Below are positions 1 through 64,000 of a stretch of 64,000 nucleotides of DNA, piece by piece. Location: positions 248,001 to 312,000 of IMG/VR virus record IMGVR_UViG_3300041411_000080. The stretch is one strand, 5' to 3'. How positions within the stretch are numbered: position 1 is the stretch's first letter; every line of letters starts with the position of its first letter. The position numbers and the translations under genes are program-made. The notes beneath the pieces were generated by a model. It worked only from the letters and a program-made list of their open reading frames with translations, was not told the origin of the DNA and ran no database searches.

Positions 1-214
1 CTACGTTGGTCCCCGGATGTTTAGCCCGCTCGATGTTAGGGTTCTCAGCCAATCGATCCCAGATCTCTCTGGAGGTCGATACAGTGACATACTTCAAATC
101 AAGACGTGGTTGATGTGCACAGATAGCGGTATCGTAAGCTGCGAGCAAGTCTTCACCTTTAATACCGAAGTGACGACGTAGCATAGCGATCTTACTAAAA
201 GCGGCATGACGCAT
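1..214 (-). CDS. hypothetical protein, partial (MRHAAFSKIAML...), runs off window
   Basis: ATG at 214 with AAGGAG RBS; open frame to window edge. Confidence 0.7.
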   Translation of the reverse strand, partial: MRHAAFSKIAMLRRHFGIKGEDLLAAYDTAICAHQPRLDLKYVTVSTSREIWDRLAENPNIERAKHPGTNV

Positions 215-228
215 ATTAAACTCCTTTA

Positions 229-258
229 GGGCATAAAGCCCCTCCCGAAGGAGGGACC
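229..258 (-). terminator. hairpin terminator with TTTATGCC tail
   Basis: CCCTCC-TTCG-GGAGGG stem-loop followed by GCTTTATGCCC on minus strand, after ORF 264. Confidence 0.8.
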
Positions 259-263
259 ACTAT

Positions 264-1559
264 TTAAGCAACGATGGTTTCCAGAGGATGAGCAATACTC
301 ATCGCTTCGGTTACCAGAGTTTGTCGATCGATCGACATGTTGTTTTTCAAGACAGCAGCACGAACTTGTGCAACGATCTCTGCGTGTTTCTCACCTTGCA
401 GATCATCAGGCAGAAGATCCGGGGTGATGTAACGAGCCAGTGCGTTGTCGAGGTTCTGTTCGAAAGCAGCTTGACGTTCTTCGTTGGTCAGCTCCACCGC
501 CGGAACATCCATGTGCAATAGTGGTGAGGTGAGACCACGACCTAATACAGCAGACGTAATTGGTTCTTCGGCTTGATCCTTCACTTCGCGACTAACACGT
601 TCTACGATCGGAGCAGATGGGTCGGCTTTAGCTTGCATAGCGTTCAGCAGGTTAGCTTGATAGTCAGGCAGTTTCTCACCCGATGCCAGCTCTACGAAGT
701 CTGCCAGTGGGATCTCTTTCAACAGACTACGTTTGTAGCTGTCTTGAGTATCCTGTTGAACCTTACCCAGCATGTTCAGGATGGTAGCACCCAGGACACG
801 TTTGGTACGTGCGTTGCGCATGTTCGGCAGGTGGTTGGACTTAGGCTTGGACTTCTTACGCTTGACCTTACGCTTGGAATCACCATTGTAGTCAGCAACA
901 GTCATCTTGTGCTTTGTAGCGTCAACATTTACCTGACCCGCGGCTTCAATCAGTTCAGCCAGTTCTTGGGTGCCTGGAGTTTCAGGAACGGTCAAGGCGT
1001 CACCCATTTTGTTGTTATGCGACGAGATGATTGAAATTTCACCGCGACGCTCACCGCCGAATACACCATGCTCTTTAGCTTGGGTAAGTTTAGCGATTTG
1101 CTCAGATTGTTCAGTAAATAGGGTCATGATGCCTTTTTCCTTGAGGGATTGTTGGACTGCGAAAGAACCCATTAGTTTTGTTCTTTCTTGAAATTGAATA
1201 TGCCGTACGGCGCCTAAAGTTTTGTACAGCTCAGTAAGGTTTTCCTCGTGTTCATCGTAAAGCTCACGAGCAAGATCCATTACTTCTTGGGAGTCCATGT
1301 GTTGACTTGGGACTGAACCCGAAAAGGAGCTATAGAGCATCTTCAGGTTAGGATCGCCAATCAACTCCCATACCCGACTGTGTACTTGATGCTGATGGAT
1401 ATCGTTATTCAAGGTGGCATACTTCAGCATCGAAGGTTTCATACCCAAGGTGCAAAGCGTGCTACCGGACATGGGCTGGAAGATCTCTTGACAGAGGTTG
1501 TTACCCCGAATACGCTCTGCGTCAGTCCAGGTGTCAGTCTTATACGGGTGCGGCAACAT
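264..1559 (-). CDS. mosaic hypothetical protein carrying terminase-, helicase- and RNAP-like motif fragments
   Basis: long ORF; GGAGG RBS before MLPHP start at 1559; contains LGRGLTSPLLHMD, GGERRGE, ADYNGD and a basic KRKVKRKKSK tract. Confidence 0.85.
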   Translation of the reverse strand: MLPHPYKTDTWTDAERIRGNNLCQEIFQPMSGSTLCTLGMKPSMLKYATLNNDIHQHQVHSRVWELIGDPNLKMLYSSFSGSVPSQHMDSQEVMDLARELYDEHEENLTELYKTLGAVRHIQFQERTKLMGSFAVQQSLKEKGIMTLFTEQSEQIAKLTQAKEHGVFGGERRGEISIISSHNNKMGDALTVPETPGTQELAELIEAAGQVNVDATKHKMTVADYNGDSKRKVKRKKSKPKSNHLPNMRNARTKRVLGATILNMLGKVQQDTQDSYKRSLLKEIPLADFVELASGEKLPDYQANLLNAMQAKADPSAPIVERVSREVKDQAEEPITSAVLGRGLTSPLLHMDVPAVELTNEERQAAFEQNLDNALARYITPDLLPDDLQGEKHAEIVAQVRAAVLKNNMSIDRQTLVTEAMSIAHPLETIVA

Positions 1560-1935
1560 TAGCAACCTCCAACAGTCGATCTCGATGATCACATTCAGCG
1601 TGGATATCCGATGTAACTTTGGTCATCAGTGCGCTGATATTCTCAGCGTGTAGCGCATTAACTCGTTTGATGTACTCGTCACGTGGAAGCACTACCTCAA
1701 CATTATTGAAACCACCGTTGAAGGAGCCGTAGCACGTTTCCTGTGTGGATGGTTCACCAATGTCGTTCAGAATGTTGCTCTGGACACAATAGTCCACGCG
1801 CACAGAATGAATCACCCCCGGATATTCTTTATCCTTAGAGATGTGGTATTCCGGTTTCATGTCAGCAAAGTTCGTGAAGACACATTCGTCTCCCTGACGC
1901 ATCAAACGGGTATTGCCAGTTCTTACCTTATCCAT
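1540..1935 (-). CDS. hypothetical protein
   Basis: 131-aa ORF coupled to neighbours. Confidence 0.75.
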   Translation of the reverse strand: MDKVRTGNTRLMRQGDECVFTNFADMKPEYHISKDKEYPGVIHSVRVDYCVQSNILNDIGEPSTQETCYGSFNGGFNNVEVVLPRDEYIKRVNALHAENISALMTKVTSDIHAECDHRDRLLEVANVAAPV

Positions 1936-2486
1936 CAGTTATCTTCACTCAGTTTGTGTACGGTATGGTTGTGGTCTTCAGACAGGATTACCCAGTCACC
2001 CGGTTTCAGATGGGTCTTAACCTTAGTGAGTGGATGCACGAAGTCAAAGGTAGCGTAGTCATAAGCACCGAAGTGTTCTGACCAATCCATGACTTTAGTT
2101 TGGAGGATGTGTTCACGTGCCCATTCCAGGCAACCACCCAGAGTATGAACCGGAGTACCGTCAAGCTCACCGTCGCCACAACGCTCTGCAAAGCCGATAC
2201 GGATGGCACCGAAGACTTTGTGATGTGGGTTAGGGATCTTGGAGTAAGCTTCCATAAACGCTTGCAGACCAGCTTCAGTGATGGTCCAGCACTTGTCTTC
2301 ATCACCATTGAAACGAACCCATGCATTCTGTACCAGTTCCTGCATGTGAACCTTAGAAGGGATCTCACCAGCTTCACGTGGGTCGTTTACTACCAGCTGA
2401 TACAGATTGTCATAGACACCACCATCCATCTGTAGTGGGGTCATCATTTCCTTTAGCTTTTCTACATCAGTTTGCATTTGCTGCAT
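1935..2486 (-). CDS. hypothetical protein with winged-helix-like N-terminal domain
   Basis: WTITEAGLQAF wing-like motif, similar to upstream ORF. Confidence 0.6.
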   Translation of the reverse strand: MQQMQTDVEKLKEMMTPLQMDGGVYDNLYQLVVNDPREAGEIPSKVHMQELVQNAWVRFNGDEDKCWTITEAGLQAFMEAYSKIPNPHHKVFGAIRIGFAERCGDGELDGTPVHTLGGCLEWAREHILQTKVMDWSEHFGAYDYATFDFVHPLTKVKTHLKPGDWVILSEDHNHTVHKLSEDN

Positions 2487-2679
2487 CCTCTAATATCTTA
2501 GTGCCAGCGGTAGTTATACGGAAGAACTTTTCATCGCCTTGGAATTCATGCTCGATCAAACCCAATTGAACGCCATGAGCCGTACCACCCCATGTACTAC
2601 ATTTGAATAGAGGTAAAGGTCCTTCGGCTTTAAGTTGTATTAGTGCACGATGTACGTTATCAGGTAAGACTTCTGTCAT
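2467..2679 (-). CDS. small winged-helix-like protein
   Basis: LGLIE...FRITTAGTKIL typical wHTH C-terminal pattern. Confidence 0.55.
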   Translation of the reverse strand: MTEVLPDNVHRALIQLKAEGPLPLFKCSTWGGTAHGVQLGLIEHEFQGDEKFFRITTAGTKILEDAANAN

Positions 2680-2846
2680 CGCAACATCCCGATATAGTCG
2701 CAGGTGAATGGCCTCGCGTTACACCGATCAATCTCGGCTTGGGTCATGGTAGGCGCTTTAGCCGTAATGATCACCACTTTGTTATTACCGGTAAACTTAC
2801 GCATACGTTCGAAAAGTTGTTTGATCTCAGAATCATTCTTAGACAT
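2676..2846 (-). CDS. 56-aa protein (MSKNDSEIKQLFERMRKF...CDYIGMLR), not in ORF track
   Basis: GAGG RBS, ATGA overlap with next gene, first gene after promoter at 2899. Confidence 0.7.
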   Translation of the reverse strand: MSKNDSEIKQLFERMRKFTGNNKVVIITAKAPTMTQAEIDRCNARPFTCDYIGMLR

Positions 2847-2898
2847 GTTAACCTCAAGACGGAATAGATGCTAACGCATCGGTTTAGGATACGTTAGC

Positions 2899-2926
2899 AT
2901 GATATAAACTTAAAAGGGGTTCTATT
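2899..2926 (-). promoter_or_regulatory. early promoter variant
   Basis: AATAGAA-N13-TATATCAT, same spacing as the TATATTAC promoters; followed by hairpin 2868-2900. Confidence 0.6.
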
Positions 2927-3116
2927 AACCTAGGGCTTTTAGCACCATGGCTTCAAAGTCTTCTTCGCTCAACCCTACGAGATTAGGTCCCAACTCACGT
3001 ACTAGCTTAAGTACGCGTGTAGCCGACTCAATAGCTGACCAGCTGCAATCATCAAGACCTAAGCCTATCCCGATACCATCAATAACACTGTCAATTTTAT
3101 CTTTCATTTTATTCAT
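2925..3116 (-). CDS. hypothetical protein, paralog of 3322-3513
   Basis: shared AI..[AV]TR.L...R....N....SE....A pattern. Confidence 0.7.
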   Translation of the reverse strand: MNKMKDKIDSVIDGIGIGLGLDDCSWSAIESATRVLKLVRELGPNLVGLSEEDFEAMVLKALG

Positions 3117-3121
3117 TCTTA

Positions 3122-3322
3122 TTATCCCTTCTTGATGAACGTATGATCGAAAGCAAATTCATTTACTACATCAACAAAACTACCATCCATACGAGTTACA
3201 TTGTAAGAGTTAACCGCGTTGGCCTCCTCAAGGAACTTGACGGTCTTGCAAGTATCGGAAGAATCCATTACCCAATTGACTGGCCATTCAAGGCCTTCCA
3301 GCTTGACTGCGACAATATACAT
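3122..3322 (-). CDS. hypothetical protein
   Basis: 66-aa coupled ORF. Confidence 0.65.
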   Translation of the reverse strand: MYIVAVKLEGLEWPVNWVMDSSDTCKTVKFLEEANAVNSYNVTRMDGSFVDVVNEFAFDHTFIKKG

Positions 3323-3513
3323 TAGCTAATCACCTCATGTAGTAAAGCTTGAATGTTACCTTCAGATGTATACTCGATGTTCATGGCATCGTCTCTTAGG
3401 TATTCGAGGAGGCGAGTTACTTTCGTGATCGCCTCCATATTGATACCCATGCCACTAATACAGTCGTCGAGTTTGTCGCACAGGTCGGTTATATCTTCTT
3501 CGAATGTTTTCAT
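3322..3513 (-). CDS. hypothetical protein, paralog of 2925-3116
   Basis: 63-aa ORF directly after DNA polymerase. Confidence 0.7.
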   Translation of the reverse strand: MKTFEEDITDLCDKLDDCISGMGINMEAITKVTRLLEYLRDDAMNIEYTSEGNIQALLHEVIS

Positions 3514-3517
3514 TGGC

Positions 3518-5677
3518 TTAGTAGAAGTCCGAGATGAGACGGGTGTTCTTCTTATCCTGAAGCATGATACCCAAGGATTCCATGATCAGATAGAAGCTAC
3601 CCATCGTGTTAGCGATAGTTTGACGTACGTTTGCTACGCGGGTGATAACCTCAGGAATACCATGGTTCTCAACTACGGACATTGGTACGTGGAAGTTGGT
3701 AATGCCTTTCTTATTGTTCTCGAGTGCCCACTTCTTCAAACGCATAACCAAAGCTTTATCTTCGATCGTATCAAGCCATGCTTCAAAGCGAGTACGGTTG
3801 TCGATAGTCACAGAGATCTTAACGAAGGAATACGGTGGTGCTTCCAAGAAGCCAAACGATGGTTCGAATACTTCTTTCCAGAACTTGTACTTGGCATAGG
3901 TAGCGTTAGTCTCAGACTTGTATGCATCAAGCTTCTTCACTTTACCAGTCGTCAGGTATTCTGCCTTACCAGTATAGATCGAGGTCATGATGTTACGCTC
4001 AATGTCACCAATCTGTTTAAGCATTGCTGGTAAGTCGAGGGTTTCTTCGCGCTTGATTGTAGTGATGACGTGTTCCATCATCTTCTTAGCAGCTTTGTTG
4101 ATACGAGGTGGAACTTTAGAATCTCGTAGCCCAACACCTTTAACTTCCATACGTGCCTTAGCGAACATGATACCCTCTACCGCATCCTGAGACGCGTAGT
4201 AGTGTTTCGATCGGGTAGTCAGGCTCAGTACTGCGAAGTAGTATTCGTTCTTCATAGCAAGCAGGCGGAGCTTCTTGGATGTAACACCCATGTTGATCGA
4301 CTGCAATGCCAGAATGTGCATAACCACTTCGGACACCAAGAACACCAAAGCAAATACCAATCGCTTGGCTTCATCACTAAAGGTCACACGACCAAAGAAT
4401 TCTTCCACCCAGTATTGCATGGTGAACATAGTCGAGTCTGTGTCGGAGATTACTGCTGCACGGCGATAAGCCGTAGGGAACGCGTGGATACTTGGAGGTA
4501 CGTTCTTAGTCAAGAACAAAGCCTTGATAAACAGAATGTACTTATTCAACACTTGGGAGATATTGTTACCGGTAGCGTAGATCAGATCAAACACTTCCGG
4601 GTTTTCTTCAGCGAGCTTCTCGTTGTTACGACCTTTGATCGTATTGAAGTTGATGAAGCTTGCCAGCAACTGCATGTCGCCATCGTATTTGTTGTATTCG
4701 TCTTTAGAGACAACTTGATCTGGTGTACCTACACGAGACAACTCATTCAAGAACCCTTTAACGAGGTCTGGGTTGTATTTGTAAGTGTGGTATAGATCAC
4801 CAACGTACATAATAGCTGCACGGCCAATCGGGGACATACCCGCTGCGAGTTTACGCAGCTGTGCAGTGTATTCAGGGTTGGACCAGTAGTGGGTAGTCGA
4901 ATAGAGGATCATGTCAATGATCTCATCGGCTGTAGGGTAATGCATATTGAAACGCTGCATGCAGTCTTCAAGCATCTTAAGGTCGGTGTTATTGACCAGA
5001 CTGAGCATATTAGCTTTAGTCACTTCTGGGGAGTAGTAGTGACGGTTACCCATGATGAACTTCTCATTGTTTGCGTTAGCATAAGAAGTTGCAGTACGAC
5101 AAGTAGATGTCAGACTCGAGTGGGTAGACTTGTAATAGAGAATCGTTGCAGCACTAACGGTGGCTCCTGAGTAGGAGTTATTGTTAATTTTGAAGTTCTC
5201 TTGTTCGCCTTTACGAACCTGTGCTAATTCGAGTGCTTCAGCTGTACCCTCACCTTCCAACCGCATTTGCTCTTTCTTAACCGCTTTACGGTTAGCAACG
5301 CCTTCTTCAATGTACTTGGCATGAGTAGATGCTCGGATTTCTTCTGGTAGATAAACAGTCATGCTCGGACTGAGCAGCAGTTTCTGCTTCTTTACACGAC
5401 CAAGGTATTGACTGAATCGGACAACCTTCTTCTCCCGATCGCCATTCTCACCTTTGTCCAGAATCATCGTCTTAGGATCGTTGAGTTCGAACTGACCACC
5501 GGGGGCCATAGTCGACTGTACATAAGCCAAGCATTTATCCAGATCATCTCCGGTCATGCTAGAAAGGTACAGCGCTGTGTCACGCATCAGTGGGTTAACA
5601 ATCTCGAGTTCACGCTGATATTCAGAAATGTCTTGGTAAAAGGGATTTGGTTTTACATCGGTGTGAGTTTGTTCCAT
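3518..5677 (-). CDS. family B DNA polymerase, polymerase subunit of split enzyme (phiKZ gp50-like)
   Basis: motif B QENFKINNNSYSG, motif C ISDTDSTMF, KHYY and EVKGV motifs; no exonuclease domain seen. Confidence 0.92.
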   Translation of the reverse strand: MEQTHTDVKPNPFYQDISEYQRELEIVNPLMRDTALYLSSMTGDDLDKCLAYVQSTMAPGGQFELNDPKTMILDKGENGDREKKVVRFSQYLGRVKKQKLLLSPSMTVYLPEEIRASTHAKYIEEGVANRKAVKKEQMRLEGEGTAEALELAQVRKGEQENFKINNNSYSGATVSAATILYYKSTHSSLTSTCRTATSYANANNEKFIMGNRHYYSPEVTKANMLSLVNNTDLKMLEDCMQRFNMHYPTADEIIDMILYSTTHYWSNPEYTAQLRKLAAGMSPIGRAAIMYVGDLYHTYKYNPDLVKGFLNELSRVGTPDQVVSKDEYNKYDGDMQLLASFINFNTIKGRNNEKLAEENPEVFDLIYATGNNISQVLNKYILFIKALFLTKNVPPSIHAFPTAYRRAAVISDTDSTMFTMQYWVEEFFGRVTFSDEAKRLVFALVFLVSEVVMHILALQSINMGVTSKKLRLLAMKNEYYFAVLSLTTRSKHYYASQDAVEGIMFAKARMEVKGVGLRDSKVPPRINKAAKKMMEHVITTIKREETLDLPAMLKQIGDIERNIMTSIYTGKAEYLTTGKVKKLDAYKSETNATYAKYKFWKEVFEPSFGFLEAPPYSFVKISVTIDNRTRFEAWLDTIEDKALVMRLKKWALENNKKGITNFHVPMSVVENHGIPEVITRVANVRQTIANTMGSFYLIMESLGIMLQDKKNTRLISDFY

Positions 5678-5736
5678 GAGAACCTCCAGAAATACATATT
5701 AGGAGGCTGTCAAGTAAAAAAAGAAAGAAGGGAAAT

Positions 5737-5757
5737 GGGCTACCCGAAGGTAGCCCG
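5737..5757 (-). terminator. hairpin terminator
   Basis: GGGCTACC-TTCG-GGTAGCCC followed by T-rich run on minus strand. Confidence 0.75.
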
Positions 5758-5764
5758 AATGGGT

Positions 5765-6085
5765 TTACAGATACTTCGAGTAAAGCTTTTCGTTGTAGGC
5801 ATTCAACTCCGCATGATGCACGCCACTGAAGAGGTGGGTGATATCGTTAGCGATGTTGTAGTGCACACCTTTGACGATTTCCTTACGGGTATCGTCATTG
5901 ATGTTGATGGCCTCGAGGTGCTTGTAGCGCTCATCCATAGAACGCTTGAACGCCGTGAGGTCAACGTGGTGGGTATGGACCTGCACGTTCTCACGCTTGG
6001 CCTTTACCGCAATCCATACCGATGCTCCAACAATCAACGTCGTAGCAGTGGCAACACCAGCGAGTACGTAGTTGTTAATTTCCAT
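5765..6085 (-). CDS. early membrane-anchored hypothetical protein
   Basis: AGGAG RBS, N-terminal hydrophobic helix, own early promoter. Confidence 0.8.
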   Translation of the reverse strand: MEINNYVLAGVATATTLIVGASVWIAVKAKRENVQVHTHHVDLTAFKRSMDERYKHLEAININDDTRKEIVKGVHYNIANDITHLFSGVHHAELNAYNEKLYSKYL

Positions 6086-6132
6086 GGTATTACTCCTGAA
6101 AAGGAAGGGATTTGTGTACGTATTGCACAAGA

Positions 6133-6160
6133 GTAATATAGGGATTAAACCGGTTCTAAT
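6133..6160 (-). promoter_or_regulatory. early (virion RNAP) promoter
   Basis: ATTAGAA-N13-TATATTAC; TATATTAC is the phiKZ early promoter motif. Confidence 0.8.
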
Positions 6161-6170
6161 AAAAAAGAAA

Positions 6171-6202
6171 GGGCATAAAACCCTCTCCGAAGAGAGGGCT
6201 TT
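6171..6202 (-). terminator. hairpin terminator with TTTTATGCC tail
   Basis: CCCTCTC-TTCG-GAGAGGG then TTTTATGCCC. Confidence 0.8.
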
Positions 6203-6204
6203 AG

Positions 6205-6612
6205 TTAAACAAAAGTAACCGAGGTAGGATTCTCACCTTGGGCTTTGACTGCGGCCAAGATACGGTCCTTACGAGTTTCATCAAAGTCGTCGAACACCAT
6301 AGTCAGACGTTTACCGTTATGCACCGATAGGGTCCCAGTACGAATCCATGGAATACCAAGGATCTGAGTTTCCCCAGAACTGAAACGGATCTGGAAATAG
6401 TTGTACTGGGTTGGATCTACCGGCGTACCCGATGGGAGTGACTGGTAAACGTTTTGGTTAGCGCCTACTACGTCGAAGCCGAGCATCCGGGCAATGCCAG
6501 CATCGAACACGGCTGTAAGGGTTACGGCTTTAAAGTTGTTACCGTACTGTGCAGATGGGTATACCTCAAAGGAGATTACTGTGCCGATTGGGATCTCTTG
6601 AATAGTTGCCAT
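6205..6612 (-). CDS. conserved phiKZ-family protein (gp49-like by position)
   Basis: 135 aa, next to DNA polymerase, ILGIPWIR motif; homolog number from recalled synteny. Confidence 0.6.
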   Translation of the reverse strand: MATIQEIPIGTVISFEVYPSAQYGNNFKAVTLTAVFDAGIARMLGFDVVGANQNVYQSLPSGTPVDPTQYNYFQIRFSSGETQILGIPWIRTGTLSVHNGKRLTMVFDDFDETRKDRILAAVKAQGENPTSVTFV

Positions 6613-6627
6613 GGTGATACCGATTGT

Positions 6628-7083
6628 TTATGGATTCATATCTTTGGGGATAACTACGAATCCAAACGTTCCTTCGAAGTCCAAAGGCATCATGGTAACG
6701 ACTGTTACATTAGGGTGAGTCTTATAGAACTCAGTAAGGATTTCTTTAACCGATACGGCATCAGCATCCTCAAAGAACTCGTCTGGGTAATGAGCATCAC
6801 GAAAGTACTGACGGTAAGTATCACGAATCTCGTACTGAAATGAATCGAAGAATGAGACAGCAACTGTTGTTAACTCAATTGCCAACTCAGCCTTCGTCTT
6901 ACATTTAGCCATTCGACTATAGATACTGAAGTCACCCCTTGGTTCTGAATGAAACTTAAGGCGTAACTCGTAATCCTCGAGTACTCGTCCAGTGGCGTCA
7001 TTAAGATCTATCTTCCAGCGTTCAGCTAGGATAGGTCCCGCCCAAGGGACCATGGTGATAAAGCTATACTTTGGGATGTCCAT
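6628..7083 (-). CDS. hypothetical protein, tandem paralog of 7064-7489
   Basis: C-terminal PNVTVVTMMPLDFEGTFGFVV. Confidence 0.8.
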   Translation of the reverse strand: MDIPKYSFITMVPWAGPILAERWKIDLNDATGRVLEDYELRLKFHSEPRGDFSIYSRMAKCKTKAELAIELTTVAVSFFDSFQYEIRDTYRQYFRDAHYPDEFFEDADAVSVKEILTEFYKTHPNVTVVTMMPLDFEGTFGFVVIPKDMNP

Positions 7084-7489
7084 TTGTAACCGCCTTAACT
7101 ACGAAACCGAAGGTGCCTTTGAGATCCAATGGAATCAAACTCTGTACCGTAAAGTTAGGTTCGTTCTTCTGGAACTCAGTTACGATCTTAATAACGTCGT
7201 GCATGTCGGGTGTCTCATTACCTTCGATCAACTGCTCAACCAGATCATCATCGTAGAATGTCATGGCGTAGTGATCGAACGTATCAATAACCTTGCGCTG
7301 GAACTTTCTCAGATCTAGGCCGTTAGCTAAAACATGGTCGATAATCCTTAGGACAGCTGGATCTTCTGGACAATCCTCATTGGCATGCATCTCTTTTTTA
7401 TGTTGCTCGAACTCATCGATGAATCGCTGAGCTATGAGGGGACCATTAGTAGGTTCCCCTACAATGAATAGGTTTGTGACTGCCATCAT
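7064..7489 (-). CDS. hypothetical protein, tandem paralog of 6628-7083
   Basis: C-terminal PNFTVQSLIPLDLKGTFGFVV. Confidence 0.8.
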   Translation of the reverse strand: MMAVTNLFIVGEPTNGPLIAQRFIDEFEQHKKEMHANEDCPEDPAVLRIIDHVLANGLDLRKFQRKVIDTFDHYAMTFYDDDLVEQLIEGNETPDMHDVIKIVTEFQKNEPNFTVQSLIPLDLKGTFGFVVKAVTNGHPKV

Positions 7490-8301
7490 ATTAGTCCGTG
7501 CTCCGGGAATATAGCTGGTAGCATTACTACGGGGGCTTCAGCGAGAGTAGTTACTGTATCCTTGATACCATTGAAGGTTACGCGGGGCGCCATGTTACGA
7601 TAACGACTCTCGAACGTGGGGTTAGCGATCTCTTCTACCATAGCTTTATTAAGGGCTTGAGAATATACACCCCATGCTTGGTTAGTTTCTTGTTCTCGCA
7701 GTTCTTTCTTCCTCATCTCCCAACGAGCTAGGACTTCAGGTGAATCATTAATGATCATACCCTTAAGGTCATCTTCCTTAGGATCGTACGACTCAGCATT
7801 CTCTGGGCTTTCACCGAATACCAAGTAGTACGACTCATTGGTGTTGAGGGTATAAGATTCAACCTTCTCGATAGACTGACCTGCACGAGACAGGTCCTCT
7901 ATTACTGGAGAGAGCATCCCAGCCAAGTTACCGCACGCCATTGCAAACAGAGCCGATAAGTAACTCAGGGTTTGTGGGTTCTCGTTGATGTGATCCTGTA
8001 TAAGTTTGAATGAGTCATTTAGATAGTAGCTGAACTCAATAGCTTTTGGGTTCTGCATACCAGCATTGAATTGTAGGTAGTGTTCCAGTGCATCTTTGAG
8101 CAGTCCTTTAATAGACAACTCATCGTACGCCGTTAGAGTTCCTGTCTCATCGAAGAACTCAAGGTGTTGCGGATGACCGACTGGATAACGTGCTGTAGCA
8201 ACTTTGTATGCAGCATTACGAATCACGTCAGCCATCTGTGTTAACGTGTGTTCGATTTCATGATGGTTGATCATCATTCCGATTGTGCGTGATTGATTCA
8301 T
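7486..8301 (-). CDS. hypothetical protein with C-terminal tail-sheath-like peptide
   Basis: 271 aa; NMAPRVTFNGIKD resembles the sheath N-terminus. Confidence 0.85.
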   Translation of the reverse strand: MNQSRTIGMMINHHEIEHTLTQMADVIRNAAYKVATARYPVGHPQHLEFFDETGTLTAYDELSIKGLLKDALEHYLQFNAGMQNPKAIEFSYYLNDSFKLIQDHINENPQTLSYLSALFAMACGNLAGMLSPVIEDLSRAGQSIEKVESYTLNTNESYYLVFGESPENAESYDPKEDDLKGMIINDSPEVLARWEMRKKELREQETNQAWGVYSQALNKAMVEEIANPTFESRYRNMAPRVTFNGIKDTVTTLAEAPVVMLPAIFPEHGLI

Positions 8302-8309
8302 ATTACACC

Positions 8310-8771
8310 TTAAGGAATTATTGGAGCGTCAGTACTAAGTAAAACCCGGAGGACTCTGTTTTCATAGCCTAGTACTTGCACAGTATTTATTTTCCTAGCT
8401 TGGAATTGTATTCTACGTAGCACAACTCCAATCTCTTCATTAAAGGCATCTATTATTAGTTCGACCAATTCATCGTATCGAGCCTTAGTACTGATAACCG
8501 TACCATCGTCATTCATTACACGGCTAATGAACTTACGGGGGTCATGACAATCTAGGTCTTCAACGTGATCAGTCTGGTTGAGCACCGCCGATAGATAAGC
8601 TTCGTCGTAGTAGGCTCTTGTCAGGGAAGGTAGGTTACCTTCGTAATAACGGATAGCGTATTGTAAAGCTGACCCATACTCCTGAACGATGTAGTCGACC
8701 ATCTTCCGGTCATCATTAGGAGATAGGTGCCGGTTGAATCTAGTCGCATCGAAGGTCAGTAGCGTGTTCAT
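8310..8771 (-). CDS. hypothetical protein
   Basis: start placed at MNTLL to limit overlap with upstream gene. Confidence 0.75.
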   Translation of the reverse strand: MNTLLTFDATRFNRHLSPNDDRKMVDYIVQEYGSALQYAIRYYEGNLPSLTRAYYDEAYLSAVLNQTDHVEDLDCHDPRKFISRVMNDDGTVISTKARYDELVELIIDAFNEEIGVVLRRIQFQARKINTVQVLGYENRVLRVLLSTDAPIIP

Positions 8772-9111
8772 CAATTGTCCCGATGACATAGAAGCCATCT
8801 TTGATAGTCCGGGAGTAACGCAAAGACTGTATCGGTCCCGGTACATAGGAACCGATTTCCACCATCTGGGCTTGAACGGCATAAAGCACAGAGTACCCCA
8901 CGGAGTCACCCATGAAGTACTGCTGTACGAATTCGCTATCGTCTAATGAGTGACATCCATTAAACCATTGATACTCAATATAAGCTATCATGGCGTCATT
9001 TATATCACTCACCGATAAACCAACACGATCACCTAATAGTTCAACCAGATGTAGTGATGGCCCGTATACCACTTCCGGGGACAGTCTGATCAGGATATTC
9101 TTTATCATCAT
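8740..9111 (-). CDS. hypothetical protein
   Basis: 123-aa ORF in operon. Confidence 0.7.
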   Translation of the reverse strand: MMIKNILIRLSPEVVYGPSLHLVELLGDRVGLSVSDINDAMIAYIEYQWFNGCHSLDDSEFVQQYFMGDSVGYSVLYAVQAQMVEIGSYVPGPIQSLRYSRTIKDGFYVIGTIDEHATDLRCD

Positions 9112-9508
9112 GATGTTTGATTATCAGATACAGGTCTTCATATTCAGGAGAGGTCACAAAGGAGTGCAGAGCGAGTGTGCCATTGTCCGGCAGGTATGGA
9201 CGTATCGCTTTATGACAGTCAAGCAGATAGGAGACAACGGCTTGTCGGTCATCATCGGAGAGATCCTCTGGTGGTGGATGTTCTTCGTCTGGATCATCAA
9301 GCCTTCTACCAATAAGTTCCTCTGCTGTTTCAGTAATTGTTTCAACATACGTTTCGCCGAGTTCTTTAACTGGGTTGATAACGGCAATCGTAGCGATCGC
9401 GTTTAGGAACTTACCACGGGGTCCGAAGAACCACGAGGCAGTAGCCCAGTGGTCGCTTCCGAACGCTGTTGCATTCCAGTGATCTAATGCAATAAGGATG
9501 GTTTTCAT
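9041..9508 (-). CDS. hypothetical protein
   Basis: 155-aa ORF, ATGA overlap. Confidence 0.75.
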   Translation of the reverse strand: MKTILIALDHWNATAFGSDHWATASWFFGPRGKFLNAIATIAVINPVKELGETYVETITETAEELIGRRLDDPDEEHPPPEDLSDDDRQAVVSYLLDCHKAIRPYLPDNGTLALHSFVTSPEYEDLYLIIKHHDDKEYPDQTVPGSGIRAITTSG

Positions 9509-10563
9509 TGGCTAAGGTTAAGTACCTGTTGGGGACGCTCGATATATAGACGCTCCGCGATTACCCGTTCTTTGTCCGGGAGATAGTCATTACGAATGAA
9601 AGCACGCAGTAGGTCTTCTTCATACTTTTCAGTCAGCGAGGTAAATTGTTTCTTGAAGATAGCCAAGATGTTGGTACCGCGATAGTATTCCAACGTATAG
9701 CTTTCGTCTTTCTTGATACTGCTACCCAGCCAACCCAGACCAAAGGCAATGATCAGTTTCGATACCACATCAGATTGGAACTTCTCAAGATCATGGATGT
9801 TCAACATCTTAAGGAGAATACCACTCATCCGAGGTGCTGCTGTCTGAGCCAGTTCGATCTGAGGGTTAACCTTGATCAGTGTGTCGCAGAAGATTCCAGA
9901 GATGAACTCCGATGGATCAGCAAAGAAGTCCGAGATAACCTTACGCCAGAACGGATCAATCTCCACCATTGGGTTCTGTACGTGTGCCATCAGGGCAGCC
10001 ATGTTACCACCGTAACGTAGTTTGAACTGATTGTACAGATAGTTGATCGGGTTGCAGCAGTTTACAGTTACCACCGCTTCGTCATCAGTACTCAGAGCTT
10101 TCGCTTCTTTGTGGTACTCGGTAATGCGATGGTCTTCACCTTCATGCAATGCAATCAGTGTACCTACCTTAACGGCATTCCAATCCGTCCAGCTACCCAC
10201 AGTTACATACCGGTTGATCTGCAACCCGATTTCATAGACCGCACCTTGGAACAGGCTATGACCTTTAATTTCACGGAACATGTCAGTATGAGCTTTAGTC
10301 AGCTTGTTCTTTGGGATACCCCAGAGAATAGACATGACCATCTCAGCGTTGGCTGGATCACCGAGCTTGTGTTCCAGTAGCGCATCCAGCTCATCACGAA
10401 CGACGAAGTAAAGGATGTTAGTAGCTTCACGTTGAGTGATTGTTTTCAGGCCAAGTTGTGGAGCCGTGAGTGCAAGGTGTTCCACGAGTTGTTTGATGAC
10501 ACCTGCTTGGTCTTGAATTTCAAGCACAATAAAACGTTTAGATCCAGACATTTCTTCTACCAT
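9505..10563 (-). CDS. hypothetical protein
   Basis: 352-aa coupled ORF. Confidence 0.85.
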   Translation of the reverse strand: MVEEMSGSKRFIVLEIQDQAGVIKQLVEHLALTAPQLGLKTITQREATNILYFVVRDELDALLEHKLGDPANAEMVMSILWGIPKNKLTKAHTDMFREIKGHSLFQGAVYEIGLQINRYVTVGSWTDWNAVKVGTLIALHEGEDHRITEYHKEAKALSTDDEAVVTVNCCNPINYLYNQFKLRYGGNMAALMAHVQNPMVEIDPFWRKVISDFFADPSEFISGIFCDTLIKVNPQIELAQTAAPRMSGILLKMLNIHDLEKFQSDVVSKLIIAFGLGWLGSSIKKDESYTLEYYRGTNILAIFKKQFTSLTEKYEEDLLRAFIRNDYLPDKERVIAERLYIERPQQVLNLSQ

Positions 10564-10985
10564 TAATACTTAGGAACTGCGAGGAAGATCGTGTCATTAA
10601 TCCGTTGATAATGAGCGTACATTCCTGCATGTTCGGGTTGGAATATAAGGCATCGGTACAAAGCCGACCAAGCGAGATGACAAGTTTCGAATGCACGTTG
10701 CTCGTCATATGTGATATTTCTCAGGTTACGGTGAACCCAAGTATGTTCGAACGAATTGATAGCCCGACAGATCAGGTCATCGATTACGTTCTCACGGTGC
10801 ACTCGGATCTTTTGGTCTCCTATTGAACCTTGCTTAATAAGGAAGGCATGATCAGGGTTATGACCAATCTCCTTTAAGTATCGCGTCTGTGCGATATGGT
10901 TAATAAAGGATAGATCCAGCAGCGGTAATACGGGACGTATGTCGAAGGTCAACATTACGTGGGGGAGAACAGGCTGGTTATACAT
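10563..10985 (-). CDS. hypothetical protein
   Basis: GAGGA RBS, first gene after promoter variant at 11013. Confidence 0.8.
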   Translation of the reverse strand: MYNQPVLPHVMLTFDIRPVLPLLDLSFINHIAQTRYLKEIGHNPDHAFLIKQGSIGDQKIRVHRENVIDDLICRAINSFEHTWVHRNLRNITYDEQRAFETCHLAWSALYRCLIFQPEHAGMYAHYQRINDTIFLAVPKY

Positions 10986-11012
10986 CAGTGATTCCTCAAT
11001 TCGTACACCATC

Positions 11013-11040
11013 ATGATATAGATTCCAAATAAAATGTATT
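11013..11040 (-). promoter_or_regulatory. early promoter variant
   Basis: TATATCAT core with AT-rich upstream. Confidence 0.5.
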
Positions 11041-11128
11041 AAATGCTTCCCCTCGTATAGTATACCCCTTGCGAGTATTGTTACACGGGCGGGAAGGCCT
11101 CTGAAATGCGATATAGGACGTTTTCGAC

Positions 11129-11959
11129 ATGAGCGCTATCCAATATGCGATTAACTATATCCGACCCCGTATTCCGCGTCAGATTCTGGAACAGGTTTTT
11201 GTTAGTAGTAACAACGCTGACCAGAATGCGATGCTTGCACCTCTAACAGGATGTGGTGCAAACGTCTCTATGGAATACCGGATTCGTGAAGCAGTTATCG
11301 AGTCACGTATTAAACCTGATCTGGAGATCATCGGGGGTACGAAGACATTCATTCCTCTGGACTATCCGGTTCGTGCACAATACGTCGATCCGTATACCAC
11401 TATCTACTACGTCCCAGACGAGTATACCCAAGGTCGTCCGATCGTACAGCTTTACAGTATCCACTTTGGGGTACTGGGTTATCAGAACTCTGGCTATGCC
11501 ATGCACTTTAACGAGTCGTCTATGAACTCTGCTACTCGTCAAGTGTTGGATGCAGCTAAGAAGGTTCCTGTGGCACAGACCAGTTACTTGGGTTTGATTA
11601 ACCACAACTCTTTTATGGTTCGCTTTATCTTCATGCCTTCGGCTACTGCTTTCCTAAGCTGTCGTCTAGGTAACGATGAAGAACTGAACAACATTCGTCA
11701 ACCTAGTTACCCAGCGTTTGCTAAGCTGGTGGAATACGCTGTTCAAGCACACTGCTACAATGAGATGTTCATCAGTATGGGTGAGGCTCAATTGAGTGGT
11801 GGTCAAGAACTCGGTGTGTTCCGTGATAAGATCTACGAGTGGGCTGATGCTAACGAGAAATACGATGAACAACTAAGACGTGTTCAGAAGATCCTTCGTT
11901 GCTTTAATGATCCAGAGGGTAACCGCTCTCATATTCGGACCATCACTGCGAGTCAGTAA
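11129..11959 (+). CDS. conserved virion structural protein (phiKZ gp42-like)
   Basis: [17 protein letters not shown] and LSGGQELG motifs recalled for this family; isolated plus-strand position. Confidence 0.65.
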
Positions 11960-11978
11960 AAAAGAAAGGTCATATTGC

Positions 11979-12005
11979 CCAGCCATCACGGCTGGGCTTT
12001 ATGCT
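11979..12005. terminator. terminator between convergent genes
   Basis: GCCCAGCC-ATCAC-GGCTGGGC-TTTATGC. Confidence 0.75.
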
Positions 12006-12006
12006 G

Positions 12007-12255
12007 TTACTTGACTTCTACGCATTTACGGACAGTGGATACCGTAGACCAACCCATTTTGGAATGCTGAATGATAGCAGTCTCATCAAGGCGTGTACTC
12101 TCGGTTAACGCCCTTGAAGAGTCAGGGTTATTTTGAAGGTGATCGATGTACTTAATACAATCAGCCATCTTACCGGGAACAACTGTCTCAGTGAGGGTAG
12201 CCGATTGCATACCGAATATACCAAACGCCATGGTTACGGTTTTAAGCCAGATCAT
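12007..12255 (-). CDS. small exported-type protein, two Cys
   Basis: hydrophobic N-terminus, C...C pair. Confidence 0.65.
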   Translation of the reverse strand: MIWLKTVTMAFGIFGMQSATLTETVVPGKMADCIKYIDHLQNNPDSSRALTESTRLDETAIIQHSKMGWSTVSTVRKCVEVK

Positions 12256-12482
12256 AGTCCTCTCCCCGCCACTTTATTACAAGCCATGATTTGTTCAGGG
12301 GTAGCTGTACCATGTTCACCAGCCACGGTAGTAATGCAGAACCGGAAAGCAAACTCCGGTGTAGCCTGCCATGCTTTTAACTCAAGTTGCTCTTGCTTCT
12401 TAGCATCGAACTCTTTGCTACTGCAATTGGCGATCGAAGCGATAGCAACAATTGCGAAGGCCCATGGCCAACTAAATTTCAT
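12252..12482 (-). CDS. small membrane/lipoprotein-like protein
   Basis: signal-like N-terminus ending IANC; FCITTVAG...QIMAC motif. Confidence 0.65.
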   Translation of the reverse strand: MKFSWPWAFAIVAIASIANCSSKEFDAKKQEQLELKAWQATPEFAFRFCITTVAGEHGTATPEQIMACNKVAGRGL

Positions 12483-12696
12483 ATCCAGTTTCCTTTTGAC
12501 AAGCTTGCATTTGGTCCAGTGAAGTTACTCCAACTGATCCAGCTTTAGCGCGGATACATCCTCGATAGTTAAGCTCGATTTGGGTTGGTACCGATTTATG
12601 TTCAACAGGCTTATGCCGGATGTCGTATGACAATTTCCCGAAGTACACTGTTGCCCCAATGGCTACCGCTAATGCTAACCCGGTTGTTACTTTCAT
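12472..12696 (-). CDS. small membrane-anchored protein, paralog of 12252-12482
   Basis: N-terminal TM; GCIRAKAG...QMQAC motif. Confidence 0.65.
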   Translation of the reverse strand: MKVTTGLALAVAIGATVYFGKLSYDIRHKPVEHKSVPTQIELNYRGCIRAKAGSVGVTSLDQMQACQKETGYEI

Positions 12697-12777
12697 TCTG
12701 CTTGGTTCTCTTACTTATCTCGAGGAGCAGCTCATAAGCGTCAAACTTAACTTGCTCAATGAGCGCTTTGGTATCCA

Positions 12778-13056
12778 TTAGTTAGACTCTACAGCTTTCT
12801 CTAGCCCGAACAAGATCAGCGACAAGATCGGGGTACTACAGTTAGGGATCACCATACCGTTCAACGTACCATCTTTCTCCAGCATAGCGAAGCCTAGATC
12901 GATGCTCTGACCTTTGACCTTATGCGTCAATCGAATACGTTCGTTATGCCGCTTAACATTGAGGCTATTGAATTGATCCAACGACGTGCAAGTCTCAGGT
13001 AGATCCAGATCCAACCAGTCTCGCATGTTCTTGTGCAGCTGTTCTTTGCGATGCAT
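12778..13056 (-). CDS. hypothetical protein
   Basis: GAGGA RBS, 92 aa. Confidence 0.7.
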   Translation of the reverse strand: MHRKEQLHKNMRDWLDLDLPETCTSLDQFNSLNVKRHNERIRLTHKVKGQSIDLGFAMLEKDGTLNGMVIPNCSTPILSLILFGLEKAVESN

Positions 13057-13065
13057 GCTAAGTCC

Positions 13066-13443
13066 TCACTCGTACCAGATATCTTTCATGGCTTTAACAG
13101 CCAGATCAAAACAGTTTGACATAATGTTTTCATTGTCATCACTTGGTGTATCGAGCAAGCGGACTACACCTTCATCATCGATGAGTTGCGAAAGCTCAAT
13201 TCTGAGACCGCTGCCATCCAGTGGGGTACGTACTACATACACCACTTTGTCACCATTAAGGGCTTCGAAGGTATAGCGTAGGAACAGGTCACCATTCTCA
13301 CCGTCGAGATCCAGACGTTCAAAGGACATTTTCCCCAGAGAACCTTTGTCTACGGTCAAGCCATCGAAGTGGTTACCGTTAACCAAATGGATCTCGATCA
13401 ATGAGGTAAACAGATCATCCCAAAACTTGAGCTTATAGTTCAT
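13066..13443 (-). CDS. hypothetical protein
   Basis: 125-aa ORF in operon. Confidence 0.75.
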   Translation of the reverse strand: MNYKLKFWDDLFTSLIEIHLVNGNHFDGLTVDKGSLGKMSFERLDLDGENGDLFLRYTFEALNGDKVVYVVRTPLDGSGLRIELSQLIDDEGVVRLLDTPSDDNENIMSNCFDLAVKAMKDIWYE

Positions 13444-13888
13444 ATTGAATTTTCCTACGATGGAATAGAAGAGGTTTGGCCCTAAGACCCATGACTAGTT
13501 CAGGTACAACCATTGAAGTTACACATTGCGTGAGATTGCCGGTCTCGAATGGCAGGCGTCTATCAAACTCGGATACCGATTTCAGTTTGATCGGAGTGAG
13601 TGTATGACCACATGCCACGTAATAGCGTTTATAGAACTTCTTATTCAGTCGCTCCTCAATAACAGGATGCGACTGGAACTTAGGTAACTTGATTCGCATC
13701 CCATTAATTTCACGCCAGAGTGGTAGCAGATCGTAATGGACTATTTCTCCGACTTCATAAGCGAAGAGTAATGCCAGTACAGGATCTGGGTTCTCGGCAA
13801 TCTCCCGTATCGTTGTGGTATGGGTTGAAAGTACAAGACCTAAGTCCCCTGCAACGGCACTATCTATCCGTGCTTTGGACTTAGACAT
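13433..13888 (-). CDS. hypothetical protein
   Basis: GAGGTG RBS, 151 aa. Confidence 0.75.
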   Translation of the reverse strand: MSKSKARIDSAVAGDLGLVLSTHTTTIREIAENPDPVLALLFAYEVGEIVHYDLLPLWREINGMRIKLPKFQSHPVIEERLNKKFYKRYYVACGHTLTPIKLKSVSEFDRRLPFETGNLTQCVTSMVVPELVMGLRAKPLLFHRRKIQYEL

Positions 13889-13897
13889 ACTACACCT

Positions 13898-14056
13898 CTA
13901 AAGAGCTGACCCTAGCATCGTTGCTATGGTACATACAACAAAGGACCACTGCCATTTACAGGTAGGGTCGCCCTCCACCCAACATCCGAACCAACAGATG
14001 GCGGTGAAGATCATTCCAATGATTCCCCAGAAAGAGAGGAAATAGGCTAGTGTCAT
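13898..14056 (-). CDS. 52-aa two-TM membrane protein (MTLAYFLSFWG...), not in ORF track
   Basis: fills operon gap, ATGA overlap, two hydrophobic segments. Confidence 0.6.
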   Translation of the reverse strand: MTLAYFLSFWGIIGMIFTAICWFGCWVEGDPTCKWQWSFVVCTIATMLGSAL

Positions 14057-14253
14057 GCTAAACCTTCTGGAAGGATGGCCGGTACAACGTCTTCATTAGT
14101 ACGGGCTGGATTGTTCTTCTCTTTCTCCAGACGCACAGCAAAGTCGCGTTCTACGTTGTGGTAAGCAGCAGACATCTTTTTCATCTGACGCTTGGTCAAA
14201 CGAGTGTCACCTACGATCTGTGCATTGGTACCTTTGAACTTGGTCTTCTTCAT
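14053..14253 (-). CDS. small basic hypothetical protein
   Basis: 66 aa, ATGA overlap. Confidence 0.65.
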   Translation of the reverse strand: MKKTKFKGTNAQIVGDTRLTKRQMKKMSAAYHNVERDFAVRLEKEKNNPARTNEDVVPAILPEGLA

Positions 14254-14711
14254 TTGTTAGCATCCTGTAGGCGTTGTTGAATTTGTGGATGATCAAAGAT
14301 CGCCCGTTTCAAAGTATAGTAGACGTGAGTATTATGCGCATCAAAGAAACCCACGGTGTAGTTCAACGAGAAGTCTCGTTTGTACCCAAGGTAGTCAATC
14401 ATGAACTTTGCACACGCTGGACTACGTGATACACCTGCGGCACAGTGCACCATAATGTCTTCACCCGGATACTTATCCAAGAAGGTGAGGATCTTTATAG
14501 CATCGATATAATCGAATACACGATAGCTATTGTCTGGCGCTTCGGTGACGTCATCACAGAAGATTCGTTGCACGTCTTTGTGGTGGGTACCGAGAGGATA
14601 AGTGTGTCGCTCGTTAGGAGCTAAGCCGTTCCACTCGTTGAAGCTGACCACTGGCACCGGAGGTTCATACGTCTCGGCTGCCCAACAGTTAAGGACAGTT
14701 ACTTTAGCCAT
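14250..14711 (-). CDS. Cys-based (PTP/dual-specificity-type) phosphatase
   Basis: VHCAAGVSRS = CX5R catalytic loop. Confidence 0.85.
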   Translation of the reverse strand: MAKVTVLNCWAAETYEPPVPVVSFNEWNGLAPNERHTYPLGTHHKDVQRIFCDDVTEAPDNSYRVFDYIDAIKILTFLDKYPGEDIMVHCAAGVSRSPACAKFMIDYLGYKRDFSLNYTVGFFDAHNTHVYYTLKRAIFDHPQIQQRLQDANK

Positions 14712-14713
14712 GA

Positions 14714-15031
14714 CTACCTCGCATAGTTTACATTTGGAAGCATTACCAGAGTTTGTTCGTCATCACGGATAATGATATCGAAATTATTATATTGATGACC
14801 ACTGAACAAAGGTAGCTTGAGGGATAACATTACGTTATCAGTGCCTTCGAACTTATGCATGGTGAAATCATCATCGACTCCCCTACCGCCAATAGTGGCA
14901 TGTCCACGGACGACTACTTCACCATCGCCGAGCAGAACGATTGTGTACCGAAGACCCTTCTGGAGGGTAGGTGCTTCAAATACATCAGGGTTGATGTAGT
15001 AAAACCCTTCGCCTCTTTTACAGTTAGACAT
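14714..15031 (-). CDS. hypothetical protein
   Basis: GAGG RBS, 105 aa. Confidence 0.7.
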   Translation of the reverse strand: MSNCKRGEGFYYINPDVFEAPTLQKGLRYTIVLLGDGEVVVRGHATIGGRGVDDDFTMHKFEGTDNVMLSLKLPLFSGHQYNNFDIIIRDDEQTLVMLPNVNYAR

Positions 15032-15049
15032 AGAAACCTCAAATACGGA

Positions 15050-15080
15050 ATAAAGCCCTACCCGAAGGTAGGGCGTTTTA
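15050..15080 (-). terminator. hairpin terminator after phuZ
   Basis: GCCCTACC-TTCG-GGTAGGGC-TTTATT. Confidence 0.8.
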
Positions 15081-15081
15081 T

Positions 15082-16056
15082 TTAGACTACCATGCCATCG
15101 TCATCGATGCTGTCGTCTGGATCGAGCAGCGGGTTACGCTGTACGAACATTGCTTGCTTACGGACTTGTTCGGTGCGGGTATCAGCGATACCCTTCATGA
15201 TTTCCACAACGCCTACGGAGTTGATCACGAAGTGCATTTGGTCATCAGTCACATCGGTATCATCAGCTTTCATAATACCGGCAGTGCGAACGATAGGGTT
15301 ACCGAAAGCGTATTCCTTGGACTCATCCAGATACAGGCTGGCTGTAGCGATTGGTTCAGGGATTGCTTCAGCATCTTTACGGCTGGTCTCGATATGCAGC
15401 TCACATACCTGAGGAGCCAGTTCCTTATGCTTGTCAGTGAACCGTACCCAGTTCGATACGTCATGCACATCAAGACGTACATGATTACCGTTGGTCAGGC
15501 ATACCACACGACGGATGTTCTCTGCGACGCTACGGTTAATAGCATCGAAGGTAATACCGTTTACGTTCGGGGTGTAGTTAACAACGATCGGCAACTTCAT
15601 ACGCATGGAAATGGCTTCAAGCGATTTCATGGTATCGATATCGTTTTGCAGAACCTCAGGAGATTCGGTTGCACCGATTACGAAGCTTACGAACGAAGCA
15701 CCGCGTTGAGCCAATTGGTTGGTGATCAATGGAGCAAGAGTAGAGCCCGAGCCACCACCCAACGAATAACCGAGGATGTAGAAGTCAGCTTCTGGCAGGG
15801 TTGCCATGAAGTCCTTGATCTGATCACGGATCAGAGGCAGGATGTACTTACGGTTCTTACCAGCACCACGAGTACCCTTAGTCAGGAACACGTTGGTTTT
15901 CTTGTGAGCGTCAACCAGGTTCTTGTCGCAGGTATCAACACAGTGGACGTTAGGCAAGTCCACCAAATGGGTAGCGATGTTAAGACCAGCACCACCAGCA
16001 AAGATCAAGCAGGTTTTTACTGGATCAGTGGATTTTTCAAAATCGTAAGGTGTCAT
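15082..16056 (-). CDS. phuZ: phage tubulin PhuZ
   Basis: GGAGLNI (T1), GAGKNR (T3), GGGSGS (T4), LDVHD (T7), acidic C-terminal tail DDDGMVV. Confidence 0.95.
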   Translation of the reverse strand: MTPYDFEKSTDPVKTCLIFAGGAGLNIATHLVDLPNVHCVDTCDKNLVDAHKKTNVFLTKGTRGAGKNRKYILPLIRDQIKDFMATLPEADFYILGYSLGGGSGSTLAPLITNQLAQRGASFVSFVIGATESPEVLQNDIDTMKSLEAISMRMKLPIVVNYTPNVNGITFDAINRSVAENIRRVVCLTNGNHVRLDVHDVSNWVRFTDKHKELAPQVCELHIETSRKDAEAIPEPIATASLYLDESKEYAFGNPIVRTAGIMKADDTDVTDDQMHFVINSVGVVEIMKGIADTRTEQVRKQAMFVQRNPLLDPDDSIDDDGMVV

Positions 16057-16113
16057 CTAGTAAAGCTCCGAGCAATTGATTAGTGAAACATATGGTTCTA
16101 CAACTGAGTAGAC

Positions 16114-16404
16114 TTAAGCCAACAGGTCTACGATTTCAGATCCGTTACGATCTTTCAGGAAACTGGCAAGGTACTCTGCATCGTCCTTCGCCAATGCACC
16201 CAGCTGCCACTTATGTTCTTCGCCCTCGACGATGACTGCACCGCTCTCCGGGCCAGCATTACGAACAATAGCAAGCGCTAGGTTATTAAAACCCTTCAGC
16301 GTATTCACGCCAGTTTCTTTCATCAGCGTATCGATCGATTCCCGATTGAAGCACACTACGGTGTTACGGGAGAAAGCATACTTAATTGGAGATGGAGTAG
16401 TCAC
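16114..16404 (-). CDS. hypothetical protein
   Basis: 96 aa, GAGGA RBS. Confidence 0.7.
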   Translation of the reverse strand: MTTPSPIKYAFSRNTVVCFNRESIDTLMKETGVNTLKGFNNLALAIVRNAGPESGAVIVEGEEHKWQLGALAKDDAEYLASFLKDRNGSEIVDLLA

Positions 16405-16904
16405 GCAGATAGATCCTCGGGGAAGAATTCATAACGAGATTTTACCTTACCATTCATACGTAAGGTGAAGGTCAGTACACGGTGGTTATTGAAACGCTCA
16501 TAGCTGCCGCCATCACGGATGTGAGATTCGATCAGGCTATACATCAACTTAATTTCAATACGGTCTTTATGGTAACCGATATCGTTAAACCAATGTTGAA
16601 TCACAGACCGTGAAGGGATCTTACGGGTAGGATCAATCTCCGGGAGAGTTAGGTTGATGTTGTGCGTAACCAACCCTTCCGAAGTATAGAACGTGAAGAC
16701 CGTACCTTTACCGAACAGCTTGTTGTTCATGGTGTAGAAACCCTTAAGGTCAATACACTCACGAGAGATTCGTTCGATCTCACGAGCTTGATGGTTAGTC
16801 AATGGAATACCATCTAGATGACATGCTTCCAACAACTGGCCCATATCAATCACTGTGGTCATTGCACCCAAAGCTTCAACCATTACATCTGGTTTAACGG
16901 ACAT
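16401..16904 (-). CDS. hypothetical protein
   Basis: start MSVKP with AGGAG RBS. Confidence 0.75.
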   Translation of the reverse strand: MSVKPDVMVEALGAMTTVIDMGQLLEACHLDGIPLTNHQAREIERISRECIDLKGFYTMNNKLFGKGTVFTFYTSEGLVTHNINLTLPEIDPTRKIPSRSVIQHWFNDIGYHKDRIEIKLMYSLIESHIRDGGSYERFNNHRVLTFTLRMNGKVKSRYEFFPEDLSA

Positions 16905-17052
16905 CCGTAGTCTCCTCTTCTTTAGGGGTTTCGATCGACAGTCGGGAGAACTTAGTGCCCACGGTAAGGACCACTTGCTTACCCGCGTCAATAGCGTCTT
17001 GCAGATCGGCGTTCAGATTACTATGCTTTTGATTAGTTTTGAAAGTTGGCAC
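16894..17052 (-). CDS. 52-aa hypothetical protein (GTG start, PTFKTNQKHS...), not in ORF track
   Basis: AAGGA upstream; fills operon gap. Confidence 0.5.
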   Translation of the reverse strand: MPTFKTNQKHSNLNADLQDAIDAGKQVVLTVGTKFSRLSIETPKEEETTDVR

Positions 17053-17320
17053 GGCATGAATTTCCTTGATTAAAGAATGGGTCGCTAGCGATTTGAAGTG
17101 CGATGGTTTGCAAAGGATTCTTAACTAGGCCGCCGGTGGTATGGGCAGCGTAACTAACCGATTGACTGCGTGCAGTTACAATGGCTTCAATCTTGGCTTT
17201 GAGAGCGAGTAACTCGTCAGTGCGTAGAAGACCGAGTGAAGAATCACTGTAACTCTGTTTACCACACGTGCAAGGATTATCCCAGCACGCACCACAGTTA
17301 CCTAAAGACAAGTTACTCAT
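17033..17320 (-). CDS. Cys-rich small protein
   Basis: CGACWDNPCTCG putative metal-binding motif; GAGG RBS. Confidence 0.7.
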   Translation of the reverse strand: MSNLSLGNCGACWDNPCTCGKQSYSDSSLGLLRTDELLALKAKIEAIVTARSQSVSYAAHTTGGLVKNPLQTIALQIASDPFFNQGNSCRANFQN

Positions 17321-17331
17321 GTTAATACCTC

Positions 17332-19083
17332 TTAATGCATTTCGATATTGAAGAAGCCTTTGTTGAAACGAACTGTAGCCAAAGGACGATAGCCACCACG
17401 TGCCTGGCGCAGTACACGGAAGACATTAGCTTCAGCAGCATCGACCATGAATGAACGACGCACACCTTGATACTCGAGATGTGGAGTCAACACAGCACCG
17501 ATTTGAGAACCGATAGCACACCGGTTAGCAGCGTAGATCTTGTCGAAGTGGTCACGGTCATACGCGGATGGAGTAACAGTGTTCAACTGCTCTTCATCAC
17601 AACGTGCCAAGAACTGAAGAAACTTATCGTGAATGTTGTGAACATCACAATCAATCACGAGACGGCTTTCTTTCGCACGTCTTGCCTCAGCAAAGATTTT
17701 CGAAAAGGTTGGCCAGATCTCACCATTGACTAGCGCTGGTTCCGACACAGTAGCTTCTTCTACTTCAGTCGCTTCAGGTTTATCGCCAGTGGCGAGTTCT
17801 TCAAGACCGATCAATGCTGCTTCAAGATGACCTTTACTAAACTTCAACGAATCCACAATACGTTGCAACTCAGGTGGGACAATGTCCTTAGCCGATTTGA
17901 CGTAGTTAGGGATCAACGTCGCGATGATCTCGTCGTATTGATCCAGAGGGAAGTTCTTCTTAACGAATTGAATCAATCGTTGAGTGATCTCTTCATCGCT
18001 CTTACCGGTATTGGAACCTTTCAAGATAACACCTTTGATGGTTGGTACTCCGATTGCAGGTTCAGCGACCGGGTAAGTCGCAATCGAGTAATCACCCTCA
18101 TTGCTATTACGGATAACGGTTTTGGTTTTACCGTCCTCATTGTAGAAGTACTTAACTGTTTCCTTGAAGTTAGGACTACGGCTAATATTCGCAGTACGGC
18201 TAGCCTCAAACAGGAAGTCCTCGACTTTACCGATGTTACCATCTTCCAGCCACAGCTCGTAAGCGGTTTTCTCTTGCACAGGTGGGTTCACATTGGTCCT
18301 CAGCATTTGCCAATCTTTACCGAACATGTTAGTACAGATTTGATTGATGATCTCTAGAGATTTACTTTTAGCCAGAAAGTAATCCTCGTACTTTGGAATT
18401 CTAAGTTTCATGGAGAGTCCACTGTTAGGTAATGGTACAGTAATGCCAACCTCTTCAGGGGTCTTCACAGTTTGTGGTTCCAGCGCTTCACTGAATGTGT
18501 CTACGCGCTTAGCGATAACTGGATCAGCTGATCGAGCTAACTGCATACGACGACTACGTTCATCCAGTGCATCGGTATCAACGACCTGCTTACCATCAAC
18601 TACCTTAACGATCTCTGGTAAGACTTGTGGATTAGCATCCTTAGGATGATATCCGATATTGGCTTGATCAGTTCCACGTACAGGGAAGAATAGATCAGCA
18701 AAGACTCTATGGAGCATTGGAGATTCAGACACTTTACATTTATCCTTGGGGAATAGGGATGGAATGATTACGTTGTTATAGTAATCTTGATGTAACTGCG
18801 TTCGTGAACGTAATTGCTCACGATAGTCAGGTAACGCTGTTTGGTACAGCTTATTGACTGCAAGAGTAATCTCTTCTACGTTGTCTGCATTCATCGATAG
18901 TAATAACCAATCGATGGTAGCTTTCACATCACTTGGAATATGGAGTCGCTGTAGCACTCCACGACCATTTACTTCACCAATCAGATCGTCCCCATACTCA
19001 GCTACGACCTTATCCCAGTCACAGTAAGTGTGTAATGTAGATACACGACCATTTGCACGCTTAACGCGATAGTAGTGCTGCAT
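17332..19083 (-). CDS. large mosaic hypothetical protein
   Basis: start MQHYY with GGAGG RBS; contains TAYELWLEDGNIGKVEDFL and GSNTGKS segments. Confidence 0.85.
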   Translation of the reverse strand: MQHYYRVKRANGRVSTLHTYCDWDKVVAEYGDDLIGEVNGRGVLQRLHIPSDVKATIDWLLLSMNADNVEEITLAVNKLYQTALPDYREQLRSRTQLHQDYYNNVIIPSLFPKDKCKVSESPMLHRVFADLFFPVRGTDQANIGYHPKDANPQVLPEIVKVVDGKQVVDTDALDERSRRMQLARSADPVIAKRVDTFSEALEPQTVKTPEEVGITVPLPNSGLSMKLRIPKYEDYFLAKSKSLEIINQICTNMFGKDWQMLRTNVNPPVQEKTAYELWLEDGNIGKVEDFLFEASRTANISRSPNFKETVKYFYNEDGKTKTVIRNSNEGDYSIATYPVAEPAIGVPTIKGVILKGSNTGKSDEEITQRLIQFVKKNFPLDQYDEIIATLIPNYVKSAKDIVPPELQRIVDSLKFSKGHLEAALIGLEELATGDKPEATEVEEATVSEPALVNGEIWPTFSKIFAEARRAKESRLVIDCDVHNIHDKFLQFLARCDEEQLNTVTPSAYDRDHFDKIYAANRCAIGSQIGAVLTPHLEYQGVRRSFMVDAAEANVFRVLRQARGGYRPLATVRFNKGFFNIEMH

Positions 19084-19187
19084 ATCCCCTCCATAGGGCA
19101 TATTCGTGCAGACATAGTCTACACTAAGAATAAGGAATATTATTCGAGGGCCCCTACGGCCCCCTCTCATAATATACTATTTATATC

Positions 19188-19272
19188 TAAGTAATTCATT
19201 TAAAAAGCAAATTACAAAAGCTCTTTAGTAAACAAGTTTACTGTTGTAAATTGCTTCTCCTAGAATTACTTA
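19188..19272. repeat. AT-rich nested inverted repeat (long imperfect palindrome)
   Basis: TAAGTAATTC/GAATTACTTA, AAGCAAATTACAA/TTGTAAATTGCTT (12/13), AGTAAAC/GTTTACT. Confidence 0.85.
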
Positions 19273-19863
19273 TGCGGCGGGCGGGGTCACCAGCATCCCG
19301 CTGACCAGCCGATCGAATTTCTCGTCATCGAATACATCAAGCGTTTTGGGACAGGTCTCGGCGATGTCGAGATCCTTTATGCATTCAAGGCTACCTTTGG
19401 CGTATATCCTACCCGATGCACTATGCTCATGATTAAAGCCGCCACATGGAACACGGTAAAAATCAGCTTCAATGTCATAAGCAATGATCTTACCGGGTAG
19501 ACCCTCCAATTTAGGCTTATCGCGCATGATGGTCAGATGAACTGGGTTATCTAGAGTCTCGATCGAAATGAATGTCTCTACGTCAAACTCAGTATCTAGC
19601 TTACGACAACCATCATAGTAACCTTTGTTCGGACGCTCATACAGGTAAGGGCTTGCCAGATGCTCGTCCATCCTCTTTCTGAACCGAGCTACACGATCAA
19701 CTACCTTTGGATCTTCCATTTGAATAAGCCACTTATTTACAGTAGCTTTAAATTCTGGAGACGGTTCAAAGAACCAGAAGGTAGCATTACGGAATGAAAT
19801 GATATTCCAAACGTCGTACAGAGCCCACAGGTGCTTTAACTTACCTTTGCTGATGCGTGACAT
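19270..19863 (-). CDS. hypothetical protein, RISKGK N-terminal family
   Basis: MSRISKGKLKHL. Confidence 0.8.
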   Translation of the reverse strand: MSRISKGKLKHLWALYDVWNIISFRNATFWFFEPSPEFKATVNKWLIQMEDPKVVDRVARFRKRMDEHLASPYLYERPNKGYYDGCRKLDTEFDVETFISIETLDNPVHLTIMRDKPKLEGLPGKIIAYDIEADFYRVPCGGFNHEHSASGRIYAKGSLECIKDLDIAETCPKTLDVFDDEKFDRLVSGMLVTPPAA

Positions 19864-20032
19864 TCAATACGTCCTCAATGAGCTTACGATGCGTTGGAAG
19901 GTCTTCTGACGCTACACCTGGAGTCACCGATAGTAAAGCTAGTCCGGCAAAGTACCGAACCCGCATATCCTGAACGGTATTGGCTGTAGACTGATATGGA
20001 AACGACAAACTAATGGCTGGAAGATTAGACAT
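19841..20032 (-). CDS. small hypothetical protein
   Basis: start MSNLP overlapping previous stop. Confidence 0.5.
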   Translation of the reverse strand: MSNLPAISLSFPYQSTANTVQDMRVRYFAGLALLSVTPGVASEDLPTHRKLIEDVLNVTHQQR

Positions 20033-20357
20033 CGGTCGGACCCTTCTCAGTGAATAGTGTAACCATAGGTAACCCATGACGAGGTTGTCCAGTACTCTTG
20101 TCGACCTCAACCACACGTTGTCGTCTAACTGGAACATCCAACGCTAGGTAAGATTCAGGTATACCCATTTCAACCATGAGCTTATTAGCATTCTCAGTTA
20201 ACCTGCGGCGAAAATCCAACCGTTTGGCATTTAAAGCTTTAAGCTGTGAATGCGTAAGAACTGGTTGGCTGAACACCTCACGGAGTTTACCGAGTTGCAT
20301 CAGACCACGGTATACCTGAACTAGATACTGACGCTTACCCTTGGATACTCTGGCCAT
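20025..20357 (-). CDS. hypothetical protein, RISKGK N-terminal family
   Basis: MARVSKGKRQYL. Confidence 0.8.
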   Translation of the reverse strand: MARVSKGKRQYLVQVYRGLMQLGKLREVFSQPVLTHSQLKALNAKRLDFRRRLTENANKLMVEMGIPESYLALDVPVRRQRVVEVDKSTGQPRHGLPMVTLFTEKGPTDV

Positions 20358-20601
20358 TAGACTGGTACCCCTCTAATATTTCATTTCTGATCTTTTGGAG
20401 AATTGCTTCTGTTGCAGCAGATGGTTTAACGAAAGGTTTAATTTCTACATTTCGTGAATTAGTGCAGAGTGTGGTACTTAAGCTCTGTGCCTTCGCAGCT
20501 AAAGCAAAAAGATCTATTTTACCGTTACGGATAAACTTGTCACGAAATACCATAGCGGCAATATGGTCAACCAGAAACTTTCTTTTACCTTTACTAATCA
20601 T
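20335..20601 (-). CDS. hypothetical protein, RISKGK N-terminal family
   Basis: MISKGKRKFL. Confidence 0.75.
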   Translation of the reverse strand: MISKGKRKFLVDHIAAMVFRDKFIRNGKIDLFALAAKAQSLSTTLCTNSRNVEIKPFVKPSAATEAILQKIRNEILEGYQSNGQSIQG

Positions 20602-20977
20602 CTATCCAGTCCTCATCGTCTAGTGACGGGTTAACACAATTTTCAGAACGTTTGCGGTGCCACGCATTATCTCGGATGGCAGCTTCTTCGAAGAAGGTTG
20701 TGTAACCACCTACCCCTTCGTAATCACGTTCCCCGGCCTTACCCCATAGGTTCATTCCGGTACGACGATATTCAGCAGCGTCTTCATGACCACCCACCTC
20801 AGTACGGCGATCAGATTCAACTGGATCATTACGTGCCACGGTCTCATCACGGAAGTAGTTATGTGACCATTCACACCCCATTCCGTTAGATGCTGTTCTT
20901 ACTTGTTCGTAACACCGATATTTGTAGCGCTTGAGACCTCGGTTAAGCCCCCGGAAGAGAGTTACTGATGATGACAT
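20594..20977 (-). CDS. hypothetical protein
   Basis: start MSSSV with AGGAG RBS. Confidence 0.7.
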   Translation of the reverse strand: MSSSVTLFRGLNRGLKRYKYRCYEQVRTASNGMGCEWSHNYFRDETVARNDPVESDRRTEVGGHEDAAEYRRTGMNLWGKAGERDYEGVGGYTTFFEEAAIRDNAWHRKRSENCVNPSLDDEDWIDD

Positions 20978-21131
20978 AGCACGCTCCTGTGTAAACCACC
21001 GCTGAGGCAATGTAGAGTACCCGGCGATCTTTAGCATCCCAGTTAGGACTCAGACTACCCAACATGAAAACGTAGCTGGCAAGAACAACACTAATGGTCA
21101 AGCAAACAATACCGATAATAACCCAAGGCAT
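20943..21131 (-). CDS. small two-TM membrane protein
   Basis: two hydrophobic stretches, AAGGA RBS. Confidence 0.65.
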   Translation of the reverse strand: MPWVIIGIVCLTISVVLASYVFMLGSLSPNWDAKDRRVLYIASAVVYTGACYVIISNSLPGA

Positions 21132-21141
21132 GATCTAATCC

Positions 21142-21357
21142 TTATTTGCAGAAACTGAAGAGTTGGCCGAGCGATGGAGTAGCTGGCTTTGGAGCAGGTT
21201 CATCTGGTTGGTAATTAAGCATCCCATTACTATCGGTAAGCTTAAAACCTTTAACCTCATTAGCCTTGGCAGCTTCTTGTTTGAGTGCGTACTGACGATT
21301 GTGTTCGGCGGTTGCTGCAATCTTACGGATACGGTGGAAACTATTCTTTTTAGCCAT
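21142..21357 (-). CDS. small basic hypothetical protein
   Basis: GAGG RBS, 71 aa. Confidence 0.7.
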   Translation of the reverse strand: MAKKNSFHRIRKIAATAEHNRQYALKQEAAKANEVKGFKLTDSNGMLNYQPDEPAPKPATPSLGQLFSFCK

Positions 21358-21358
21358 G

Positions 21359-21568
21359 TTACGCCTCGAAGTGATAATTAATTGTTACGGTGGCACCTGT
21401 AACATCATAGGGTTTATTTTCACAACCTACCGGATACATGTTCGTGTACATCTTACCACGGTGATATCCAGTGAGAAGACCAGTCTTGAGATTTTCACAC
21501 AATACAAAATCACTGTAACCGAATAGGTCACGGAGATAACGGAACTTACCTTTAGATATTCGTGCCAT
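21359..21568 (-). CDS. hypothetical protein, RISKGK N-terminal family
   Basis: MARISKGKFRYL. Confidence 0.75.
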   Translation of the reverse strand: MARISKGKFRYLRDLFGYSDFVLCENLKTGLLTGYHRGKMYTNMYPVGCENKPYDVTGATVTINYHFEA

Positions 21569-21873
21569 TAGTTTCCACCATGGTCGTTATTAGGATGCCA
21601 GCGATCCCGAGTGTTGGAGTTAGATCGAGCATCACCACGGAACCAAAGATTTGTTTCAGCATTGGGACTAGCTTCAAGGACCAAGATGTTACCATCGGTA
21701 CCACGTCTCACCCGTCCTGCATACCAACAACATTCTGCATCTCTTTCTTCTCGATAATGCAAAACAGCTTGACGATTAGTATACATAACGAAACGACTTG
21801 GATCTCGTCCCATCATAACTCCATCACGCTGTCCGTGGTAACTAGCAGTTTTTAAATCATGACGTACGCCCAT
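21568..21873 (-). CDS. hypothetical protein
   Basis: start MGVRH with GAGG RBS, first gene after promoter variant 21903. Confidence 0.7.
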   Translation of the reverse strand: MGVRHDLKTASYHGQRDGVMMGRDPSRFVMYTNRQAVLHYREERDAECCWYAGRVRRGTDGNILVLEASPNAETNLWFRGDARSNSNTRDRWHPNNDHGGN

Positions 21874-21902
21874 GTGAGCCTCGTTAATGAAGATACCCAA
21901 CC

Positions 21903-21930
21903 ATGATATAAATTTGAAATAAATTGTGTT
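21903..21930 (-). promoter_or_regulatory. early promoter variant
   Basis: TATATCAT core with AT-rich upstream, immediately after a terminator. Confidence 0.5.
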
Positions 21931-21932
21931 GA

Positions 21933-21963
21933 CGACATAAACCCCTACCCGAAGGTAGGGGCT
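21933..21963 (-). terminator. hairpin terminator with TTTATGTC tail
   Basis: CCCCTACC-TTCG-GGTAGGGG-TTTATGTC. Confidence 0.8.
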
Positions 21964-21967
21964 ATTA

Positions 21968-22327
21968 TTACGCTGCGGGGAGCCACACACTCAAGTCATA
22001 CACACCGGGCTGCGCTTTAAAGATGTAGGCTGTTACAGATTCAGCATCTGTACCTTCACCTGGCCGCAGACCGATTACAACGGTATCTTCCCCATTCAAC
22101 AGTAGACGTTGTGTACGTACTGTCTCAAGGCTAACACCGTCGGCGTCGACGACTGGAGTAAACGCTTTAGATTCTTCAACGAAATGAATCTTGTCTGGGA
22201 TCGTAGTAAACGGAGCCATGTTAAACAGCTTCATAACCAAACGCTTCATTACAGCAAGGGGAAGCATTTTAGCAGTAGCTACAGCAGCTAAGTCATACTC
22301 GAATTTGTCAGCAATTGAAAAAGCCAT
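21968..22327 (-). CDS. hypothetical protein
   Basis: start MAFSI with AAGGA RBS. Confidence 0.7.
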   Translation of the reverse strand: MAFSIADKFEYDLAAVATAKMLPLAVMKRLVMKLFNMAPFTTIPDKIHFVEESKAFTPVVDADGVSLETVRTQRLLLNGEDTVVIGLRPGEGTDAESVTAYIFKAQPGVYDLSVWLPAA

Positions 22328-23123
22328 TCTGTGGTCCTTTCGTAGTAAAGTACGTGTGGTATGCGCGAAGGATTGGGTTATCCAAATCCATCTCCTGATA
22401 ACGGATGCGTACCTCAGTATCAGTGGAGTGGTCACGGTAGGCAACCCCTACAATCGTGAACCGTTTCAGGTCTTCAAGTTCTTCGTTTTCAATGCGAAGG
22501 AACTTAACCCCGATCTTACGGAAGCGCTTCAACAGTACATCTGTACCATAGGCCACTTTCGAAACGATATCGGGAAGTTGGATAGGCATGTCGCTATAGA
22601 AATCATTCCATTGATCTTTCGTCATCGGTTCAGCATGACGGAATGTCGGTAGGTAATCGGTTTGGAATACGATAACCCCCAGATCTTCTTGTATGGGTTT
22701 GTGAATCACATGAGACTTCATCGGTACACGAGACAACTTGTACAATGTAGTCGTATTCGTTTCTTCCATGGCCTCTAGGAGGTCCTCCATGGCACGATTA
22801 ACGCCACGGTTATACACGAGTTCTCTGAAGCGCCAATCGCGCTCAAAAGCTTGCTCAGGAGATTCCTTGGTGAATTCCTTAGTCACACTGTATTCGATTG
22901 TTTCGCCAGTAATGTTATCAGTCACAATGAACGCATAAGTCATTGCATCTATACCGGTCCACTGAACTTTGAATTGTTCAGGCTTGCATGGTACTACACC
23001 TGCACGCTCGTCTTTCAAATAGACAAACATATCTTTCAGGTGAGCCCAAGTGTCACAAGGGCATCCGAGATACTCAAACGGAATGTTTGAATCTGGGACT
23101 CCTCTAGGGTTGCAACAACTCAT
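22308..23123 (-). CDS. hypothetical protein
   Basis: start MSCCN with GAGG RBS, about 271 aa. Confidence 0.8.
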   Translation of the reverse strand: MSCCNPRGVPDSNIPFEYLGCPCDTWAHLKDMFVYLKDERAGVVPCKPEQFKVQWTGIDAMTYAFIVTDNITGETIEYSVTKEFTKESPEQAFERDWRFRELVYNRGVNRAMEDLLEAMEETNTTTLYKLSRVPMKSHVIHKPIQEDLGVIVFQTDYLPTFRHAEPMTKDQWNDFYSDMPIQLPDIVSKVAYGTDVLLKRFRKIGVKFLRIENEELEDLKRFTIVGVAYRDHSTDTEVRIRYQEMDLDNPILRAYHTYFTTKGPQNGFFNC

Positions 23124-23180
23124 GGTTACAGACCTCGATAAAGTTATTGGATACAAATGATAAAAGAAAAAAGAAAGCTA

Positions 23181-23203
23181 ACCCCCTCCATTACGGAGGG
23201 GGC
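23181..23203 (-). terminator. hairpin terminator
   Basis: CCCCCTCC/GGAGGGGG stem, T-rich run downstream on minus strand. Confidence 0.75.
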
Positions 23204-23208
23204 TATTA

Positions 23209-23925
23209 TTACGCGGCTTCTTTCTTACGTTCGGATACGATGTTACGGATCTTGTAAATCATCTCCGAAGGGCAACGCAGTGTTGGAGTACCTTCTGGTA
23301 CCCGTTGCGCAACCCACTCCTCGACCATGTCCCATTGCACCAACCCACTAGTAGGGTTAATGTACAGAACCTTCACGCCGTTAATGACGTGAATCAGAGG
23401 AGATACCCAGAGTTGATATTTGGCAATAGTGCCGATCATCTTCGATGGACCACCCGTGTCCTGCTTGTAAGTCCAACCTTCTTTAACGACTTCGTCATAC
23501 AGACGATGAACTTCGTAGCTGGAGTTGATCTGCACTACCAGATCTACCGAACTGTAGTCCTTACCGTCTTCTGGACTTTCAATGCGGATGACCTCCTCAG
23601 GTAATGCTTCGTAACCGATCGGCATACCGAGCAACCAGCGAAGAGCGGCATTGATTTGACTGGGCAGATCCTTTTGTGGAAACACCGACTCCAGCACCTT
23701 GGCTTCACCGAGGTAGAAAGCCAGCTGCATGTTGACGTGTTGTACACTTACTTCTACCCAGCGATCACCCAGCTTGTATACCAAGCAACGATCACCGATA
23801 TTGGTGAGGATAGTGTGGTAAACATCCATACCGTCGATATCTACCTTCTTTGCCGTACGGACGAAACGGTCATGGAACGCCATTACTTCTGCCATTACAA
23901 CCGAACCATCAACTAAAAGTGCCAT
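23209..23925 (-). CDS. hypothetical protein
   Basis: AAGGA RBS, 238 aa. Confidence 0.8.
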   Translation of the reverse strand: MALLVDGSVVMAEVMAFHDRFVRTAKKVDIDGMDVYHTILTNIGDRCLVYKLGDRWVEVSVQHVNMQLAFYLGEAKVLESVFPQKDLPSQINAALRWLLGMPIGYEALPEEVIRIESPEDGKDYSSVDLVVQINSSYEVHRLYDEVVKEGWTYKQDTGGPSKMIGTIAKYQLWVSPLIHVINGVKVLYINPTSGLVQWDMVEEWVAQRVPEGTPTLRCPSEMIYKIRNIVSERKKEAA

Positions 23926-23948
23926 GTTTGTATTCCTTACAGTAAGAG

Positions 23949-24398
23949 TTATTGTTTATCGAATTCTGAATAGTCCAAGCGAGCGATGCCCACTTGATCC
24001 AGTTGTGCGTGACGTACTTCATCGGGTGTACCTGGAACCTTCGCCACCGCTTCTTGTTGAAGCTTCTTCCGACTTGCCTCATAAAGAGCTTCACGCTCCA
24101 ACAAGGTAAGTGGTCGGGCGATAAAACTATGGACGATGAACTTTGCAGCTCGCTCAACTTCCTTGGTCCTCATCGGATAAACCGCGTGACCATACGCCGT
24201 CGTGACGCTAACACTAATGCCATCGTTATTAGCTTCCAGGCGGATCGTCCGGGCCATATTGGCGCGCCTGTAACTAATACCGTTCGCCACGTGATAAGCG
24301 TCGAGGTCAAAATCCATTGACCCCATCAATTCAACAACCCGTTCAGAAACAACTTGAACGGCCATGTTCACGGTATGATAAGTAACCTTACCCATCAT
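23949..24398 (-). CDS. hypothetical protein
   Basis: 149 aa, ATGA overlap. Confidence 0.75.
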   Translation of the reverse strand: MMGKVTYHTVNMAVQVVSERVVELMGSMDFDLDAYHVANGISYRRANMARTIRLEANNDGISVSVTTAYGHAVYPMRTKEVERAAKFIVHSFIARPLTLLEREALYEASRKKLQQEAVAKVPGTPDEVRHAQLDQVGIARLDYSEFDKQ

Positions 24399-24733
24399 AC
24401 CACCTCTTCGATTACAGATGGATCAAAGCTATCTTCCAGAAAGCCGATAATCTCATCAGTGATCTGCTTCAGGTCTTTACGGTCGTAGTCTTTATACGTA
24501 ATGACCGCATCCTTGGTAGCGTTGTTGACGTAAGTAACCCGCGCTAAGCCACCCTTGATGTGTCGTACCGTAATTTCTTTAAAGCGTGCCATGGTGTTGA
24601 AGGCCAACCCATCTTCGATGATGTCTACGAACACCCGCTTGTACGGCATATCGTTACAGCTACCTTCATGGTTGAGGGCGGCCAACAATTGTTCGTTGAA
24701 GCTGAATACGGGAGACGGCATGAATCTTAACAT
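24395..24733 (-). CDS. hypothetical protein
   Basis: AAGGA RBS, 112 aa. Confidence 0.75.
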   Translation of the reverse strand: MLRFMPSPVFSFNEQLLAALNHEGSCNDMPYKRVFVDIIEDGLAFNTMARFKEITVRHIKGGLARVTYVNNATKDAVITYKDYDRKDLKQITDEIIGFLEDSFDPSVIEEVV

Positions 24734-24750
24734 TTCAAAGTCCTTTAGGT

Positions 24751-25440
24751 TTATTGGAATACGCCACGAGCAACTGGTTCTTCGATCGATTCACCATACA
24801 TCAGCTCGAAGGTTACAGCGTTGACTTGCGGAGCATAGGTAGTCTTACCACCGGACTTCGGATCTTCGATAACAACGATCACGTCATCCAGTTCGGTAAA
24901 TACAGACAACACCTCGTCTTCGCCAACCGTTGCATTGCGAGTAGCCAGATAGGCGTAAACCGCATTGGTGCTGATGTGGGGTGCCGGAAGAACCTTCGGA
25001 GTGATCTCCAGAATGTACATCCGATTTGCTACATACAACGTTTGGGTGATAGGGTGGATGAAGTAGCGACTTTCCGGTGTAGTCGGATTAGTAGCGTACT
25101 TGTTACCGGGACCACCGGGACGAACGATCTTTGCAATGACCTTTTGGGCCGTATGCAGGAAGGTAGTCCACTCGGGGTATTCCTTACCGAACTCTAGCGC
25201 TTCGATGGAGGTGATCTCTTTCATCTCACGACGATCGATCTGGCCATGGATGCGATAGATCAGCGAATGCGTATCCGCAGCACCATCGGTTGGGATCAGG
25301 TTAACCCAGTCCTTGATCTGATACATACGGAACTTGGAGAATCGACCACCGATCCCACAATCCATAAACGCCTGAGCGAAGATCTTGAGGGTACCTTTAG
25401 AAAAGGCATTCAGTGCAGTTTTAGAAACGGTAGCTTCCAT
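24751..25440 (-). CDS. hypothetical protein
   Basis: AAGGA RBS, 229 aa. Confidence 0.8.
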   Translation of the reverse strand: MEATVSKTALNAFSKGTLKIFAQAFMDCGIGGRFSKFRMYQIKDWVNLIPTDGAADTHSLIYRIHGQIDRREMKEITSIEALEFGKEYPEWTTFLHTAQKVIAKIVRPGGPGNKYATNPTTPESRYFIHPITQTLYVANRMYILEITPKVLPAPHISTNAVYAYLATRNATVGEDEVLSVFTELDDVIVVIEDPKSGGKTTYAPQVNAVTFELMYGESIEEPVARGVFQ

Positions 25441-25465
25441 GGTTAAATTCCTTTAAGGATAAGGG

Positions 25466-25675
25466 TTAGAGGCCGAGGGATTTAGAAGCAAAACCTACAG
25501 CGTCACGTACAATCTCAGTCAGGTCAGGTTGACGAGTGAGTTCGCCAGCGGTATAAGCACGGTTATGCTCACGGGCCAGCATACGCTTGCGTTCTTTGTT
25601 GGACATAGGTGGGAGATAATCGACATCTTCGATGATGTCATGATGTGCTTCTTTTGGGATTGCATTCGGGTTCAT
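25466..25675 (-). CDS. small early hypothetical protein
   Basis: start MNPNA with AAGGA RBS, first gene after early promoter. Confidence 0.7.
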   Translation of the reverse strand: MNPNAIPKEAHHDIIEDVDYLPPMSNKERKRMLAREHNRAYTAGELTRQPDLTEIVRDAVGFASKSLGL

Positions 25676-25710
25676 TGGAACGTCCTTTAGAGTTGGGCTA
25701 ATACACAGAT

Positions 25711-25738
25711 GTAATATACTCCTTAAACGCCTTCTAAT
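25711..25738 (-). promoter_or_regulatory. early promoter
   Basis: ATTAGAA-N13-TATATTAC. Confidence 0.8.
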
Positions 25739-25783
25739 AATACATCTATACCCAATCATCTGATTAATCAAGAGGCTATAGCC

Positions 25784-27028
25784 ATGGCTAAACAAACAAT
25801 GCGGGAGGTAATGGATGAACATTTCAAAGATGTTAAATTCGATACAGCCCTATGCAAACGGATTATCGAGTATTCGATTCGTTTCATGAACCGTAACGAA
25901 GACCACTCTGCTTTCTTCGGTGGTGTGCTGATGGGTGTGAACCCTGTCTACTTCTACGACACAGACCGAGAGATTTGGTTTGATGACGTATTGAAGGTTG
26001 ACGAAGATCTACTGCAACACGACTTCCAGAAAGCTGAAGGCGTAGACCCTAAGAACCAGAAGGTAGCATCAGACGTGATGAACTACACTCCTGGTTACGT
26101 AGCTATGCGACTGATGAAGCAAGACGACATTCCCCTCAAAACGCGCGAGGAGGCGTGCAAGCATGCGTTCCAGGTCCTACACTACAAGTACATCACATCG
26201 TTGCTTGTACGACGTTTCAAGTACCCTGCTCGCCGTGAAGTAGCTGAAGCTTCTTTCGCTGCACTGAATTACAAGTTCGATATCAAGACAATCGGTAGTT
26301 GGGGTGCTCTAGTACGTGATCGTGCTGAAGGTATCATGTCACGGGAATCGATCTATCATGACGTACTGACAGAGAAACCCGGTGTTGATTACGACTACTG
26401 GACTCGTCGGATTGTAACCGATACTCAGACTCGTATTCGTGAGCTGATCAACAAGTACTACTCCGTATACATCGCTACCCTTAATGCTGGCCACACTATC
26501 CGTACAACTTCGGATATCATGGTTAACACTGATGGTGAGATGGCACTGCGAGATAAGGTGAATGGTTATCGTACCTACCTGACTTACATGCACGCTGTGT
26601 GTACTAACAAGGATAACCTGATTAAGCTTGAGCTGTTACCGATTGTTAGTTCTGCTATGCACACCATGCCAGAAGAACAACTGATTAAGTCTCTGGAGTT
26701 CTTGGCTCGTAACTTTAACCAGCCTAAGTCTAAGGACCTGACCAAGTTTGTGGATGAGTCGTTGCTTTACTGCTTCGAATATATGCAGTCGATTAAACAG
26801 TCTGTTGCACGTCAGAACGATCTTAAAGAACTGGTAACCCGTTTGCGTCTACTGTTGATGGCTCCTAAGTCTTCTGACCCACGAGTGTTGTTGATTCGCG
26901 ATATGGGCGACCAGATTGTTAAGAATGCCACTAACTCTCGACATGCTGGTCAAATCGCAGCTACTCGTACAGGCTTGGTCCTTTACCTGATTCTTCGGGC
27001 AATGACGAAACAGTACTATACGAGATAA
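25784..27028 (+). CDS. conserved virion structural protein (phiKZ gp32-like)
   Basis: H..FFGG.LMGV and ATRTG..LY.ILR motifs recalled for this family; position beside tail genes. Confidence 0.65.
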   Translation: MAKQTMREVMDEHFKDVKFDTALCKRIIEYSIRFMNRNEDHSAFFGGVLMGVNPVYFYDTDREIWFDDVLKVDEDLLQHDFQKAEGVDPKNQKVASDVMNYTPGYVAMRLMKQDDIPLKTREEACKHAFQVLHYKYITSLLVRRFKYPARREVAEASFAALNYKFDIKTIGSWGALVRDRAEGIMSRESIYHDVLTEKPGVDYDYWTRRIVTDTQTRIRELINKYYSVYIATLNAGHTIRTTSDIMVNTDGEMALRDKVNGYRTYLTYMHAVCTNKDNLIKLELLPIVSSAMHTMPEEQLIKSLEFLARNFNQPKSKDLTKFVDESLLYCFEYMQSIKQSVARQNDLKELVTRLRLLLMAPKSSDPRVLLIRDMGDQIVKNATNSRHAGQIAATRTGLVLYLILRAMTKQYYTR

Positions 27029-27086
27029 TACTCAGCGGGACATGATGTGTAGCAATATCGCTACACTACTACTAGAAGGCAATAAG

Positions 27087-27647
27087 ATGTACTCTATCAA
27101 AATCATGTCCCGTGAGAATATGCCAGACGCTGATGTCGGCAAAGGTTTTAAAATGATCCTTGTTGACGCAGGGGATACATTTGAGTTCGGTCATAATGAC
27201 CAAGGTGAACCGATTGTTACCGTCAGTGTTAACAAGGGTGAAGAGAGTAGCTGTATTGAATATCCAGTTACAGGCAATGCCTACGTAATGAGTGAGACAG
27301 GTAAGACTGTAGCATCATTCTGGGCGCGTAACAAACAGACCGTTCGAGTTACCATTGATCCACGTGATCCTGAACCAGAACGAACCGTAAGTGCTATTCA
27401 AGCCGTCGTACGTGAATATAGCGCTGACGGTAAATCGGCATCGCTTGGTCCAGTCGGTCGGGATTCGTATCAAGTTGCAGTCGATCGATTTACTGTTGCC
27501 GATGAGGCGATCACTGACACTACCGATGTAACGACATACAACGCCGAACAACGGTGTATGATCTACCGTACTCGTGTAGGTGTACGTATGAGAAACGGTG
27601 CAACGCAGGCAGAAGCCATGGCTGCTGAGGCACGTTGGATTCAATAA
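27087..27647 (+). CDS. hypothetical protein
   Basis: start MYSIK; AYVMSETGKTV motif; C-terminal IDPRDPEPERT segment. Confidence 0.75.
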   Translation: MYSIKIMSRENMPDADVGKGFKMILVDAGDTFEFGHNDQGEPIVTVSVNKGEESSCIEYPVTGNAYVMSETGKTVASFWARNKQTVRVTIDPRDPEPERTVSAIQAVVREYSADGKSASLGPVGRDSYQVAVDRFTVADEAITDTTDVTTYNAEQRCMIYRTRVGVRMRNGATQAEAMAAEARWIQ

Positions 27648-27654
27648 AACGCAG

Positions 27655-27690
27655 CATAAAGCCCCGGCCTTTCGGTCGGGGTCTTATGTT
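27655..27690. terminator. bidirectional hairpin terminator
   Basis: CATAAAGCCCCGGCC-TTTC-GGTCGGGG-TCTTATG between convergent genes. Confidence 0.8.
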
Positions 27691-27694
27691 GTCT

Positions 27695-27928
27695 TTAAGC
27701 GTAAGCGCTGTTGGCTTCGACTGGTCGAGACCGAACACCGTCTGGCTCGTAACTATCACTGGTGACTGCACTGGCAGACTGGTTGAGTTGATAGAACAAC
27801 CCAACGTCTTCACCTGCGGCTTGGAAGCCTAGCATATTTTTGTATGCGTCAGCTTGATCCGTAACCGCCGATGGAGACTTACCTGTGTATTGGGTTTGCA
27901 CCCTTTGCAGCGGATACGTATTAGCCAT
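27695..27928 (-). CDS. small protein co-transcribed with tail tube
   Basis: TAATG coupling to tube stop. Confidence 0.65.
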   Translation of the reverse strand: MANTYPLQRVQTQYTGKSPSAVTDQADAYKNMLGFQAAGEDVGLFYQLNQSASAVTSDSYEPDGVRSRPVEANSAYA

Positions 27929-28803
27929 TAGTCAACCCCGTTGTAAGTCACACGGTTAGTAGCAGAACGCTCAAGTTGTTGCTTGAGGCCGATGTTCGCA
28001 GCATTAACGTTGGCACTGATGCCTTCGGTCCAAGTGCGTTGATCGTTAGGGTTCATACCACGGATGTTCATACGCTGGAACAGTTCACGAGCATACATGA
28101 TCACGCCTTCCGATACGTCAGTCATAGCAGCGAACTCAATAGAGAGGTCGAGGTTCTGACCAATCTGGGAAGCATCCTTACGGGACTCCCATGGACCGGT
28201 AGACATTGGGAACATGTTAGTGCAGAGATATGCACTAGTTACGTCTTGGAAGGTTGGGTCCGGTTCGATGAACAGTACAGTAGCACCGTAGAAGGTGGCA
28301 TCGTACTTCTCTACTGGAACGTTACCTTCAGCAACGATACGTGGAACTTTGGTGTTCTCGTCAGCGATACCGTAGGTGATCCACCAGCGAAGGAAACGCT
28401 GAATGGCACGACCTTGCAGTTCCCAGCAACCCAGCGAAGGGTTAGAACGTGCACGGGTAACGTTGGTAGCTACCTGAATAGCTTCACCCGAACCACCCCA
28501 AGGGGCGTCCGCGGTATCAACCTGAATGGTTTGTTGCAGACCATCAATAGTCCGAACGTGGTTTTCAATCAGGGCTTTGAGAGAACGAACCAGTTGCTTT
28601 GGATCTTTCGCATATTGGAAGAACCGAGGTGCCTCCAACAGGAAAGGAATAACGTTCCGACTTACGTACGGAGTGTTACTCGCAAGGTTAGCCAGGTCTG
28701 GACGGAATACGTCTGTACCTGCCTGACTCAAGTTAATGGTGTTCTTCGCCCCACCCGCGCCGTAACCAGTGACGGGCGCCATTGGATCATTATAGCGTTT
28801 CAT
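27928..28803 (-). CDS. tail tube protein (phiKZ gp30-like)
   Basis: 291 aa directly after sheath; LFIEPDP...AYLCTNMFP motif. Confidence 0.8.
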
Positions 28804-28843
28804 TCTTTATTCCTCTAGTAGAGTGCTGTGAGGGAGTTGCCAC

Positions 28844-30952
28844 TTATACAGTGGCAACAGTACCTTCAGTAGCAGCTTCACGACGAACAGTTTCCAGCTT
28901 GAAGTTCATGACCGTACGTGGGTTGTTAGCCGCTACGGTTACGGTGCAAGTCCAGCTGAAGCCGTTGTTGTCATCGGTTGGGGTGATCTCAGTACGAGGA
29001 GTGATATCTACACGACCGCCGAAGAGGTCACGGGTGATATCCAGAATCTCCTGGTCGCAGCGCTCTACAAGTTGTTCTTTAGTCAGGGAAGCGTTACCCG
29101 AGAACTTGGCGTGGATTCTGTGGATCAGGCGCATGATTACGCAGCAGATGTTCACAGTAACCGGCGAGAGCAATACCGAAGTATCGTCAAGCATAACCGA
29201 GCGGTGGCAAGCGTAGTACTGACGACGCTTATTGTAGGTAGTCGATGTGGTTGCACCGTTAACCCACAGGTTCGAAGCAACACGAGCATTGAAGAACGGA
29301 ACGTTCAACGACTTAACGAAGTTAACCTCGTTATTCGGAGATTGGTCCATTTCCATACCCGGACGCAGGATACCGTTACCAGCACCAGCATACTTAGCCC
29401 AAGCCATTGCAACGTCAAGCACTTGTGGAACACGCTTGTTATAGTTGCTACCCATCAACTTACCAGATTGCAGAACAATAGATGCCCGGCAAACAGGGGT
29501 ACCGTAAAGGGTCGACTCAGGGAAAGCTTTCAGACGAGTCATGATCGCGATGCAACGAGAAACTTCGTCACTGGTGGACAGGCCACGGGTGTCGGTTTCA
29601 ACGAAGCTGGTGAACATGCAGTACAGGTCACGACGTGCGCCCAGAACTTGCATCATCTTGTACTTGGATGCCAGAGGCAAACCGGTATCGTAGATGAAGC
29701 CGAACTGATAACGCGCGATGTCTTCGTACTGATCTTCCAGTTGACCGAAGTTGGTGTTCTCCAGGTCAGTCAGGGCGACATAGTTCTCGAAGCTAGTAGT
29801 ACCATCGGAACCGCCGGTTGCAAACACAGTAGCGTTCTTACCAAGCAGTACACCGCCATCCAGAGCGCCCAGCAGTTGGACGGTCATGTACGGATCACCA
29901 TCCAGATTCAGCATGGTCAGGAAGTCGATTTGACCCGGACCTTTAACCTGATCACCGAAAGCTGGGTTAGCCAGCAATTCCGAATCCCAGACAAGCTGTT
30001 GAACCATGGAGATGTTTTCGCGATAAACGAAAACTTGGCTGAAAGGCGAGAACATAGGAGTCAAGCCGTTTTCGATACCGTCATCTTCGTACTGAGCAAT
30101 CAACACTTCGTCGATGGTCAGGTCACGGTCAGTAGACTCAGAGTAAACGCCTTCATCGAAGGATACGTTAACGTAGTCTTCACCCAGTGCAGTCTTGATG
30201 ATCTGCGGGGTGTTCAAACCGTTCATCAGTTCTACGAACTGAACGCGATACATACGGGTATCGAACTGGTCGGTAGCTTGTTCATCGTAGCCTTCGATAT
30301 CCAGAGCAGTAGGTGCCCAGATACGCATACCAAGGTTATTACCCAGAGCACCGAAGAAACTGGTTGGCAGTTCCATCAGAGGATACATAGTCGACTGAGT
30401 GCCATCGATACTCGAAACCATGGTACCAGGCAGAACGCGCTGCATACCGATCTCGGTGTCGTTGTCTTCAATCAAAACGATACGAGCTTTCAGACCTTCT
30501 ACAGTGACGTCAGCCAGTGTGCTTACGCCACCGCTACCAGCCAGAGTAGTTGTTTCAGGATACAGGAAACCGCTCAGGCGAGTTACAGCCTTAGGTACCA
30601 TATCACGAACGATGTCGATTGCCAGAATCAAACGTGCCGAGTTACCAGCATCTTCTGGACGCAGACGTTTTACATAGAAACCATTACCCTGACCCAAGAG
30701 GTTCAGAGCAAGAAGCGATTGTTGGTTAAAGTACTTGCTACGTGGATCGAGCGACATCTGACCATAGATGCCAGCAAAGCCATCATCGGTATCGCCAACG
30801 TAAGTGGTGGCGGTCGGACCAGTCTCAGTGAAGAGACGCAGCAAGGGGGTGTGTTGAGCGTAGGTTTCATCTGGACGAATCAACGCCCGACGACTACGAT
30901 CGCGAATCCCGTTAAATACTACACGCGGGACCGCATTAGTGAAAGTTGCCAT
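28844..30952 (-). CDS. contractile tail sheath protein (phiKZ gp29-like)
   Basis: 702 aa; GGSDGT, IYDTG and [13 protein letters not shown] motifs; precedes tube. Confidence 0.88.
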
Positions 30953-31082
30953 CTTTTGGTTCTCCCAAGTATGGAGCTTTGAACTCGATGTTATGAGTGT
31001 TAACTAACAGTCAATCATATTTATTAAACACGATTGATCACACTAGTTAAATTTTACGACCTTCAATAAAGGAGATTCGGTA

Positions 31083-32024
31083 ATGCACACGCTACCGTAT
31101 CAGACTAAAATCTGTAGCATTTATCCACAAAGTCAGCAGGATAAACTTCGACGTGAAGTGAACAAGGCTGCCCTTAGTGTTCCATTCCCTCAGGTAAAGA
31201 CCACAGCTCAATACCTGCTTAAGAATTGCCATTTCGTTACTCCGTTGCCAGAACACGAAGACATCCCTATGTTCACCCAGTATATTGATATTGGGACTCC
31301 TGGGGAACCTAAGTTGCTGGTCGACGGACGACAGTTCATGAAGTATGAACCACGCTCTGGTACATATCGTCTGGTAGCAAACAATGACTGGACTTTCCAA
31401 TGCATTCGAATGGCTTTGAATACTCGGTTGCTGAAAGGCGACGAGACGATGTTCAGTCGTTTGGGTGACATGCCAGCTAAGGTATTTAACCGCTGGGTGA
31501 GTGGTCCGGTAATCTCTAAGTTTGGTCTGCCAATCGAATCGCAGATGGCGCTTTACGTAATTACCGCCTACTACTATTACGCAATGTGCATGCCTGAATT
31601 GCAAGAAACCGATATCGAGAGCCGTACTGAATTCGCTCCGGTCATTTCTCGTATTACTGGTGTACCACCTGATTTCGTTATTAACGTTATTGCAGATGTA
31701 GGTCCGCTGCGTAATGCTGAAGATCTGGCAGAAGCCATGTCGACTAAGTCTTATCAGGAACGTACTGGTAAACTGAAGTTCCAAGACATCTACATTCTGT
31801 TGGCTAACTCGTGGTTCGGTGTACACGCACGTGAGAACGTTGGCGTTGCATTGGAACACTTGCCTACGTACGTTGCAATGCTCTACATGGCGATTGCTGA
31901 CCGTAGTTATCGTAAGACTGTTATTACCCAGCGTGCGGACACAGTTGCTCGTCCACACGAACTGAAAACCTTTACGGATCTTGTGTTCCGTCAAGTGAGC
32001 GAGCAATACGAAAACTTTGAGTAA
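31083..32024 (+). CDS. virion structural protein (phiKZ gp28-like)
   Basis: divergent from sheath; VALEHLPT motif. Confidence 0.65.
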   Translation: MHTLPYQTKICSIYPQSQQDKLRREVNKAALSVPFPQVKTTAQYLLKNCHFVTPLPEHEDIPMFTQYIDIGTPGEPKLLVDGRQFMKYEPRSGTYRLVANNDWTFQCIRMALNTRLLKGDETMFSRLGDMPAKVFNRWVSGPVISKFGLPIESQMALYVITAYYYYAMCMPELQETDIESRTEFAPVISRITGVPPDFVINVIADVGPLRNAEDLAEAMSTKSYQERTGKLKFQDIYILLANSWFGVHARENVGVALEHLPTYVAMLYMAIADRSYRKTVITQRADTVARPHELKTFTDLVFRQVSEQYENFE

Positions 32025-32036
32025 GGGTGTGACCAA

Positions 32037-34679
32037 ATGGATAACTATCTCTTGCGCTACGCAATTGATAATGTCTGGTGTAACCCAACGCAAGATAAGC
32101 AGTTCACGTACGCTCTACAGAAACTTACCCCGCGCTACGGCATCCGGGGTAATTACGTTGTAGAGCAGACTCGGTATTTCATGCCGACGAACAACAACCG
32201 TGACTACTATCATATCTTCCAGATTGGCCAAGTGATCCCAGCGAATATCGGCATGCCGAAGACGAAGGACACTTGGTTTAACCTGACGACACTTGCGAAG
32301 GATCATCTGACATTAGCCCACGTATACCCAGTCAATGGTGTACGTTACAGCATGTCTGAAACATACGTGATGGTTACCTCTCGGCAGAACCTTTTGGTTG
32401 CTGTTAAGATTAACGATCGTTTCCCTGATTTGGAAGACCAACCGATCTTTATGCACCTTTACCATAATGCCTTCTATGACTCAGAACGCAGTGGTGCAGT
32501 TAATCGTCGTTGGCTACATGCTGAATCTATCGTGGCTGCTAACACAGAAGCCATTCGTCAGTTCCAAATCCGCAACGCTGACCGTATTGCCGCTGATGGC
32601 GGAGTCGGTATGTATTTCGTTAACGGTAAACCAGTTAATGAGATTAGTGTTGTAACAGCTGTACCCGGAGATCACTGTGATTTCATCTTGGACCCAACCA
32701 TTAAGAAAGTGGTTGACTTTAAGATCCAAGATCTCCAAACGTTTAACAGTACTCTAGACACCGAACGTAAATACATCCTGCACTATCCGGGACAAACAGA
32801 CGTAATCGATTTCTATGATGACTGCACAGCATTGTTGGTTAAGCGCGGCCCTACCCCTGATCAATTCAAGGGACTTACGTACCACCACAACAAAGGTACT
32901 TGGCTGAGACAACTGACCCACAAGGATTACAGTATCTCGGTAAGTAACATCCAGGAGTTTATTGCAATGACTCCTGAGTGGTCTGGTCTGGATGACATGT
33001 ACGTTAAGTTGTACATTCGGGATGGTGGCTATAACCGACCTCTGGTTGCAGACTCTCATCGGATCTGGGAACTGTATCGACTGACCTCTGCTCAAATCCT
33101 TCAGAACATGACGGGTGTTGATGCCACTAACCCATTGTGGCGTGCAGAGAACCTTGAACGTTCTTATTACGTTCAGTTCATGTCAGCTCAACCTAGCTTT
33201 GTGTATCCAATCACCTACAACGATCCGGCACTTAATAGTGAGGGTAAAGTAGAAGCACAAAACTTTGCAGCAGAAGTCTTCGGTTATCACGAATGTGCTA
33301 AGCTCATGAACGATAACCCTGCTAAGGTCGTCGTAGACCCCAATACGGGCGTTCGTATGGCACAACTGGCGTTCTACTACTGGCGCAATGCAACGTGCTT
33401 TGAATACGACGATAAGGGCGTTCTGTTGGAATACCATTATCACGTAGGTGGTAAGGTGTATGTCCCTAAGAATCCTAATTGCGCAATGGTTGAATGCGTA
33501 ACCGGTAAAGGTTCTGATAACTTGAACGGTTATTACGGTAACAACGAAGTAGCCTTGAAGTATGGCTATAACTTCCGCGTTTACGTAACAAAGGTTTGGG
33601 GTGGGGTTCCATCGAGTGAATGGCAAGACATTACCGATCTACCGAACCGTGGTGATTGGGGTTACTTCGTAGACGATCTGTATGCTCCTAAGTGGGTATG
33701 GACTGTTCCTGAATCTCAGTGGATGGGTTACCTGCGTACCGATGAATATTTCTACCTTAAGGAATTCGTCTTCAATGACGATCCGGGTGTTATTCGGTTA
33801 GCAATCTCTGCATGGGAACAACAAGGTGGTCAACTGGTTAACAAAACCATGGAGATCCCTTTTGGTCAGCTCGATACGTTCTTTAACTATCGACCTATTA
33901 TCCAAGGGCTGGATTATCTCATCGACGGTGAGTTGGTTGGTATCCATAACCTCGAGTACCGTGAAAACGGATTGCAAAAGGTTCTGTTGCGGGGTACTGG
34001 GTTCTGTTCTCCAGACATGAAACGGTACGATCCAGCTGAGTTTGGTTTCGTTGAATACGGGGTGCTGTCTAACGATTCGGACTACCATATCCACTCGCAC
34101 AAAATGCAGCGGATTATCGTAGATGGTCACTACAAAGACTATCGCGATGTGGTATTCGAAGAAGACCGTAATGGACGGGTAGTTGAGGGCGAACGTAATG
34201 GTTCACCTTATCAGATTCAAACACCACAGGTAACTTTGAAGACCGTCTTTAAAGACGATAAGAAAGCCCGCGTGGAAGATGACCTGAGAGATCAACAAAC
34301 TAGTGAAGCTATGGGTTTCTATTTCCCTAAACGGGATCGACCTAACCCGGACGTGTTCACTAACCATTACCATGTCTATTCCGCGTTCTCGAACAAAGTC
34401 GTGCAGGATATGCTGAAGGGGCGACTGAAACCTCCTTTTACAAATGGTCGCTACACTGACATGGATATCGTGAACACAATGAAGTCGTACGAGTGGCTAC
34501 AACCACTTGACATCCTTAATCACGATTACAACACCAACCATGTGAAAGTATATCCACATTGGAACTCTAGTCCCATCGGGCTGACGCAGGATCAATACGA
34601 CTTCTATCGTCGTGTTCTGAAACTGTATCTACGCCAAGATATGGAACTGTCTCCATTCTTCTTCATCACGGGGGCTTAA
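32037..34679 (+). CDS. virion structural / putative baseplate protein (phiKZ gp27-like)
   Basis: 880 aa; NVWCNP.QD.Q and RQLTHKDYS motifs; synteny. Confidence 0.7.
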   Translation: MDNYLLRYAIDNVWCNPTQDKQFTYALQKLTPRYGIRGNYVVEQTRYFMPTNNNRDYYHIFQIGQVIPANIGMPKTKDTWFNLTTLAKDHLTLAHVYPVNGVRYSMSETYVMVTSRQNLLVAVKINDRFPDLEDQPIFMHLYHNAFYDSERSGAVNRRWLHAESIVAANTEAIRQFQIRNADRIAADGGVGMYFVNGKPVNEISVVTAVPGDHCDFILDPTIKKVVDFKIQDLQTFNSTLDTERKYILHYPGQTDVIDFYDDCTALLVKRGPTPDQFKGLTYHHNKGTWLRQLTHKDYSISVSNIQEFIAMTPEWSGLDDMYVKLYIRDGGYNRPLVADSHRIWELYRLTSAQILQNMTGVDATNPLWRAENLERSYYVQFMSAQPSFVYPITYNDPALNSEGKVEAQNFAAEVFGYHECAKLMNDNPAKVVVDPNTGVRMAQLAFYYWRNATCFEYDDKGVLLEYHYHVGGKVYVPKNPNCAMVECVTGKGSDNLNGYYGNNEVALKYGYNFRVYVTKVWGGVPSSEWQDITDLPNRGDWGYFVDDLYAPKWVWTVPESQWMGYLRTDEYFYLKEFVFNDDPGVIRLAISAWEQQGGQLVNKTMEIPFGQLDTFFNYRPIIQGLDYLIDGELVGIHNLEYRENGLQKVLLRGTGFCSPDMKRYDPAEFGFVEYGVLSNDSDYHIHSHKMQRIIVDGHYKDYRDVVFEEDRNGRVVEGERNGSPYQIQTPQVTLKTVFKDDKKARVEDDLRDQQTSEAMGFYFPKRDRPNPDVFTNHYHVYSAFSNKVVQDMLKGRLKPPFTNGRYTDMDIVNTMKSYEWLQPLDILNHDYNTNHVKVYPHWNSSPIGLTQDQYDFYRRVLKLYLRQDMELSPFFFITGA

Positions 34680-34683
34680 CACA

Positions 34684-36345
34684 ATGGCTGATTTTGACAA
34701 CTCGAACTTTTATAACCCGGATCGAGGTTTTCGTACTTGGCTCAAATCGGATATCCTGCTTGAAGCAGGGCAAACGAATAAATGGGTTGCCAACGTCAAT
34801 GACTTGGTAATCAACTACGACAAAGGTTTCGAACGTGTAATCGATGTCGAGTTCGGTACATGGGTTCCTACCCTTGAGGATTGGGAACCTAAGAAACACA
34901 CTGATCCAGACGGTGAAGAAAACGTACTGGTTGGAGTTGGCCCAGGCTATAGCTCCGAGTCGTATCGTTGCTTTATCGACACTTCCGTTACCCCACACGT
35001 TCTTGCACCCGATGCACGTCTCCATTTCTATGGTTCGATGATTGCCTCGTATGCGGTGTTTAAAGGTAGTGACATTGACAGAGACACTGGGGAAATGATT
35101 TCGGCCTTCTACGACCCCTCTGGGAACTTCGTAGGGCCATTCATTCCCGTTGAGTCCGCTACTATCACAGGTCAGGTAGTTTCGACTATCAAATCTCCGA
35201 TGGTTGGCTTCTCTACAGTTGACTTGGAAGATGGCGAACGTGTAACACTGGTTGCTTACGACAGTAAAGAAGGCGTGGTTAGCTACGCTCAATTGCTGGT
35301 CATGAACACTCAGGTATTGCGTCAGACTGACCAATCGAAACGTTACGTTGAAGGTATTCAGATTGATACTCCTTTCCTCTCGGCTTCTGATCCTAAGGTT
35401 ATTGAATTCCCATTGAACGTAATGGTGAAGTCTCTGCCGATGCAAGGGTTGGTCAAGTATCGTGGTGGTAAGCAGGTGCGTCTGGACGTAGGTATCCCAC
35501 CAATGAGTATTCTTGGGTTGGAGAACTACGTAGCTACAGCAGAGGGCCAAGAGTTCCCAATGACTCTTCGCTACCAACTTGCAGCTGACGAGATCAGTTA
35601 CAAGAACGTACCTACTGTCGACCGTGCTATTACCGAAGAGTATATCGCTCGAACCGTACCAGCAGACAATGCTTATAGCTGCCGTCTGTTTGTATACCCT
35701 ACTTGGGTCAACGCAGCCATTGGCTACCGTCTGGAGTTCTGGCTGTACAACTTGGATCGTCAACGCTACTACAACGTTACACCTTACGTTGAACTGGGTG
35801 TTAACTCCGCTCCATATCGTCCACGTGCTTACGGTGAGCTTCAAACGCTGACCTACGCTATCAACCTGAATAAGGTAGATGGTCGATTTGCACCATTCCG
35901 GTATGTGAGTGAATTCCAGATTGCATTGCTTAACTCCGGTGAAGGTAACGCTAACTGGGAAGTCTACCCACGTCCTAACGTTGATGCTGCTTATGGCCGG
36001 GATCTGAAAGCAGATGTCGATTACGTAGCTACCAACATGTGGGATCTTCGTTTGGCTAACGGTGCACAGTCTAAGACTCAGTGGCTGCAACGTATGTACT
36101 ACAATGCAGAACCTTTGGTCAATACTGAGGTAGAAGAGTTCCCTCCTGAGCCTACCCACTTCATCCTGCACTTCTTGCATAACCAATACAAGTTCAGTGT
36201 AGATCAGTGGCAAGACATTCTGCGAGTGAACAACGATTTGAACAACGGTGAACTCATGGGTATCCAATGGGTTCGTGAAATGTTCGATACCGATCTTCAA
36301 CTGGCTTACACGGGAGTACCAATCTTCCGTCGTTCTAATCCGTAA
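34684..36345 (+). CDS. virion structural / putative baseplate protein (phiKZ gp26-like)
   Basis: 553 aa; LFVYP.W...GYRL...LYNLDR motif; synteny. Confidence 0.7.
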   Translation: MADFDNSNFYNPDRGFRTWLKSDILLEAGQTNKWVANVNDLVINYDKGFERVIDVEFGTWVPTLEDWEPKKHTDPDGEENVLVGVGPGYSSESYRCFIDTSVTPHVLAPDARLHFYGSMIASYAVFKGSDIDRDTGEMISAFYDPSGNFVGPFIPVESATITGQVVSTIKSPMVGFSTVDLEDGERVTLVAYDSKEGVVSYAQLLVMNTQVLRQTDQSKRYVEGIQIDTPFLSASDPKVIEFPLNVMVKSLPMQGLVKYRGGKQVRLDVGIPPMSILGLENYVATAEGQEFPMTLRYQLAADEISYKNVPTVDRAITEEYIARTVPADNAYSCRLFVYPTWVNAAIGYRLEFWLYNLDRQRYYNVTPYVELGVNSAPYRPRAYGELQTLTYAINLNKVDGRFAPFRYVSEFQIALLNSGEGNANWEVYPRPNVDAAYGRDLKADVDYVATNMWDLRLANGAQSKTQWLQRMYYNAEPLVNTEVEEFPPEPTHFILHFLHNQYKFSVDQWQDILRVNNDLNNGELMGIQWVREMFDTDLQLAYTGVPIFRRSNP

Positions 36346-36364
36346 GAACGCAAAAAAAAATAAG

Positions 36365-36401
36365 GCATAAGCCCTCTCCAATCGGAGAGGGCGTTATGTC
36401 G
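36365..36401. terminator. bidirectional hairpin terminator
   Basis: GCATAAGCCCTCTCC-AATC-GGAGAGGGC-GTTATGTCG. Confidence 0.8.
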
Positions 36402-36402
36402 T

Positions 36403-36570
36403 TTAGCAGTAGATCGACATGTAAGCTCGATTCTGTCGGTCCATGAATCCTGACAGATGAAGTTGACGTGCTCGGATGATAGCACGACGAGTGATAGCCA
36501 TATCTTGCGCAGCCTCACCCACGATACGAATCAGATACTTCCGCTTATTTTTATTAAGCTTATTTGCCAT
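36403..36570 (-). CDS. 55-aa basic protein (MANKLNKNKRKYL...), RISKGK-like N-terminus, not in ORF track
   Basis: GAGGA RBS; last gene before terminator. Confidence 0.7.
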   Translation of the reverse strand: MANKLNKNKRKYLIRIVGEAAQDMAITRRAIIRARQLHLSGFMDRQNRAYMSIYC

Positions 36571-36586
36571 CTTTTAAATCCTCAGG

Positions 36587-36928
36587 CTAATACGGTTGTT
36601 GATATTGCAGCTCACGCTTGAAGTACGGTTGATACTCAGCCATCAACGATACGAGTCGGTTGTGCCGAGAACGAACTACAGCTGCATGACGTTTTGACCC
36701 TTGGCTCACTGCGCGATCTAGATCACAGAAGCTCAGAAGAAATGTGGAATAAACGACGTCATTCTCATCCTTCTTAAATAAGCGATTGATCACCCGACGT
36801 TTCCGATAGTACTCCAGTCGCTTTAACCAGATCCCACCTGTCTCAGGGAAGAATTTAATAATACCCAGTGCAACGATAAGAGCGAACGCAGTTAAAGCAA
36901 TCAGGTGGTAGGGGATGGTTCCGAGCAC
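36587..36928 (-). CDS. membrane-anchored hypothetical protein
   Basis: N-terminal TM helix. Confidence 0.7.
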   Translation of the reverse strand: MLGTIPYHLIALTAFALIVALGIIKFFPETGGIWLKRLEYYRKRRVINRLFKKDENDVVYSTFLLSFCDLDRAVSQGSKRHAAVVRSRHNRLVSLMAEYQPYFKRELQYQQPY

Positions 36929-37170
36929 GGCAGTGGTTCCGAATAGATGTGAAGTTCAGGTGAACCCGAATCGCTTTCACGAAAAGAGAATTGACCTTGT
37001 TCCAAACCGAGATGCATAACGACCATAACCATCTCGGCCATATCAAGTTTACGTGGTAATCCGATACGCCACTCACGACGATTACCAGTAGCTACGGGAT
37101 TCCATTCAAGTGAATCAATGGAGACACGTAGTTTACTAATGAGGTCGGGGTGATCAGAGAGCATACCCAT
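36901..37170 (-). CDS. hypothetical protein
   Basis: start MGMLS right after upstream stop. Confidence 0.6.
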   Translation of the reverse strand: MGMLSDHPDLISKLRVSIDSLEWNPVATGNRREWRIGLPRKLDMAEMVMVVMHLGLEQGQFSFRESDSGSPELHIYSEPLPCSEPSPTT

Positions 37171-37171
37171 A

Positions 37172-37708
37172 TTAATCCACCGGCAGATTGATGCGCGAAA
37201 TAACAGTGAAAGCCCTTTGAAGGATTTCACGCTGGAGACCTTTTTCAGACAAAGAGTACAGTTGATCCAACCGTGCCACATCTGCCCATTCGGTGATTAC
37301 TCGACCACTAACCTTCATCACCTGAACCGAACTAGCCGCTTGGTAGACCCGCACATTGATTTTTTCGGGCTGGCGGCTGATCTGGTTATCGTGCATGAAG
37401 TCAAACGAATCGACCTGCTCAATAAGATCTGATTCACCATCTTCCCACTGCAAACTGATCGCGTTGGCGTAGGGGTAGACCTTCTTAGTAACTGAAGTAT
37501 CCACAGTCACAGACATTTTGAAGTTACGCATCGCGGTTGCAAAGTCTGGTACATGTACAGAGACTGTAGGCTGGTTGCCAGGGAACGCATCGAACAAAGC
37601 CACGTGTGGCAGCAAATTGCAGTCAAGTTTAGGTGTAATCAAAATGAGATAATCTTTTTCCATGTCAGATATCGCCTTCAGCTTTGTAATAGTCTTTTGG
37701 GGCATCAT
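37172..37708 (-). CDS. hypothetical protein
   Basis: 178-aa ORF. Confidence 0.75.
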   Translation of the reverse strand: MMPQKTITKLKAISDMEKDYLILITPKLDCNLLPHVALFDAFPGNQPTVSVHVPDFATAMRNFKMSVTVDTSVTKKVYPYANAISLQWEDGESDLIEQVDSFDFMHDNQISRQPEKINVRVYQAASSVQVMKVSGRVITEWADVARLDQLYSLSEKGLQREILQRAFTVISRINLPVD

Positions 37709-38069
37709 GTTGATTCATGTAAGCGTAGTGCTCAATCATGTTACGATGATTCTTGGTGTACTCGGAGCAGAACGATTCTGTAATACCACGCATGTCTTCA
37801 GCCCACTTATCGTAGCTGATCTCACCCGGCTTAATCCCCGAAAGGATCTCATTCAATCGAGGGATGATTTCCGAGACATATTCACATTTAATGAACGGTA
37901 ACCATGGAAGATCATCGTACAGCTGGGTGATCATGTTCATGGACGCTTCTAAGCTGTACTCTTCAGCATCGAATACACTCACAAGACCAGCATAGCAACT
38001 ACCATGACGATCGAACGACACCAGTGCGAAGTCACGCCTTATTTTGAACGAGTCTACTTTAATCGACAT
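37665..38069 (-). CDS. hypothetical protein
   Basis: start MSIKV with AAGGGA RBS. Confidence 0.7.
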   Translation of the reverse strand: MSIKVDSFKIRRDFALVSFDRHGSCYAGLVSVFDAEEYSLEASMNMITQLYDDLPWLPFIKCEYVSEIIPRLNEILSGIKPGEISYDKWAEDMRGITESFCSEYTKNHRNMIEHYAYMNQHDAPKDYYKAEGDI

Positions 38070-38079
38070 TGCATGTCCC

Positions 38080-38331
38080 TTAGTGCTGATATTGATAGTG
38101 CATGATACGCGGTTCAGTTTCGGCTTCGAAAGCGTCACCGATGCAATGCCATTCCCAGTCATTGTCACGAGGGTCCATCTCAATCGGGCAACCGCCGCCA
38201 TCACGGAGAGCCTGATCTTGATTGAACCCATGCATGAGTTGTTCACACTTACTTTGAGTTGGGGCACACATGAGAACCATGGTCACCATACCCGAACTTT
38301 GGTCATCACGTTTAGCGAGAAACAATCTCAT
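38080..38331 (-). CDS. hypothetical protein
   Basis: AAGGA RBS, 83 aa. Confidence 0.65.
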   Translation of the reverse strand: MRLFLAKRDDQSSGMVTMVLMCAPTQSKCEQLMHGFNQDQALRDGGGCPIEMDPRDNDWEWHCIGDAFEAETEPRIMHYQYQH

Positions 38332-38341
38332 TATTGAATCC

Positions 38342-38548
38342 TTAGTTATTATGATCGAGTGCAGCCAGAACCATCTGACGACCTACGTGTGCACCGGCTT
38401 GATACATGCCATCACACCATGCCTTGTCAAACGGATTAGTAATTTTGTGCAGTCCCATGTAATCATAGAACTGTTGACCCCAACGAGTACCGAGCGCCTT
38501 GTCATAGACGAATCGATAGTACGTTGAGGCCGGGACAGTCATCGCCAC
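38342..38548 (-). CDS. hypothetical protein
   Basis: AAGGAG RBS, RWGQQFY motif. Confidence 0.7.
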   Translation of the reverse strand: MAMTVPASTYYRFVYDKALGTRWGQQFYDYMGLHKITNPFDKAWCDGMYQAGAHVGRQMVLAALDHNN

Positions 38549-38558
38549 TTTTAACTCC

Positions 38559-38810
38559 TTAGAAGTAGAAACCTACACGGTTATCGCGGATGGTGACATT
38601 CTTCCAGCCAGCCAGAATGATCATCTCTTTAACCAACTCTACTTCTCTTGAATCGAGGTGAACTACCAGATTAGTAATCACCTCATCACCCTGATCGAAC
38701 TCAAGGTCCGTCAGACGGGTAAGGCGAATCGACCGATTGATCTCTTCGAGTGCAGTCTTGCAATCGGCGGTCAACAGTTGTTCCAGTTTCTGGTTACGTT
38801 GAATAAGCAT
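38559..38810 (-). CDS. hypothetical protein
   Basis: coupled ORF. Confidence 0.7.
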   Translation of the reverse strand: MLIQRNQKLEQLLTADCKTALEEINRSIRLTRLTDLEFDQGDEVITNLVVHLDSREVELVKEMIILAGWKNVTIRDNRVGFYF

Positions 38811-39022
38811 TAGCGGATAGCCTCGTATTGAGTGATAGCTTTGTGACCGTGACGTTTTACTTTGCGTTCGAGTTCATGGCTAGAACAGCCCACGACCCAG
38901 AACTCACCGTCACGACAGTCGTCCATATTTACGTTGAAGCCTTGTTGCATCAACTGAGTGATGGTGCAACCCAGTAGTTTAACGCGCCAGCTAAAGTTCA
39001 TGTTCCTACTCCTTATTTGCAA
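38810..39022 (-). CDS. hypothetical protein
   Basis: coupled ORF; true start probably MNFSW. Confidence 0.65.
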   Translation of the reverse strand: MQIRSRNMNFSWRVKLLGCTITQLMQQGFNVNMDDCRDGEFWVVGCSSHELERKVKRHGHKAITQYEAIR

Positions 39023-39201
39023 TATTTTTGATAGAGGGTGTCAACTTCACGAGCGTACCACTCATGAACGATTTCTCGCTCACGAGTCATCAGCCCACGC
39101 CGGTTATTTACCCAGCGTTCTTGCGACACCTTTCTAAGACGACGTTCATACTCGCGGCGAAGCCAGTAGCTTAGCCAAGCGTACTGCAACTCTTTCCACA
39201 T
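39013..39201 (-). CDS. hypothetical protein
   Basis: AAGGAG RBS. Confidence 0.65.
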   Translation of the reverse strand: MWKELQYAWLSYWLRREYERRLRKVSQERWVNNRRGLMTREREIVHEWYAREVDTLYQKYCK

Positions 39202-39458
39202 TTCTTTTTCTCCTTGAGCGAATCACGATAAGCTTTTTGATGATCACGAATGTTCATGCAAACCATGCCCAACGCCACGATGATGATACCCGGAGACAAT
39301 ACGGCTCCGAGCAAGGCGTACTCCAGCTCAATACCCACGAGGTCACCCCGGATAATGGGAGTGACTTTGAACAGCAGGGTATTGAGGTTGAGGAGGCTGG
39401 CCAACATACAGAAGGCGAAACCCGCGGTAAACCAAGCTTCTTTCCAAGACGTTTTCAT
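39171..39458 (-). CDS. two-TM membrane protein
   Basis: two hydrophobic helices, basic C-terminal tail. Confidence 0.7.
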   Translation of the reverse strand: MKTSWKEAWFTAGFAFCMLASLLNLNTLLFKVTPIIRGDLVGIELEYALLGAVLSPGIIIVALGMVCMNIRDHQKAYRDSLKEKKKCGKSCSTLG

Positions 39459-39463
39459 GTAAC

Positions 39464-40261
39464 TTAACCCTTCGCTGCGGTCATCGATACATCGAAGGCT
39501 TTACTGGCCTCTTCGTTCGATTTATAACCATCGTTGACCATCTGGTTGAACTCGACGTCAGTCAAGTCATCGTTATGTTTAATACGTTCACGAATGGTCT
39601 CCATGGATTCCTCGTGAACTACCATACCGTCTTTGAAGACAGTCTTGAGTCCAGACGTATCGCAATTCACACCAACCCCAGATGCCTTAACGGCGTGTAA
39701 ACTGTGGTCCAGCGTATAATCACGATAGCCCTCACTCATGAACGACTGGAGTTCTTCAACAGCAGTGGGTACATCAACTTCAGTCACTGGTTCCTTTGCC
39801 ATTGCTTCACGCAGGTAGTCAGCGAGGGTTTTATCAGCGGCAACATCAGCGCACACGGACTGTGCATCGTCCATTGCATGGTTATCACCATTCGCCTGAT
39901 CAGCGACCATCTGGTTCCAACGTTCCCCTTCAAGATCATGATCTTCGAAAGGGATTTCGTCAGCACGCCGACGACCTTCTTCAGCGATCATTGCGATGTC
40001 CCAGGAGTCCATCAGGTCTTCTTCCAGATCACGATCGAACACATCCATAACGCGATGTCCCGTTACTGTCCAATCTTGATACTCTGTATCGGAATACCAC
40101 GATTCACGGAAAGGCGCATGTGCAATCACGCAATAGTTGATCGTGTCATCTTCTTCGATTACACGGTAGGTACCTTCGGCCGAACGAGTCTTACTCTGGT
40201 AGAACTCCAGGTAATTCAGTTCAGCGATGAAGTTAGACAGCGGAAGCTTTTTGTTAGTCAT
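39464..40261 (-). CDS. acidic hypothetical protein
   Basis: 265 aa, GAGGA RBS. Confidence 0.8.
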   Translation of the reverse strand: MTNKKLPLSNFIAELNYLEFYQSKTRSAEGTYRVIEEDDTINYCVIAHAPFRESWYSDTEYQDWTVTGHRVMDVFDRDLEEDLMDSWDIAMIAEEGRRRADEIPFEDHDLEGERWNQMVADQANGDNHAMDDAQSVCADVAADKTLADYLREAMAKEPVTEVDVPTAVEELQSFMSEGYRDYTLDHSLHAVKASGVGVNCDTSGLKTVFKDGMVVHEESMETIRERIKHNDDLTDVEFNQMVNDGYKSNEEASKAFDVSMTAAKG

Positions 40262-40288
40262 TTTAAGATCCTCTAATTAACGCGGGGG

Positions 40289-40528
40289 TTATTGGAATTT
40301 GATGCACTCTACAGTGCGTTCAACGTTTGCAGTGTTAACCTTCTTGGTACTCACCGTAGCGCCACCAGCAACAACTGGATTGCTGAGGGACATTACAGTT
40401 TTAGCCCGATCACACTCAATGTGTGATTGTGGGCCTTCGAACCAGATATGCATCTGATCCACATTGACAACCGAACCCCCGTTAACAGGCGCGCCAGCTA
40501 ACAGGGTAGAGATCAACAAAGCTTTCAT
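40289..40528 (-). CDS. small exported-type protein, two Cys
   Basis: MKALLISTLL signal-like start; C...C pair. Confidence 0.65.
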   Translation of the reverse strand: MKALLISTLLAGAPVNGGSVVNVDQMHIWFEGPQSHIECDRAKTVMSLSNPVVAGGATVSTKKVNTANVERTVECIKFQ

Positions 40529-41232
40529 CGGGCTTTACCTACAGATGTGCTGAGTTTGATTACATGTTTCTCGACATTACTGTGCATGTCGACTTCTGAG
40601 ATCTCCCAGAATTCCAGCGATTGAGCTTTAGGGTAAACCTTAACGCCCCAACGACTATTGTTGTTGTCTTTCACGGTGGTGCGATAAACATCTTCGCCCA
40701 TCTTTTCAAACAACTTCGAACTACCCAGTTCAACCACCATTGCGATTGCGTCCTGAAGCACAGAGTTAACACCCTGTTCAATCTCGGTAGCAATGCCTCG
40801 CTTATCCTGATTAATCCGCGTAACCAGTTTGTTGATGTTGTTGAGGTCACTCCCTTCCTTATTACGGCCAGTTACTGGATTCTCTTGGAACCAAGTATAG
40901 GCCTGATGCAAACTACGAAGATCACCGACCATAACACCATGTTGCCGGATGAAGTTATGTTCTGTCATCAGGGTCAACATCGGGCGAACTTCGATCTTGC
41001 CGGGCAACTCGATGATAGGACCGAGGGTATCAGTATTCACATCGTGATACTGAGAGAAATTAGCCCAGTCTTCCTGACCCAGTGTTACATCGACATCACC
41101 GGTACTGGTGTTGAGACCATGTACTACCATGGCGGTACCGAAGGTGAGGAACCAACGGTCTACAGGAATACCATAGACGGTTGCCAACGATTCAATGATG
41201 TTACGGACTTTAGGGCGGTTGTAATGTTGCAT
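40525..41232 (-). CDS. putative nucleotidyltransferase (Pol-beta superfamily)
   Basis: FGTAMVVHG...TGDVDV = hG[GST]-x(n)-DhD signature. Confidence 0.6.
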   Translation of the reverse strand: MQHYNRPKVRNIIESLATVYGIPVDRWFLTFGTAMVVHGLNTSTGDVDVTLGQEDWANFSQYHDVNTDTLGPIIELPGKIEVRPMLTLMTEHNFIRQHGVMVGDLRSLHQAYTWFQENPVTGRNKEGSDLNNINKLVTRINQDKRGIATEIEQGVNSVLQDAIAMVVELGSSKLFEKMGEDVYRTTVKDNNNSRWGVKVYPKAQSLEFWEISEVDMHSNVEKHVIKLSTSVGKAR

Positions 41233-41241
41233 GATAAAACC

Positions 41242-41637
41242 TTATTCGGTAGGGTAGACGATTTTGTTGCCTTCGGAATCGTAGGTACAGAGCAGTTCAG
41301 AAACCACGGTGAGCATGTCTGCCAACAATGGTGCTGTTACCAGGTGTTCGTTGTACTGGATGGTAAGACGATCAACAAAGTTATCTTGTGTTCCATCGTA
41401 ACATTTATTGCGACCGAATTTCACCATCCAGCTGAAAGGACCTTTGTATTCAATGGTCCAATCACCCTCAGATTTACTGATCACAAAAAATCCGTTAGGT
41501 AGAGGAATTTCTTTACCCACGAGCTTTTCGAGACAGTCGGTGTAACCGTCATCAAACAGACGGCTAAATACTGCCCGGTGGATGTCGTTCAGAATCCATT
41601 GTTTCTTACGGCTAATTGCTTCAGCTTTGGTATTCAT
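41242..41637 (-). CDS. hypothetical protein
   Basis: start MNTKA with AAGGAG RBS. Confidence 0.7.
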   Translation of the reverse strand: MNTKAEAISRKKQWILNDIHRAVFSRLFDDGYTDCLEKLVGKEIPLPNGFFVISKSEGDWTIEYKGPFSWMVKFGRNKCYDGTQDNFVDRLTIQYNEHLVTAPLLADMLTVVSELLCTYDSEGNKIVYPTE

Positions 41638-41647
41638 AGTTAACTCC

Positions 41648-42253
41648 TTAGTTTTTAATGTAGACCCACCAGGTGTCCCAGATACCGTGCCAACGGATAT
41701 GGTCAGCATGGAAGAGTTTATCCACCGCAGAAACACGACGGAAGTGTGTATCCAGGTATTCATGGAACTTGTCGCAACCAGTGCAACCGCCGTCCCCTTC
41801 ACCCTGATAGATCAGACGTTGACCAGAAACCATTTTACGAGCAACTCGGTATGCGAGGTTCTCGTTATAGTTAGGCCACGTCATTACGATACAGTCAGCT
41901 TTCTTAAGGTTAACGTTAAAGCAACCTTTACGAGTGAACCCGTAGTTAGGACGCTTAGTACGTGCCCAATGAGAACGGCATGGATCGTAAGCGCGATAGT
42001 TGCGACCCAACCCGGAAGCTTCACGGAGATGGGAGGCGATATAACCCGTGCCAGCGAATACTTCAATGACGGTATTGAACTGCTGTAGGAATCGACCAAT
42101 ACGTTTAGCTGTTTCCTCAGTGAGGATACACCACGCGTGTTCTTGAACATGATCCCTTCGGGCCGTCCAAGAACATTCCCAATCCCTTTCTTTAAAGCGT
42201 CTTTCCCATACTGCTTTTGACTCTAGTGCTGGAGCGATATTACCCAAACGCAT
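41648..42253 (-). CDS. class I SAM-dependent methyltransferase
   Basis: VIEVFAGTGY motif I, AYD motif II, MTWP, IYQGE...GCTG. Confidence 0.75.
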   Translation of the reverse strand: MRLGNIAPALESKAVWERRFKERDWECSWTARRDHVQEHAWCILTEETAKRIGRFLQQFNTVIEVFAGTGYIASHLREASGLGRNYRAYDPCRSHWARTKRPNYGFTRKGCFNVNLKKADCIVMTWPNYNENLAYRVARKMVSGQRLIYQGEGDGGCTGCDKFHEYLDTHFRRVSAVDKLFHADHIRWHGIWDTWWVYIKN

Positions 42254-42270
42254 ACTAAATTCCCTATTAC

Positions 42271-42390
42271 TTATTCAGAAGCCCAGCTGAGAAAATTCCA
42301 TACGCATACAACAACGACTACTGCTAGGACTACACCGCATACCACTTCAGTAGTTGATTGTTCGCGACCAAGTTCTTCATTGTAGTACAT
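42271..42390 (-). CDS. 39-aa single-TM early peptide (MYYNEELGRE...), not in ORF track
   Basis: AAGGA RBS, first ORF after early promoter, Val-rich TM. Confidence 0.6.
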   Translation of the reverse strand: MYYNEELGREQSTTEVVCGVVLAVVVVVCVWNFLSWASE

Positions 42391-42424
42391 TTTAAATTCC
42401 TTTAAAGAGATTAGATTCATGTAA

Positions 42425-42452
42425 GTAATATAGGCTTATATTAGCTTCTAAT
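42425..42452 (-). promoter_or_regulatory. early promoter
   Basis: ATTAGAA-N13-TATATTAC. Confidence 0.8.
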
Positions 42453-42497
42453 ACTTACCCTATGAGACTATACTTCAATAACCATAGGTAATTTTCA

Positions 42498-44693
42498 ATG
42501 GATATGCTGCTTTTTGCTTCTGACTGGGACAGGTTCCATACCGCCCGAGCAGACTTTAATACGAAGAACACAACCTTCTTAAAACTCGCTCACTTGTATC
42601 GTGACGAACTTAAGATTAAGAATTGGAAGTTCCATCTGGCTCTGATGCAACCTGAACTATCGGGTGTCGATCCTTATGATGAGACCTTAGATATCACAAC
42701 GAAAGCTAAGATTGCTTTTGAATGTAAATGGAACCCATGGTATTACTTCCGTGAGGTATCCCGTATTCCCCAAGTCGGTTCGGTACCATCCCCGTTCTTG
42801 GCTAACCGTGGTAACATCGCGTTGTACTGGAGTTTCTTTAACCACATTAACTTCGGTCTACTGCAACCACGTCAAACTGGTAAGTCTGTATCAACGGACG
42901 TTCTGATGGTTGGCCTGATGTTCATCTGGGGCTTCAAGACAACTATTAACTTGATCACTAAAGACTCGAAACTGCGAGACGCCAACATTGAGCGACTCAA
43001 GGAGATGAGGGAACTCTTACCTGACTATATCGACATGGTTGACCGTAACGATGCGGACAACTCTGAGATGATGACTTGCACTCGTTTGGGTAACCGTTAT
43101 AAAACTTCGGTAGCTCGTAACGATAAGATCGCTGCGGATAAACTCGGTCGTGGTTTGACCGTACCTATCATGCAGTTCGACGAATTTGCATACATCAGTC
43201 GTATTGAGACTTCCCTGCCGGTAGCACTAGCTGCCGGATCTGCTGCCCGTGATAACGCCCGTAAAGCTAAACAGTTCTTCGGTAACATCTTCACTACAAC
43301 TGCTGGTGACATTACTACCCGAGATGGTAAGTACGCGCACGGCTTCATGACAGGTGGAGCTATCTGGTCTGAGACTTACTTTGACCTTCCTACTCAAGCT
43401 GCGGTTGAACTCGTGGTAGAGAAAGGGACTACAGGTAAGACGCCTCTGATCTACGGTGCATTTAACCACCGTCAGCTGGGCCGTGACGATCTATGGTTGT
43501 TCCGTACGCTGCGTGAATCTAGTTCCTTTGGTGAGATTGCTGACCGAGACTTCTTTAATATCTGGACTGTGGGTGGTGAAGGTTCTCCTCTGACACTTGA
43601 ACAGAAGAAGATCCTTAAAGAAGGTATGCGTGAGCCTAAGCACATCGAACAAAACGATGATGGTTACATCATGCGTTGGTACATCCCACAAAACGAGATC
43701 GCTTCTCGTATGGCTAACTGCCGTGTGGTAATGGGTTGTGACCCTAGTGAACTCCTCGGCGAAGATAACGACGCCACAGGTCTAGTAGGTATCGATACTG
43801 AAACTCACGAGATTCTGTTTGCTGGTCGTTATAATGAAACCAACGTAGCTACTCTGGCTAACTACATTGCTGACATCATTCTCAAGTATCCGGGTGTAAC
43901 ATGGGTACCAGAACGTAAGTCTACCGGTATTAGCTTGATCGACATCGTGATCCTGATTCTGCACTCAAGAGGCATCGACCCATTTCGTCGTATCTTCAAC
44001 CGTGTAGTCGACGAAGCACAACTCATGGAATCGGAATACGAAACTATCCGGGCAACTCCGGTTACTCAACGTACTCCACAGTTCTACGATCGATTCAAAC
44101 GTCACTTCGGATTCAACACCGCAGGTAGTGGTCGTTACTCGCGTAATGCTCTCTACAAAGATTCGCTGGGTAGTTCCGTGGATCTTGGTGGTCGGACTAT
44201 GAACGACAAACAACTCATTACTGAGATGCTCGCCCTTACGATTAAGAACGGTCGTATTGACCACAACAACGACGCACACGACGACATGTGTGTATCGATG
44301 CTGTTGGCTCACTGGGTATGTATCCGTGGTGAGAACTTGGACTTCTACGGTATCAACTCTAAGACGATCTTCTCTCGGGCTACTACACGAGATGTTGAGC
44401 AGACTAACGTTGAGATCTATCGTGACTCGCAATCACGTAAGTATAAAGAAGAGTTCGATATGCTGGTCGAGAAGCTTAAAGGTGAATCCAACAAAATGGT
44501 TATCACCAAACTCGAAATGCGTATCCGTGCTATTTCTCGTTGGATTGATGTGTCTGATGCTGGCGGCGTTGGTATCGATGCCTTGATTCGACAGGTCCAT
44601 GATGAACGTGTTCGTAAGGTTCGTTCTAACCGCTTCGGTGACGTAGTGCGTGAACAGAACCAACGCTTCCGTGGTAACGCTGTAATGATGTAA
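42498..44693 (+). CDS. terL: terminase large subunit (phiKZ gp25-like)
   Basis: Walker A PRQTGKS, Walker B IMQFDE, TTT coupling motif, nuclease GCDPSE and HDD. Confidence 0.92.
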   Translation: MDMLLFASDWDRFHTARADFNTKNTTFLKLAHLYRDELKIKNWKFHLALMQPELSGVDPYDETLDITTKAKIAFECKWNPWYYFREVSRIPQVGSVPSPFLANRGNIALYWSFFNHINFGLLQPRQTGKSVSTDVLMVGLMFIWGFKTTINLITKDSKLRDANIERLKEMRELLPDYIDMVDRNDADNSEMMTCTRLGNRYKTSVARNDKIAADKLGRGLTVPIMQFDEFAYISRIETSLPVALAAGSAARDNARKAKQFFGNIFTTTAGDITTRDGKYAHGFMTGGAIWSETYFDLPTQAAVELVVEKGTTGKTPLIYGAFNHRQLGRDDLWLFRTLRESSSFGEIADRDFFNIWTVGGEGSPLTLEQKKILKEGMREPKHIEQNDDGYIMRWYIPQNEIASRMANCRVVMGCDPSELLGEDNDATGLVGIDTETHEILFAGRYNETNVATLANYIADIILKYPGVTWVPERKSTGISLIDIVILILHSRGIDPFRRIFNRVVDEAQLMESEYETIRATPVTQRTPQFYDRFKRHFGFNTAGSGRYSRNALYKDSLGSSVDLGGRTMNDKQLITEMLALTIKNGRIDHNNDAHDDMCVSMLLAHWVCIRGENLDFYGINSKTIFSRATTRDVEQTNVEIYRDSQSRKYKEEFDMLVEKLKGESNKMVITKLEMRIRAISRWIDVSDAGGVGIDALIRQVHDERVRKVRSNRFGDVVREQNQRFRGNAVMM

Positions 44694-44703
44694 AAAAGAA
44701 ACA

Positions 44704-44741
44704 GCATAAAGCCCCTGCGATTAAGCAGGGGCGATATGTCG
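44704..44741. terminator. bidirectional hairpin terminator
   Basis: GCATAAAGCCCCTGC-GATTAA-GCAGGGGC-GATATGTCG. Confidence 0.8.
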
Positions 44742-45197
44742 TTAAAGGTTGTACTCTCGGGTGAGGAGATCTTTGATCGCAGCAGGAGAGGGCTTTGTAG
44801 GCTGTTTGACCAGACGGTACAGAGTAACTCCAATCTCAATAGCTTTACGACGTGCAGGATTAACCCCAGCAACTTTCATTGACTCAAAGAAGATCTCATC
44901 GACCTCTTTACGATTCAACTTCCGTTTGGTAGTTTCCCAAGTCTCACAAAGCTTATCGTGAACGACAGCACATTGACCATGTTTACCCCAGACTGGAATC
45001 AACCACTGTAGGAACTTAGGTACACTAGCACCATCTGACAGATAACCTCTTGGGATGATAACCTTTTCAGTGTGGTCGTTATCCAAGTAATATTCAAACC
45101 CCGGATCAACCCACTTATAGTCACCACCTAAAATCTTAGAGGCTTCGTCAGCGTCGTGTGTTTGGAGTTCCCCTGAGAACCGCGTGAATGAAGACAT
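44742..45197 (-). CDS. DUF1353-family protein
   Basis: IP.GY.SDGASVP...AVVHD.L...R...D..F.E.M signature. Confidence 0.8.
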   Translation of the reverse strand: MSSFTRFSGELQTHDADEASKILGGDYKWVDPGFEYYLDNDHTEKVIIPRGYLSDGASVPKFLQWLIPVWGKHGQCAVVHDKLCETWETTKRKLNRKEVDEIFFESMKVAGVNPARRKAIEIGVTLYRLVKQPTKPSPAAIKDLLTREYNL

Positions 45198-45247
45198 GAT
45201 GCATTCCTTAGTTGGTTAGATACGAGAGAGCCTAAGCCCTCAACATA

Positions 45248-45811
45248 TCATTTCCGCTTAAGGTGGAAGAACTCAAACAGTTCATTACCAGTTTCACCAT
45301 CAAGACACGGCCAAGACTCCTTGACTTCCCAAGGAGGAATTACGGTATCGTGATGAGTGTAGGTCTCGAAGTTATAATCGAAATAAACCTTTTGATCTTC
45401 TGGGGTTGTGTTGTTATCACTAAGAGTACACCAGTTCATCTCGGACAGGTATACTTCATCTACGATCTTAACAGCTTCTTCGTAGATAGCCTTACCACCA
45501 ATGAAGATCAGCTCTTCAACCCCGTGTAGCTTACACCATTCTACTGCATCTGTAATGCTGGGTGAAACACAAGCTACACCATCCATACACTCAGTAGCGA
45601 GGTTTTGAGGGTTAGCCGTGATAACGATGTTCATCCGATTAGGGAGCGGTTTCTTAGGAAGAGATTCCCAAGTCTTCCGGCCCATTGCTATCGCCTTACC
45701 TTTAGTGATATCTTTGAAGTTGACCAGATCAGCTGGACACTTCCATGGGAGTTCATTGTTAATCCCAATGACGTTATCCATAGAACGAGCCAAGATCATA
45801 CTAAGCTTCAT
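45248..45811 (-). CDS. folA: dihydrofolate reductase
   Basis: VIG..NELPW..PADL..FK, MGRKTWESLP.KPLPNR.NIVIT, IGG. Confidence 0.95.
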   Translation of the reverse strand: MKLSMILARSMDNVIGINNELPWKCPADLVNFKDITKGKAIAMGRKTWESLPKKPLPNRMNIVITANPQNLATECMDGVACVSPSITDAVEWCKLHGVEELIFIGGKAIYEEAVKIVDEVYLSEMNWCTLSDNNTTPEDQKVYFDYNFETYTHHDTVIPPWEVKESWPCLDGETGNELFEFFHLKRK

Positions 45812-46355
45812 TCGATGCACCCTCATGGCTGTGCAGGGTGTAGCCAGTAGGACTATAGGTGAAGGTGTAGGACATATCGAACGTACCAGCTACGTCTTTG
45901 AACTCTGGACGCTGACCAGAGATAACTCGACTCAAGCTGAACTGCTGAATGAAATCGAACCCACCCAATGCAAAGGTGAACTCCTTATCCACACTACCCT
46001 CACGACGCAGAACGCCTTCTAGACGTACTGTACGAGCTTGGTGAAGTACGCTGATGCTGTACTCGATAACAGCCCAACCATCCAGACCCATAGTTACCAG
46101 ATCATCGATCCCATAAGCAGTTACGAGGTATTGGAGTGGAGTGATGTGAGGAGTTTCACGTTTGAGGTCAAGGATATTAACCAGACCATCCATCTGCTCA
46201 AAGGTAACGTCATGGATAACACCTTCTTCAGTCACCACTTTAAACGAACGTCTCAGCAACGTCTCGTTAGGGTTCTCAGAAGGGATCAGCAGATCACGGG
46301 CGATGTCATTCAGGATCTCAGAGTCGGCTACAACTGGTTTGGTAATCAGGGTCAT
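45801..46355 (-). CDS. probable phage-nucleus-associated protein ChmB (gp2-like)
   Basis: 184 aa directly upstream of DHFR, matching the recalled position and size of gp2/ChmB; not confirmed by alignment. Confidence 0.5.
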   Translation of the reverse strand: MTLITKPVVADSEILNDIARDLLIPSENPNETLLRRSFKVVTEEGVIHDVTFEQMDGLVNILDLKRETPHITPLQYLVTAYGIDDLVTMGLDGWAVIEYSISVLHQARTVRLEGVLRREGSVDKEFTFALGGFDFIQQFSLSRVISGQRPEFKDVAGTFDMSYTFTYSPTGYTLHSHEGASNEA

Positions 46356-46714
46356 GCGATGGGTTCCTTGTATGGGCCATAAAAGAATTCGAAGAGTTGT
46401 TGCTTATACACACTATACCCGAGGATACGTCCATTCTCACGGTAGTGAGTTACAATGTAATCTCCCGGACATACTTCACGGTCAGTGTCAGTTGGATGGT
46501 AGTAAACTGTACTGTTAATCATCCCATGCTCACCCATGTGTTTACTACAGATGGGACATACCAGCAGTGAGTCACTATGCGGTTTAAAGGTAGGATGACG
46601 CTGTACTATGCGTCCTGTGTTGATACGGTTGATTGTACGGTCTTCTGGATGGTCTCCATTACGGAACCATTGGTTAGCTTCCATTACTGGAAGTAAAGCG
46701 GAATAAAGAGCCAC
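46352..46714 (-). CDS. hypothetical protein with CxxC...HG motif
   Basis: QWFRNGDHP, CPICSKHMGEHG, VCPGDYI. Confidence 0.75.
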   Translation of the reverse strand: MALYSALLPVMEANQWFRNGDHPEDRTINRINTGRIVQRHPTFKPHSDSLLVCPICSKHMGEHGMINSTVYYHPTDTDREVCPGDYIVTHYRENGRILGYSVYKQQLFEFFYGPYKEPIA

Positions 46715-46768
46715 CTAGCGATACTCCAAAAATATCATTACATAAACTTAGTACAGCTGGGTATTCTG

Positions 46769-47362
46769 TTATTTCATTGGAGAGTAACTATCGAACGTTA
46801 CAACCGTCTTACTCGCAATGTTATCGCCTGAACCATGATGTTCTTGAATCACAGTACCAGCACCGAAGACTTGGTCATGAACAGCTTGCTGAAGATTAGT
46901 ACGAATACCATCTTTAATAATATCCATCATCTCACCAGCTAACTTCTTAGCCGCCTGTTCACATTCAGCCAGCTCCTTAGCGTAGTCCTTAGTGAAGATC
47001 TCTTGGATCATATCAGGCATGTGATCCATATTGCCCTCAAGATCCAACCAGCTCACGATAGGGGCTTTAGTCTCATCATCCCACTTAACCCCCAGACCCA
47101 TCACTTGGAAGAGCTTGGCTGCAAGTGTATAGCGTTCAACAGTTTCAGGAGGCGTCTTACGAAGACTATCCATGATCATGTCGTACATGAGCATCGTTTG
47201 ACCACTATTGCGGGGATAAACGTTACCGAGATGAAACGACTGGAGTGAACCACCGTTCAGACGTTCATCGGTTATGAACTTACCTGAAGGAATATCGAGC
47301 AATGCTCCAGCATTGAATTTAGGAGCTAGATGCTTTACGTGTTTCGCCAATTCTTTATTCAT
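46769..47362 (-). CDS. hypothetical protein resembling a degenerate UvsX/RecA fragment
   Basis: FNAGALLDIPSG..LNGG, WLDLEGN, FDSYS; GGAG RBS after early promoter. Confidence 0.7.
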   Translation of the reverse strand: MNKELAKHVKHLAPKFNAGALLDIPSGKFITDERLNGGSLQSFHLGNVYPRNSGQTMLMYDMIMDSLRKTPPETVERYTLAAKLFQVMGLGVKWDDETKAPIVSWLDLEGNMDHMPDMIQEIFTKDYAKELAECEQAAKKLAGEMMDIIKDGIRTNLQQAVHDQVFGAGTVIQEHHGSGDNIASKTVVTFDSYSPMK

Positions 47363-47399
47363 GATAACTCCAAAGTCATATTAAGGGAACTACACCAGT

Positions 47400-47427
47400 G
47401 TAATATAAATCTCAAATAAAATCTGCT
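47400..47427 (-). promoter_or_regulatory. early promoter
   Basis: TATATTAC core with AT-rich upstream. Confidence 0.7.
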
Positions 47428-47532
47428 AAACCTTATGCAAGAGGAAAGGATTCTAAAATATACTGACTGTTCAAAGACTATGTTAGAATCTATTTCAATC
47501 AAAACCATCAACACTAAAACTGGAAGTAAGAA

Positions 47533-49824
47533 ATGATCGAAACCATTATCAAACTGGACGGAACCGAAGAAGCCTTCAACGCCGCCAAGCCTAACCGCTG
47601 GATGGAATGGGGGGCTGAGAAACTTAAGGATAAGGTGGATTGGACTTCCATCGTAATGGAGGTAGCGGGTTCCTCCCCTAAGAAAGTAACTTCGCAAGTA
47701 TTCCAGATGTCTTTGATCGAACGTACATTGGCTGGTCGCACGTGGTCTCACTACATGTTGGCGGGTAAACTGTACGCAGCGTGGATTCACAAACACCTGT
47801 ATGGTTCTGACGGCATCCCTACCGTTAAAGCGTTGCACACTCGCATGCAACAAGACCGCTTGATGGTGAAACTGAATTACACCACCCAAGACTACATGAA
47901 GATCCAGAAGTTCATTAACCATGACCTGGACTTTGATCAACCACACTTCGCTCTTCACCAGATCCGCAAGAAATATGCTCTGGGTAACCGAGTTACAGGT
48001 AAAGAATATGAGTCGCCTCAATTTACGTACATGCGCATGGCAATGGCGCTTGCTGAGAACGAGCCTAAAGCAAACCGCATCCAAGTGGTTCGTGACTACT
48101 ACGAACTCTTTGCGCACAAGATGCTATCGGCACCTACCCCTAACTATATCAACCTCGGTACTGTACATCGGGGCTTCGCTAGCTGCTGCCTATTCGCATC
48201 TGGCGATAACGGTACTTCTCTGGCGATCGGGAACTTCATCGGCGACAAAATGACCCAGATGTCTGCGGGCATCGGCGTTAACATCATGACCCGATCCGTA
48301 GGCGATGCTGTACGTAACGGTCTGTTCCTGCACCACGGTAAGAAGAAGTATTACGATGCAATGGGTAAATCCATTGTGGCCAACATTCAAGCTGGTCGTG
48401 GTGGTGCTGTTACTTGCTTCTTTGAAGCATTCGATCAAGAAGTTGAGTTGATCCAAGCCCTGCGTAACCCACGTTCGACCGAAGACCGTCGTAACCGTGA
48501 TATGCACTTCGCTATGCTGGCTAACCGTCTGTTCGCTAAGAAAGCAGCTAAGGGTGAAGATATCTTCGCATTCAACCCGTACACTGCACCTGATCTGCAC
48601 GAAGCCTTCTACGGTAAAGACGTAGAACTGTTCGAAACACTTTACGCTAAATACGAAGCAGACGAGAAGTTCGTTAAGCATTACGCTTCGGCTCGTGAAG
48701 TTCTGAAGACCATGCTGAAAGAAGCTCAGGAAACTGGCGTAGCTTACGTGGGTCAGATTGACGAGATGAACCGTCACACCCCGTTCAAAGATCCTATCCG
48801 CAGTTCTAACCTGTGCATGGAAATCGCTGAGCCTACCGCTCCGTACTACGAGATGCCTGACCTGTTCTCTTCGGAAGACCATGGTCGTGGTGAGATCGCT
48901 ACTTGTTCGCTTGCAGCTGTATCGGTTGAGAACATCCCAGATCTGGCTACCTATAAGAAGGTTTGCTACTACGCTCTGAAGATGATCGACTACTGCATCC
49001 TGAATAGCTCTTACGTGTTCCCTCACTTGGAGTTCACCGCTAAGCAACGTATGAGTGCTGGCGTCGGTATCATGGGTCTGGCTACTCACCTGGCTAAGAA
49101 TGGTCTGAACTATACTTCGGACGCTGGTAAAGATGAGATGCACTTCATTGCTGAACGTCACATGTTCTGCTTGATCGAAGCTTCCCTGAAGATTTCGAAA
49201 GAACGTGGTCTGGCTCCATGGATGCATAAGACTCGCTGGCCTGAAGGTTGGTTGCCAATCGACACCTACAAGAAAGCTGTTGATACCATTAAGTCTGACG
49301 GTACTACATTCAGCAACCTGTTCAAGTGGGAAGACCTGCGCGCCCAGATCATCGAGAACGGCGGTATTGGTCACTCCGTACTGGCAGCTTACATGCCGGG
49401 TGAATCCAGCTCTAAAGCGCTTGGAGGAGCTAACAGCATCTATCCTGTACGTCGTCTGACTCTGTCTAAGAACGATCAGAACAATCACCTGTACTGGGCT
49501 GCTCCGTATGGTGATGATCCTGAAGTTAAGTACCAGTTCGCTTGGGATATTCCAACCAAGGACATGATCGACTGCTACGCTATCTTCCAGAAGTTCACAG
49601 ACCAAGCAATCTCTGCTGACCTGTATCGTCGTATCGTGGGTAACACCCAGATCGATATTAACGAACTGCTGAAAGAATACTTCTACATGGTTAAGATGGG
49701 GATGAAGTCTCGTTACTACTACAACACTGAAACCTCGTTGAACCTGTCGTTGGAAGCTATGGAATCTGCACACAGTAACATTACCGAAGACACTGACTGC
49801 GGTAGTGGTGCCTGCAAGATGTAA
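47533..49824 (+). CDS. nrdA: ribonucleotide reductase class Ia alpha subunit
   Basis: ESPQ..YMR, PTP, SCC, SNLCMEI, GVGIMGLA, YY, C-terminal CGSGAC. Confidence 0.95.
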   Translation: MIETIIKLDGTEEAFNAAKPNRWMEWGAEKLKDKVDWTSIVMEVAGSSPKKVTSQVFQMSLIERTLAGRTWSHYMLAGKLYAAWIHKHLYGSDGIPTVKALHTRMQQDRLMVKLNYTTQDYMKIQKFINHDLDFDQPHFALHQIRKKYALGNRVTGKEYESPQFTYMRMAMALAENEPKANRIQVVRDYYELFAHKMLSAPTPNYINLGTVHRGFASCCLFASGDNGTSLAIGNFIGDKMTQMSAGIGVNIMTRSVGDAVRNGLFLHHGKKKYYDAMGKSIVANIQAGRGGAVTCFFEAFDQEVELIQALRNPRSTEDRRNRDMHFAMLANRLFAKKAAKGEDIFAFNPYTAPDLHEAFYGKDVELFETLYAKYEADEKFVKHYASAREVLKTMLKEAQETGVAYVGQIDEMNRHTPFKDPIRSSNLCMEIAEPTAPYYEMPDLFSSEDHGRGEIATCSLAAVSVENIPDLATYKKVCYYALKMIDYCILNSSYVFPHLEFTAKQRMSAGVGIMGLATHLAKNGLNYTSDAGKDEMHFIAERHMFCLIEASLKISKERGLAPWMHKTRWPEGWLPIDTYKKAVDTIKSDGTTFSNLFKWEDLRAQIIENGGIGHSVLAAYMPGESSSKALGGANSIYPVRRLTLSKNDQNNHLYWAAPYGDDPEVKYQFAWDIPTKDMIDCYAIFQKFTDQAISADLYRRIVGNTQIDINELLKEYFYMVKMGMKSRYYYNTETSLNLSLEAMESAHSNITEDTDCGSGACKM

Positions 49825-49839
49825 ACAAAAAAAGAAACA

Positions 49840-49878
49840 ACATAAGACCCCTACCCGAAGGTAGGGGCTTTATGCCGT
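49840..49878. terminator. bidirectional hairpin terminator
   Basis: CATAAGACCCCTACC-CGAA-GGTAGGGG-CTTTATGCCG. Confidence 0.85.
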
Positions 49879-49883
49879 ATCAG

Positions 49884-50315
49884 TTATTCAACAATGCGGA
49901 GACTATCCTTATTGTTTTTGATCAGCATCCCGATCATCTGATCGAATGCCCCGACCACCATGGCACGTTCCATGATGAATGGTGTAACGCCACGCGCCAG
50001 CAGCGGAGCCACTTCTTTAAAGTAGTGCTCGGTGCCATCGACTTCAGCCAGCTCAGCTACGAGCTTGGTGAATTCACCGGTGGTATCGTATTCGTTGAAA
50101 GGACTTTCCCGGTTGGCCTTCATCAAGATGGCATGCCATGTTGGATAGTCAGGCTTTTCCTTGACCATTTCGATCATGGAGTCGTACATGTCCGCACTGA
50201 TTTGGCGCAGTGTACGGACGAGCGGAAGATCCTTTTCATCAAGGGCTTTCTGAATCAGCTTAGCACCGATGGCGCTTGCACGGTTGTTCAGATCGGCGAA
50301 GGCTTGAGCAGACAT
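49884..50315 (-). CDS. early helical protein, paralog family A
   Basis: AGGAG RBS; own early promoter; Y.TW...D.TG...L...DG pattern. Confidence 0.8.
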   Translation of the reverse strand: MSAQAFADLNNRASAIGAKLIQKALDEKDLPLVRTLRQISADMYDSMIEMVKEKPDYPTWHAILMKANRESPFNEYDTTGEFTKLVAELAEVDGTEHYFKEVAPLLARGVTPFIMERAMVVGAFDQMIGMLIKNNKDSLRIVE

Positions 50316-50368
50316 TGTGTAACTCCTGTAGATAAAGTTGAGGTGATATCCGTTTGAATATCACCTTT

Positions 50369-50396
50369 GTAATATAGCGTTTAAAACGATTCTAAT
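50369..50396 (-). promoter_or_regulatory. early promoter
   Basis: ATTAGAA-N13-TATATTAC, followed by hairpin 50341-50366. Confidence 0.8.
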
Positions 50397-50403
50397 GCAA
50401 GCT

Positions 50404-50856
50404 TTATTTCTGAGCGCGCTCACGCATCAGTTCGATAGCCTGATCCAGATTGTTCAGCTCATTGATGTAATGGGCACGTACTTCATCTACCGATACCACA
50501 CCGTAGAAAGGTGTCACGTAGGTGTCGTAGTACTTCTGTCCATCAAACTTAGCGAGCATATCCATAACCTGCAACAACACGCCAGTCTGATCGAACTTCA
50601 ACAATTCGATCTGGTGATTGGTGTAGTTACTGAAGCTGAACCACGTCAGGTAATCGTAACGCTTGCCGAGGATCTCCACGAGAGCATCACGGGAAGTTAC
50701 CACGTCTGCACGCAGCGCTTCCATGAAAGCTACATCGTTTGCACGGATAGCGGTATCCGACATCTCGGTACTGAAATGCATAACGAAGGACATCGCGTCC
50801 ATGTAGTTGTGAATGTCAGCAACGTTGGTAACTGGGGTATCGGTGAATTTGAACAT
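50404..50856 (-). CDS. early helical protein, paralog family A
   Basis: leader TTATCTACAGGAGTTACA shared with the 49884 gene. Confidence 0.8.
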   Translation of the reverse strand: MFKFTDTPVTNVADIHNYMDAMSFVMHFSTEMSDTAIRANDVAFMEALRADVVTSRDALVEILGKRYDYLTWFSFSNYTNHQIELLKFDQTGVLLQVMDMLAKFDGQKYYDTYVTPFYGVVSVDEVRAHYINELNNLDQAIELMRERAQK

Positions 50857-50943
50857 GTTGTAACTCCTGTAGATAACATTGACGGTAGCACTCACCATTG
50901 AGCACTACCTTTTAGTTACAGCGTTTTAGGCTGTGGGCGTAGT

Positions 50944-51393
50944 TTACTGCTTTTCTTCTGGTACCGCAATACCTTTTTCTTTGTCTTCCTCGGCCCAGAT
51001 CTCACACATCATTACATGCTGTTCCGCCAGCTCGAGGACGTCTTTATCCAGTTGTTCTAGGTTGAGGTACGGAACTACGATGGTATCGAAATACTCATGT
51101 AGGTCCAGATTGCTCAATTCGGTGTGCAGTGCCATCAACGCTGCCAGTTCGGATTCACTGAAGAATTCCTTACCACCGATGTTGGCACTGACGTCCAGGA
51201 AGTAATCGCGCCATGCATCAAAGGTAATACCTTCTTTGACCATATCACGAATCTTGGCAACAACCTCACTACCACGAGTCATGGCGGCGAGCATGAAATC
51301 ACGCTCTTTATCGGTGCCCATCAGTTCAGCCATTTTAGAGCCGAAGATGTGACCGGACGCAGCACAGATTTCATTAACGCGTTGAGCAGTCAT
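50944..51393 (-). CDS. early helical protein, probable paralog family A
   Basis: MVKE...F.AW...L...D...YFDT.V.P. Confidence 0.75.
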   Translation of the reverse strand: MTAQRVNEICAASGHIFGSKMAELMGTDKERDFMLAAMTRGSEVVAKIRDMVKEGITFDAWRDYFLDVSANIGGKEFFSESELAALMALHTELSNLDLHEYFDTIVVPYLNLEQLDKDVLELAEQHVMMCEIWAEEDKEKGIAVPEEKQ

Positions 51394-51413
51394 GTAACTT
51401 TCCTTCAAGGAGA

Positions 51414-51773
51414 TTAAATTGTGGTTTCGCCTTCGGTCATTGCTTGACCAAAGTACATCAACATCAGGCCGCCAGCAATAGCCAGTTCGTCACGATTGCA
51501 ATCACCGAATGCGTAACTGCGCACACCATTGAGATTAGTCAGCGAACGAATGGAACACCATTCGAAAGACAGACTTTTCTTACCGACGCGCATGTCGATC
51601 TTGTACTGACCTTTCTCACGATCGATTGGAATGACTTCGATCTGACGATCGTTTTCCCAGATGTTCATGGCTGGGATATCTTTACCGCATTCAACCCAGA
51701 CTTCACCCATCAGTTCGTTGATGATGGTCATGAGACCCTTTTCCATTGCATCTGTTACCGGACATATCGACAT
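51414..51773 (-). CDS. hypothetical protein
   Basis: 119-aa ORF in operon. Confidence 0.7.
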   Translation of the reverse strand: MSICPVTDAMEKGLMTIINELMGEVWVECGKDIPAMNIWENDRQIEVIPIDREKGQYKIDMRVGKKSLSFEWCSIRSLTNLNGVRSYAFGDCNRDELAIAGGLMLMYFGQAMTEGETTI

Positions 51774-51775
51774 TT

Positions 51776-52210
51776 TTAAAACTCGTATTTAGCTTTGATC
51801 CATGGGAAGTATTGATCGTAGGTACGGATAGGACCGACGACCGTAATAGCTTGAATGTTCTGACGACGACTGAGACGACTTACCGCCGCAACCGTACGTT
51901 GATCACGACGAATGATCCGAGCTGGAATGGCATGATAACCACTGACTGGCCAGCTCACGAACATGTCATTGTTTGCATCCACCTGAAAAGTGAAGAACGT
52001 GAACTTCTCAGGACTTTTAAGCTGTGCTCGACGTTTAGCCAGGAAACCAGCGATGCTATCGACGTAAGCTTTCATTGGCTCTTCGAGAATGACCTCTGCA
52101 TTGCAGTCAGTATCGACTGGCATTTGATCATCAGGGATAACCTGAACGGCCACGCCCTTACCGACCAGAGTCGTATCAAGGTGCAGACGATAATCAGGAT
52201 CAAGTTGCAT
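51776..52210 (-). CDS. hypothetical protein
   Basis: AAGGAG RBS. Confidence 0.75.
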   Translation of the reverse strand: MQLDPDYRLHLDTTLVGKGVAVQVIPDDQMPVDTDCNAEVILEEPMKAYVDSIAGFLAKRRAQLKSPEKFTFFTFQVDANNDMFVSWPVSGYHAIPARIIRRDQRTVAAVSRLSRRQNIQAITVVGPIRTYDQYFPWIKAKYEF

Positions 52211-52221
52211 GGTGCTACTCC

Positions 52222-52587
52222 TTATTTACAGAGATCGATTACACGGTCGACGTTAACGATCTTCGCTACACGCCACAGTTTGAAGTATTCACGAATGTGC
52301 TTCTTGGTGCAGTGGATCAGACCACCAAAGTGGACATCACCTACAATCACCACATTACAATTCTCACCGTCGCGCAATACCAGCTCCGAGAAGTTATCAT
52401 CTTCATCAAAGCGCAGTTCGAATTGCGGACGAACCAACTGTTCGAATTCAAAGATGATGTCGCCAGCGTTGGCACGTTCGACCATGTGGTTAATAATCCC
52501 TACGGCGTAGAGTGCAGCCTCATGGCTTTGCTTACCAGTGAACAGATCACGGGTAATACGTTTGATATCGAGTTTCTTCAGTTTCAT
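52222..52587 (-). CDS. hypothetical protein
   Basis: AAGGA RBS, first gene after early promoter. Confidence 0.75.
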   Translation of the reverse strand: MKLKKLDIKRITRDLFTGKQSHEAALYAVGIINHMVERANAGDIIFEFEQLVRPQFELRFDEDDNFSELVLRDGENCNVVIVGDVHFGGLIHCTKKHIREYFKLWRVAKIVNVDRVIDLCK

Positions 52588-52621
52588 TACAAAAGTCCTT
52601 TAAGGGTTATGATTCACAAAA

Positions 52622-52649
52622 GTAATATAGGCTTTAAACGGGTTCTAAT
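52622..52649 (-). promoter_or_regulatory. early promoter
   Basis: ATTAGAA-N13-TATATTAC. Confidence 0.8.
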
Positions 52650-52710
52650 ACAAAGATTACTCTGCAAGCGTATGTATTGTAGACAAACACACATCACTTA
52701 AAGGTCCATC

Positions 52711-53874
52711 ATGTCCAAAGTAGATCTCCCGATTAAAATCTTCAATGCTAACAAAACCGACTACGACTCCAAAGAGATCATTCTGGGTCAAGAACCGGGG
52801 CTGTTCGATTCGATCAACAATCACCACCCCGTACTCTTCAACCTTTATAAGCGTTTGAAGATGATGGACTGGGATGAGAACGAATTCCCTTATGCTGACT
52901 GCCTGCATGAGTTTGAGACTTGTGACCGTACGTCTTACGAGATGATGATCAAGACTCTGGCTTGGCAATGGGAAGCTGACGCTACTGCTTCACGTTCGAT
53001 CATTAACGTGTTGGCTCCAGTACTAACTGACTCGCGTGTATTCGCGGGCTACAGTCTGATCACCAGTAACGAATGTCTGCATGCTCTGACTTATTCGGAG
53101 ATCGTGCGTAACTCGTTTAAGAATCCTCAAGTGATTCTGGATGAGATCCTGAAAGTACAAGAAGCTCAAGAGCGTCTGGTAACTGTAGCTAAGGTAATGG
53201 GTGAAGCACACGACGCTTCTCATGCTTACGCTTGCGGCACTATCCCGAATGATCAAGCTCTGTACAACAAGATCTTCAAGTTCCTGCTGGCTCTGTACTA
53301 CCTTGAGCGTGTTCAGTTCATGGCATCGTTTGCTGTGACCTTCGCCTTCGGTAAGATGGGTCGCTTCCAACCGATCGTAATGGGCGTTCAGAAGATCGCT
53401 ATCGACGAGTTCGAAGTACACGCTCAGTTCGGTCAAGAAGTTATCAAGGCTCTGCTGAAAACAGAACGTGGCCGTCTGGCTTACGAACAAACCAAAGAAG
53501 AAGGCACTAAGCTGTTCTGGGAAGTTCTGATGTCGGAAGTTCGCTGGTTGATGTACCTGTTCTCTGAAGGTCGTGAGCTGCCGGGTGTAACGCTGAAGAA
53601 GATGATCCAATGGGTCCTGTTCAACGGTAATGCTGCTGGTACCTTCACTGGCCACAAAGACATGCTGACTGAAGAGCATGCCGCTGAGTTCTTGGCGATC
53701 ACTGGTTTCGAACTGGAATGGCCTGAGAAGAACCCACTCCCGTACATGACCGAATACCTCGATCTTGCTGCAAACCAAACCAGTCCTCAAGAAGTAGACA
53801 ATAACCAGTACATGGTTAACGCTCTGGACACTTCCAACGAACAAGCAGAATTCGAAGTCGACTTCCTCGATTAA
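52711..53874 (+). CDS. nrdB: ribonucleotide reductase class Ia beta subunit
   Basis: di-iron ligands D, ECLH..TYS (radical Tyr), LE..F..SF, IAIDE..H; C-terminal SPQE...Y. Confidence 0.95.
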   Translation: MSKVDLPIKIFNANKTDYDSKEIILGQEPGLFDSINNHHPVLFNLYKRLKMMDWDENEFPYADCLHEFETCDRTSYEMMIKTLAWQWEADATASRSIINVLAPVLTDSRVFAGYSLITSNECLHALTYSEIVRNSFKNPQVILDEILKVQEAQERLVTVAKVMGEAHDASHAYACGTIPNDQALYNKIFKFLLALYYLERVQFMASFAVTFAFGKMGRFQPIVMGVQKIAIDEFEVHAQFGQEVIKALLKTERGRLAYEQTKEEGTKLFWEVLMSEVRWLMYLFSEGRELPGVTLKKMIQWVLFNGNAAGTFTGHKDMLTEEHAAEFLAITGFELEWPEKNPLPYMTEYLDLAANQTSPQEVDNNQYMVNALDTSNEQAEFEVDFLD

Positions 53875-53875
53875 C

Positions 53876-53898
53876 ATACTTTCTTGTAATAGTATGTA
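53876..53898 (+). promoter_or_regulatory. promoter-like element shared with tRNA cluster
   Basis: ATACTTTCTTGTAATAGTATGTA, 21/24 identical to 61883-61906; contains late motif TATG. Confidence 0.7.
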
Positions 53899-54010
53899 AC
53901 GGAAGCGATAACGTTACTCCATTAGCTCCCTTGTGGAATGCATGATGGTTCTCCTTTAGTGTTGGTTTGTGGGTTGGTAAAGTTCCTCCCTTCGGGGAGG
54001 ACTTTATTTT
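53896..54010 (+). ncRNA. candidate anti-Shine-Dalgarno small RNA
   Basis: promoter-like element, two 5' hairpins, CTCC motifs, complementarity to nrdB/nrdA leaders, terminator, no plausible ORF. Confidence 0.6.
53979..54010 (+). terminator. hairpin terminator
   Basis: AAAGTTCCTCCC-TTCG-GGGAGGACTTT-ATTTT. Confidence 0.85.
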
Positions 54011-54034
54011 GCCTCGAGCTTTAAGGATTCAAAA

Positions 54035-54259
54035 ATGATTGTTATTAGCGAAGACCGATTAGCCCTACAGCAAGGAATCTATGACGATGTATTGTCAGAT
54101 ATCCTACCTGTGGTTAAGGCTAAGTGTAAAGGTGTTGCTCGGATCATAGTAGTCAAGCGAAAGCTTACTCCTACTGAAACTGAGTTCACTTGGATATTCA
54201 AAGGCACCAACAACGAAACCGAAGTTTACCATACATTCACAATTGAAGGAATGCAATAA
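54035..54259 (+). CDS. hypothetical protein
   Basis: AAGGA RBS. Confidence 0.7.
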   Translation: MIVISEDRLALQQGIYDDVLSDILPVVKAKCKGVARIIVVKRKLTPTETEFTWIFKGTNNETEVYHTFTIEGMQ

Positions 54260-54510
54260 TGACCCGTAATGAACAACTGATTAATACCATCCGTGACCTG
54301 CTGGGTGATGCCGACATTACATGGCAGGAACTGTTGCAGAAGATCCACACCAGCCACAGTGATATCAAACATGTCTATGGTATCCGTGACCATCAGGCAG
54401 ATATCTTGTCGTTGTCTATTAAGTGCAATGATCGTACCTTGATTACCTGTAACTTTGTACGTGAACCAATCGAACCGCCTCAAAGCTGGACGCTACCAGT
54501 CGAGCTGTAA
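54259..54510 (+). CDS. hypothetical protein
   Basis: TAATG coupling. Confidence 0.7.
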   Translation: MTRNEQLINTIRDLLGDADITWQELLQKIHTSHSDIKHVYGIRDHQADILSLSIKCNDRTLITCNFVREPIEPPQSWTLPVEL

Positions 54511-54516
54511 GACGAA

Positions 54517-54550
54517 ATAAACCCCTCCCGTTAAGGAGGGGCTTTATGAC
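54517..54550. terminator. bidirectional hairpin terminator
   Basis: ATAAACCCCTCC-CGTTAA-GGAGGGG-CTTTATGAC. Confidence 0.8.
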
Positions 54551-54551
54551 G

Positions 54552-55787
54552 TTATGGAACGAGTTCCAATACTGGACGCCAACCGTAACCGGAAGTCGGA
54601 GGAGTTGTATCACTAATAGCCCACGAAGTCTGGATACTAGTAAACCCTCGGGTCGTACCACCGTAAACATGCGTGAGAACACCTGGTCGTACAGCACCAT
54701 TTGCAACGCATAGGTCAGTGTTATTATAAGCTGCCCAGAAGTTGGTGTTAACAACAACGGTAGAGTTATCGTAAACCGAGTACATGTAACGGTTCCACTC
54801 GGCATCCGTCATCAGACGGCACTTGTAGTTCTTACCTCCGATAGTAACCAACTTACCATCCGCTGTGTTACTGATACCAGCAGCGTTAAGTACCGAGCGG
54901 TTAATACCATCGCGGAAACTCTTCTGCGCGATGTAGAGTTCTTTACCGTTCTCTACAAACTTCATCCACGCGCCAGCGCCGGATACTACAGTACCGACAG
55001 TCACGCCAGCTAAGGTCGACAGATCAGCTACGTTGATCAGTTCCTCGGGTTGTACCAGTCCTTTATACGGGGTTACTGGAACTGGCGGCGTGGTACCTTT
55101 CTCAACCAACATCGGACGCCAACCGTAGTACATCTCGGTATTGTTGTCACTAGTGTACCAAACACCCATGACGTTAGGAACGTTGTTAGTGATAGGGTAG
55201 CACAAACCACGAACAGCGTGTCCAGTATTGGTGACAATTTCCTTCATGTAGGACATGCCACCCGGTGGGAAAGTATTGATCGCCTGAGTTTCTGAGATAA
55301 GTGGGATACCCAACATCTTCTCAGTATAACTACCCCAGTTCTCACGAGTAGCTGGAAGTTGGTTAGCCCGTTCACCAGCATAAACGTTGTAGATGTAACG
55401 ATCCCAAGCACCGCCACCGTTAGCATTGGATGCAGCTAGGTTATTAGCTTTCATACCAGTCATGAATTCAACGAGGAATGTCTTCCCACCGATAATGATT
55501 TCTTTACCAGTCTGAGCTGTGTTAATAGCTGGCCATGTTAATGCAGCGCGTAGCGGTTTCTTGGCGATGTAGATATTGTATCCGTTGTCTTCAACAAAGT
55601 GTAGCCACCCGGCATCACTGTTAATAGATACACCAGCGGTTAAACCTATTTGGCTTGCTAACTGCGAACCGGTAATGAAGTTCTTAGCGCTCACCACCCC
55701 TTTAAATGGCGTCCCAGCCGGAAAGGGTAAATTACTGTCATCCGAAGCGGGGGCCTGATTTCCAGACACTAAGAGTTGTTCTAGCAT
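54552..55787 (-). CDS. virion/tail-fibre-like protein with two tandem domains each ending GWRP.L
   Basis: repeated W.[HK]F......YIA.K..R, I..GGK, W.RY.Y and YGWRP motifs. Confidence 0.7.
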   Translation of the reverse strand: MLEQLLVSGNQAPASDDSNLPFPAGTPFKGVVSAKNFITGSQLASQIGLTAGVSINSDAGWLHFVEDNGYNIYIAKKPLRAALTWPAINTAQTGKEIIIGGKTFLVEFMTGMKANNLAASNANGGGAWDRYIYNVYAGERANQLPATRENWGSYTEKMLGIPLISETQAINTFPPGGMSYMKEIVTNTGHAVRGLCYPITNNVPNVMGVWYTSDNNTEMYYGWRPMLVEKGTTPPVPVTPYKGLVQPEELINVADLSTLAGVTVGTVVSGAGAWMKFVENGKELYIAQKSFRDGINRSVLNAAGISNTADGKLVTIGGKNYKCRLMTDAEWNRYMYSVYDNSTVVVNTNFWAAYNNTDLCVANGAVRPGVLTHVYGGTTRGFTSIQTSWAISDTTPPTSGYGWRPVLELVP

Positions 55788-55877
55788 GATAGGTTTCCTG
55801 AGGATATTTATATAAGCATAGGATTAAGCCAATACCTACCCGATTATGATATGTTTAAGATTATCTTTGGAGCGAGT

Positions 55878-58220
55878 ATGAATTCGCTAGACCTTTTGAT
55901 CCGTCGAATTAAAGACCGGATAACCGTTTCTAATGAAGATGCGGTTGATATAGTAAAGCAGTACTGGGATGACGCCGTAGATACAGTTAAGGGTTACTGG
56001 CAGGACGTTGACGAGGCGATCGTAGAAGAAACGGGCATTCCCCGAGCTTCTCTATCACAGCTCTTAGACGACAACCGGCAAGCTCATAGCTATGCTAACG
56101 TTGGCGGTAACTCAGGGGTAGCCAGTTACGATCTTGGAGATGATTGGTTTCTAGTGAACTTCACAACTGGTTCTCGATACCTCTACACCACCAAGTCTGC
56201 TACACGCGAACAGATTGAAGAAATGAAACGGTATGCTAATGATGGTAAAGGTCTGAACTCCTACATCATGCGTACTCTTAAAACCAATTATGCTGGACGA
56301 AACGTTAAAGGAGAGATCCTCATTAAACCGGGGATGGAACATTACTCTCGCCATGCATTTAAACGAATCGAACTATTAGAGGCATACCGAAGTACCATGA
56401 ACACACAAGTCGTAAGTACTGAAGGGTTGATTGCCGATATTAAGAAATTCTTCGGAGTATCGAACAAATCCGCTAGAAAACTCTTTATTGACAACACTTT
56501 CGGCTGGAGTGTAATAGAACACATTGAGCGCGATATCCTGAGACCAGAATGGTTGAAAGACCAAACCTACAACAAAGGTGAGGTTAGTGGTAAGAGCGTT
56601 CTGAAGTATATAGGTAAAAACGGTAAGGTTGATATCACTGGTGCAAATAAACAATTGGATGCTTTCCTTGCGGCGCGCATACGAGTTAAGAAAGCTACCG
56701 ATGACTGGCGCCGTAAAACTAAGCCAGTTGCCGATATACTGATGCAAAACGCTAGAAAGCTAACGCCTGAAGTCTATGCCAGTGCCAAAGCAGCCATGGA
56801 TAAAATCCCAGTCGAGAAATATGACGTGAACTATCCAACTACCCCAGTGGTGGGTAATGGTAAACGTCATGAGAATCCTAAGCGGGTAGATTTTGTTTAC
56901 ACACCAGTTGACCAGCCGATACCGGCACTCGATGAGGGTGAGGCTCTTAAATTAGCTGCGGATATCCAACGGTCGATTGACGAGTTTAAGAAAAACATGA
57001 CGGGTGCACCAGATGAATGGCCCGATATCATGCATGCCATGGTTTATACCATGCAACCCAAGAACTACGGTGGTGTTCCTTACGACGATTGGAATTCTCT
57101 TATTTGGGATATCCTTAGCCCAGACACTAACGAGACAACTCACTATAGCGGCATGATCGCAAACCGACTGTACTGGGATGCAATCGTGGGGTTAGTTCGA
57201 TATCTTGATGTATCAATCAAAGGGGACACTATTATTTCTGGTGAAAATTACACACCTTCGAATGTTAAAGAGGCTAATATGCATCGCACGCTGCTAAGAT
57301 ATAAAGACCAAATTAGTAAGGCCGGCCAAGACGGTCTTGATCCGGTGGCCAGACAGTTTATGTCGGTAGGTCTTGAGTCATTGGGTGGTGAACCATTGTC
57401 AACCCATGGTACCAATGCTCCAACCAATAGCTCTGAAGCGTTTAATGACCCAATGGTCCCCTCTATGGAAGACCTGCTTGGATCAATTAAGAAGTTCTTC
57501 ACTAAAGGTAAGGACACCGCTATCTACGATACCGTAGGTAAAGGCTTCCTTCAAGATCTCGTGCACGAAGTGAAGAAGTATACCGATCCTAACTGGGTTA
57601 AGACCCTAGGTGTAGTAGAACCTCAGAAAGTAAGCGTGGATGGTGCTAACCTTATTGCCGATTTTGACAAAGTCGTTCCAGAGTTTATTAAAGCCTGTCA
57701 AGCCAACCGCGTGGAACACCACAAAGTGACCGAGCAAGCATTCAGTAACATGGAAACCGTGATGGACATGGTCAAACGTAAACAGCTTGATAACTCAACT
57801 AACGTTGAGAAAGCCATTACGATCATGAAAGCTACTCGTCAACTGAAAGCTCCTAAGGTAGAAGTACCTAAGGTGACTATGCAGAAAGGTGAAGTCAAGA
57901 CCTTGAACGCTGAACAGATTGTTGATCACGCTAAGAAGGTACATGCCTTGTTCGATGTTCTGGGTGCCGATCTGACATTCGTTAAAAGGTGGAATGATAA
58001 CTTCATTAACACCCATGCTTGGATGGATTGGAAGTACGTAGGTAAGTCCAACTACAGCGAGCTGTATCAACAAGTAAAAGATCCTAAGTTTACTGAACTG
58101 TATCAGAAGGCAATGGAAAATGTTTACGACATGCATCGTGTAGGCGTGGAGTTCCATAAACTACAGCCTTACATCATGGCCGTATTCCAACTGATTGAGA
58201 AATCGGTTAAAGACAAGTGA
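55878..58220 (+). CDS. head (ejection-type) polyprotein with multiple prohead-protease sites and a KTSC-like N-terminal module
   Basis: SNE, STE, SGE, GLE and SME sites (S/A/G-x-E); NSGVASY...VNF..G..YLY...GLNSYI. Confidence 0.7.
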   Translation: MNSLDLLIRRIKDRITVSNEDAVDIVKQYWDDAVDTVKGYWQDVDEAIVEETGIPRASLSQLLDDNRQAHSYANVGGNSGVASYDLGDDWFLVNFTTGSRYLYTTKSATREQIEEMKRYANDGKGLNSYIMRTLKTNYAGRNVKGEILIKPGMEHYSRHAFKRIELLEAYRSTMNTQVVSTEGLIADIKKFFGVSNKSARKLFIDNTFGWSVIEHIERDILRPEWLKDQTYNKGEVSGKSVLKYIGKNGKVDITGANKQLDAFLAARIRVKKATDDWRRKTKPVADILMQNARKLTPEVYASAKAAMDKIPVEKYDVNYPTTPVVGNGKRHENPKRVDFVYTPVDQPIPALDEGEALKLAADIQRSIDEFKKNMTGAPDEWPDIMHAMVYTMQPKNYGGVPYDDWNSLIWDILSPDTNETTHYSGMIANRLYWDAIVGLVRYLDVSIKGDTIISGENYTPSNVKEANMHRTLLRYKDQISKAGQDGLDPVARQFMSVGLESLGGEPLSTHGTNAPTNSSEAFNDPMVPSMEDLLGSIKKFFTKGKDTAIYDTVGKGFLQDLVHEVKKYTDPNWVKTLGVVEPQKVSVDGANLIADFDKVVPEFIKACQANRVEHHKVTEQAFSNMETVMDMVKRKQLDNSTNVEKAITIMKATRQLKAPKVEVPKVTMQKGEVKTLNAEQIVDHAKKVHALFDVLGADLTFVKRWNDNFINTHAWMDWKYVGKSNYSELYQQVKDPKFTELYQKAMENVYDMHRVGVEFHKLQPYIMAVFQLIEKSVKDK

Positions 58221-58227
58221 GGTTAGC

Positions 58228-59217
58228 ATGTCTATCACTACCCTAACGAAATACAAAGACCAAATTAGTAAGGCTGGTCAAGATGGTCTTGATCCAGTGG
58301 CATGTCAGTTCATGCAAGCTGGTTTGGAGTCAATGTGTAATGTGTTGACAACATCATTGGAACATCAGGATGACAGTACCGCTACGCAGCGACTAGAAGC
58401 GATCGTTGACAAACAACTGGTGTCTAATGAAGGCATCTTCGATAACATCAAGAAATTGTTTGGCGGTAAACCAAAGCCTAAGGACGATGGTCCTGTTCCA
58501 GAAGCAGCTATCGAAATTAGTTCTGTCGATAAAGCTGAAGCATTTGTTAAGTCTACAGATACTGAAATCCCAGCCAAGACGGTAAGTAAAGGTTATAGTG
58601 CCTTGTTCCTTAAAGGCGGTAACTATAATCCTAATTGGCTTAAAGACCTAACCAAGGATTTGACTGAGTATGAGAAACTCATCCGCGCAACCGTTAACTA
58701 TGAAAAGGTAATGAAGCGTTGGCACGACAAATATAAATCGCAGCTGGACAACTTCGTTGGTGACACTGAGCGTCAACCAGAATTCCTGGCCGTACTTAAA
58801 CAATACGTGAAAGATCAACCCAAGCCATGGATCGAACTTTATCCATCAAATCACGACTACCTGATCTTCGGTAAACAGTTGGACGATGGTGAGGACTTCG
58901 ATCGGGATGTTCCTGGGTCCGCTGGAACCACCGCCGTAGATATTCCAGAACAATCAGCTACCCAAGTAAGGCAGGTCGTTAACAAAGTTGTGACGGTTTA
59001 CAATGATCTTTACAACGTGATCTACGATATGGGTTACTATGGTGCAGACTTCACCGATGCTCCTTTCCGTGGCTATGCGTTCGATGAGGAAGTGGTCGAG
59101 GAACTTAATAAGCTTCGCATTCACGCACATGCTAACAATAACCCAGTTGATTGCGCCAGTTCGATCGATAGTCGCCTGAGTACTATTCTCTCGTGCTTAG
59201 GTAACTATGTGAGTTAA
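58228..59217 (+). CDS. head protein with propeptide and protease sites
   Basis: GAGG RBS; GLE, SLE, SNE-GIFDNIKKLFG. Confidence 0.75.
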   Translation: MSITTLTKYKDQISKAGQDGLDPVACQFMQAGLESMCNVLTTSLEHQDDSTATQRLEAIVDKQLVSNEGIFDNIKKLFGGKPKPKDDGPVPEAAIEISSVDKAEAFVKSTDTEIPAKTVSKGYSALFLKGGNYNPNWLKDLTKDLTEYEKLIRATVNYEKVMKRWHDKYKSQLDNFVGDTERQPEFLAVLKQYVKDQPKPWIELYPSNHDYLIFGKQLDDGEDFDRDVPGSAGTTAVDIPEQSATQVRQVVNKVVTVYNDLYNVIYDMGYYGADFTDAPFRGYAFDEEVVEELNKLRIHAHANNNPVDCASSIDSRLSTILSCLGNYVS

Positions 59218-59223
59218 CTTAAC

Positions 59224-59250
59224 GCCTCCCTTCGGGGAGGCTTTATGTCG
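59224..59250 (+). terminator. hairpin terminator with TTTATGTCG tail
   Basis: GCCTCCC-TTCG-GGGAGGC-TTTATGTCG. Confidence 0.85.
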
Positions 59251-59337
59251 TCAAGGATTACTGACCTGTGAAATCGTACGTAGCAATCCCGCTACATTAA
59301 CTGATACCAAATCCCATTGGGGAACAGGATACAGAAA

Positions 59338-60192
59338 ATGATGAAGCTAAAAGAAGCAGAACCCGTTGACGAAGTTGTACACTATAACCCACACCACCTG
59401 ATCGAAGGTGATGCTGCGGAATATGATCCGAACTCTAAAGCTCGGAACGCGGGTCAATATAAATACCAACTGCTTGATGCACTATACCACTACTTCGATC
59501 CAGAGCCACACGGCGATAATGACGATCCAAAACCAGATACTGAAGGTGAGAGACCAGACTCATTGGTAGGTCACTCGGAAGCTATCGCAAAACTATTGGG
59601 CGGTGGGTTCTACCTAGACGCAGGTGATGATCCGCTGAATGCGTGTGCCCTCAGAACAGAAGTAGGTTTTACTCAGTTTCGAGATAGTACCACATTTATT
59701 GGTGGTGAGATCACCCGTGGACACCTACCTCAAATCCGACGTTGGTGCTACGCTCATCTCGGTAATGCCATTTATCTCGATGCAACTGGTTATTCGGATG
59801 AATGGGAAGTAGGTAAAGAGCAATCAGCATTTGAACAATTGATGTCTCTAGCTGGTCGTACCAAGGAAGTCATTGACGATGGGATCTGCAAGAACTGGCC
59901 AACGAATTCCAAAGCTGTGATGAACTTCATCAATGCTAACCAGACTGATCCGATCTACAGTATCAACCGCATCTACGAAGAGAGTGAACAGGTCGAAACG
60001 AAATGGCTTATCGAAGGGCGGTTCTTGGCAGAAGAACTAATCAAGATCCCAGGGTTCCAACAGAACTTTAACAAGCTGGTTATCTTCGGCGCGATGCGTT
60101 ATATCCTCGCAGGTGAGATAAACCTGAACAAGCTCTACCGCTTGATGGCTAAGCTTGGCCGTATCAATACCAAACTTTACTTCGTAGGTTAA
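59338..60192 (+). CDS. hypothetical protein
   Basis: about 284-aa ORF, AGGA RBS. Confidence 0.8.
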   Translation: MMKLKEAEPVDEVVHYNPHHLIEGDAAEYDPNSKARNAGQYKYQLLDALYHYFDPEPHGDNDDPKPDTEGERPDSLVGHSEAIAKLLGGGFYLDAGDDPLNACALRTEVGFTQFRDSTTFIGGEITRGHLPQIRRWCYAHLGNAIYLDATGYSDEWEVGKEQSAFEQLMSLAGRTKEVIDDGICKNWPTNSKAVMNFINANQTDPIYSINRIYEESEQVETKWLIEGRFLAEELIKIPGFQQNFNKLVIFGAMRYILAGEINLNKLYRLMAKLGRINTKLYFVG

Positions 60193-60194
60193 TC

Positions 60195-60455
60195 ATGATC
60201 CCAGTATTGGACTTAAAGAAACTTCGCGCAGCTGTTGAGAACCAATCTCCAGAAGAGCGTCGACGTAATCGACAACAGTCGCAAGAACTACTCAAAGCTG
60301 CTATTCGCTCGATTGATGAGTGCAAGCGAATCTGTGAAGAGAAAGGCATCCCCTACGTACCTTGCGTAGCTGCTGATCCATACGGGTCAACTTACTTCAC
60401 TGGTGCAACTCGTCGACCAACTCAGGTTCGACTAGGCGATATCTGGAATAAGTGA
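60195..60455 (+). CDS. hypothetical protein
   Basis: 86 aa coupled ORF. Confidence 0.7.
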   Translation: MIPVLDLKKLRAAVENQSPEERRRNRQQSQELLKAAIRSIDECKRICEEKGIPYVPCVAADPYGSTYFTGATRRPTQVRLGDIWNK

Positions 60456-60460
60456 TAATA

Positions 60461-60490
60461 GCCCCTACCTTCGGGTAGGGGCTTATGTCG
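60461..60490 (+). terminator. hairpin terminator with TTATGTCG tail
   Basis: CCCCTACC-TTCG-GGTAGGGG-CTTATGTCG. Confidence 0.85.
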
Positions 60491-60522
60491 CAATGTTATA
60501 GACTTTCAAACTGGTGAGTGTT

Positions 60523-61164
60523 ATGATCGAACTATTAATAGTTGAGGAAAAGATAGTAACTGGTCCTATTCCAGGTACTCCCACGCTTTTAGCGGGTAAC
60601 GATCAACTAGGTTGGTATGGTGAAGTGCCAGTAACAGATTTTATAAATGGTCCAGATCTAGCTACACGCGTGGGTCTAACTTTGGGTACTAGTCAAAACC
60701 CAACCGGAGCATGGCTAAAGTTTGCCTATCAAGGTAAAATACTTTTTATTGCTAAGCAAACATATCGCCACTCTATATCGATGGATGCTTTCCTCAATGC
60801 ACAGATTGCAACTGGCAATAGAACTGTAACCATAGGTGGTCGAACCTACCGGATAAGATTGATGACCGGTACTGACGGTGCAGGTGAACTGGTAACCGGT
60901 GGGGAATGGAATGCACTGATGTATCGCGTAGCTGCCGGTACACAAATTCCCGCTGAAGATAAGTGGGCGAACTACACCACATCTGAAATGAGTTATGGTT
61001 CAGGCGGCAATGGCTATATTACCTGGTGTCGTGAAGTTAGAGCCTCAGCAGGCGCTATATACGCCACACGTGGTAACGGCAGTATAACAGCCATCCATGG
61101 CTATACCAAAGCCACCGCATCTTTTCAATATGGTTGGCGACCAGTACTTGAGTTAGTTCCATGA
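60523..61164 (+). CDS. virion/tail-fibre-like protein, GWRPVLE family
   Basis: GWYGEV, WLKFAY, GEWNAL, YGWRPVLELVP. Confidence 0.75.
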   Translation: MIELLIVEEKIVTGPIPGTPTLLAGNDQLGWYGEVPVTDFINGPDLATRVGLTLGTSQNPTGAWLKFAYQGKILFIAKQTYRHSISMDAFLNAQIATGNRTVTIGGRTYRIRLMTGTDGAGELVTGGEWNALMYRVAAGTQIPAEDKWANYTTSEMSYGSGGNGYITWCREVRASAGAIYATRGNGSITAIHGYTKATASFQYGWRPVLELVP

Positions 61165-61171
61165 GGTTACT

Positions 61172-61879
61172 ATGATTGAATTAATGTTAACGGTCCCTAA
61201 GCCAGTGGTCAACCCTTGGCCGGCAGGTATCCCTGGACCGCAGACCATAGCTACAGGTGATCAGAATATCGGTTTCTTTGGTGAAGTGTCGGGTACTGAT
61301 TTTATTACTTACCCTGATCTACAAACCGCAGTTGGCTTTACAACTGGCAACGCGATGAACCCGACTGGTGGATGGCTAAAACTAGCTTATAAAGGGAACG
61401 TCCAGTTCATCTCTAAACTTAGTGTTAGGAACAACGTTTCTTGGGCAGCTATGAATACGCTGGGTATTGTATCAGCCGCTCAGAATAAATTGATTACTAT
61501 TAAAGGTAAGGTTTACCGTCTACGCCTGATAAATGGTGTCAATGTCGACCCGTATCCAGTTAACGCCGATGATGCCACTGGTGGACCATACACAACTGGT
61601 ACTGAATGGAACCATCTTATCTATGGATTGCTATCAACCGCAGTTGGTGCACAGAACCTAGAGGGTCCGGCGTTGGCCACCTACGGTACTACTGATTTGG
61701 GACTGTCTCCATTTGGCAACGGTACGAGTATCCTTGTTAAGGAACTGGGTCCGGGTCCAGTGTCTATGGTTCGTGGTAACGCTAGTGGTGCTGTGCGTGG
61801 ACTTTATCGTTATGCAGCGCTAGCTAACGCGGATACGATCCGTGGATGGAAACCTGTGCTGGAATACGTCAGCGGTTAA
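61172..61879 (+). CDS. virion/tail-fibre-like protein, GWRPVLE family
   Basis: GFFGEV, WLKLAY, TEWNHL, GWKPVLEYV. Confidence 0.75.
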   Translation: MIELMLTVPKPVVNPWPAGIPGPQTIATGDQNIGFFGEVSGTDFITYPDLQTAVGFTTGNAMNPTGGWLKLAYKGNVQFISKLSVRNNVSWAAMNTLGIVSAAQNKLITIKGKVYRLRLINGVNVDPYPVNADDATGGPYTTGTEWNHLIYGLLSTAVGAQNLEGPALATYGTTDLGLSPFGNGTSILVKELGPGPVSMVRGNASGAVRGLYRYAALANADTIRGWKPVLEYVSG

Positions 61880-61882
61880 ATA

Positions 61883-61906
61883 ATACTTTTGTTGCAATAG
61901 TATGTA
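61883..61906 (+). promoter_or_regulatory. promoter-like element of tRNA/ncRNA cluster
   Basis: ATACTTTTGTTGCAATAGTATGTA, near copy of 53876-53898. Confidence 0.7.
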
Positions 61907-61978
61907 GGACTATGAATCCTCAACGATTTCAGGAAGTTAGTAGATTGCTTAAATGTGATTAAAAGCTTCCGCTTATTT

Positions 61979-62065
61979 GGAGAGGTTCCCGAGCGGCTCA
62001 AAGGGACCAGACTGTAAATCTGGCGTCTATCGACTTCCAAGGTTCAAATCCTTGTCTCTCCACCA
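61979..62065 (+). tRNA. tRNA-Tyr(GTA)
   Basis: cloverleaf, anticodon arm CCAGA-CTGTAAA-TCTGG, long variable arm, encoded CCA. Confidence 0.95.
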
Positions 62066-62083
62066 AATACAGAGGTGTTTGAT

Positions 62084-62248
62084 ATGAAGGTTAAAATTAA
62101 TCCCCGCCCATTAGTCAACCATGGTCCAGCTGATTGTCGCTGTTGCTCACGGTTGAACTGGAAGGATCTTAAACTTGATAAGCAAATTCTCAAAGAAGCT
62201 GTAAACGATGCTGACTACGCCCTCAGCAAACGTGAACAGCGTGCATAG
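62084..62248 (+). CDS. 54-aa protein inside tRNA cluster (MKVKINPRP...CRCC...), not in ORF track
   Basis: GAGGTG RBS, clean ORF. Confidence 0.6.
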   Translation: MKVKINPRPLVNHGPADCRCCSRLNWKDLKLDKQILKEAVNDADYALSKREQRA

Positions 62249-62253
62249 TTACA

Positions 62254-62321
62254 TGATTCTTGCAGCGGCTGCGCCTGAGTAAATGCTGTCTTAACTTAAC
62301 GTTACGGCGTTAGGAGAATCA
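62254..62321 (+). ncRNA. structured three-way-junction RNA candidate
   Basis: TGATTCT/AGAATCA closing stem, GCAGCG/TGCTGT stem, UACG-capped hairpin. Confidence 0.45.
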
Positions 62322-62332
62322 CCCAGTTACAT

Positions 62333-62408
62333 TCCATGATAGCTCAGTTGGTAGAGCCCACCGCTGTTAACGGTGTTGTCCCTGGTTCGAGTCCAGGTCA
62401 TGGAGCCA
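62333..62408 (+). tRNA. tRNA-Asn(GTT)
   Basis: cloverleaf, CACCG-CTGTTAA-CGGTG, GTTCGAGTCC, CCA. Confidence 0.95.
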
Positions 62409-62412
62409 ATTT

Positions 62413-62436
62413 AAAAGAGAACTTCGGTTCTCTTTT
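62413..62436 (+). terminator. hairpin (terminator or processing signal) between tRNAs
   Basis: AAAAGAGAAC-TTCG-GTTCTCTTTT. Confidence 0.6.
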
Positions 62437-62448
62437 ATTCAGTGTTAC

Positions 62449-62524
62449 ACATGCCTAGCTCAATTGGCAGAGCAGCTGCCTCCAAAGCAGTTGGTTCCAA
62501 GTTCGATTCTTGGGGTGTGTGCCA
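62449..62524 (+). tRNA. tRNA-Trp(CCA)
   Basis: 76-nt cloverleaf, GCTGC-CTCCAAA-GCAGT, TTCGATT T-loop, CCA. Confidence 0.9.
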
Positions 62525-62526
62525 AA

Positions 62527-62624
62527 TTGAATGTAATGTAGAACTCGGGTTCAACTCCTGAGATTTGGACGGCCCGCCTAACAGGGCTATTAGCTTAAGC
62601 TGGTTAAAGCGGCATTACATTCGA
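62527..62624 (+). ncRNA. circularly permuted tRNA-like RNA (Y RNA/YrlA-like topology)
   Basis: 13-bp terminal stem enclosing T arm, closed acceptor-like stem, then D arm. Confidence 0.65.
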
Positions 62625-62645
62625 CTTAATCCCTGTGCACGGGGA

Positions 62646-62753
62646 TACAATGTTCATGTGGATTACGATAGTGTGAGCGCCTCGTAAGCGTGAGAAGACC
62701 CTAGGCCTCAGGACAGAGGGAAAAGACCCGTAGCCACCGGAGAGAACATTGTA
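62646..62753 (+). ncRNA. structured RNA candidate with anticodon-like loop
   Basis: 10-bp terminal stem TACAATGTTC/GAACATTGTA, inner 9-bp stem, CTCGTAA-loop hairpin. Confidence 0.5.
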
Positions 62754-62816
62754 GTGCGTATACTTGGACGTCCCTCCATCGAACTGAAGCGTAGTTGGGA
62801 AACCAGTGTGATATTT

Positions 62817-62844
62817 GAGAGTCCTTCGGGACTCTCTTATGTCG
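62817..62844 (+). terminator. terminator of tRNA/ncRNA cluster
   Basis: GAGAGTCC-TTCG-GGACTCTC-TTATGTCG. Confidence 0.85.
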
Positions 62845-62896
62845 TCTCAAGGATTACCAGACGGTATAGATGTATAGTTAACTAATCGAGGTGAGT

Positions 62897-63067
62897 ATGA
62901 TTACAGATAACCTGTTCGATAAAATCCTAGCTCAGATCGCCCCAACTCGGGAAGAACGCCTAGCTCAGGCAGCTGACCGTAGTCGAGTAATCAACGAGCG
63001 TCTAGCTAAACAACACGAAGCACAGCGAGTAACTCCCGAGCTATTAGCCAAGCGGTGTACGCTATGA
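62897..63067 (+). CDS. 56-aa helical protein (MITDNLFDKIL...), not in ORF track
   Basis: GAGGTG RBS, ATGA overlap with next gene. Confidence 0.65.
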   Translation: MITDNLFDKILAQIAPTREERLAQAADRSRVINERLAKQHEAQRVTPELLAKRCTL

Positions 63068-63300
63068 ATCTATTCAGCTTACTGGGTGTGACCAAAGACG
63101 AAGTTGCAAAAATTACATCTAAGCGTTTGAACGCAATGCGGGAAATATTGACTAAGTCCAATAAAGGTTACGTTAGCCACTCACGTGTAGATCAAGAGAC
63201 CTGTCCACACTCCGAGTGGGCTCCCGAAACGAAAGAAAACAACTGGCGCAGCTTCTGCCTTAAATGTGGCGTTAAAGCTCAGGGTAGTTGCCAAGCGTAA
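63064..63300 (+). CDS. small protein with Zn-ribbon-like motif
   Basis: CPH...CLKCG. Confidence 0.65.
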   Translation: MNLFSLLGVTKDEVAKITSKRLNAMREILTKSNKGYVSHSRVDQETCPHSEWAPETKENNWRSFCLKCGVKAQGSCQA

Positions 63301-63317
63301 TCCAAGGAATATTCAAT

Positions 63318-63575
63318 ATGTGCCAACCATGCTGTGATAACACGTACCAGAAATACATTACCGAAACCGGTGATGTGACAGAGACTTTCCTCCAACAGAA
63401 CTACGGCGATAATGCTAAAGTGGTTGCAGTTGAAGATACTACCTCCGAATTAGGTAAATGGATCTATAGTCGTGAACAACGTTATCCGGTCTACCATCAC
63501 GTCGAGGTAGGTACAGCTAAAAGAAAGATCTGTATGTGCGATTGCCATAAAGTCGGATCTAATATAATGCATTGA
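63318..63575 (+). CDS. small Cys-rich protein
   Basis: AAGGA RBS; C..CC...C.C.CH. Confidence 0.65.
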   Translation: MCQPCCDNTYQKYITETGDVTETFLQQNYGDNAKVVAVEDTTSELGKWIYSREQRYPVYHHVEVGTAKRKICMCDCHKVGSNIMH

Positions 63576-63582
63576 GGCGAGT

Positions 63583-63816
63583 ATGCAAGATTATCATCGG
63601 ACAATGGACCGTATCATAGCACGTGAGTTTCCTAGGCTATCGTCTAAGAAGCGCGTTTATATTCGGCACCGTGTTTGTCGCTACATCAAGAATTTCAAGA
63701 ATGATAACTACCACGTAGTAATCGGTGCTAATCCAGTATCTGCTGGACACTACACCAACGACGATATCATCTACGTCGGTTCAACTAAAATCTACATCAG
63801 CATATTGGTGGACTAA
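63583..63816 (+). CDS. small basic hypothetical protein
   Basis: GAGG RBS. Confidence 0.65.
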   Translation: MQDYHRTMDRIIAREFPRLSSKKRVYIRHRVCRYIKNFKNDNYHVVIGANPVSAGHYTNDDIIYVGSTKIYISILVD

Positions 63817-64000
63817 TGTCAGCCCTAAACCTTATCAAACGCTATACCGCCAAAGCTGCGGGTATCATTGTAGACCGTCACGCTCCAGCACCAACTGGGA
63901 AGCTCACAGAGGACCCACAAGGCGAATGGATGAAGTGGAACGACCTCGCTATCCTTTACAACAAAGGCATCCTGATCGAGAAGACAGAGGCCTTGGATGA
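63816..64000 (+). CDS. hypothetical protein, partial (MSALNLIKRY...EDPQGEWMKW...)
   Basis: TAATG coupling; open to window edge. Confidence 0.65.
   Translation, partial: MSALNLIKRYTAKAAGIIVDRHAPAPTGKLTEDPQGEWMKWNDLAILYNKGILIEKTEALD

What the first reader, a model, noticed from the sequence alone, without database searches (positions are those of the whole stretch)
46769..47362. Miniature, apparently inactive UvsX/RecA look-alike under an early promoter
Seen: motifs FNAGALLDIPSGKF, LNGG, PRNSGQT (Walker A-like, Lys replaced by Gln), WLDLEGN and terminal VTFDSYS appear in RecA order within 197 aa. Recalled: phiKZ-family UvsX begins N.G.L.DIPTG...LNGG before its Walker A. Inference: pseudo-ATPase that caps RecA/UvsX filaments (anti-SOS) or decoys recombinase-sensing defences; a further member of the mimic set.
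Basis: inference. Interest (0 to 1): 0.6.

Follow-up and report, generated by a model that had tools for sequence, protein, structure and literature searches.

The report
Truncated, ATPase-dead copy of phage UvsX
A nucleus-forming Pseudomonas jumbo phage carries, under an early promoter, a 197-residue cut-down copy of its own UvsX/RecA-type recombinase that has lost the ATP-binding lysine and all DNA-binding parts, so it most likely acts as a non-catalytic partner or regulator; its function has not been tested.

Summary
The ORF is real: window 46769-47362, minus strand, 197 aa.

The window comes from a 320,858-bp jumbo phage related to 201phi2-1 and Viktualia. Its own UvsX-like recombinase (484 aa) lies outside the window.

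Profile-profile comparison shows the small protein is collinear with the first ~180 residues of chimallivirus UvsX (hhalign probability 98.6%, E 7.8e-16). It has these features:
- An N-terminal motif equivalent to RecA's 'MAW' motif.
- A degenerate P-loop. The Walker A lysine column holds Lys in only 3 of 33 family members; here it is Gln55.
- A conserved Glu strand (W.D.EGN, aligned to UvsX YDTE).
- A Walker B-like hhhhDS strand, six residues before the stop codon.
- A family-specific insert of about 30 residues.
- No region that could hold the DNA-binding loops.

The family is small (30 clusters, all 73-188 aa). It is absent from phiKZ and PhiPA3, sits next to nrdA, and evolves under relaxed purifying selection. 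Its promoter matches the 201phi2-1/phiKZ early type and is conserved upstream of orthologues.

No RecA fold was recovered from the AlphaFold models. The co-fold with UvsX gave no verdict.

The look-alike, 'inactive' and 'early' claims are supported. Filament capping, anti-SOS and decoy roles remain untested.

The parts
46769..47362 (-). ORF of 197 aa: a truncated, P-loop-degenerate paralogue of the phage UvsX-like recombinase. It belongs to phrog_35575 and is the orthologue of 201phi2-1 gp468.
47393..47438 (-). Early-type promoter. Elements: conserved GCATAAGG box (47431-47438); weak -30 element TTTAGCAGA (47422-47430); -20 element TTTGAGA (47410-47416); -10 element TATATTAC (47400-47407); N4; GTG (47393-47395).
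   Evidence: The TATATTAC motif occurs 7 times in the window against 2.05 expected. Other copies share the ATTAGAA-N4-TTTAA-N4-TATATTAC-N4-GTG context. The genome holds 13 TATATTACNNNNGTG sites, all on one strand, against 1 for the control. The motif is conserved upstream of 8 of 11 orthologous loci. Published consensus: PMC7058600; early class: PMC11512511.
47368..47371 (-). Ribosome-binding site GGAG, 5 nt before the ATG.
   Evidence: read directly
47246..47323 (-). Residues 14-39 (P.FN.G.LLDIPSGKF...LNGG). This is the equivalent of the RecA 'MAW' motif that precedes Walker A, and it is the part most like UvsX.
   Evidence: hhalign on residues 1-44 gives E 2.5e-12. hhalign on the small alignments gives 29 columns at probability 95%. 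tblastn against UvsX of other phages gives 38-43% identity. MAW definition: PMC6472873.
47195..47218 (-). Residues 49-56 (YPRNSGQT): a degenerate Walker A. Gln55 sits in the column of the UvsX Walker A Lys56.
   Evidence: Alignment. Column census: Lys in 3 of 33 members, otherwise P/R/F/H/S/Q/L.
47051..47149 (-). Residues 72-104 (P.T.ERY...MG..V.W....P.V): a family-specific insert of about 30 residues that UvsX lacks. It holds the family's invariant Arg77 and Pro101.
   Evidence: A 28-column gap in UvsX in the hhalign alignment. Conservation. Modelled as a helix plus beta-hairpin at pLDDT about 90.
47030..47050 (-). Residues 105-111 (WLDLEGN): the strand that aligns with UvsX YDTE, which holds the catalytic-Glu position of RecA-type ATPases. 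Trp105 and Glu109 are each conserved in 32 of 33 members.
   Evidence: The UvsX YDTE aligns with T4 UvsX YDSE.
46865..46981 (-). Residues 128-166: a long predicted helix. Its length varies and it is much shorter in the 201phi2-1, Viktualia and Phabio orthologues.
46781..46804 (-). Residues 187-194 (VVTFDSYS): a Walker B-like hhhhDS strand that aligns with UvsX IDS[FL][ST]. The protein ends three residues later.
   Evidence: Asp191 is conserved in 28 of 30 members and Ser192 in 30 of 30.

Best explanation
The gene encodes a non-catalytic, cut-down paralogue of the phage's own UvsX-like (RecA-superfamily) recombinase.

Shown:
- It is collinear with UvsX residues 1 to about 180.
- It keeps the short N-terminal segment, the MAW-type motif, the helix after the P-loop, the Glu strand and the Walker B Asp-Ser.
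- It has lost the Walker A lysine.
- It stops six residues after the Walker B Asp, so it has no L1/L2 DNA-binding loops, no second half of the ATPase core and no C-terminal domain.
- It has gained a conserved insert of about 30 residues.
- It is kept as an intact, moderately constrained gene in one clade of nucleus-forming Pseudomonas jumbo phages.
- It is the first gene behind an early-type (virion RNA polymerase) promoter, divergent from nrdA. The full-length uvsX gene has no such promoter.

Inferred:
- It cannot hydrolyse ATP or pair DNA, yet it preserves the parts of the RecA core that it shares with UvsX. It therefore most likely works through protein-protein contacts of the RecA type with UvsX protomers.
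- In this model it is an early-made accessory that restrains, chaperones or end-caps UvsX assembly, in the manner of Walker-less Rad51 paralogues or filament-end modulators.
- The family-specific insert would be its private functional surface.
For: Homology with UvsX:
- hhalign E 7.8e-16, query 1-178 against UvsX 1-184.
- Separate pieces align collinearly.
- Shuffle controls: none of 40 reach the real score.
- The HMM hits 48 of 48 UvsX N-termini.
- BLASTP against the phage's own UvsX gives E 0.002.
- A genome search with a foreign UvsX finds only the phage's own uvsX and this ORF.
- The family profile finds only the UvsX N-terminus in phiKZ and PhiPA3.

The UvsX identity of the 484-aa protein:
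- phrog_97, E 5e-57.
- The Walker A/YDSE stretch aligns to T4 UvsX 3io5.
- Literature on phiKZ gp152/Nlp1.

Loss of the catalytic Lys with retention of Glu and Asp-Ser.

A real gene under selection:
- 30 clusters of short proteins.
- dN/dS 0.22-0.52, against 0.05 for nrdA.
- Conserved synteny.

Early promoter. There is no such motif before uvsX. UvsX is reported to be transcribed inside the nucleus.
Against: - No direct evidence of any interaction. The one co-fold gave no verdict.
- The AlphaFold models (pLDDT 67 and 71) show a helical core with a hairpin. The C-terminal tail (169-197) stays under pLDDT 50 in both models; the N-terminal motif is under 50 in the first and only about 55-74 in the second. 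This is not a RecA alpha/beta sheet, and no fold search returns RecA.
- Beyond residue about 73 the similarity rests mainly on two short motif blocks. Block-shuffled controls reach scores of 33, against 38-40 for the real order. With small alignments and default settings only 29 columns aligned.
- A RecA core cut after Walker B may not fold canonically.
- The conserved position beside nrdA and DHFR could point to a role unrelated to recombination.
Confidence: 0.45

Rival explanations
1. A neofunctionalised remnant. The protein descends from UvsX but no longer has anything to do with recombination. Its conserved insert and helical core serve another early function, for instance in the nucleotide-supply gene block (nrdA, nrdB, DHFR) where it always sits, or in host take-over.
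For: - Conserved divergent arrangement with nrdA, and an apparent operon with orf120, orf184 and DHFR.
- The family-specific insert holds the only invariant residues.
- The predicted structure is not RecA-like.
- It evolves fast, which is typical of accessory genes.
Against: - The segments shared with UvsX (MAW-type motif, Glu strand, Asp-Ser strand) are among the best conserved parts of the family. A function unrelated to the RecA architecture or to UvsX would not readily explain this.
- In Phabio and one metagenomic contig the gene is not next to nrdA.
Confidence: 0.27
2. An import-pathway player. The module shared with UvsX is what the phage's cargo-specific import route recognises (in phiKZ, UvsX/Nlp1 uniquely needs Imp2, plus Imp1). 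The small protein would then either be carried into the phage nucleus by that route or compete with UvsX for it.
For: - UvsX import needs a dedicated adaptor in phiKZ and PhiPA3.
- This phage has an Imp2 homologue.
- The strongest similarity between the small protein and UvsX is the N-terminal module.
- The small protein is made from an early promoter, before UvsX.
Against: - In RecA the MAW motif is buried in the hydrophobic core and is not a surface epitope.
- The small protein is not related to Imp2.
- No UvsX surface recognised by Imp2 has been mapped in the texts read here.
Confidence: 0.1
3. One reading: it poisons host RecA filaments (anti-SOS), or it acts as a decoy or inhibitor for a host defence that senses phage recombinases.
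For: - Early expression fits an anti-host function.
- Fast evolution fits as well.
- Dominant-negative inactive RecA variants are known to interfere with wild-type RecA (PMC6472873 discussion).
Against: - There is no detectable similarity to bacterial RecA in Pfam or PDB searches.
- Even the parent UvsX is barely alignable to T4 UvsX.
- There is no hit in PADLOC models.
- These phages are reported to degrade the host genome, so blocking SOS would gain little (text).
Confidence: 0.1
4. Chance or convergent motif similarity: the protein is not related to UvsX at all.
For: - No RecA-like fold was recovered.
- No UvsX appears among the hits of the 1.8-billion-protein profile search at E <= 0.001.
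Against: - hhalign E 7.8e-16, with a collinear order of five motifs.
- Independent pieces land in register.
- Shuffles and neighbouring-ORF controls fail.
- 48 of 48 UvsX are hit at the same place.
Confidence: 0.03

Closest known systems
Chimallivirus UvsX-like recombinase (phiKZ gp152/Nlp1; this phage's 484-aa protein at genome 125143-126597, locus L010:1474-2928)
   Same: - Collinear N-terminal ~180 residues: the MAW-type motif N.G.L.DIPTG...LNGG, the helix after the P-loop, the Glu strand and the Walker B I-D-S.
- Encoded in the same genomes.
   Different: - 197 aa against 484 aa.
- Walker A Lys lost.
- An insert of about 30 residues.
- Nothing after Walker B.
- Different PHROG: 35575 against 97.
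- Early-type promoter, which uvsX lacks.
- Found only in the 201phi2-1/Phabio-like clade, whereas UvsX is found throughout the family.
RecA / T4 UvsX (canonical RecA-superfamily recombinases)
   Same: The order of core motifs is the same: MAW, Walker A position, Glu strand, Walker B (PMC6472873 for the E. coli motif positions; T4 UvsX alignment of the parent protein).
   Different: - No direct sequence or profile hit to RecA or UvsX in Pfam or PDB.
- No ATP-binding lysine.
- No DNA-binding loops.
- No RecA fold recovered from the models.
Walker-motif-less Rad51 paralogues such as yeast Csm2-Psy3 (Shu complex), and core-only phage RecA relatives such as Sak4. This comparison rests on my own knowledge and was not tested here.
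   Same: They are small RecA-superfamily derivatives. They work with, rather than as, the main recombinase, and the ATPase motifs are lost in Csm2/Psy3.
   Different: - Those proteins keep a complete RecA-like core domain, whereas this one stops at Walker B.
- Sak4 keeps active Walker motifs.
- No evidence of relatedness beyond the superfamily.
Recombinase filament modulators: RecX, DinI, PsiB, the BRC repeats of BRCA2 and T4 UvsY. This comparison rests on my own knowledge.
   Same: They represent the proposed mode of action: a small protein that binds recombinase protomers or filament ends.
   Different: Most are unrelated in sequence to the recombinase they control. Here the candidate modulator is itself derived from the recombinase.
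phiKZ Imp2 (gp47), the cargo-specific adaptor for UvsX/Nlp1 nuclear import
   Same: - Similar size (178 aa).
- Restricted to Pseudomonas nucleus-forming phages.
- Functionally tied to UvsX.
   Different: - No sequence relationship: hhalign probability 0.2%.
- This phage has its own Imp2 homologue elsewhere in the window, so the small protein is not a replacement for it.

Membership tests
RecA/UvsX-type recombinase (functional member) | Walker A GxxxxGK[T/S] with the ATP-binding lysine | tested here: not met
   Gln55 aligns with UvsX Lys56. The column holds Lys in only 3 of 33 family members.
RecA/UvsX-type recombinase (functional member) | MAW-type motif directly before Walker A | tested here: met
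   Residues 14-39. hhalign E 2.5e-12 for residues 1-44. Asp23, Ile24, Pro25, Gly27, Asn36, Gly37 and Gly38 are conserved. Motif definition.
RecA/UvsX-type recombinase (functional member) | Catalytic-Glu strand and Walker B hhhhD | tested here: met
   Glu109 (32 of 33) aligns with UvsX Glu82. Asp191 (28 of 30) and Ser192 (30 of 30) align with UvsX Asp168 and Ser169. This part of the alignment is weaker, at E about 1e-5, and depends on motif blocks.
RecA/UvsX-type recombinase (functional member) | DNA-binding loops L1/L2, the second half of the ATPase core and the C-terminal region | tested here: not met
   The protein ends six residues after the Walker B Asp. The downstream ORFs are not the missing half.
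RecA/UvsX-type recombinase (functional member) | RecA alpha/beta fold | tested here: inconclusive
   The AlphaFold models (pLDDT 67 and 71) have low-confidence N- and C-terminal parts; the C-terminal tail is under pLDDT 50 in both. Foldseek PDB, VIA-align wide, BFVD and Atlas return no RecA-like match. The best Z is 5.3, which is nonspecific.
RecA/UvsX-type recombinase (functional member) | ssDNA-dependent ATPase, filament formation and strand exchange | not testable with these tools
   Biochemistry is needed. From the sequence, ATPase and DNA pairing are not expected.
phrog_97 (UvsX-like recombinase family) | A match to the family HMM | tested here: not met
   At E <= 1 the only match is phrog_35575 (E 2.6e-22, unknown function). 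The phage's own UvsX matches phrog_97 at E 5e-57.
UvsX-derived paralogue (relationship by descent) | Significant, collinear profile-profile similarity to UvsX that exceeds controls | tested here: met
phiKZ Imp2 import adaptors | Sequence similarity to phiKZ gp47 | tested here: not met
   hhalign probability 0.2%, E 0.26.
201phi2-1/phiKZ-type early promoter | Conserved -10 TATATTAC with -20 TTTRARR and -30 TTAWTAVAA elements, and a downstream GTG | tested here: met
   The -10 element, the -20 element and the GTG match the consensus; the -30 element is weak. Strand-exclusive genome distribution of 13:0. Conserved upstream of orthologues, including 201phi2-1 gp468. Timing itself was not measured.
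Recombinase filament cap or regulator (functional class) | Physical binding to UvsX or RecA | not testable with these tools
   The only co-fold returned no verdict and counts neither way.

The most novel reading that the evidence does not exclude
Nucleus-forming jumbo phages of the 201phi2-1/Phabio clade have turned the front half of their recombinase into an early-expressed pseudo-enzyme. It controls when and where UvsX can assemble, either by occupying UvsX subunit interfaces in the cytoplasm or by gating its dedicated import into the phage nucleus. This would be a phage counterpart of eukaryotic Rad51-paralogue or BRC-type control of a recombinase.
Probability: 0.2. Interest if true: 0.7.

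Novelty: new variant of a known kind. Interest (0 to 1): 0.5.

Why it matters
[quoted passage not shown] It is also a fitness-conferring recombinase that lets phiKZ survive the NucC nuclease of CBASS.

A recombinase-derived, ATPase-dead mini-paralogue that is made early and kept in a whole clade would be a natural handle on two questions: how these phages regulate recombination or repair, and how they recognise UvsX as cargo. It would also be a clear phage example of a pseudo-enzyme regulator.

The family currently has no annotation (phrog_35575, no Pfam). I found no paper mentioning the 201phi2-1 orthologue gp468.

If the protein turns out to be unrelated to UvsX function, the finding shrinks to an annotation: 'UvsX N-terminal-like protein'.

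Tried and rejected
- **Pfam scans.** The ORF and all 36 family members give nothing meaningful.
- **PADLOC.** No hit.
- **PDB sequence and profile searches with the small protein.** Only noise: MutH at E 0.14, UTP18 at E 0.017 on an acidic helix, and PHIKZ034 at E 0.25. I rejected these as chance.
- **Two AlphaFold2 models and fold searches.** I ran two Foldseek PDB searches, two VIA-align wide searches, one BFVD search and one ESM Atlas shape search, plus the Atlas feature search. They returned only the protein's own orthologues (201phi2-1, Phabio) or nonspecific helical matches.
- **Co-fold of the small protein with the phage's own UvsX.** Score 0.02, no verdict. This is evidence neither for nor against binding.
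- **The idea that the protein is a homologue or replacement of the UvsX import adaptor Imp2.** Rejected: there is no similarity to phiKZ gp47, and a separate Imp2 homologue exists in this genome and in 201phi2-1, Viktualia, Phabio and PhiPA3.
- **The idea of a split uvsX whose second half is encoded downstream.** Rejected: orf120 and orf184 show no similarity to UvsX.
- **Expression data.** No RNA run holds the region. The DNA occurs in rhizosphere, soil and plant metagenomes. I did not use read laying, because contigs cannot show expression.
- **Supplementary TSS tables of the 201phi2-1 transcriptome paper.** Not held.

Full report
**What is there**

The finding's coordinates hold an intact ORF on the minus strand: 46769-47362, 197 aa, ATG start, with GGAG five bases upstream.

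The window belongs to a 320,858-bp virus record with direct terminal repeats (window = bases 248001-312000). Its nearest named relatives are the nucleus-forming Pseudomonas jumbo phages Viktualia and 201phi2-1, at 78-79% DNA identity over terminase and nrdA.

The neighbourhood is as follows:
- terminase large subunit (42498-44693, +)
- a DUF1353 protein (44742-45197, -)
- DHFR (45248-45826, -)
- two small conserved ORFs (45801-46355 and 46352-46714, -)
- this ORF
- the ribonucleotide reductase large subunit, transcribed divergently (47533-49824, +)

**Family**

Pfam gives nothing for this protein. PHROGs places it in phrog_35575, of unknown function.

Orthologues are 201phi2-1 gp468, a Viktualia hypothetical protein and Phabio gp014. 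The word search found seven metagenomic proteins.

The exhaustive profile search of 1.8 billion representatives found only 30 clusters. All are short proteins of 73-188 aa.

The 36-sequence alignment shows these conserved blocks:
- an N-terminal block P.FN.G.LFDIPTGKF...LNGG
- a helix
- a strongly conserved block P.T.ERY...MG..V.W....P.V.W.D.EGN, with Arg77 and Pro101 invariant
- I.D.L.KDY
- a region of variable length
- a hydrophobic strand ending in IDS.S, a few residues before the stop codon

**Relationship to UvsX**

A degenerate-pattern scan of IMG/VR with the family alignment pulled out two 486-502-aa proteins as well as true orthologues. Their N-termini read N.GALLDIPTGKF...G.GN.FK[ST]. 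These proteins match phrog_97, 'UvsX-like recombinase'.

The window's own genome encodes one such protein, of 484 aa, at genome bases 125143-126597. It matches phrog_97 at E 5e-57, and its Walker A and YDTE stretch aligns to T4 UvsX, PDB 3io5. In phiKZ the homologue is gp152/Nlp1, which is described as a UvsX/RecA homologue.

Searching the window's genome with a foreign UvsX returns exactly two places: the uvsX gene, and the N-terminus of this ORF at 44% identity over residues 14-71. BLASTP of the ORF against its own UvsX gives E 0.002 over residues 5-72.

Profile-profile results:
- With small alignments and default settings, 29 columns align at probability 95%.
- With 36 family members against 48 UvsX, hhalign gives probability 98.6% and E 7.8e-16 over query 1-178 and UvsX 1-184.
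- The pieces behave independently. Residues 1-44 give E 2.5e-12. Residues 45-197 land on UvsX 51-178 at E 3e-5. Residues 100-197 land on UvsX 79-178 at E 1.1e-5.

Controls:
- Reversed and column-shuffled queries score 14-20, against 38-40 for the real order.
- Shuffles that keep 12-column blocks reach at most 33. Much of the C-terminal signal therefore comes from two motif blocks, with the correct order adding the rest. None of 40 shuffles of either kind reaches the real score.
- The two downstream ORFs, used as negative controls, give E 0.02-0.07 against the same UvsX alignment.
- An HMM of the family hits all 48 UvsX at their N-termini, HMM positions about 9-73.
- In the complete genomes of phiKZ, PhiPA3 and two relatives, the family profile finds only the UvsX N-terminus. 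Those phages therefore lack the small gene.

**Anatomy by the alignment**

- Residues 14-39 correspond to the segment that in E. coli RecA is called the MAW motif (42[24 protein letters not shown]65), directly before Walker A.
- YPRNSGQT occupies the Walker A position, with Gln55 in the column of the UvsX lysine. Across 33 distinct family members that column is P/R/F/H/S/K/Q/L, with Lys only three times. The P-loop is therefore dead family-wide, not only in this protein.
- A 28-column block (residues about 72-104) has no counterpart in UvsX.
- WLDLEGN aligns with the UvsX strand YDTE, which is T4 UvsX YDSE. Trp105 and Glu109 are each conserved in 32 of 33 members.
- The C-terminal VVTFDSYS aligns with the UvsX Walker B I-D-S. 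Asp191 is conserved in 28 of 30 and Ser192 in 30 of 30.
- The protein then ends. There is no room for the L1/L2 loops, the remaining strands of the core or the C-terminal region.

'Miniature, apparently inactive UvsX look-alike' is therefore an accurate description, and the likeness is by descent.

**Structure**

- AlphaFold2 with 12 sequences gave pLDDT 67; with 36 sequences it gave pLDDT 71.
- In both models the confident core is residues about 55-166: two helices, a hairpin, a short helix and a 40-residue helix.
- In the better model the N-terminal motif forms a weakly supported hairpin. The last 29 residues are disordered.
- No fold search returned a RecA-like protein. Only the BFVD models of the 201phi2-1 and Phabio orthologues matched.

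I treat the fold as unresolved. Either the half-core has been remodelled, or the terminal segments need a partner, or the alignments are too shallow.

**Expression signals**

Thirty-seven bases before the ATG lies TATATTAC (47400-47407, -). It is preceded by TTTGAGA and followed by N4-GTG.
- The octamer occurs 7 times in the window, against 2.05 expected.
- Five other copies share ATTAGAA-N4-TTTAA-N4-TATATTAC-N4-GTG and sit upstream of start codons.
- In the whole genome, TATATTACNNNNGTG occurs 13 times, all on one strand, against one hit for the control pattern.

The pattern equals the predicted 201phi2-1 promoter consensus and the phiKZ TATATTAC listed in PMC7058600. The 201phi2-1 transcriptome study assigns this AT-rich motif, conserved at -10, -20 and -30, to early genes. 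The element is conserved upstream of the orthologues in 8 of 11 loci, including 201phi2-1 gp468.

The full-length uvsX gene has no such motif. UvsX is reported to be transcribed inside the nucleus, that is, later.

Timing has not been measured for this gene. No RNA data exist for this phage, which is seen in rhizosphere, soil and plant metagenomes.

**Selection and context**

Against two relatives, dN/dS is 0.22-0.52. The values are 0.05 for nrdA, 0.06-0.08 for terminase and 0.05-0.28 for the two small neighbours. The gene is therefore constrained but fast-evolving.

The arrangement nrdA (divergent), this gene, orf120, orf184, DHFR recurs in distant members. In Phabio and one contig the gene instead sits inside a run of small genes.

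**How it most likely works**

Shown: the protein cannot be an ATPase or a recombinase. It is nevertheless kept, and the best conserved parts include those it shares with UvsX.

Inferred: it acts through RecA-type protein contacts with UvsX, as an early-made restraining, chaperoning or end-capping subunit. The family-specific insert would be its own functional surface. I put this at roughly 0.45, taking the identity (about 0.85-0.9) and the mechanism (about 0.3) together.

Rivals:
- A function unrelated to recombination, in the nucleotide-metabolism block or in host take-over (0.27).
- A role in, or competition for, the UvsX-specific import route. phiKZ Nlp1 uniquely needs Imp2. The protein is not an Imp2 homologue, and the phage has its own Imp2 homologue (0.10).
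This is weakened by the absence of any similarity to bacterial RecA.
- Chance resemblance (0.03).

The single co-fold with UvsX gave no verdict and is not used as evidence either way.

**Comparison and novelty**

The protein works, at best, like Walker-less Rad51 paralogues or small filament modulators. That comparison rests on my own knowledge and was not tested.

It is not a functional member of the RecA/UvsX recombinases, because two defining features fail: the Walker A lysine and the DNA-binding half. It is a derived paralogue of the chimallivirus UvsX.

I found no publication on 201phi2-1 gp468 or on truncated UvsX paralogues in jumbo phages. I rate it a new variant of a known kind, of moderate interest. 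The identity is solid, the function is open, and it is directly testable in the 201phi2-1 system.

Noticed in passing
window 7807-8124 (-) (genome 255807-256124): A homologue of phiKZ Imp2 (gp47), the adaptor needed for nuclear import of UvsX/Nlp1. It matches at E 6.8e-10 over Imp2 residues 63-168, inside a 280-aa open frame that is longer than phiKZ Imp2 (178 aa). Homologues were also found in 201phi2-1, Viktualia, Phabio and PhiPA3.
   Followed up: partly
window 6133, 25711, 42425, 50369, 52622 (all -); whole genome: Five further early-type promoters share the full ATTAGAA-N4-TTTAA-N4-TATATTAC-N4-GTG pattern (at 42425 with TATAA and ATG in place of TTTAA and GTG). Genome-wide, all 13 TATATTACNNNNGTG sites lie on the same strand. 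The + strand octamer at 61015 lacks the upstream elements and is probably a chance match.
   Followed up: partly
window 47431-47438 (-): A GCATAAGG box just upstream of the promoter's -30 region is conserved in nearly all orthologous loci. It could be an extra regulatory element of the nrdA/mini-UvsX divergent region.
   Followed up: no
window 46352-46714 (-) and 45801-46355 (-): Two conserved small ORFs follow the mini-UvsX in the same orientation. One is 120 aa, with a CPxC...C pattern and only weak Zn-finger-like hits. The other is 184 aa, phrog_16439. Their ends overlap and they are followed by DHFR, which suggests one early operon. Neither is related to UvsX.
   Followed up: partly
UvsX set, loci L010-L091: The mini-family HMM scores highest on UvsX of distant chimallivirus clades (for example L057, L061 and L062, at 28 bits) and lower on the phage's own UvsX (19 bits). 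This suggests an old duplication or acquisition from another lineage, not a recent copy.
   Followed up: no
UvsX N-termini (listing): Many chimallivirus UvsX start with an aromatic F-x-x-A-P type segment only about 10-15 residues before the MAW-type motif. There is no long N-terminal helix as in RecA or T4 UvsX. The mini family has a conserved L-F at a similar distance. This could be the polymerisation element, but that was not tested.
   Followed up: no
window 44742-45197 (-): A DUF1353 protein (Pfam E 2e-21) that PHROGs labels 'tail assembly chaperone' sits between the terminase and DHFR genes.
   Followed up: no
window 45200-48200: Near-identical DNA occurs in rhizosphere, soil, plant, leaf, freshwater and food metagenomes from 13 studies. 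No RNA run holds it.
   Followed up: no

What the first reader, a model, noticed from the sequence alone, without database searches (positions are those of the whole stretch)
53876..54010. Candidate phage sRNA antisense to the translation-initiation regions of nrdB and nrdA
Seen: a complete non-coding unit. It has a promoter-like element 21/24 identical to the one before the tRNA cluster, a 5' hairpin GTAACG/CGTTAC starting at the G of TATG, a second hairpin exposing CTCCCTT (anti-SD) in its loop, an unpaired tract CATGATGGTTCTCCTTTAGTGTTGGTTTGT (53941-53970), then a terminator. By hand, that tract pairs with the nrdB leader and AUG (52683-52713) in blocks of 8+6+3+2+6 bp covering start codon and SD. 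TTTAGTGTTG pairs 10/10 with the nrdA leader (47509-47518), TGGTTCTCC 9/9 with the sheath SD region (30957-30965) and CTCCTTTAG 9/9 with the RBS of the gene at 214. Inference: a trans-acting translational regulator coordinating the separated nrd genes or the middle-to-late switch. Alternatively, a cis 3'UTR-5'UTR pairing in nrdB mRNA.
Basis: partly seen in the sequence, partly recalled or inferred. Interest (0 to 1): 0.85.

Follow-up and report, generated by a model that had tools for sequence, protein, structure and literature searches.

The report
Conserved jumbo-phage small RNA beside nrdB
A roughly 115-base non-coding RNA gene just after the ribonucleotide reductase gene nrdB is conserved in a clade of giant Pseudomonas phages. 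It carries an 18-base invariant stretch that looks built to pair with ribosome-binding regions, and the leader of nrdA is the best conserved candidate target.

Summary
The unit is real. The window is a phiKZ-like (201phi2-1 / Viktualia-type) jumbo Pseudomonas phage.

At 53893-54010 (+) lie:
- a TATG start motif of the phage's own non-virion RNA polymerase;
- a hairpin beginning at +1;
- a weakly structured G/U- and C/U-rich tract;
- a strong intrinsic terminator.

Nine homologues (8 distinct) were found in phage genomes and metagenomes. Both helices keep pairing through compensatory changes and contain G·U pairs, so the structure belongs to the + strand. Eighteen bases (53950-53967) are invariant, whereas the adjacent nrdB gene has no invariant run longer than 14 and only 22% invariant third codon positions. 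No Rfam family matches, there is no paralogue in the window, and no convincing ORF lies on either strand. Viktualia annotates the locus as a 39-aa protein, probably wrongly.

- nrdA leader: pairing is present in all 7 phages tested and ranks 2/98 and 2/179 in an accessibility-aware scan.
- nrdB: pairing exists only in the window's sublineage.
- Sheath and "gene 214": these are generic Shine-Dalgarno matches.
- Second hairpin: neither significant nor conserved.

Best reading: a trans-acting anti-leader sRNA, a new member of a known kind. Its function is unproven.

The parts
53876..53895 (+). Promoter region ending in TATG (53893-53896), the phiKZ-type non-virion RNA polymerase start motif. It is the same subtype as the tRNA-cluster promoter.
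   Evidence: 21/24 identity to 61883-61906. AATAGTATGTA is exact only at these two sites. TATGTA is kept in all 9 homologues. In Viktualia the sRNA and tRNA promoters share AATACTATGTAG instead. The meaning of TATG comes from PMC4666361.
53896..53917 (+). 5' hairpin starting at the predicted +1 G (6-bp stem, 10-nt loop).
   Evidence: -6.2 kcal/mol, 0/200 shuffles fold as well. 3 of 6 pairs show changes on both sides across homologues, and G·U pairs occur in 201phi2-1.
53918..53937 (+).
   Evidence: Not significant. A 9-nt deletion in L004 and different sequence in the other homologues.
53938..53977 (+). Conserved weakly structured tract: anti-start CATGAT, anti-Shine-Dalgarno TCTCC TTT, then a G/U-rich part. 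The invariant 18-mer is 53950-53967.
   Evidence: Invariant in 9 sequences. P(unpaired) is 0.44-0.87. The neighbouring nrdB CDS has a longest invariant run of 14 nt and 22% invariant third positions.
53978..54010 (+). Intrinsic terminator (stem 53984-54001, TTCG loop, T-run). It is also the only terminator available to nrdB transcripts.
   Evidence: 2 of 9 pairs show changes on both sides, and 94% of cells are paired.
47503..47520 (+). Candidate target site: a C/A-rich box in the nrdA 5' leader. The leader runs from the TATG at 47479-47482 to the ATG at 47533. The perfect 10-mer is 47509-47518.
   Evidence: The leader is unstructured.
52683..52713 (+). nrdB leader, Shine-Dalgarno sequence and AUG, complementary to the tract in this sublineage only. 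The nrdB leader starts at the TATG at 52671-52674.
52711..53874 (+). nrdB coding sequence. Its read-through transcript would carry the whole element as a 3'UTR.
   Evidence: There is no terminator between the stop codon and 53984.
61883..61906 (+). Sister promoter in front of the tRNA-Tyr/Asn/Trp cluster.
54035..54510 (+). Two small ORFs (74 and 83 aa, no PHROG match). They have no TATG of their own and can be expressed only by read-through of the element's terminator.
   Evidence: Downstream gene content differs between relatives.

Best explanation
The element is a gene for a small RNA of roughly 110-120 nt, conserved in Serwervirus-like (201phi2-1 / Viktualia-type) nucleus-forming jumbo phages.

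**Inferred from sequence.** The phage's non-virion RNA polymerase starts at the G of TATG (53896). This promoter is of the same subtype as the tRNA cluster's. Transcription stops at the intrinsic terminator (about 54010). The +1 hairpin most likely protects the 5' end.

**Shown.**
- The promoter motif, both helices and an 18-nt invariant tract are conserved.
- Covariation and G·U pairs place the structure on the + strand.
- The constraint acts on nucleotides, not on codons.

**Inferred mechanism.** The invariant C/U-then-G/U-rich tract resembles the 3' end of 16S rRNA, and its reverse complement reads as an ideal ribosome-binding site plus ATG. It would act as a seed that pairs with mRNA leaders and initiation regions in the cytoplasm and blocks 30S binding.

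The best conserved candidate target is the C/A-rich box just 5' of the Shine-Dalgarno sequence in the nrdA leader. In the window's sublineage the tract additionally covers the Shine-Dalgarno sequence and AUG of nrdB, either in trans or in cis within a read-through nrdB mRNA. In phages with a co-directional downstream gene, the same terminator also gates that gene by read-through.
For: **Conservation.** Nine homologous loci were found, 8 of them distinct. The model built from them finds exactly one copy per locus, at 97-125 bits, and no paralogue in the window or in 100 kb of 201phi2-1.

**Structure.** 95.8% of cells are paired, against 36-52% when the partners are slid. Five pairs show changes on both sides, and 0 of 500 shuffles reach the covariation score.

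**Nucleotide-level constraint.** The 18 invariant bases compare with a longest invariant run of 14 nt and 22% invariant third positions in nrdB.

**Modularity.** Viktualia has an intervening gene. 201phi2-1 and L006 have a convergent downstream gene.

**Promoter.** TATG with the start at G is the phiKZ non-virion polymerase motif. The sRNA and tRNA promoters co-vary between the window and Viktualia.

**nrdA.**
- The longest perfect complement is the top of 98 leaders in the window and tied top of 178 in 201phi2-1.
- Shuffled-leader P values are 0.004, 0.004 and 0.007 in three lineages.
- The window and L004 have the same tract and each keeps a 10-mer, but in different registers.
- The accessibility-aware rank is 2/98 and 2/179, and all 7 phages give -12.7 to -16.4 kcal/mol at the same leader position.
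- The leader is unstructured.

**Analogy.** phiKZ's northern-validated 141-nt ncRNA has the same architecture. It carries a 14-nt perfect antisense match to the PHIKZ297 start region.
Against: - No transcript, start site or regulation was observed here. The 201phi2-1 sRNA table (Table S4 of PMC11512511) is not held, so I could not check whether this locus is among its 11 sRNAs.
- Target ranks depend on the method. With hybridisation energy alone and longer leaders, nrdA falls to 56/98 and nrdB to 11/98. A two-genome rank product puts a gp29-like virion gene first.
- The nrdA leaders are homologous, so the 7 phages are not independent tests.
- L011 and Viktualia have only 6-nt perfect matches. 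Viktualia's best duplex uses a different G/U box.
- C/A-rich leaders seem common in these phages.
- Only 64 kb of about 320 kb of this genome, and no host genome, could be scanned. The true main target may lie elsewhere.
- My IntaRNA-like score is home-made.
Confidence: 0.5

Rival explanations
1. It is a purely cis-acting leader and terminator. The unit would be the nrdB terminator plus a 5' leader whose conditional (premature) termination gates the downstream ORFs. The short RNA would be a by-product without a trans function. This is the class described for many phiKZ and 201phi2-1 '5'UTR-derived' small transcripts.
For: In the window, L004, L007, L011 and Viktualia a co-directional gene follows the unit. 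In the window no TATG lies between 54010 and 54035. Putzeys 2024 describes 34 such two-mode terminators.
Against: In 201phi2-1 and L006 the next gene is convergent, yet the unit is fully conserved. The downstream genes differ between relatives while the 18-mer is invariant. A simple attenuator does not need an invariant single-stranded tract.
Confidence: 0.2
2. It is a base-pairing or decoy RNA whose main partner is not an nrd mRNA. The partner could be a phage gene outside the window, a host Pseudomonas mRNA, or Shine-Dalgarno sequences in general (a 16S 3'-end mimic). It could also be a protein that recognises that sequence.
For: The tract's complement is a near-ideal ribosome-binding site. 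The 18-mer also turns up as the antisense of ordinary ribosome-binding sites in unrelated contigs (L005, L009, L010). Genes with strong Shine-Dalgarno sequences (gp29-like, sheath) rank at the top. An invariant seed is typical of multi-target sRNAs.
Against: There is no second perfect 18-mer or 17-mer site in the IMG/VR copies of these genomes. A 16-mer scan of bacterial genomes returned only scattered taxa and no Pseudomonas among 120 rows, although it was truncated. The non-Shine-Dalgarno half (AGTGTTGGTT) is as invariant as the anti-Shine-Dalgarno half, and that half is what matches nrdA.
Confidence: 0.15
3. It acts by cis 3'UTR-5'UTR pairing within the nrdB mRNA. The tract, carried as the nrdB 3'UTR, would fold back on the nrdB Shine-Dalgarno sequence and AUG to autoregulate nrdB.
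For: No terminator separates the nrdB stop codon from the unit. The duplex is -27 kcal/mol in the window and L004 and -22.6 in L007.
Against: The pairing is absent in 201phi2-1, L006 and Viktualia, at or near background level (-4.1 to -6.3 kcal/mol against a mean of about -6), and modest in L011 (-9.9). nrdB ranks 143/179 in 201phi2-1. In 201phi2-1 and L011 nrdB is coupled to an upstream ORF. Viktualia has a gene in between. The unit has its own conserved promoter.
Confidence: 0.1
4. It encodes a micro-protein. Candidates are the + strand frame reading ..H-D-(xx)-S-P-L-V-L-V.., or the minus-strand mini-ORF behind the mirror-image ribosome-binding site (MHSTRELME in the window).
For: The + frame is open across the tract in all 8 distinct sequences, and the indels between CAT and TCTCC are multiples of 3. 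The minus strand shows AAAGGAGA, a spacer, then ATG/GTG in all of them. Viktualia annotates a 39-aa CDS here.
Against: **+ frame.**
- L014 has no in-frame start codon.
- There is no Shine-Dalgarno sequence.
- The C-termini run into the terminator and differ.
- All 6 would-be third positions are invariant, against 22% in nrdB (P about 1e-4).

**Minus ORF.**
- The peptides are 6, 9, 10, 10 and 18 aa, or run on, with no conserved sequence or frame.
- L014 has a spacer of only 3-4 nt.
- A minus-strand terminator at 54544-54519, and one in 201phi2-1, stops incoming transcription.
- G·U pairs would become A·C mismatches on that strand.
Confidence: 0.05

Closest known systems
phiKZ 141-nt ncRNA upstream of PHIKZ302 (TU237/T131; Putzeys et al. 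2024, PMC10914365), northern-validated
   Same: It sits in the same genomic neighbourhood (nrdB, gp303 homologue, tRNA region). It starts at TATG with a hairpin at +1, has C/U-rich exposed segments, ends in a CCTTCGGG-type terminator and is of similar size. It also carries an anti-start tract, a 14-nt perfect match to the PHIKZ297 initiation region.
   Different: There is no detectable sequence homology. Model R1 hits only its terminator, at 13.8 bits. It lies at a different position (after gp303, not after nrdB) and has no complementarity to the phiKZ nrd leaders.
The 11 sRNAs reported for 201phi2-1 by ONT-cappable-seq (Poppeliers et al. 2024, PMC11512511), 3 of them intergenic
   Same: Same phage clade and same definition: a start site closely followed by a terminator, under 250 nt. 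The 201phi2-1 orthologue (record 308613-308723, minus strand) is intergenic between gp457 and gp456.
   Different: I could not establish whether the orthologue is one of the eleven, because Table S4 is not held. The one sRNA discussed in the text (sRNA005, upstream of gp277) is a different locus.
GcvB-type bacterial sRNAs, with a G/U-rich seed pairing with C/A-rich elements upstream of the Shine-Dalgarno sequence (from my own knowledge of the family)
   Same: A G/U-rich single-stranded conserved seed, a C/A-rich unstructured target box just 5' of the Shine-Dalgarno sequence (nrdA leader), and an intrinsic terminator with a U-tail.
   Different: There is no homology. It is phage-encoded and transcribed by a phage polymerase. 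It additionally carries an anti-Shine-Dalgarno and anti-AUG segment. Hfq dependence is unknown.
C/U-rich anti-Shine-Dalgarno sRNAs (e.g. staphylococcal RNAIII / RsaE UCCC motifs) and phage translational repressors such as T4 RegA (from my own knowledge)
   Same: The functional logic is the same: occlusion of ribosome-binding sites of several mRNAs during a developmental programme.
   Different: RegA is a protein. The staphylococcal motifs sit in hairpin loops, whereas here the CUCC lies in a long, weakly structured tract. No experimental data exist for this RNA.

Membership tests
phiKZ-type non-virion RNA polymerase promoter | 5'-TATG-3' with transcription starting at the G (PMC4666361) | tested here: met
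   TATG lies at 53893-53896 and TATGTA is kept in all 9 homologues. This is sequence-level only, and TATG alone is not sufficient for activity.
phiKZ-type non-virion RNA polymerase promoter | Mapped 5' end or in vitro initiation at that G | not testable with these tools
   No transcript data are available. The 201phi2-1 start-site table is not held.
Intrinsic (Rho-independent) terminator | G+C-rich hairpin followed by a T-run | tested here: met
   (compensatory changes).
Trans-encoded base-pairing sRNA | Own promoter and terminator, no coding capacity | tested here: met
   It is modular in Viktualia and 201phi2-1.
Trans-encoded base-pairing sRNA | Conserved accessible seed | tested here: met
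   An 18-nt invariant tract with P(unpaired) of 0.44-0.87.
Trans-encoded base-pairing sRNA | Conserved complementarity to a target mRNA beyond background | tested here: inconclusive
   nrdA ranks 2/98 and 2/179, and all 7 phages give -12.7 or lower. However, energy-only ranks are poor and the leaders are not independent. nrdB pairing is lineage-specific.
Trans-encoded base-pairing sRNA | Demonstrated regulation or chaperone (Hfq) binding | not testable with these tools
   -
Any Rfam 15 family | Score at or above the family gathering threshold | tested here: not met
   Only tRNAs in the window reach threshold. The best local hit is rnk_pseudo at 23 bits against 55 required.
5'UTR-derived ncRNA by premature termination (Putzeys 2024 class) | Start site, then a terminator upstream of a co-directional gene that shares the start site | tested here: inconclusive
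   The layout fits in the window, L004, L007, L011 and Viktualia. It does not fit in 201phi2-1 and L006.
Homologue of the phiKZ PHIKZ302-upstream ncRNA | Sequence and structure similarity over the body of the RNA | tested here: not met
   R1 matches only the terminator of that locus, at 13.8 bits. The sequences differ.
Small protein gene | Start codon with Shine-Dalgarno sequence, conserved frame and ends, codon-like substitution pattern | tested here: not met

The most novel reading that the evidence does not exclude
This would be the first jumbo-phage (Chimalliviridae) small RNA with an assignable target. The RNA would be made in the phage nucleus, exported, and would throttle translation of the phage's own ribonucleotide reductase. 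It would act on nrdA in the whole clade and on nrdB as well in one sublineage. It would pair through a 16S-3'-end-like invariant seed and would be co-regulated with the tRNA cluster. Together with the phiKZ ncRNA/PHIKZ297 match, this would point to a general layer of anti-initiation-region sRNA control in nucleus-forming phages.
Probability: 0.3. Interest if true: 0.7.

Novelty: new member of a known kind. Interest (0 to 1): 0.55.

Why it matters
Small RNAs have been seen in the transcriptomes of phiKZ and 201phi2-1, but none has a known function.

This locus gives:
- a family definition (alignment A2, model R1, 9 members);
- a correction to an annotated 'hypothetical protein' in Viktualia;
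- a concrete, cheap hypothesis to test: seed GUGUUGG pairing with the CCAACAC box in the nrdA leader.

If confirmed, nucleus-forming phages would be shown to use RNA-RNA control of nucleotide metabolism after mRNA export.

Tried and rejected
- **Rfam.** Gathering and E-value scans found nothing.
- **Paralogues.** Model R1 searches of the window, 100 kb of 201phi2-1, phiKZ and about 20 distant nrdA/nrdB loci found only hairpin-plus-terminator look-alikes.
- **Wider homologue search.** Two relaxed pattern scans added no viral homologue. One metagenome scan added two.
- **Host target.**
  - A 16-mer scan of bacterial genomes gave 120+ scattered taxa and no Pseudomonas listed. It was truncated and is uninformative.
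  - BLAST of the tract against E. coli genomes gave no match.
- **Second perfect site in the phage genomes.** The 15-mer scan was swamped by unrelated ribosome-binding sites. The 17-mer of the 201 type hit only the element itself.
- **Target ranking.**
  - Sliding 46-nt RNAduplex over the whole window rewards long imperfect duplexes and is not discriminating.
  - My first accessibility script lost most targets because duplexes exceeded the length cap, so I discarded it.
  - I replaced it with a windowed version.
- **Co-variation test in the more distant clade.** Those phages (NrdB 57% identical) have only a terminator after nrdB and no sRNA unit, so the test was not possible.
- **Published tables.** Supplementary tables of both transcriptome papers are not held.
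- **Central long-range helix.** A helix between UCCAUUG and UGGUUGG appears in some single-sequence folds, but its register is inconsistent and RNAalifold does not predict it. I left it out.

Full report
**Context**

The window is part of a phiKZ-like (Chimalliviridae) jumbo Pseudomonas phage.
- Its nrdB region matches Pseudomonas phage Viktualia at 81% and 201phi2-1 at about 70% nucleotide identity.
- The window is identical to IMG/VR contig IMGVR_UViG_3300041411_000080, 320,858 bp.
- nrdB is 52711-53874 (+).
- The next + strand ORF starts at 54035, and the finding lies in the 160-bp gap between them.

**Checking the observation**

- The promoter-like stretch 53876-53898 aligns with 61883-61906, in front of tRNA-Tyr, at 21 of 24 columns. 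The core AATAGTATGTA is exact only at those two places in 64 kb.
- The 5' hairpin 53896-53917 starts at the G of TATG and is more stable than all 200 shuffles.
- The terminator (stem 53984-54001, T-run to 54010) is found by the consensus scan and is likewise beyond all shuffles.
- The nrdB-leader duplex, the 10/10 match in the nrdA leader (47509-47518) and the two 9/9 matches all exist.

Three points are weaker than stated.
- The 'second hairpin' is not significant (23 of 200 shuffles fold as well). It is not in the full-length minimum-energy fold and is removed by a 9-nt deletion in the closest relative.
- The tract is only moderately unpaired, with P(unpaired) of 0.44 in the window.
- Perfect complements of 10 nt or more occur in the window about as often as chance predicts: 5 excluding the element itself, against about 4 expected.

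**What it is**

The 18-mer at 53950-53967 recurs exactly in 201phi2-1, Viktualia, four further IMG/VR jumbo-phage contigs and two metagenome contigs. In every case it sits inside the same unit. The unit consists of:
- TATGTA;
- a hairpin at +1;
- a conserved middle;
- a terminator with a TTCG loop.

The other exact hits (L005, L009, L010) are unrelated phages in which the 18-mer is simply the antisense of an ordinary ribosome-binding site. That already says what the tract looks like.

On the 9-sequence alignment A2 (8 distinct rows), the two helices are 95.8% paired, against 36-52% when the 3' partners are slid. Five pairs change on both sides, and no shuffle out of 500 reaches the covariation score. 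Several pairs are G·U, which would be A·C on the other strand, so the structure belongs to the + strand RNA.

Across the same seven phages:
- only 22% of nrdB third codon positions are invariant;
- the longest invariant run in nrdB, a well-conserved enzyme gene, is 14 nt;
- the element has 18 invariant bases in a row.

The constraint therefore acts on the nucleotide sequence itself.

**Coding potential**

The + frame through the tract is open in all sequences, and the indels just upstream are multiples of three. This remains unexplained. Against a coding role:
- one homologue (L014) has no in-frame start;
- there is no Shine-Dalgarno sequence;
- the ends differ;
- six out of six would-be synonymous sites are frozen.

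A terminator at 54544-54519 stops the nearest minus-strand transcript. Viktualia's 39-aa 'hypothetical protein' CDS0172 covers this locus and is most likely a mis-annotation.

**Independence of the unit**
- In Viktualia an extra gene separates nrdB from the unit.
- In 201phi2-1 and L006 the next gene is convergent, so nothing co-directional follows.
- In the window, L004, L007 and L011 different small ORFs follow.

The unit is thus conserved as a module, whatever surrounds it.

The covariance model R1 finds one copy per genome segment and no paralogue. More distant relatives (NrdB 57% identical) have only a terminator after nrdB. The family therefore appears confined to the 201phi2-1/Viktualia clade. 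Rfam has nothing like it.

**Transcription signals**

In phiKZ the non-virion RNA polymerase recognises 5'-TATG-3' and starts at the G. [quoted passage not shown]

The window's sRNA and tRNA-cluster promoters share AATAGTATGTA. In Viktualia both share AATACTATGTAG instead. The two promoters therefore co-vary, which suggests co-regulation.

In 201phi2-1 the tRNA is reported to be driven by a 'middle' promoter. Assigning the sRNA to that class is inference. nrdA (TATG 47479-47482) and nrdB (TATG 52671-52674) also start from TATG motifs.

**Targets**

That tract was defined around the nrdB match. With a wider tract and longer leaders the order changes to sheath 6, nrdB 11 and nrdA 56 of 98. A two-genome rank product over 49 orthologue pairs puts a gp29-like virion gene first, nrdA 7th and nrdB 13th. 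Pure hybridisation energy rewards strong Shine-Dalgarno sequences and is not robust.

Two other measures single out nrdA.

1. *Longest perfect complement.*
   - The nrdA leader is top of 98 leaders in the window and tied top of 178 in 100 kb of 201phi2-1.
   - Shuffled-leader P values are 0.004 (window), 0.004 (L004), 0.007 (201phi2-1), 0.086 (L007), and not significant in L011 and Viktualia.
   - The window and L004 have the same tract but different leader sequences. Each keeps a 10-mer complement in a different register.
2. *Accessibility-aware score of my own.* It combines 24-nt windowed duplex energy with opening energies.
   - nrdA ranks 2/98 in the window and 2/179 in 201phi2-1.
   - nrdB ranks 7/98 but 143/179.
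   - Sheath ranks 5 and 15, and gp29-like ranks 1 and 33.
   - For a pre-specified gene the rank product corresponds to P of about 0.002. The two leaders are homologous, so this overstates independence.

In all seven phages with both loci, the phage's own sRNA against its own nrdA leader gives -12.7 to -16.4 kcal/mol. The site is always a C/A-rich box at -36..-9, just 5' of the Shine-Dalgarno sequence. The window's leader is unstructured.

nrdB pairing is strong only in the window, L004 and L007. In 201phi2-1 and L011 nrdB is coupled to an upstream ORF.

**Mechanism proposed**
- *Shown:* a conserved, structured, non-coding unit on the + strand, with an invariant tract.
- *Inferred:* a phage-polymerase transcript of about 115 nt whose seed pairs with mRNA leaders and blocks initiation.
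- *Best candidate target:* nrdA throughout the clade, plus nrdB (in trans, or in cis as its 3'UTR) in the window's sublineage.
- *Second role:* where a co-directional gene follows, read-through of the terminator would also gate that gene.

I put about 0.85 on 'real conserved small RNA gene', about 0.55 on 'acts by base pairing through the invariant tract' and about 0.4 on 'nrdA is a genuine target'. The overall figure is 0.5.

**Comparison with what is known**

Small transcripts of this layout are documented by ONT-cappable-seq in phiKZ (17 candidates, two confirmed by northern blot) and in 201phi2-1 (11 sRNAs, three intergenic). None has a known function.
- I could not check whether the 201phi2-1 orthologue is in that list.
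- The phiKZ 141-nt ncRNA upstream of PHIKZ302 shares the architecture but not the sequence.
- In passing I found that this phiKZ ncRNA carries a 14-nt perfect antisense match across the PHIKZ297 start codon. No such repeat occurred in 200 shuffles. The anti-initiation-region design may therefore be general in these phages.
- By mechanism, the nearest bacterial analogues are G/U-rich-seed sRNAs such as GcvB and C/U-rich anti-Shine-Dalgarno sRNAs. This comparison rests on my own knowledge and is not a test.

**Verdict**

This is a genuine, previously unnamed sRNA family in a clade of jumbo phages, and so a new member of a known kind. The nrdB idea is lineage-specific. The sheath, gene-214 and second-hairpin points are not meaningful. 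Function remains to be shown experimentally.

Noticed in passing
L012 (phiKZ NC_004629 268000-280334): 6106-6119 and 2358-2371: The northern-validated phiKZ 141-nt ncRNA upstream of PHIKZ302 contains a 14-nt perfect antisense match to the start-codon region of PHIKZ297. None of 200 shuffles gives such a repeat. It shares the layout of TATG, +1 hairpin and terminator.
   Followed up: partly
L001:7513-7632 (Viktualia PV037725, CDS0172): The annotated 39-aa hypothetical protein coincides with the sRNA orthologue and is probably a mis-annotation.
   Followed up: partly
window 53938-53975 and homologues: One + strand reading frame stays open through the tract in all 8 distinct homologues. The indels between CAT and TCTCC are 6, 9 or 12 nt, always multiples of 3. 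This is unexplained if the locus is non-coding, although other evidence argues against a peptide.
   Followed up: partly
window 61883-61978; L001:11150-11197: The tRNA-cluster promoter is followed by a leader of about 75 nt that also begins with a short hairpin at +1. 201phi2-1 is reported to yield an sRNA immediately upstream of a tRNA. A 54-aa ORF (62084-62248) sits between tRNA-Tyr and tRNA-Asn.
   Followed up: no
window 47479-47482 and 52671-52674: Both nrdA and nrdB are preceded by TATG motifs, giving leaders of about 51 and 37 nt. TATGTTAGAATCTATTT upstream of nrdA is kept intact in 5 of the 7 relatives examined, with variants in L007 and L011.
   Followed up: partly
window 54035-54510 versus L004, L007, L011, 201phi2-1: Gene content just downstream of the element's terminator differs in every relative: two orphan ORFs here, other ORFs elsewhere and none in 201phi2-1. 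This looks like an insertion hot spot.
   Followed up: no
window 230-338(-), 6172-6272(-), 15047-15142(-), 49847-49870(-), 60460-60482(+): Many terminators in this phage, and in phiKZ, share the same CCTTCGGG-type stem-loop, which is why the RNA model gives weak hits there.
   Followed up: partly
L177-L180 (distant jumbo-phage contigs), about 60 nt after the nrdB stop: The gene following nrdB in that clade has a strongly C/A-rich leader (for example ..CAACAAACACACAGCAAGG..). C/A-rich leaders may be a general feature of these phages, which tempers the nrdA result.
   Followed up: no

What the first reader, a model, noticed from the sequence alone, without database searches (positions are those of the whole stretch)
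55878..59217. Head polyprotein formed by gene fusion, with duplicated propeptide and repeated post-cleavage amphipathic helix
Seen: YKDQISKAGQDGLDPVA.QFM..GLES occurs inside the long ORF (about 57300-57380) and at the start of the next gene (about 58250-58332). The internal copy follows an in-frame ATG at 57279 with an AGAGG RBS, suggesting a lost stop or a dual start. Modules begin STE-GLIADIKKFFG, SME-DLLGSIKKFF and SNE-GIFDNIKKLFG. Established: the phiKZ prohead protease cuts after S/A/G-x-E. Inference: the propeptide is a capsid-targeting signal, and the exposed amphipathic helix is an ejection or membrane-targeting signal for several different injected cargos, including a KTSC-like domain.
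Basis: partly seen in the sequence, partly recalled or inferred. Interest (0 to 1): 0.6.

Follow-up and report, generated by a model that had tools for sequence, protein, structure and literature searches.

The report
Modular jumbo-phage head polyprotein locus
Two adjacent genes of a giant Pseudomonas-type phage encode precursors of internal head proteins built from related, interchangeable ~260-residue modules. Each module sits behind a conserved protease cut site and a short MinD-like helix, and relatives show these genes being fused and split by recombination inside a shared propeptide.

Summary
Gene A (55878-58220, 780 aa) is the ortholog of 201phi2-1 gp455, a virion protein, and partly of phiKZ gp303, a processed head protein. 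Gene B (58228-59217, 329 aa) is absent from 201phi2-1.

- **Shared propeptide.** Both genes carry a ~70-aa cassette (P) whose 17-residue core is identical between them, with 6 synonymous and 0 non-synonymous changes. P matches the propeptide part of the phiKZ internal-head-protein family.
- **Junctions.** Every module starts with S-x-E | G/D-φφ-x-x-I-K-K-F/L-F. Across 69 distinct junctions in 35 relatives, E is invariant and S is present in 66.
- **New point: related cargos.** The "different cargos" are distant paralogs of one ~260-aa domain. Only the N-terminal K domain is unrelated.
- **New point: shuffling.** Relatives combine 1-4 modules freely.
- **New point: a caught fusion.** One ~85-90% relative carries exactly the fusion expected from a crossover between the two P copies.

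Cleavage is inferred from homologs and conservation, not shown for this phage. The helix is 8/14 identical to the B. subtilis MinD membrane anchor, but membrane targeting is untested. The KTSC call is inconclusive, and the internal start at 57279 is plausible but unproven.

The parts
55878..58220 (+). Gene A: 780-aa (88.6 kDa) polyprotein precursor with architecture leader-K-M2-P-M3. Ortholog of 201phi2-1 gp455.
   Evidence: PHROG 17428, full length, E 0; 69% identity over 99%; same gene order nrdB, gp456-like, this gene, gp454-like; masses.
55878..55937 (+). N-terminal leader, residues 1-20. It ends in VSNE-20 and is followed by DAVDIVKQYW, a weak fourth copy of the junction helix.
   Evidence: conserved in 201phi2-1, Viktualia and many P00xx relatives.
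55938..56423 (+). K module, residues 21-182. The folded core is about residues 40-133 (three strands, then two helices). It contains a conserved GME-154|HY site. It is possibly KTSC-like and is always N-terminal in relatives.
   Evidence: pLDDT 75-87; KTSC sub-threshold; unrelated to the other modules.
56424..57245 (+). M2 module, residues 183-456 (31.0 kDa). It starts with the helix GLIADIKKFFG after STE-182 and ends at the conserved SIKG...SGE-456 site.
   Evidence: phiKZ gp303 ends 3 residues after the equivalent site. AF2 core at about 210-450.
57246..57470 (+). Internal propeptide cassette P, residues 457-531, with S/A/G-x-E sites at 500, 505, 520 and 531. The repeated core is at nt 57300-57380.
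   Evidence: 4 sites versus 1.26 expected, P 0.013; phiKZ_IP positions 41-107; PHROG 6807.
57269..57281 (+). AGAGG, 5-nt spacer, then in-frame ATG (Met468). Either a relic or an active internal translation start.
57471..58217 (+). M3 module, residues 532-780 (28.7 kDa). It starts with DLLGSIKKFF after SME-531.
58219..58230 (+). GAGG ribosome-binding site overlapping A's TGA stop (58218-58220), then the ATG of gene B, which is in the +1 frame relative to A.
   Evidence: The same junction (TGAGGTAAGC ATG) is seen in L016.
58228..59217 (+). Gene B: 329-aa (36.9 kDa) precursor with architecture P-MB. It is absent from 201phi2-1. In relatives it is fused into the polyprotein (P0003/L012, phage D6) or stands alone (P0028/L016).
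58228..58431 (+). Propeptide cassette P of gene B, residues 1-68. The repeated core is at nt 58252-58332. S/A/G-x-E sites at 34, 45 and 68.
58432..59214 (+). MB module, residues 69-329 (29.4 kDa). It has the helix GIFDNIKKLFG, a Lys/Pro-rich linker to about residue 96, and a folded core at 100-329.
   Evidence: core pLDDT 80-90; fold relatives are found only among chimallivirus virion proteins.
59224..59251 (+). Intrinsic-terminator-like hairpin (7-bp stem, 6 G-C pairs) with a T-rich tail, directly after gene B. There is none between A and B, so the two genes look like one transcription unit.

Best explanation
Genes A and B are a late-operon pair encoding precursors of internal (probably ejected) head proteins of a 201phi2-1-like nucleus-forming jumbo phage.

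Proposed sequence of events:
1. Each precursor carries one copy of P, the propeptide shared with the phiKZ_IP internal-head-protein family. P most likely brings the whole chain into the prohead core.
2. The prohead protease (81% identical to 201phi2-1 gp268, encoded elsewhere in this genome) then cuts after S-x-E at every module boundary.
3. P is chopped into small pieces.
4. This frees K (about 15-18 kDa), M2 (31 kDa), M3 (29 kDa) and MB (29 kDa).

M2, M3 and MB are diverged paralogs of one ~260-aa helical domain. Its hallmark N-terminus, a short amphipathic helix ending in F-F/L-F-G followed by a basic linker, becomes the free N-terminus after cutting.

The conserved junctions and the P cassette also act as recombination points. 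Lineages carry different numbers and orders of modules, and whole genes are fused or separated. The window holds the 'two genes' state.

Status of each step:
- Shown here: homology, architecture, conservation and the recombination product.
- Shown for homologs by others: virion location and processing.
- Inferred: cleavage at these exact sites in this phage, the targeting role of P, and ejection.
For: - Orthology and gene order with 201phi2-1 gp455 (a virion protein by mass spectrometry) and phiKZ gp303.
- phiKZ gp303 is proteolytically processed, packaged into the head and non-essential (bioRxiv 10.1101/2025.11.23.690004).
- Semi-tryptic cleavage peptides map to gp94, gp177 and gp303 (PMC10449902).
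- The cleavage rule S/A/G-x-E is established (PMC9026906).
- The protease homolog is present in the genome.
- Across 69 distinct junctions in 35 proteins: E 69/69; S 66/69 at P3; N 51/69 at P2; G, D or S at P1'.
- P has dN 0 and dS about 1 between its two copies. It is enriched in cut sites and matches the propeptide zone of PF12699 and an IP paralog of the same genome.
- The modules are paralogs without the helix.
- Architectures are combinatorial.
- L012 equals the window minus the stretch between the two P cores, with the crossover inside the 17-codon core. It is seen in 5 contigs from at least 4 sequencing runs.
- The split state recurs in L016.
- In phage Churi an M2 cassette sits exactly between two cut sites of the gp94 ortholog. 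phiKZ gp94 is an injected protein.
- AF2 places the helices and P in low-confidence flexible stretches between confident cores.
Against: - There are no proteomic or expression data for this phage.
- The primary papers with the gp455 and gp303 cleavage maps were not held, so the exact sites are unverified even for the homologs.
- Depletion of S/A/G-x-E inside the folded modules is only marginal (3 observed versus 7.1 expected, P 0.055).
- P and K occur only in the 201phi2-1-like subset of the wider family, so P cannot be the general targeting device.
- A PHIKZ303-3xFLAG construct and blot appear in the supplement of PMC10449902, but gp303 is not among the proteins that paper reports as validated for injection.
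- gp303 is dispensable in phiKZ.
Confidence: 0.7

Rival explanations
1. The reader's add-on, compatible with the main explanation: the helix exposed by cleavage is a membrane-targeting or ejection signal. After injection it would tether the modules to the inner membrane or the early-infection vesicle. Alternatively, before cleavage, several tandem helices would bring the precursor to membrane-bound proheads.
For: - GLIADIKKFFGVSN is 8/14 identical to the B. subtilis MinD membrane-targeting helix GMMAKIKSFFGVRS. KKLFGG matches the E. coli MinD KRLFGG. The MinD sequences come from bioRxiv 10.1101/2024.06.11.598461 and PMC5471200.
- It is the single best match in 158,476 residues of this genome's ORFs, against 0.05 expected at 8/14 or better.
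- Hydrophobic moments are 0.45-0.58, against 0.28-0.45 for the MinD helices.
- A basic patch follows the helix across the family.
- Injected phiKZ cargo associates with host membrane lipids and proteins (bioRxiv 10.1101/2024.03.24.586471).
Against: - The comparison was made post hoc from a short motif.
- Net charge is only +1, with a conserved Asp at +4.
- The moments lie below the 95th percentile of 11-mers in these proteins.
- MinD helices are C-terminal.
- The helices have low AF2 confidence.
- No experiment bears on it.
Confidence: 0.3
2. The junction helix is an assembly element. It docks each module onto a common partner in the prohead core or inner body, or drives oligomerisation. It has no role after ejection.
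For: - It is the most conserved part of otherwise very diverged paralogs: 4-6 of 11 residues identical against about 23% overall.
- It sits on a flexible linker outside the folded core.
- In SPN3US, incorporation of the PF12699 proteins depends on another head protein, gp243, the homolog of phiKZ gp177 (PMC5694885).
Against: No partner has been identified, and no complex prediction was attempted. The motif is confined to this one locus in the genome, so any partner would serve only these proteins.
Confidence: 0.3
3. The conserved residues after the cut site are an extended (P1'-P10') recognition element. They make module boundaries fast, obligatory cleavage sites for the prohead protease.
For: Sequence on both sides of the scissile bond is unusually conserved (T/V-V-S-N-E | G-φ-φ-D). 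P carries several redundant sites, as described for phiKZ propeptides.
Against: Published logos report essentially no determinants beyond S/A-x-E (PMC9026906). Other substrates in this genome lack the motif. Some family members start directly with the helix, with no site to cut.
Confidence: 0.15
4. Dual start: ribosomes also initiate at ATG 57279. The cell would then make both the 780-aa chain and a separate 313-aa P-M3 protein with the same layout as gene B.
For: - Met468 aligns with B's initiator Met and is kept in most P copies.
- It is the only internal ATG of A with a Shine-Dalgarno core, against a 2.6% background (0.6% for the strict motif).
- Purine-rich Shine-Dalgarno-like stretches precede the equivalent Met in L012 (GAGG), L022 (AGGA) and Phabio (AAGG), despite different residues there.
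Against: The site is weak or absent in 201phi2-1, L018 and L019. There is no Met in Viktualia and several others. The pattern fits a decaying relic of a former gene start equally well.
Confidence: 0.3
5. Gene A is an ordinary uncleaved multi-domain virion protein, and the S-x-E motifs are incidental.
For: No direct cleavage data exist for this phage. Depletion of the motif inside domains is only marginal.
Against: The E and S are invariant at 69 module boundaries while the flanks diverge. The homolog gp303 is processed. The same modules exist as separate genes.
Confidence: 0.05

Closest known systems
201phi2-1 gp455 / phiKZ gp303 (PHROG 17428 / 24656), head proteins of phiKZ-like phages
   Same: - Gene A is the full-length ortholog of gp455: 69% identity, the same K-M2-P-M3 layout, the same neighbours.
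- gp303 shares K and M2.
- gp455 is a virion protein.
- gp303 is processed, packaged and non-essential.
   Different: - The window has an extra gene B (P-MB) that 201phi2-1 lacks.
- gp303 has a 270-aa N-terminal region, no P and no M3.
- The held literature does not describe the paralogy of the modules, the junction motif, or fusion and fission at this locus.
PF12699 phiKZ_IP internal head ('inner body') proteins: phiKZ gp92-97, 162, 163; SPN3US gp53/54; Goslar gp53-58
   Same: - They share the propeptide cassette P (profile positions about 41-107).
- They are cut at S/A/G-x-E.
- They have long N-terminal propeptides.
- They form paralog families of variable size, and many members are injected.
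- An M2 cassette sits inside the gp94 ortholog of phage Churi.
   Different: - The mature domains here are not detectably PF12699. Gene A scores 13.1 bits against a cut-off of 27, on P only. hhalign of the modules against this genome's five IP paralogs gives at most 30% probability.
- P is internal in gene A, not N-terminal.
Phage T4 internal proteins (IPI-III, Alt) with a capsid targeting sequence cut off by gp21
   Same: Works alike: a removable targeting peptide brings cargo into the prohead core, a Glu-specific prohead protease of the same lineage removes it, the cargo is ejected with the DNA, and the cargo genes are highly variable between relatives.
   Different: - The T4 signal is 10-20 residues and strictly N-terminal, with one cargo per gene.
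- Here the cassette is about 70 residues, can lie in the middle of the chain, and can serve several modules in one polyprotein.
- The mature T4 proteins share no conserved N-terminal helix.
MinD-type C-terminal amphipathic membrane-targeting helix
   Same: Near-identical short motif (I-K-K/S-F-F-G-V; K-K/R-L-F-G-G), similar hydrophobic moment, and basic flank.
   Different: - MinD's helix is C-terminal and carries more positive charge.
- Here it is N-terminal after cleavage, with a conserved Asp.
- There is no common descent, and membrane binding is untested.
Viral polyproteins processed by a viral protease (picorna-like and potyviruses)
   Same: One translation product is cut at conserved linkers into several mature proteins, and module content changes by recombination at the linkers.
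   Different: - Here cutting happens inside an assembling capsid, by the head-maturation protease.
- The modules are paralogs of one domain.
- The same modules also exist as single genes.

Membership tests
gp455/gp303 head-protein family (PHROG 17428) | Full-length profile match | tested here: met
   PHROG 17428: E 0, residues 10-788 matched to profile positions 1-767 of 768. tblastn to 201phi2-1 gp455: 69% identity over 99% of the query.
gp455/gp303 head-protein family (PHROG 17428) | Conserved genome position next to the nrdB and gp456/gp454-like genes | tested here: met
   The window order is nrdB 52711-53874, gp456-like 54552-55787 (-), A, B, gp454-like 59317-60192. The same order is seen in 201phi2-1, phiKZ, Viktualia, D6, RVTF4 and Phabio.
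gp455/gp303 head-protein family (PHROG 17428) | Present in virions and cut by the prohead protease | not testable with these tools
   Known only for the homologs (annotation note; papers).
PF12699 phiKZ_IP internal head proteins | Pfam match above the gathering score (27 bits) | tested here: not met
   Gene A scores 13.1 bits, E 0.055, over residues 493-555 of the 789-aa reading from ATG 55851 (the P region), matched to profile positions 41-107. Gene B has no hit. Five true members of the same genome score 33-189 bits.
PF12699 phiKZ_IP internal head proteins | Homology of the mature (C-terminal) domain | tested here: not met
   hhalign of the module families against this genome's IP paralogs: MB 30% probability, all others below 1%. 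The fold search finds only loosely similar chimallivirus virion proteins.
PF12699 phiKZ_IP internal head proteins | Shared N-terminal propeptide segment | tested here: met
   P matches an IP paralog of the own genome at E 2e-7 and 3e-6, and PHROG 6807 'internal head protein' at E 1e-4 and 8e-5.
KTSC domain (PF13619) | Pfam match at or near threshold | tested here: inconclusive
   There is no hit for the window's K domain even at E 10. KTSC is the top family among 22 K domains, but for only 4 of them, best E 0.025. A profile search of PDB sequences gave only eL38 at E 0.3.
KTSC domain (PF13619) | Small fold of three strands followed by a helix | tested here: inconclusive
   AF2 gives strands at 81-86, 90-95 and 100-104, then helices at 110-122 and 126-133, with pLDDT 75-87. 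Foldseek against the PDB with the full-length model found nothing. The domain was not folded on its own.
T4-type capsid targeting sequence system | Short N-terminal peptide sufficient for packaging, removed by the prohead protease | not testable with these tools
   Only indirect evidence. There is one P per polypeptide in the K-containing relatives listed, never two. Its sequence is under strict purifying selection. It is flanked and crossed by cut sites.
MinD-type membrane-targeting helix | Amphipathic helix of 8-12 residues that binds membrane | not testable with these tools
   Sequence likeness of 8/14 and a comparable hydrophobic moment. Membrane binding needs an experiment.

The most novel reading that the evidence does not exclude
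Nucleus-forming jumbo phages keep a recombination-driven, combinatorial library of injected protein modules.
- Each module carries a MinD-like membrane anchor that is silent inside the precursor and is unmasked only when the prohead protease creates its free N-terminus.
- After ejection, these protease-armed anchors would tether the cargo to the host inner membrane and help build or populate the early-infection vesicle.
- The conserved junctions and propeptide cassettes double as crossover points. These let phages swap, stack, fuse and split modules, and even attach them to other packaged cargo such as the DarB-like helicase.
Probability: 0.15. Interest if true: 0.8.

Novelty: new variant of a known kind. 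Interest (0 to 1): 0.55.

Why it matters
What the many internal, injected head proteins of chimalliviruses do is an acknowledged open problem: "a key unsolved mystery", according to the Goslar structure preprint.

This locus gives three concrete handles:
1. A family-wide junction (cut site plus MinD-like helix plus basic patch). It defines module boundaries, predicts the mature N-termini, and can be tested directly for membrane binding.
2. A propeptide cassette under extreme purifying selection. It is a candidate packaging tag, useful for loading foreign proteins into jumbo-phage heads.
3. Natural fused, split and reshuffled variants. These show how the cargo repertoire evolves and provide ready-made comparisons for experiments.

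If cleavage and targeting turn out as predicted, the finding mainly extends what is known for phiKZ and 201phi2-1. The membrane-anchor reading would be a real advance.

Tried and rejected
- **Megablast of the locus against phage records:** no match. Only protein-level searches worked.
- **Pfam on whole proteins and on single modules:** nothing above threshold.
- **Fold and atlas searches:** Foldseek against the PDB found no match at E <= 0.001 for either AF2 model. The ESM-Atlas shape search for B gave TM below 0.3. The atlas feature search for K gave no usable hit.
- **Are the modules PF12699 domains?** Not supported by hhalign.
- **Are folded modules purged of S/A/G-x-E?** Only marginal (P 0.055).
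- **Is the helix exceptionally amphipathic?** No. It is moderate, below the 95th percentile of 11-mers, although at least as high as MinD's.
- **Is there a conserved second cut site between the helix and the MB core (AIE-96)?** It is not conserved in the family, so the helix probably stays on the mature protein.
- **Readthrough joining A to B:** excluded. B is in the +1 frame, and a TAG follows A's TGA after one codon (sequence).
- **T4 gp21 Pfam model (PF03420) on the own genome:** no hit. The protease was found with 201phi2-1 gp268 instead.
- **Primary papers on 201phi2-1 and phiKZ proteolysis:** not held.
- **Contexts of distant family members:** the contigs were too short to be informative.


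Full report
**What the window is.** The window is positions 248001-312000 of a complete 320,858-bp virus record with direct terminal repeats. Its closest named relative is Pseudomonas phage 201phi2-1 (Serwervirus), a phiKZ-like nucleus-forming jumbo phage. Local gene order matches that phage: nrdB (52711-53874), a gp456-like virion gene on the minus strand (54552-55787), the finding, then gp454- and gp453-like genes.

**Checking the observation.**
- Gene A is 55878-58220 (780 aa). Gene B is 58228-59217 (329 aa). B's ATG follows a GAGG that overlaps A's TGA stop.
- The repeated peptide is at nt 57300-57380 and 58252-58332, with 23/27 residues identical. The longer alignment is 37/74, E 3e-16. 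Against every ORF of the genome, the A copy finds B at E 8e-13 and one further protein, an internal-head-protein paralog.
- In the 17-codon core the two copies differ at 6 synonymous and 0 non-synonymous sites. The identity is therefore kept by selection on the peptide, not by recent copying.
- ATG 57279 with AGAGG five bases upstream is real. It is the only one of A's 24 internal ATGs with a Shine-Dalgarno core, against a genome background of 2.6%.
- The three S-x-E|helix module starts are real. There is a fourth, weaker one after residue 20. A junction profile finds no other copy in the genome.

**What the proteins are.**
- A matches PHROG 17428 end to end. It is 69% identical to 201phi2-1 gp455, annotated as a virion protein found by mass spectrometry. 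Residues 68-467 (numbered from the upstream ATG at 55851) match phiKZ gp303, a 'structural head protein'.
- Held papers state that gp303 is proteolytically processed, packaged into the head and dispensable. New semi-tryptic cleavage peptides map to gp94, gp177 and gp303.
- The S/A/G-x-E rule and the protease (phiKZ gp175, 201phi2-1 gp268) are established. This genome encodes an 81%-identical protease at G000 101667-102512.
- B has no counterpart in 201phi2-1.

**Anatomy.**
- Comparison with nine phage proteins and 26 database relatives divides A into a leader (1-20), K (21-182), M2 (183-456), P (457-531) and M3 (532-780). B divides into P (1-68) and MB (69-329).
- AF2 models agree. Confident cores lie at about 40-133, 210-450 and 560-780 in A, and at 100-329 in B. 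The junction helices, the linkers after them and P are predicted helical or disordered with low confidence.
- P is flanked and crossed by cut motifs: 4 in 75 residues against 1.26 expected in A, and 3 in 68 against 0.82 expected in B.
- M2 also ends in a conserved site (SIKG...S-G-E-456). phiKZ gp303 stops three residues after the equivalent site.

**The junction.**
- In 69 distinct junctions from 35 proteins, E is invariant, S holds P3 in 66 and N holds P2 in 51. P1' is G (43), D (17) or S (7).
- The next ten residues read φ-φ-D-x-[IV]-K-K-[FL]-F-G.
- The residues after that are specific to each module type.

**The 'different cargos' are paralogs.**
- With the first 14 residues removed, profile-profile comparison still links the module families colinearly: M2-MD 96%, M3-ME 93%, M2-ME 91%, M2-MB 90%, M2-M3 87%. 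K is unrelated.
- All modules are 242-283 residues long. The helix is therefore the ancestral N-terminus of one domain family, much better conserved than the rest (4-6 of 11 residues identical against about 23% overall).
- A profile search of 1.84 billion cluster representatives found 136 members. About half are single-module proteins (leader plus junction plus module). The rest have 2-4 modules, up to 1,393 aa.
- K and P occur only in the 201phi2-1-like subset.
- No solved structure resembles the modules. In the viral model library the only matches are chimallivirus virion proteins from Pseudomonas, Ralstonia, Klebsiella, Vibrio and Erwinia phages.
- They are not detectably PF12699 domains.

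**Shuffling, fusion and fission.** Relatives carry K followed by almost any combination of modules: K-M2-P-M3, K-P-MB, K-MB-P-M3, K-M2-MB-P-MD-M3 and others.
- *The decisive case.* P0003/L012 was recovered in five contigs from at least four runs. It is 83% identical in DNA to the window up to 57386 and 77% identical from 58251 onward. The two alignments overlap in the 88 bases of the P core.
- A three-way alignment puts the switch from A-type to B-type sequence inside the 17-codon core. This is the product of a crossover between the two P copies. It turns 'two genes' into one K-M2-P-MB polyprotein.
- *Other states.* The split state (M3 stop, then P-MB) recurs in an independent lineage, L016. 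In phage D6 the MB module is internal to an 890-aa protein.
- In phage Churi an M2 cassette lies exactly between two cut sites of the gp94 ortholog, whose first 96 residues are 95% identical to phiKZ gp94. gp94 is an injected protein.

**The internal start.**
- Met468 aligns with B's initiator Met (M-x-x-T-L-x-x-Y-K-x-Q-I). A Met is kept at or next to that position in most P copies, whatever lies upstream.
- Purine-rich Shine-Dalgarno-like stretches precede it in several diverged loci, but not convincingly in 201phi2-1. Some lineages lack the Met altogether.
- This fits a fused former gene start. Whether it still initiates is open.

**What P and the helix do.**
- Among the K-containing relatives mapped, none carries two P copies, however many modules follow. 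P was found once in all of them except three: P0012 and P0013 showed none, and P0026 was inferred only by analogy with Phabio.
- P is homologous to the propeptide of the PF12699 family. The SPN3US members of that family need another head protein (gp243, the homolog of phiKZ gp177) to be incorporated. A targeting role is the best inference, but it is not shown.
GLIADIKKFFGVSN is 8/14 identical to the B. subtilis MinD membrane-targeting helix, and KKLFGG mirrors E. coli MinD.
- That match is the best in the whole genome's ORF set, with 0.05 expected by chance. The hydrophobic moment equals or exceeds MinD's, and a basic patch follows the helix across the family.
- Injected phiKZ cargo is known to gather host membrane. 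Against this lead: the motif is short, the comparison was post hoc, the net charge is low, and the moments are not extreme.

**Verdict.** The polyprotein, propeptide and fusion reading is largely right, and natural recombinants strengthen it. The 'diverse cargos' reading is corrected to paralogous modules. KTSC is inconclusive. Cleavage at these sites in this phage, targeting by P, the internal start and the helix function all remain to be tested.

Noticed in passing
L025 1-1115 (protein P0126); L028 1171-4449 (phage pPa_SNUABM_DT01): A metagenomic protein, cut at the contig end, joins the C-terminus of a DarB-like/SNF2 helicase to a module of this family through a junction (VSME | GLGSIIDTVRKLFG). 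This helicase is related to one that a held paper describes as processed and packaged in phiKZ (gp203). In phage DT01 the helicase and the module gene are separate, with a hairpin between them. This is a second example of fusion and fission at a junction, involving an unrelated cargo.
   Followed up: partly
L004 2734-5079 (Churi gp238) versus L009 1501-3018 (phiKZ gp94): Churi's gp94 ortholog is 95% identical to phiKZ gp94 over the first 96 residues. It then carries a ~275-residue M2 cassette, bounded by cut sites, that phiKZ gp94 lacks. The cassette is about 35% identical to the M2 part of phiKZ gp303, which lies at a different locus.
   Followed up: yes
L022 5839-6570: One IMG/VR relative has only K plus P (243 aa). 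The frame then stops inside the tail of P, 230 bases before the gp454-like gene. This looks like a decayed or minimal version of the locus.
   Followed up: partly
window 54552-55787 (-), 60514-61164 (+), 61172-61879 (+): Three paralogous virion-type genes (the gp456/gp452 family, phiKZ gp83-like) flank the locus. All end in a GW[RK]PVLE[LY]V motif, and the 411-aa one contains two tandem copies of the domain.
   Followed up: no
window 59224-59251: A strong terminator-like hairpin (GCCTCCC TTCG GGGAGGC, then a T-rich tail) lies seven bases after gene B's stop. There is none between A and B.
   Followed up: partly
own genome G000:C1 190949-198043 (locus L017 4950-12044, minus strand), outside the window: A cluster of five PF12699 internal-head-protein paralogs (33-189 bits). 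One carries a clear P-like segment followed by SVE | DFSESI..., reminiscent of the junction.
   Followed up: partly
window 56331-56345 (A residues 152-156): A conserved K-P-G-M-E | H-Y motif lies inside the K module, in a low-confidence linker. It could be a further cut site that trims K to residues 21-154.
   Followed up: no
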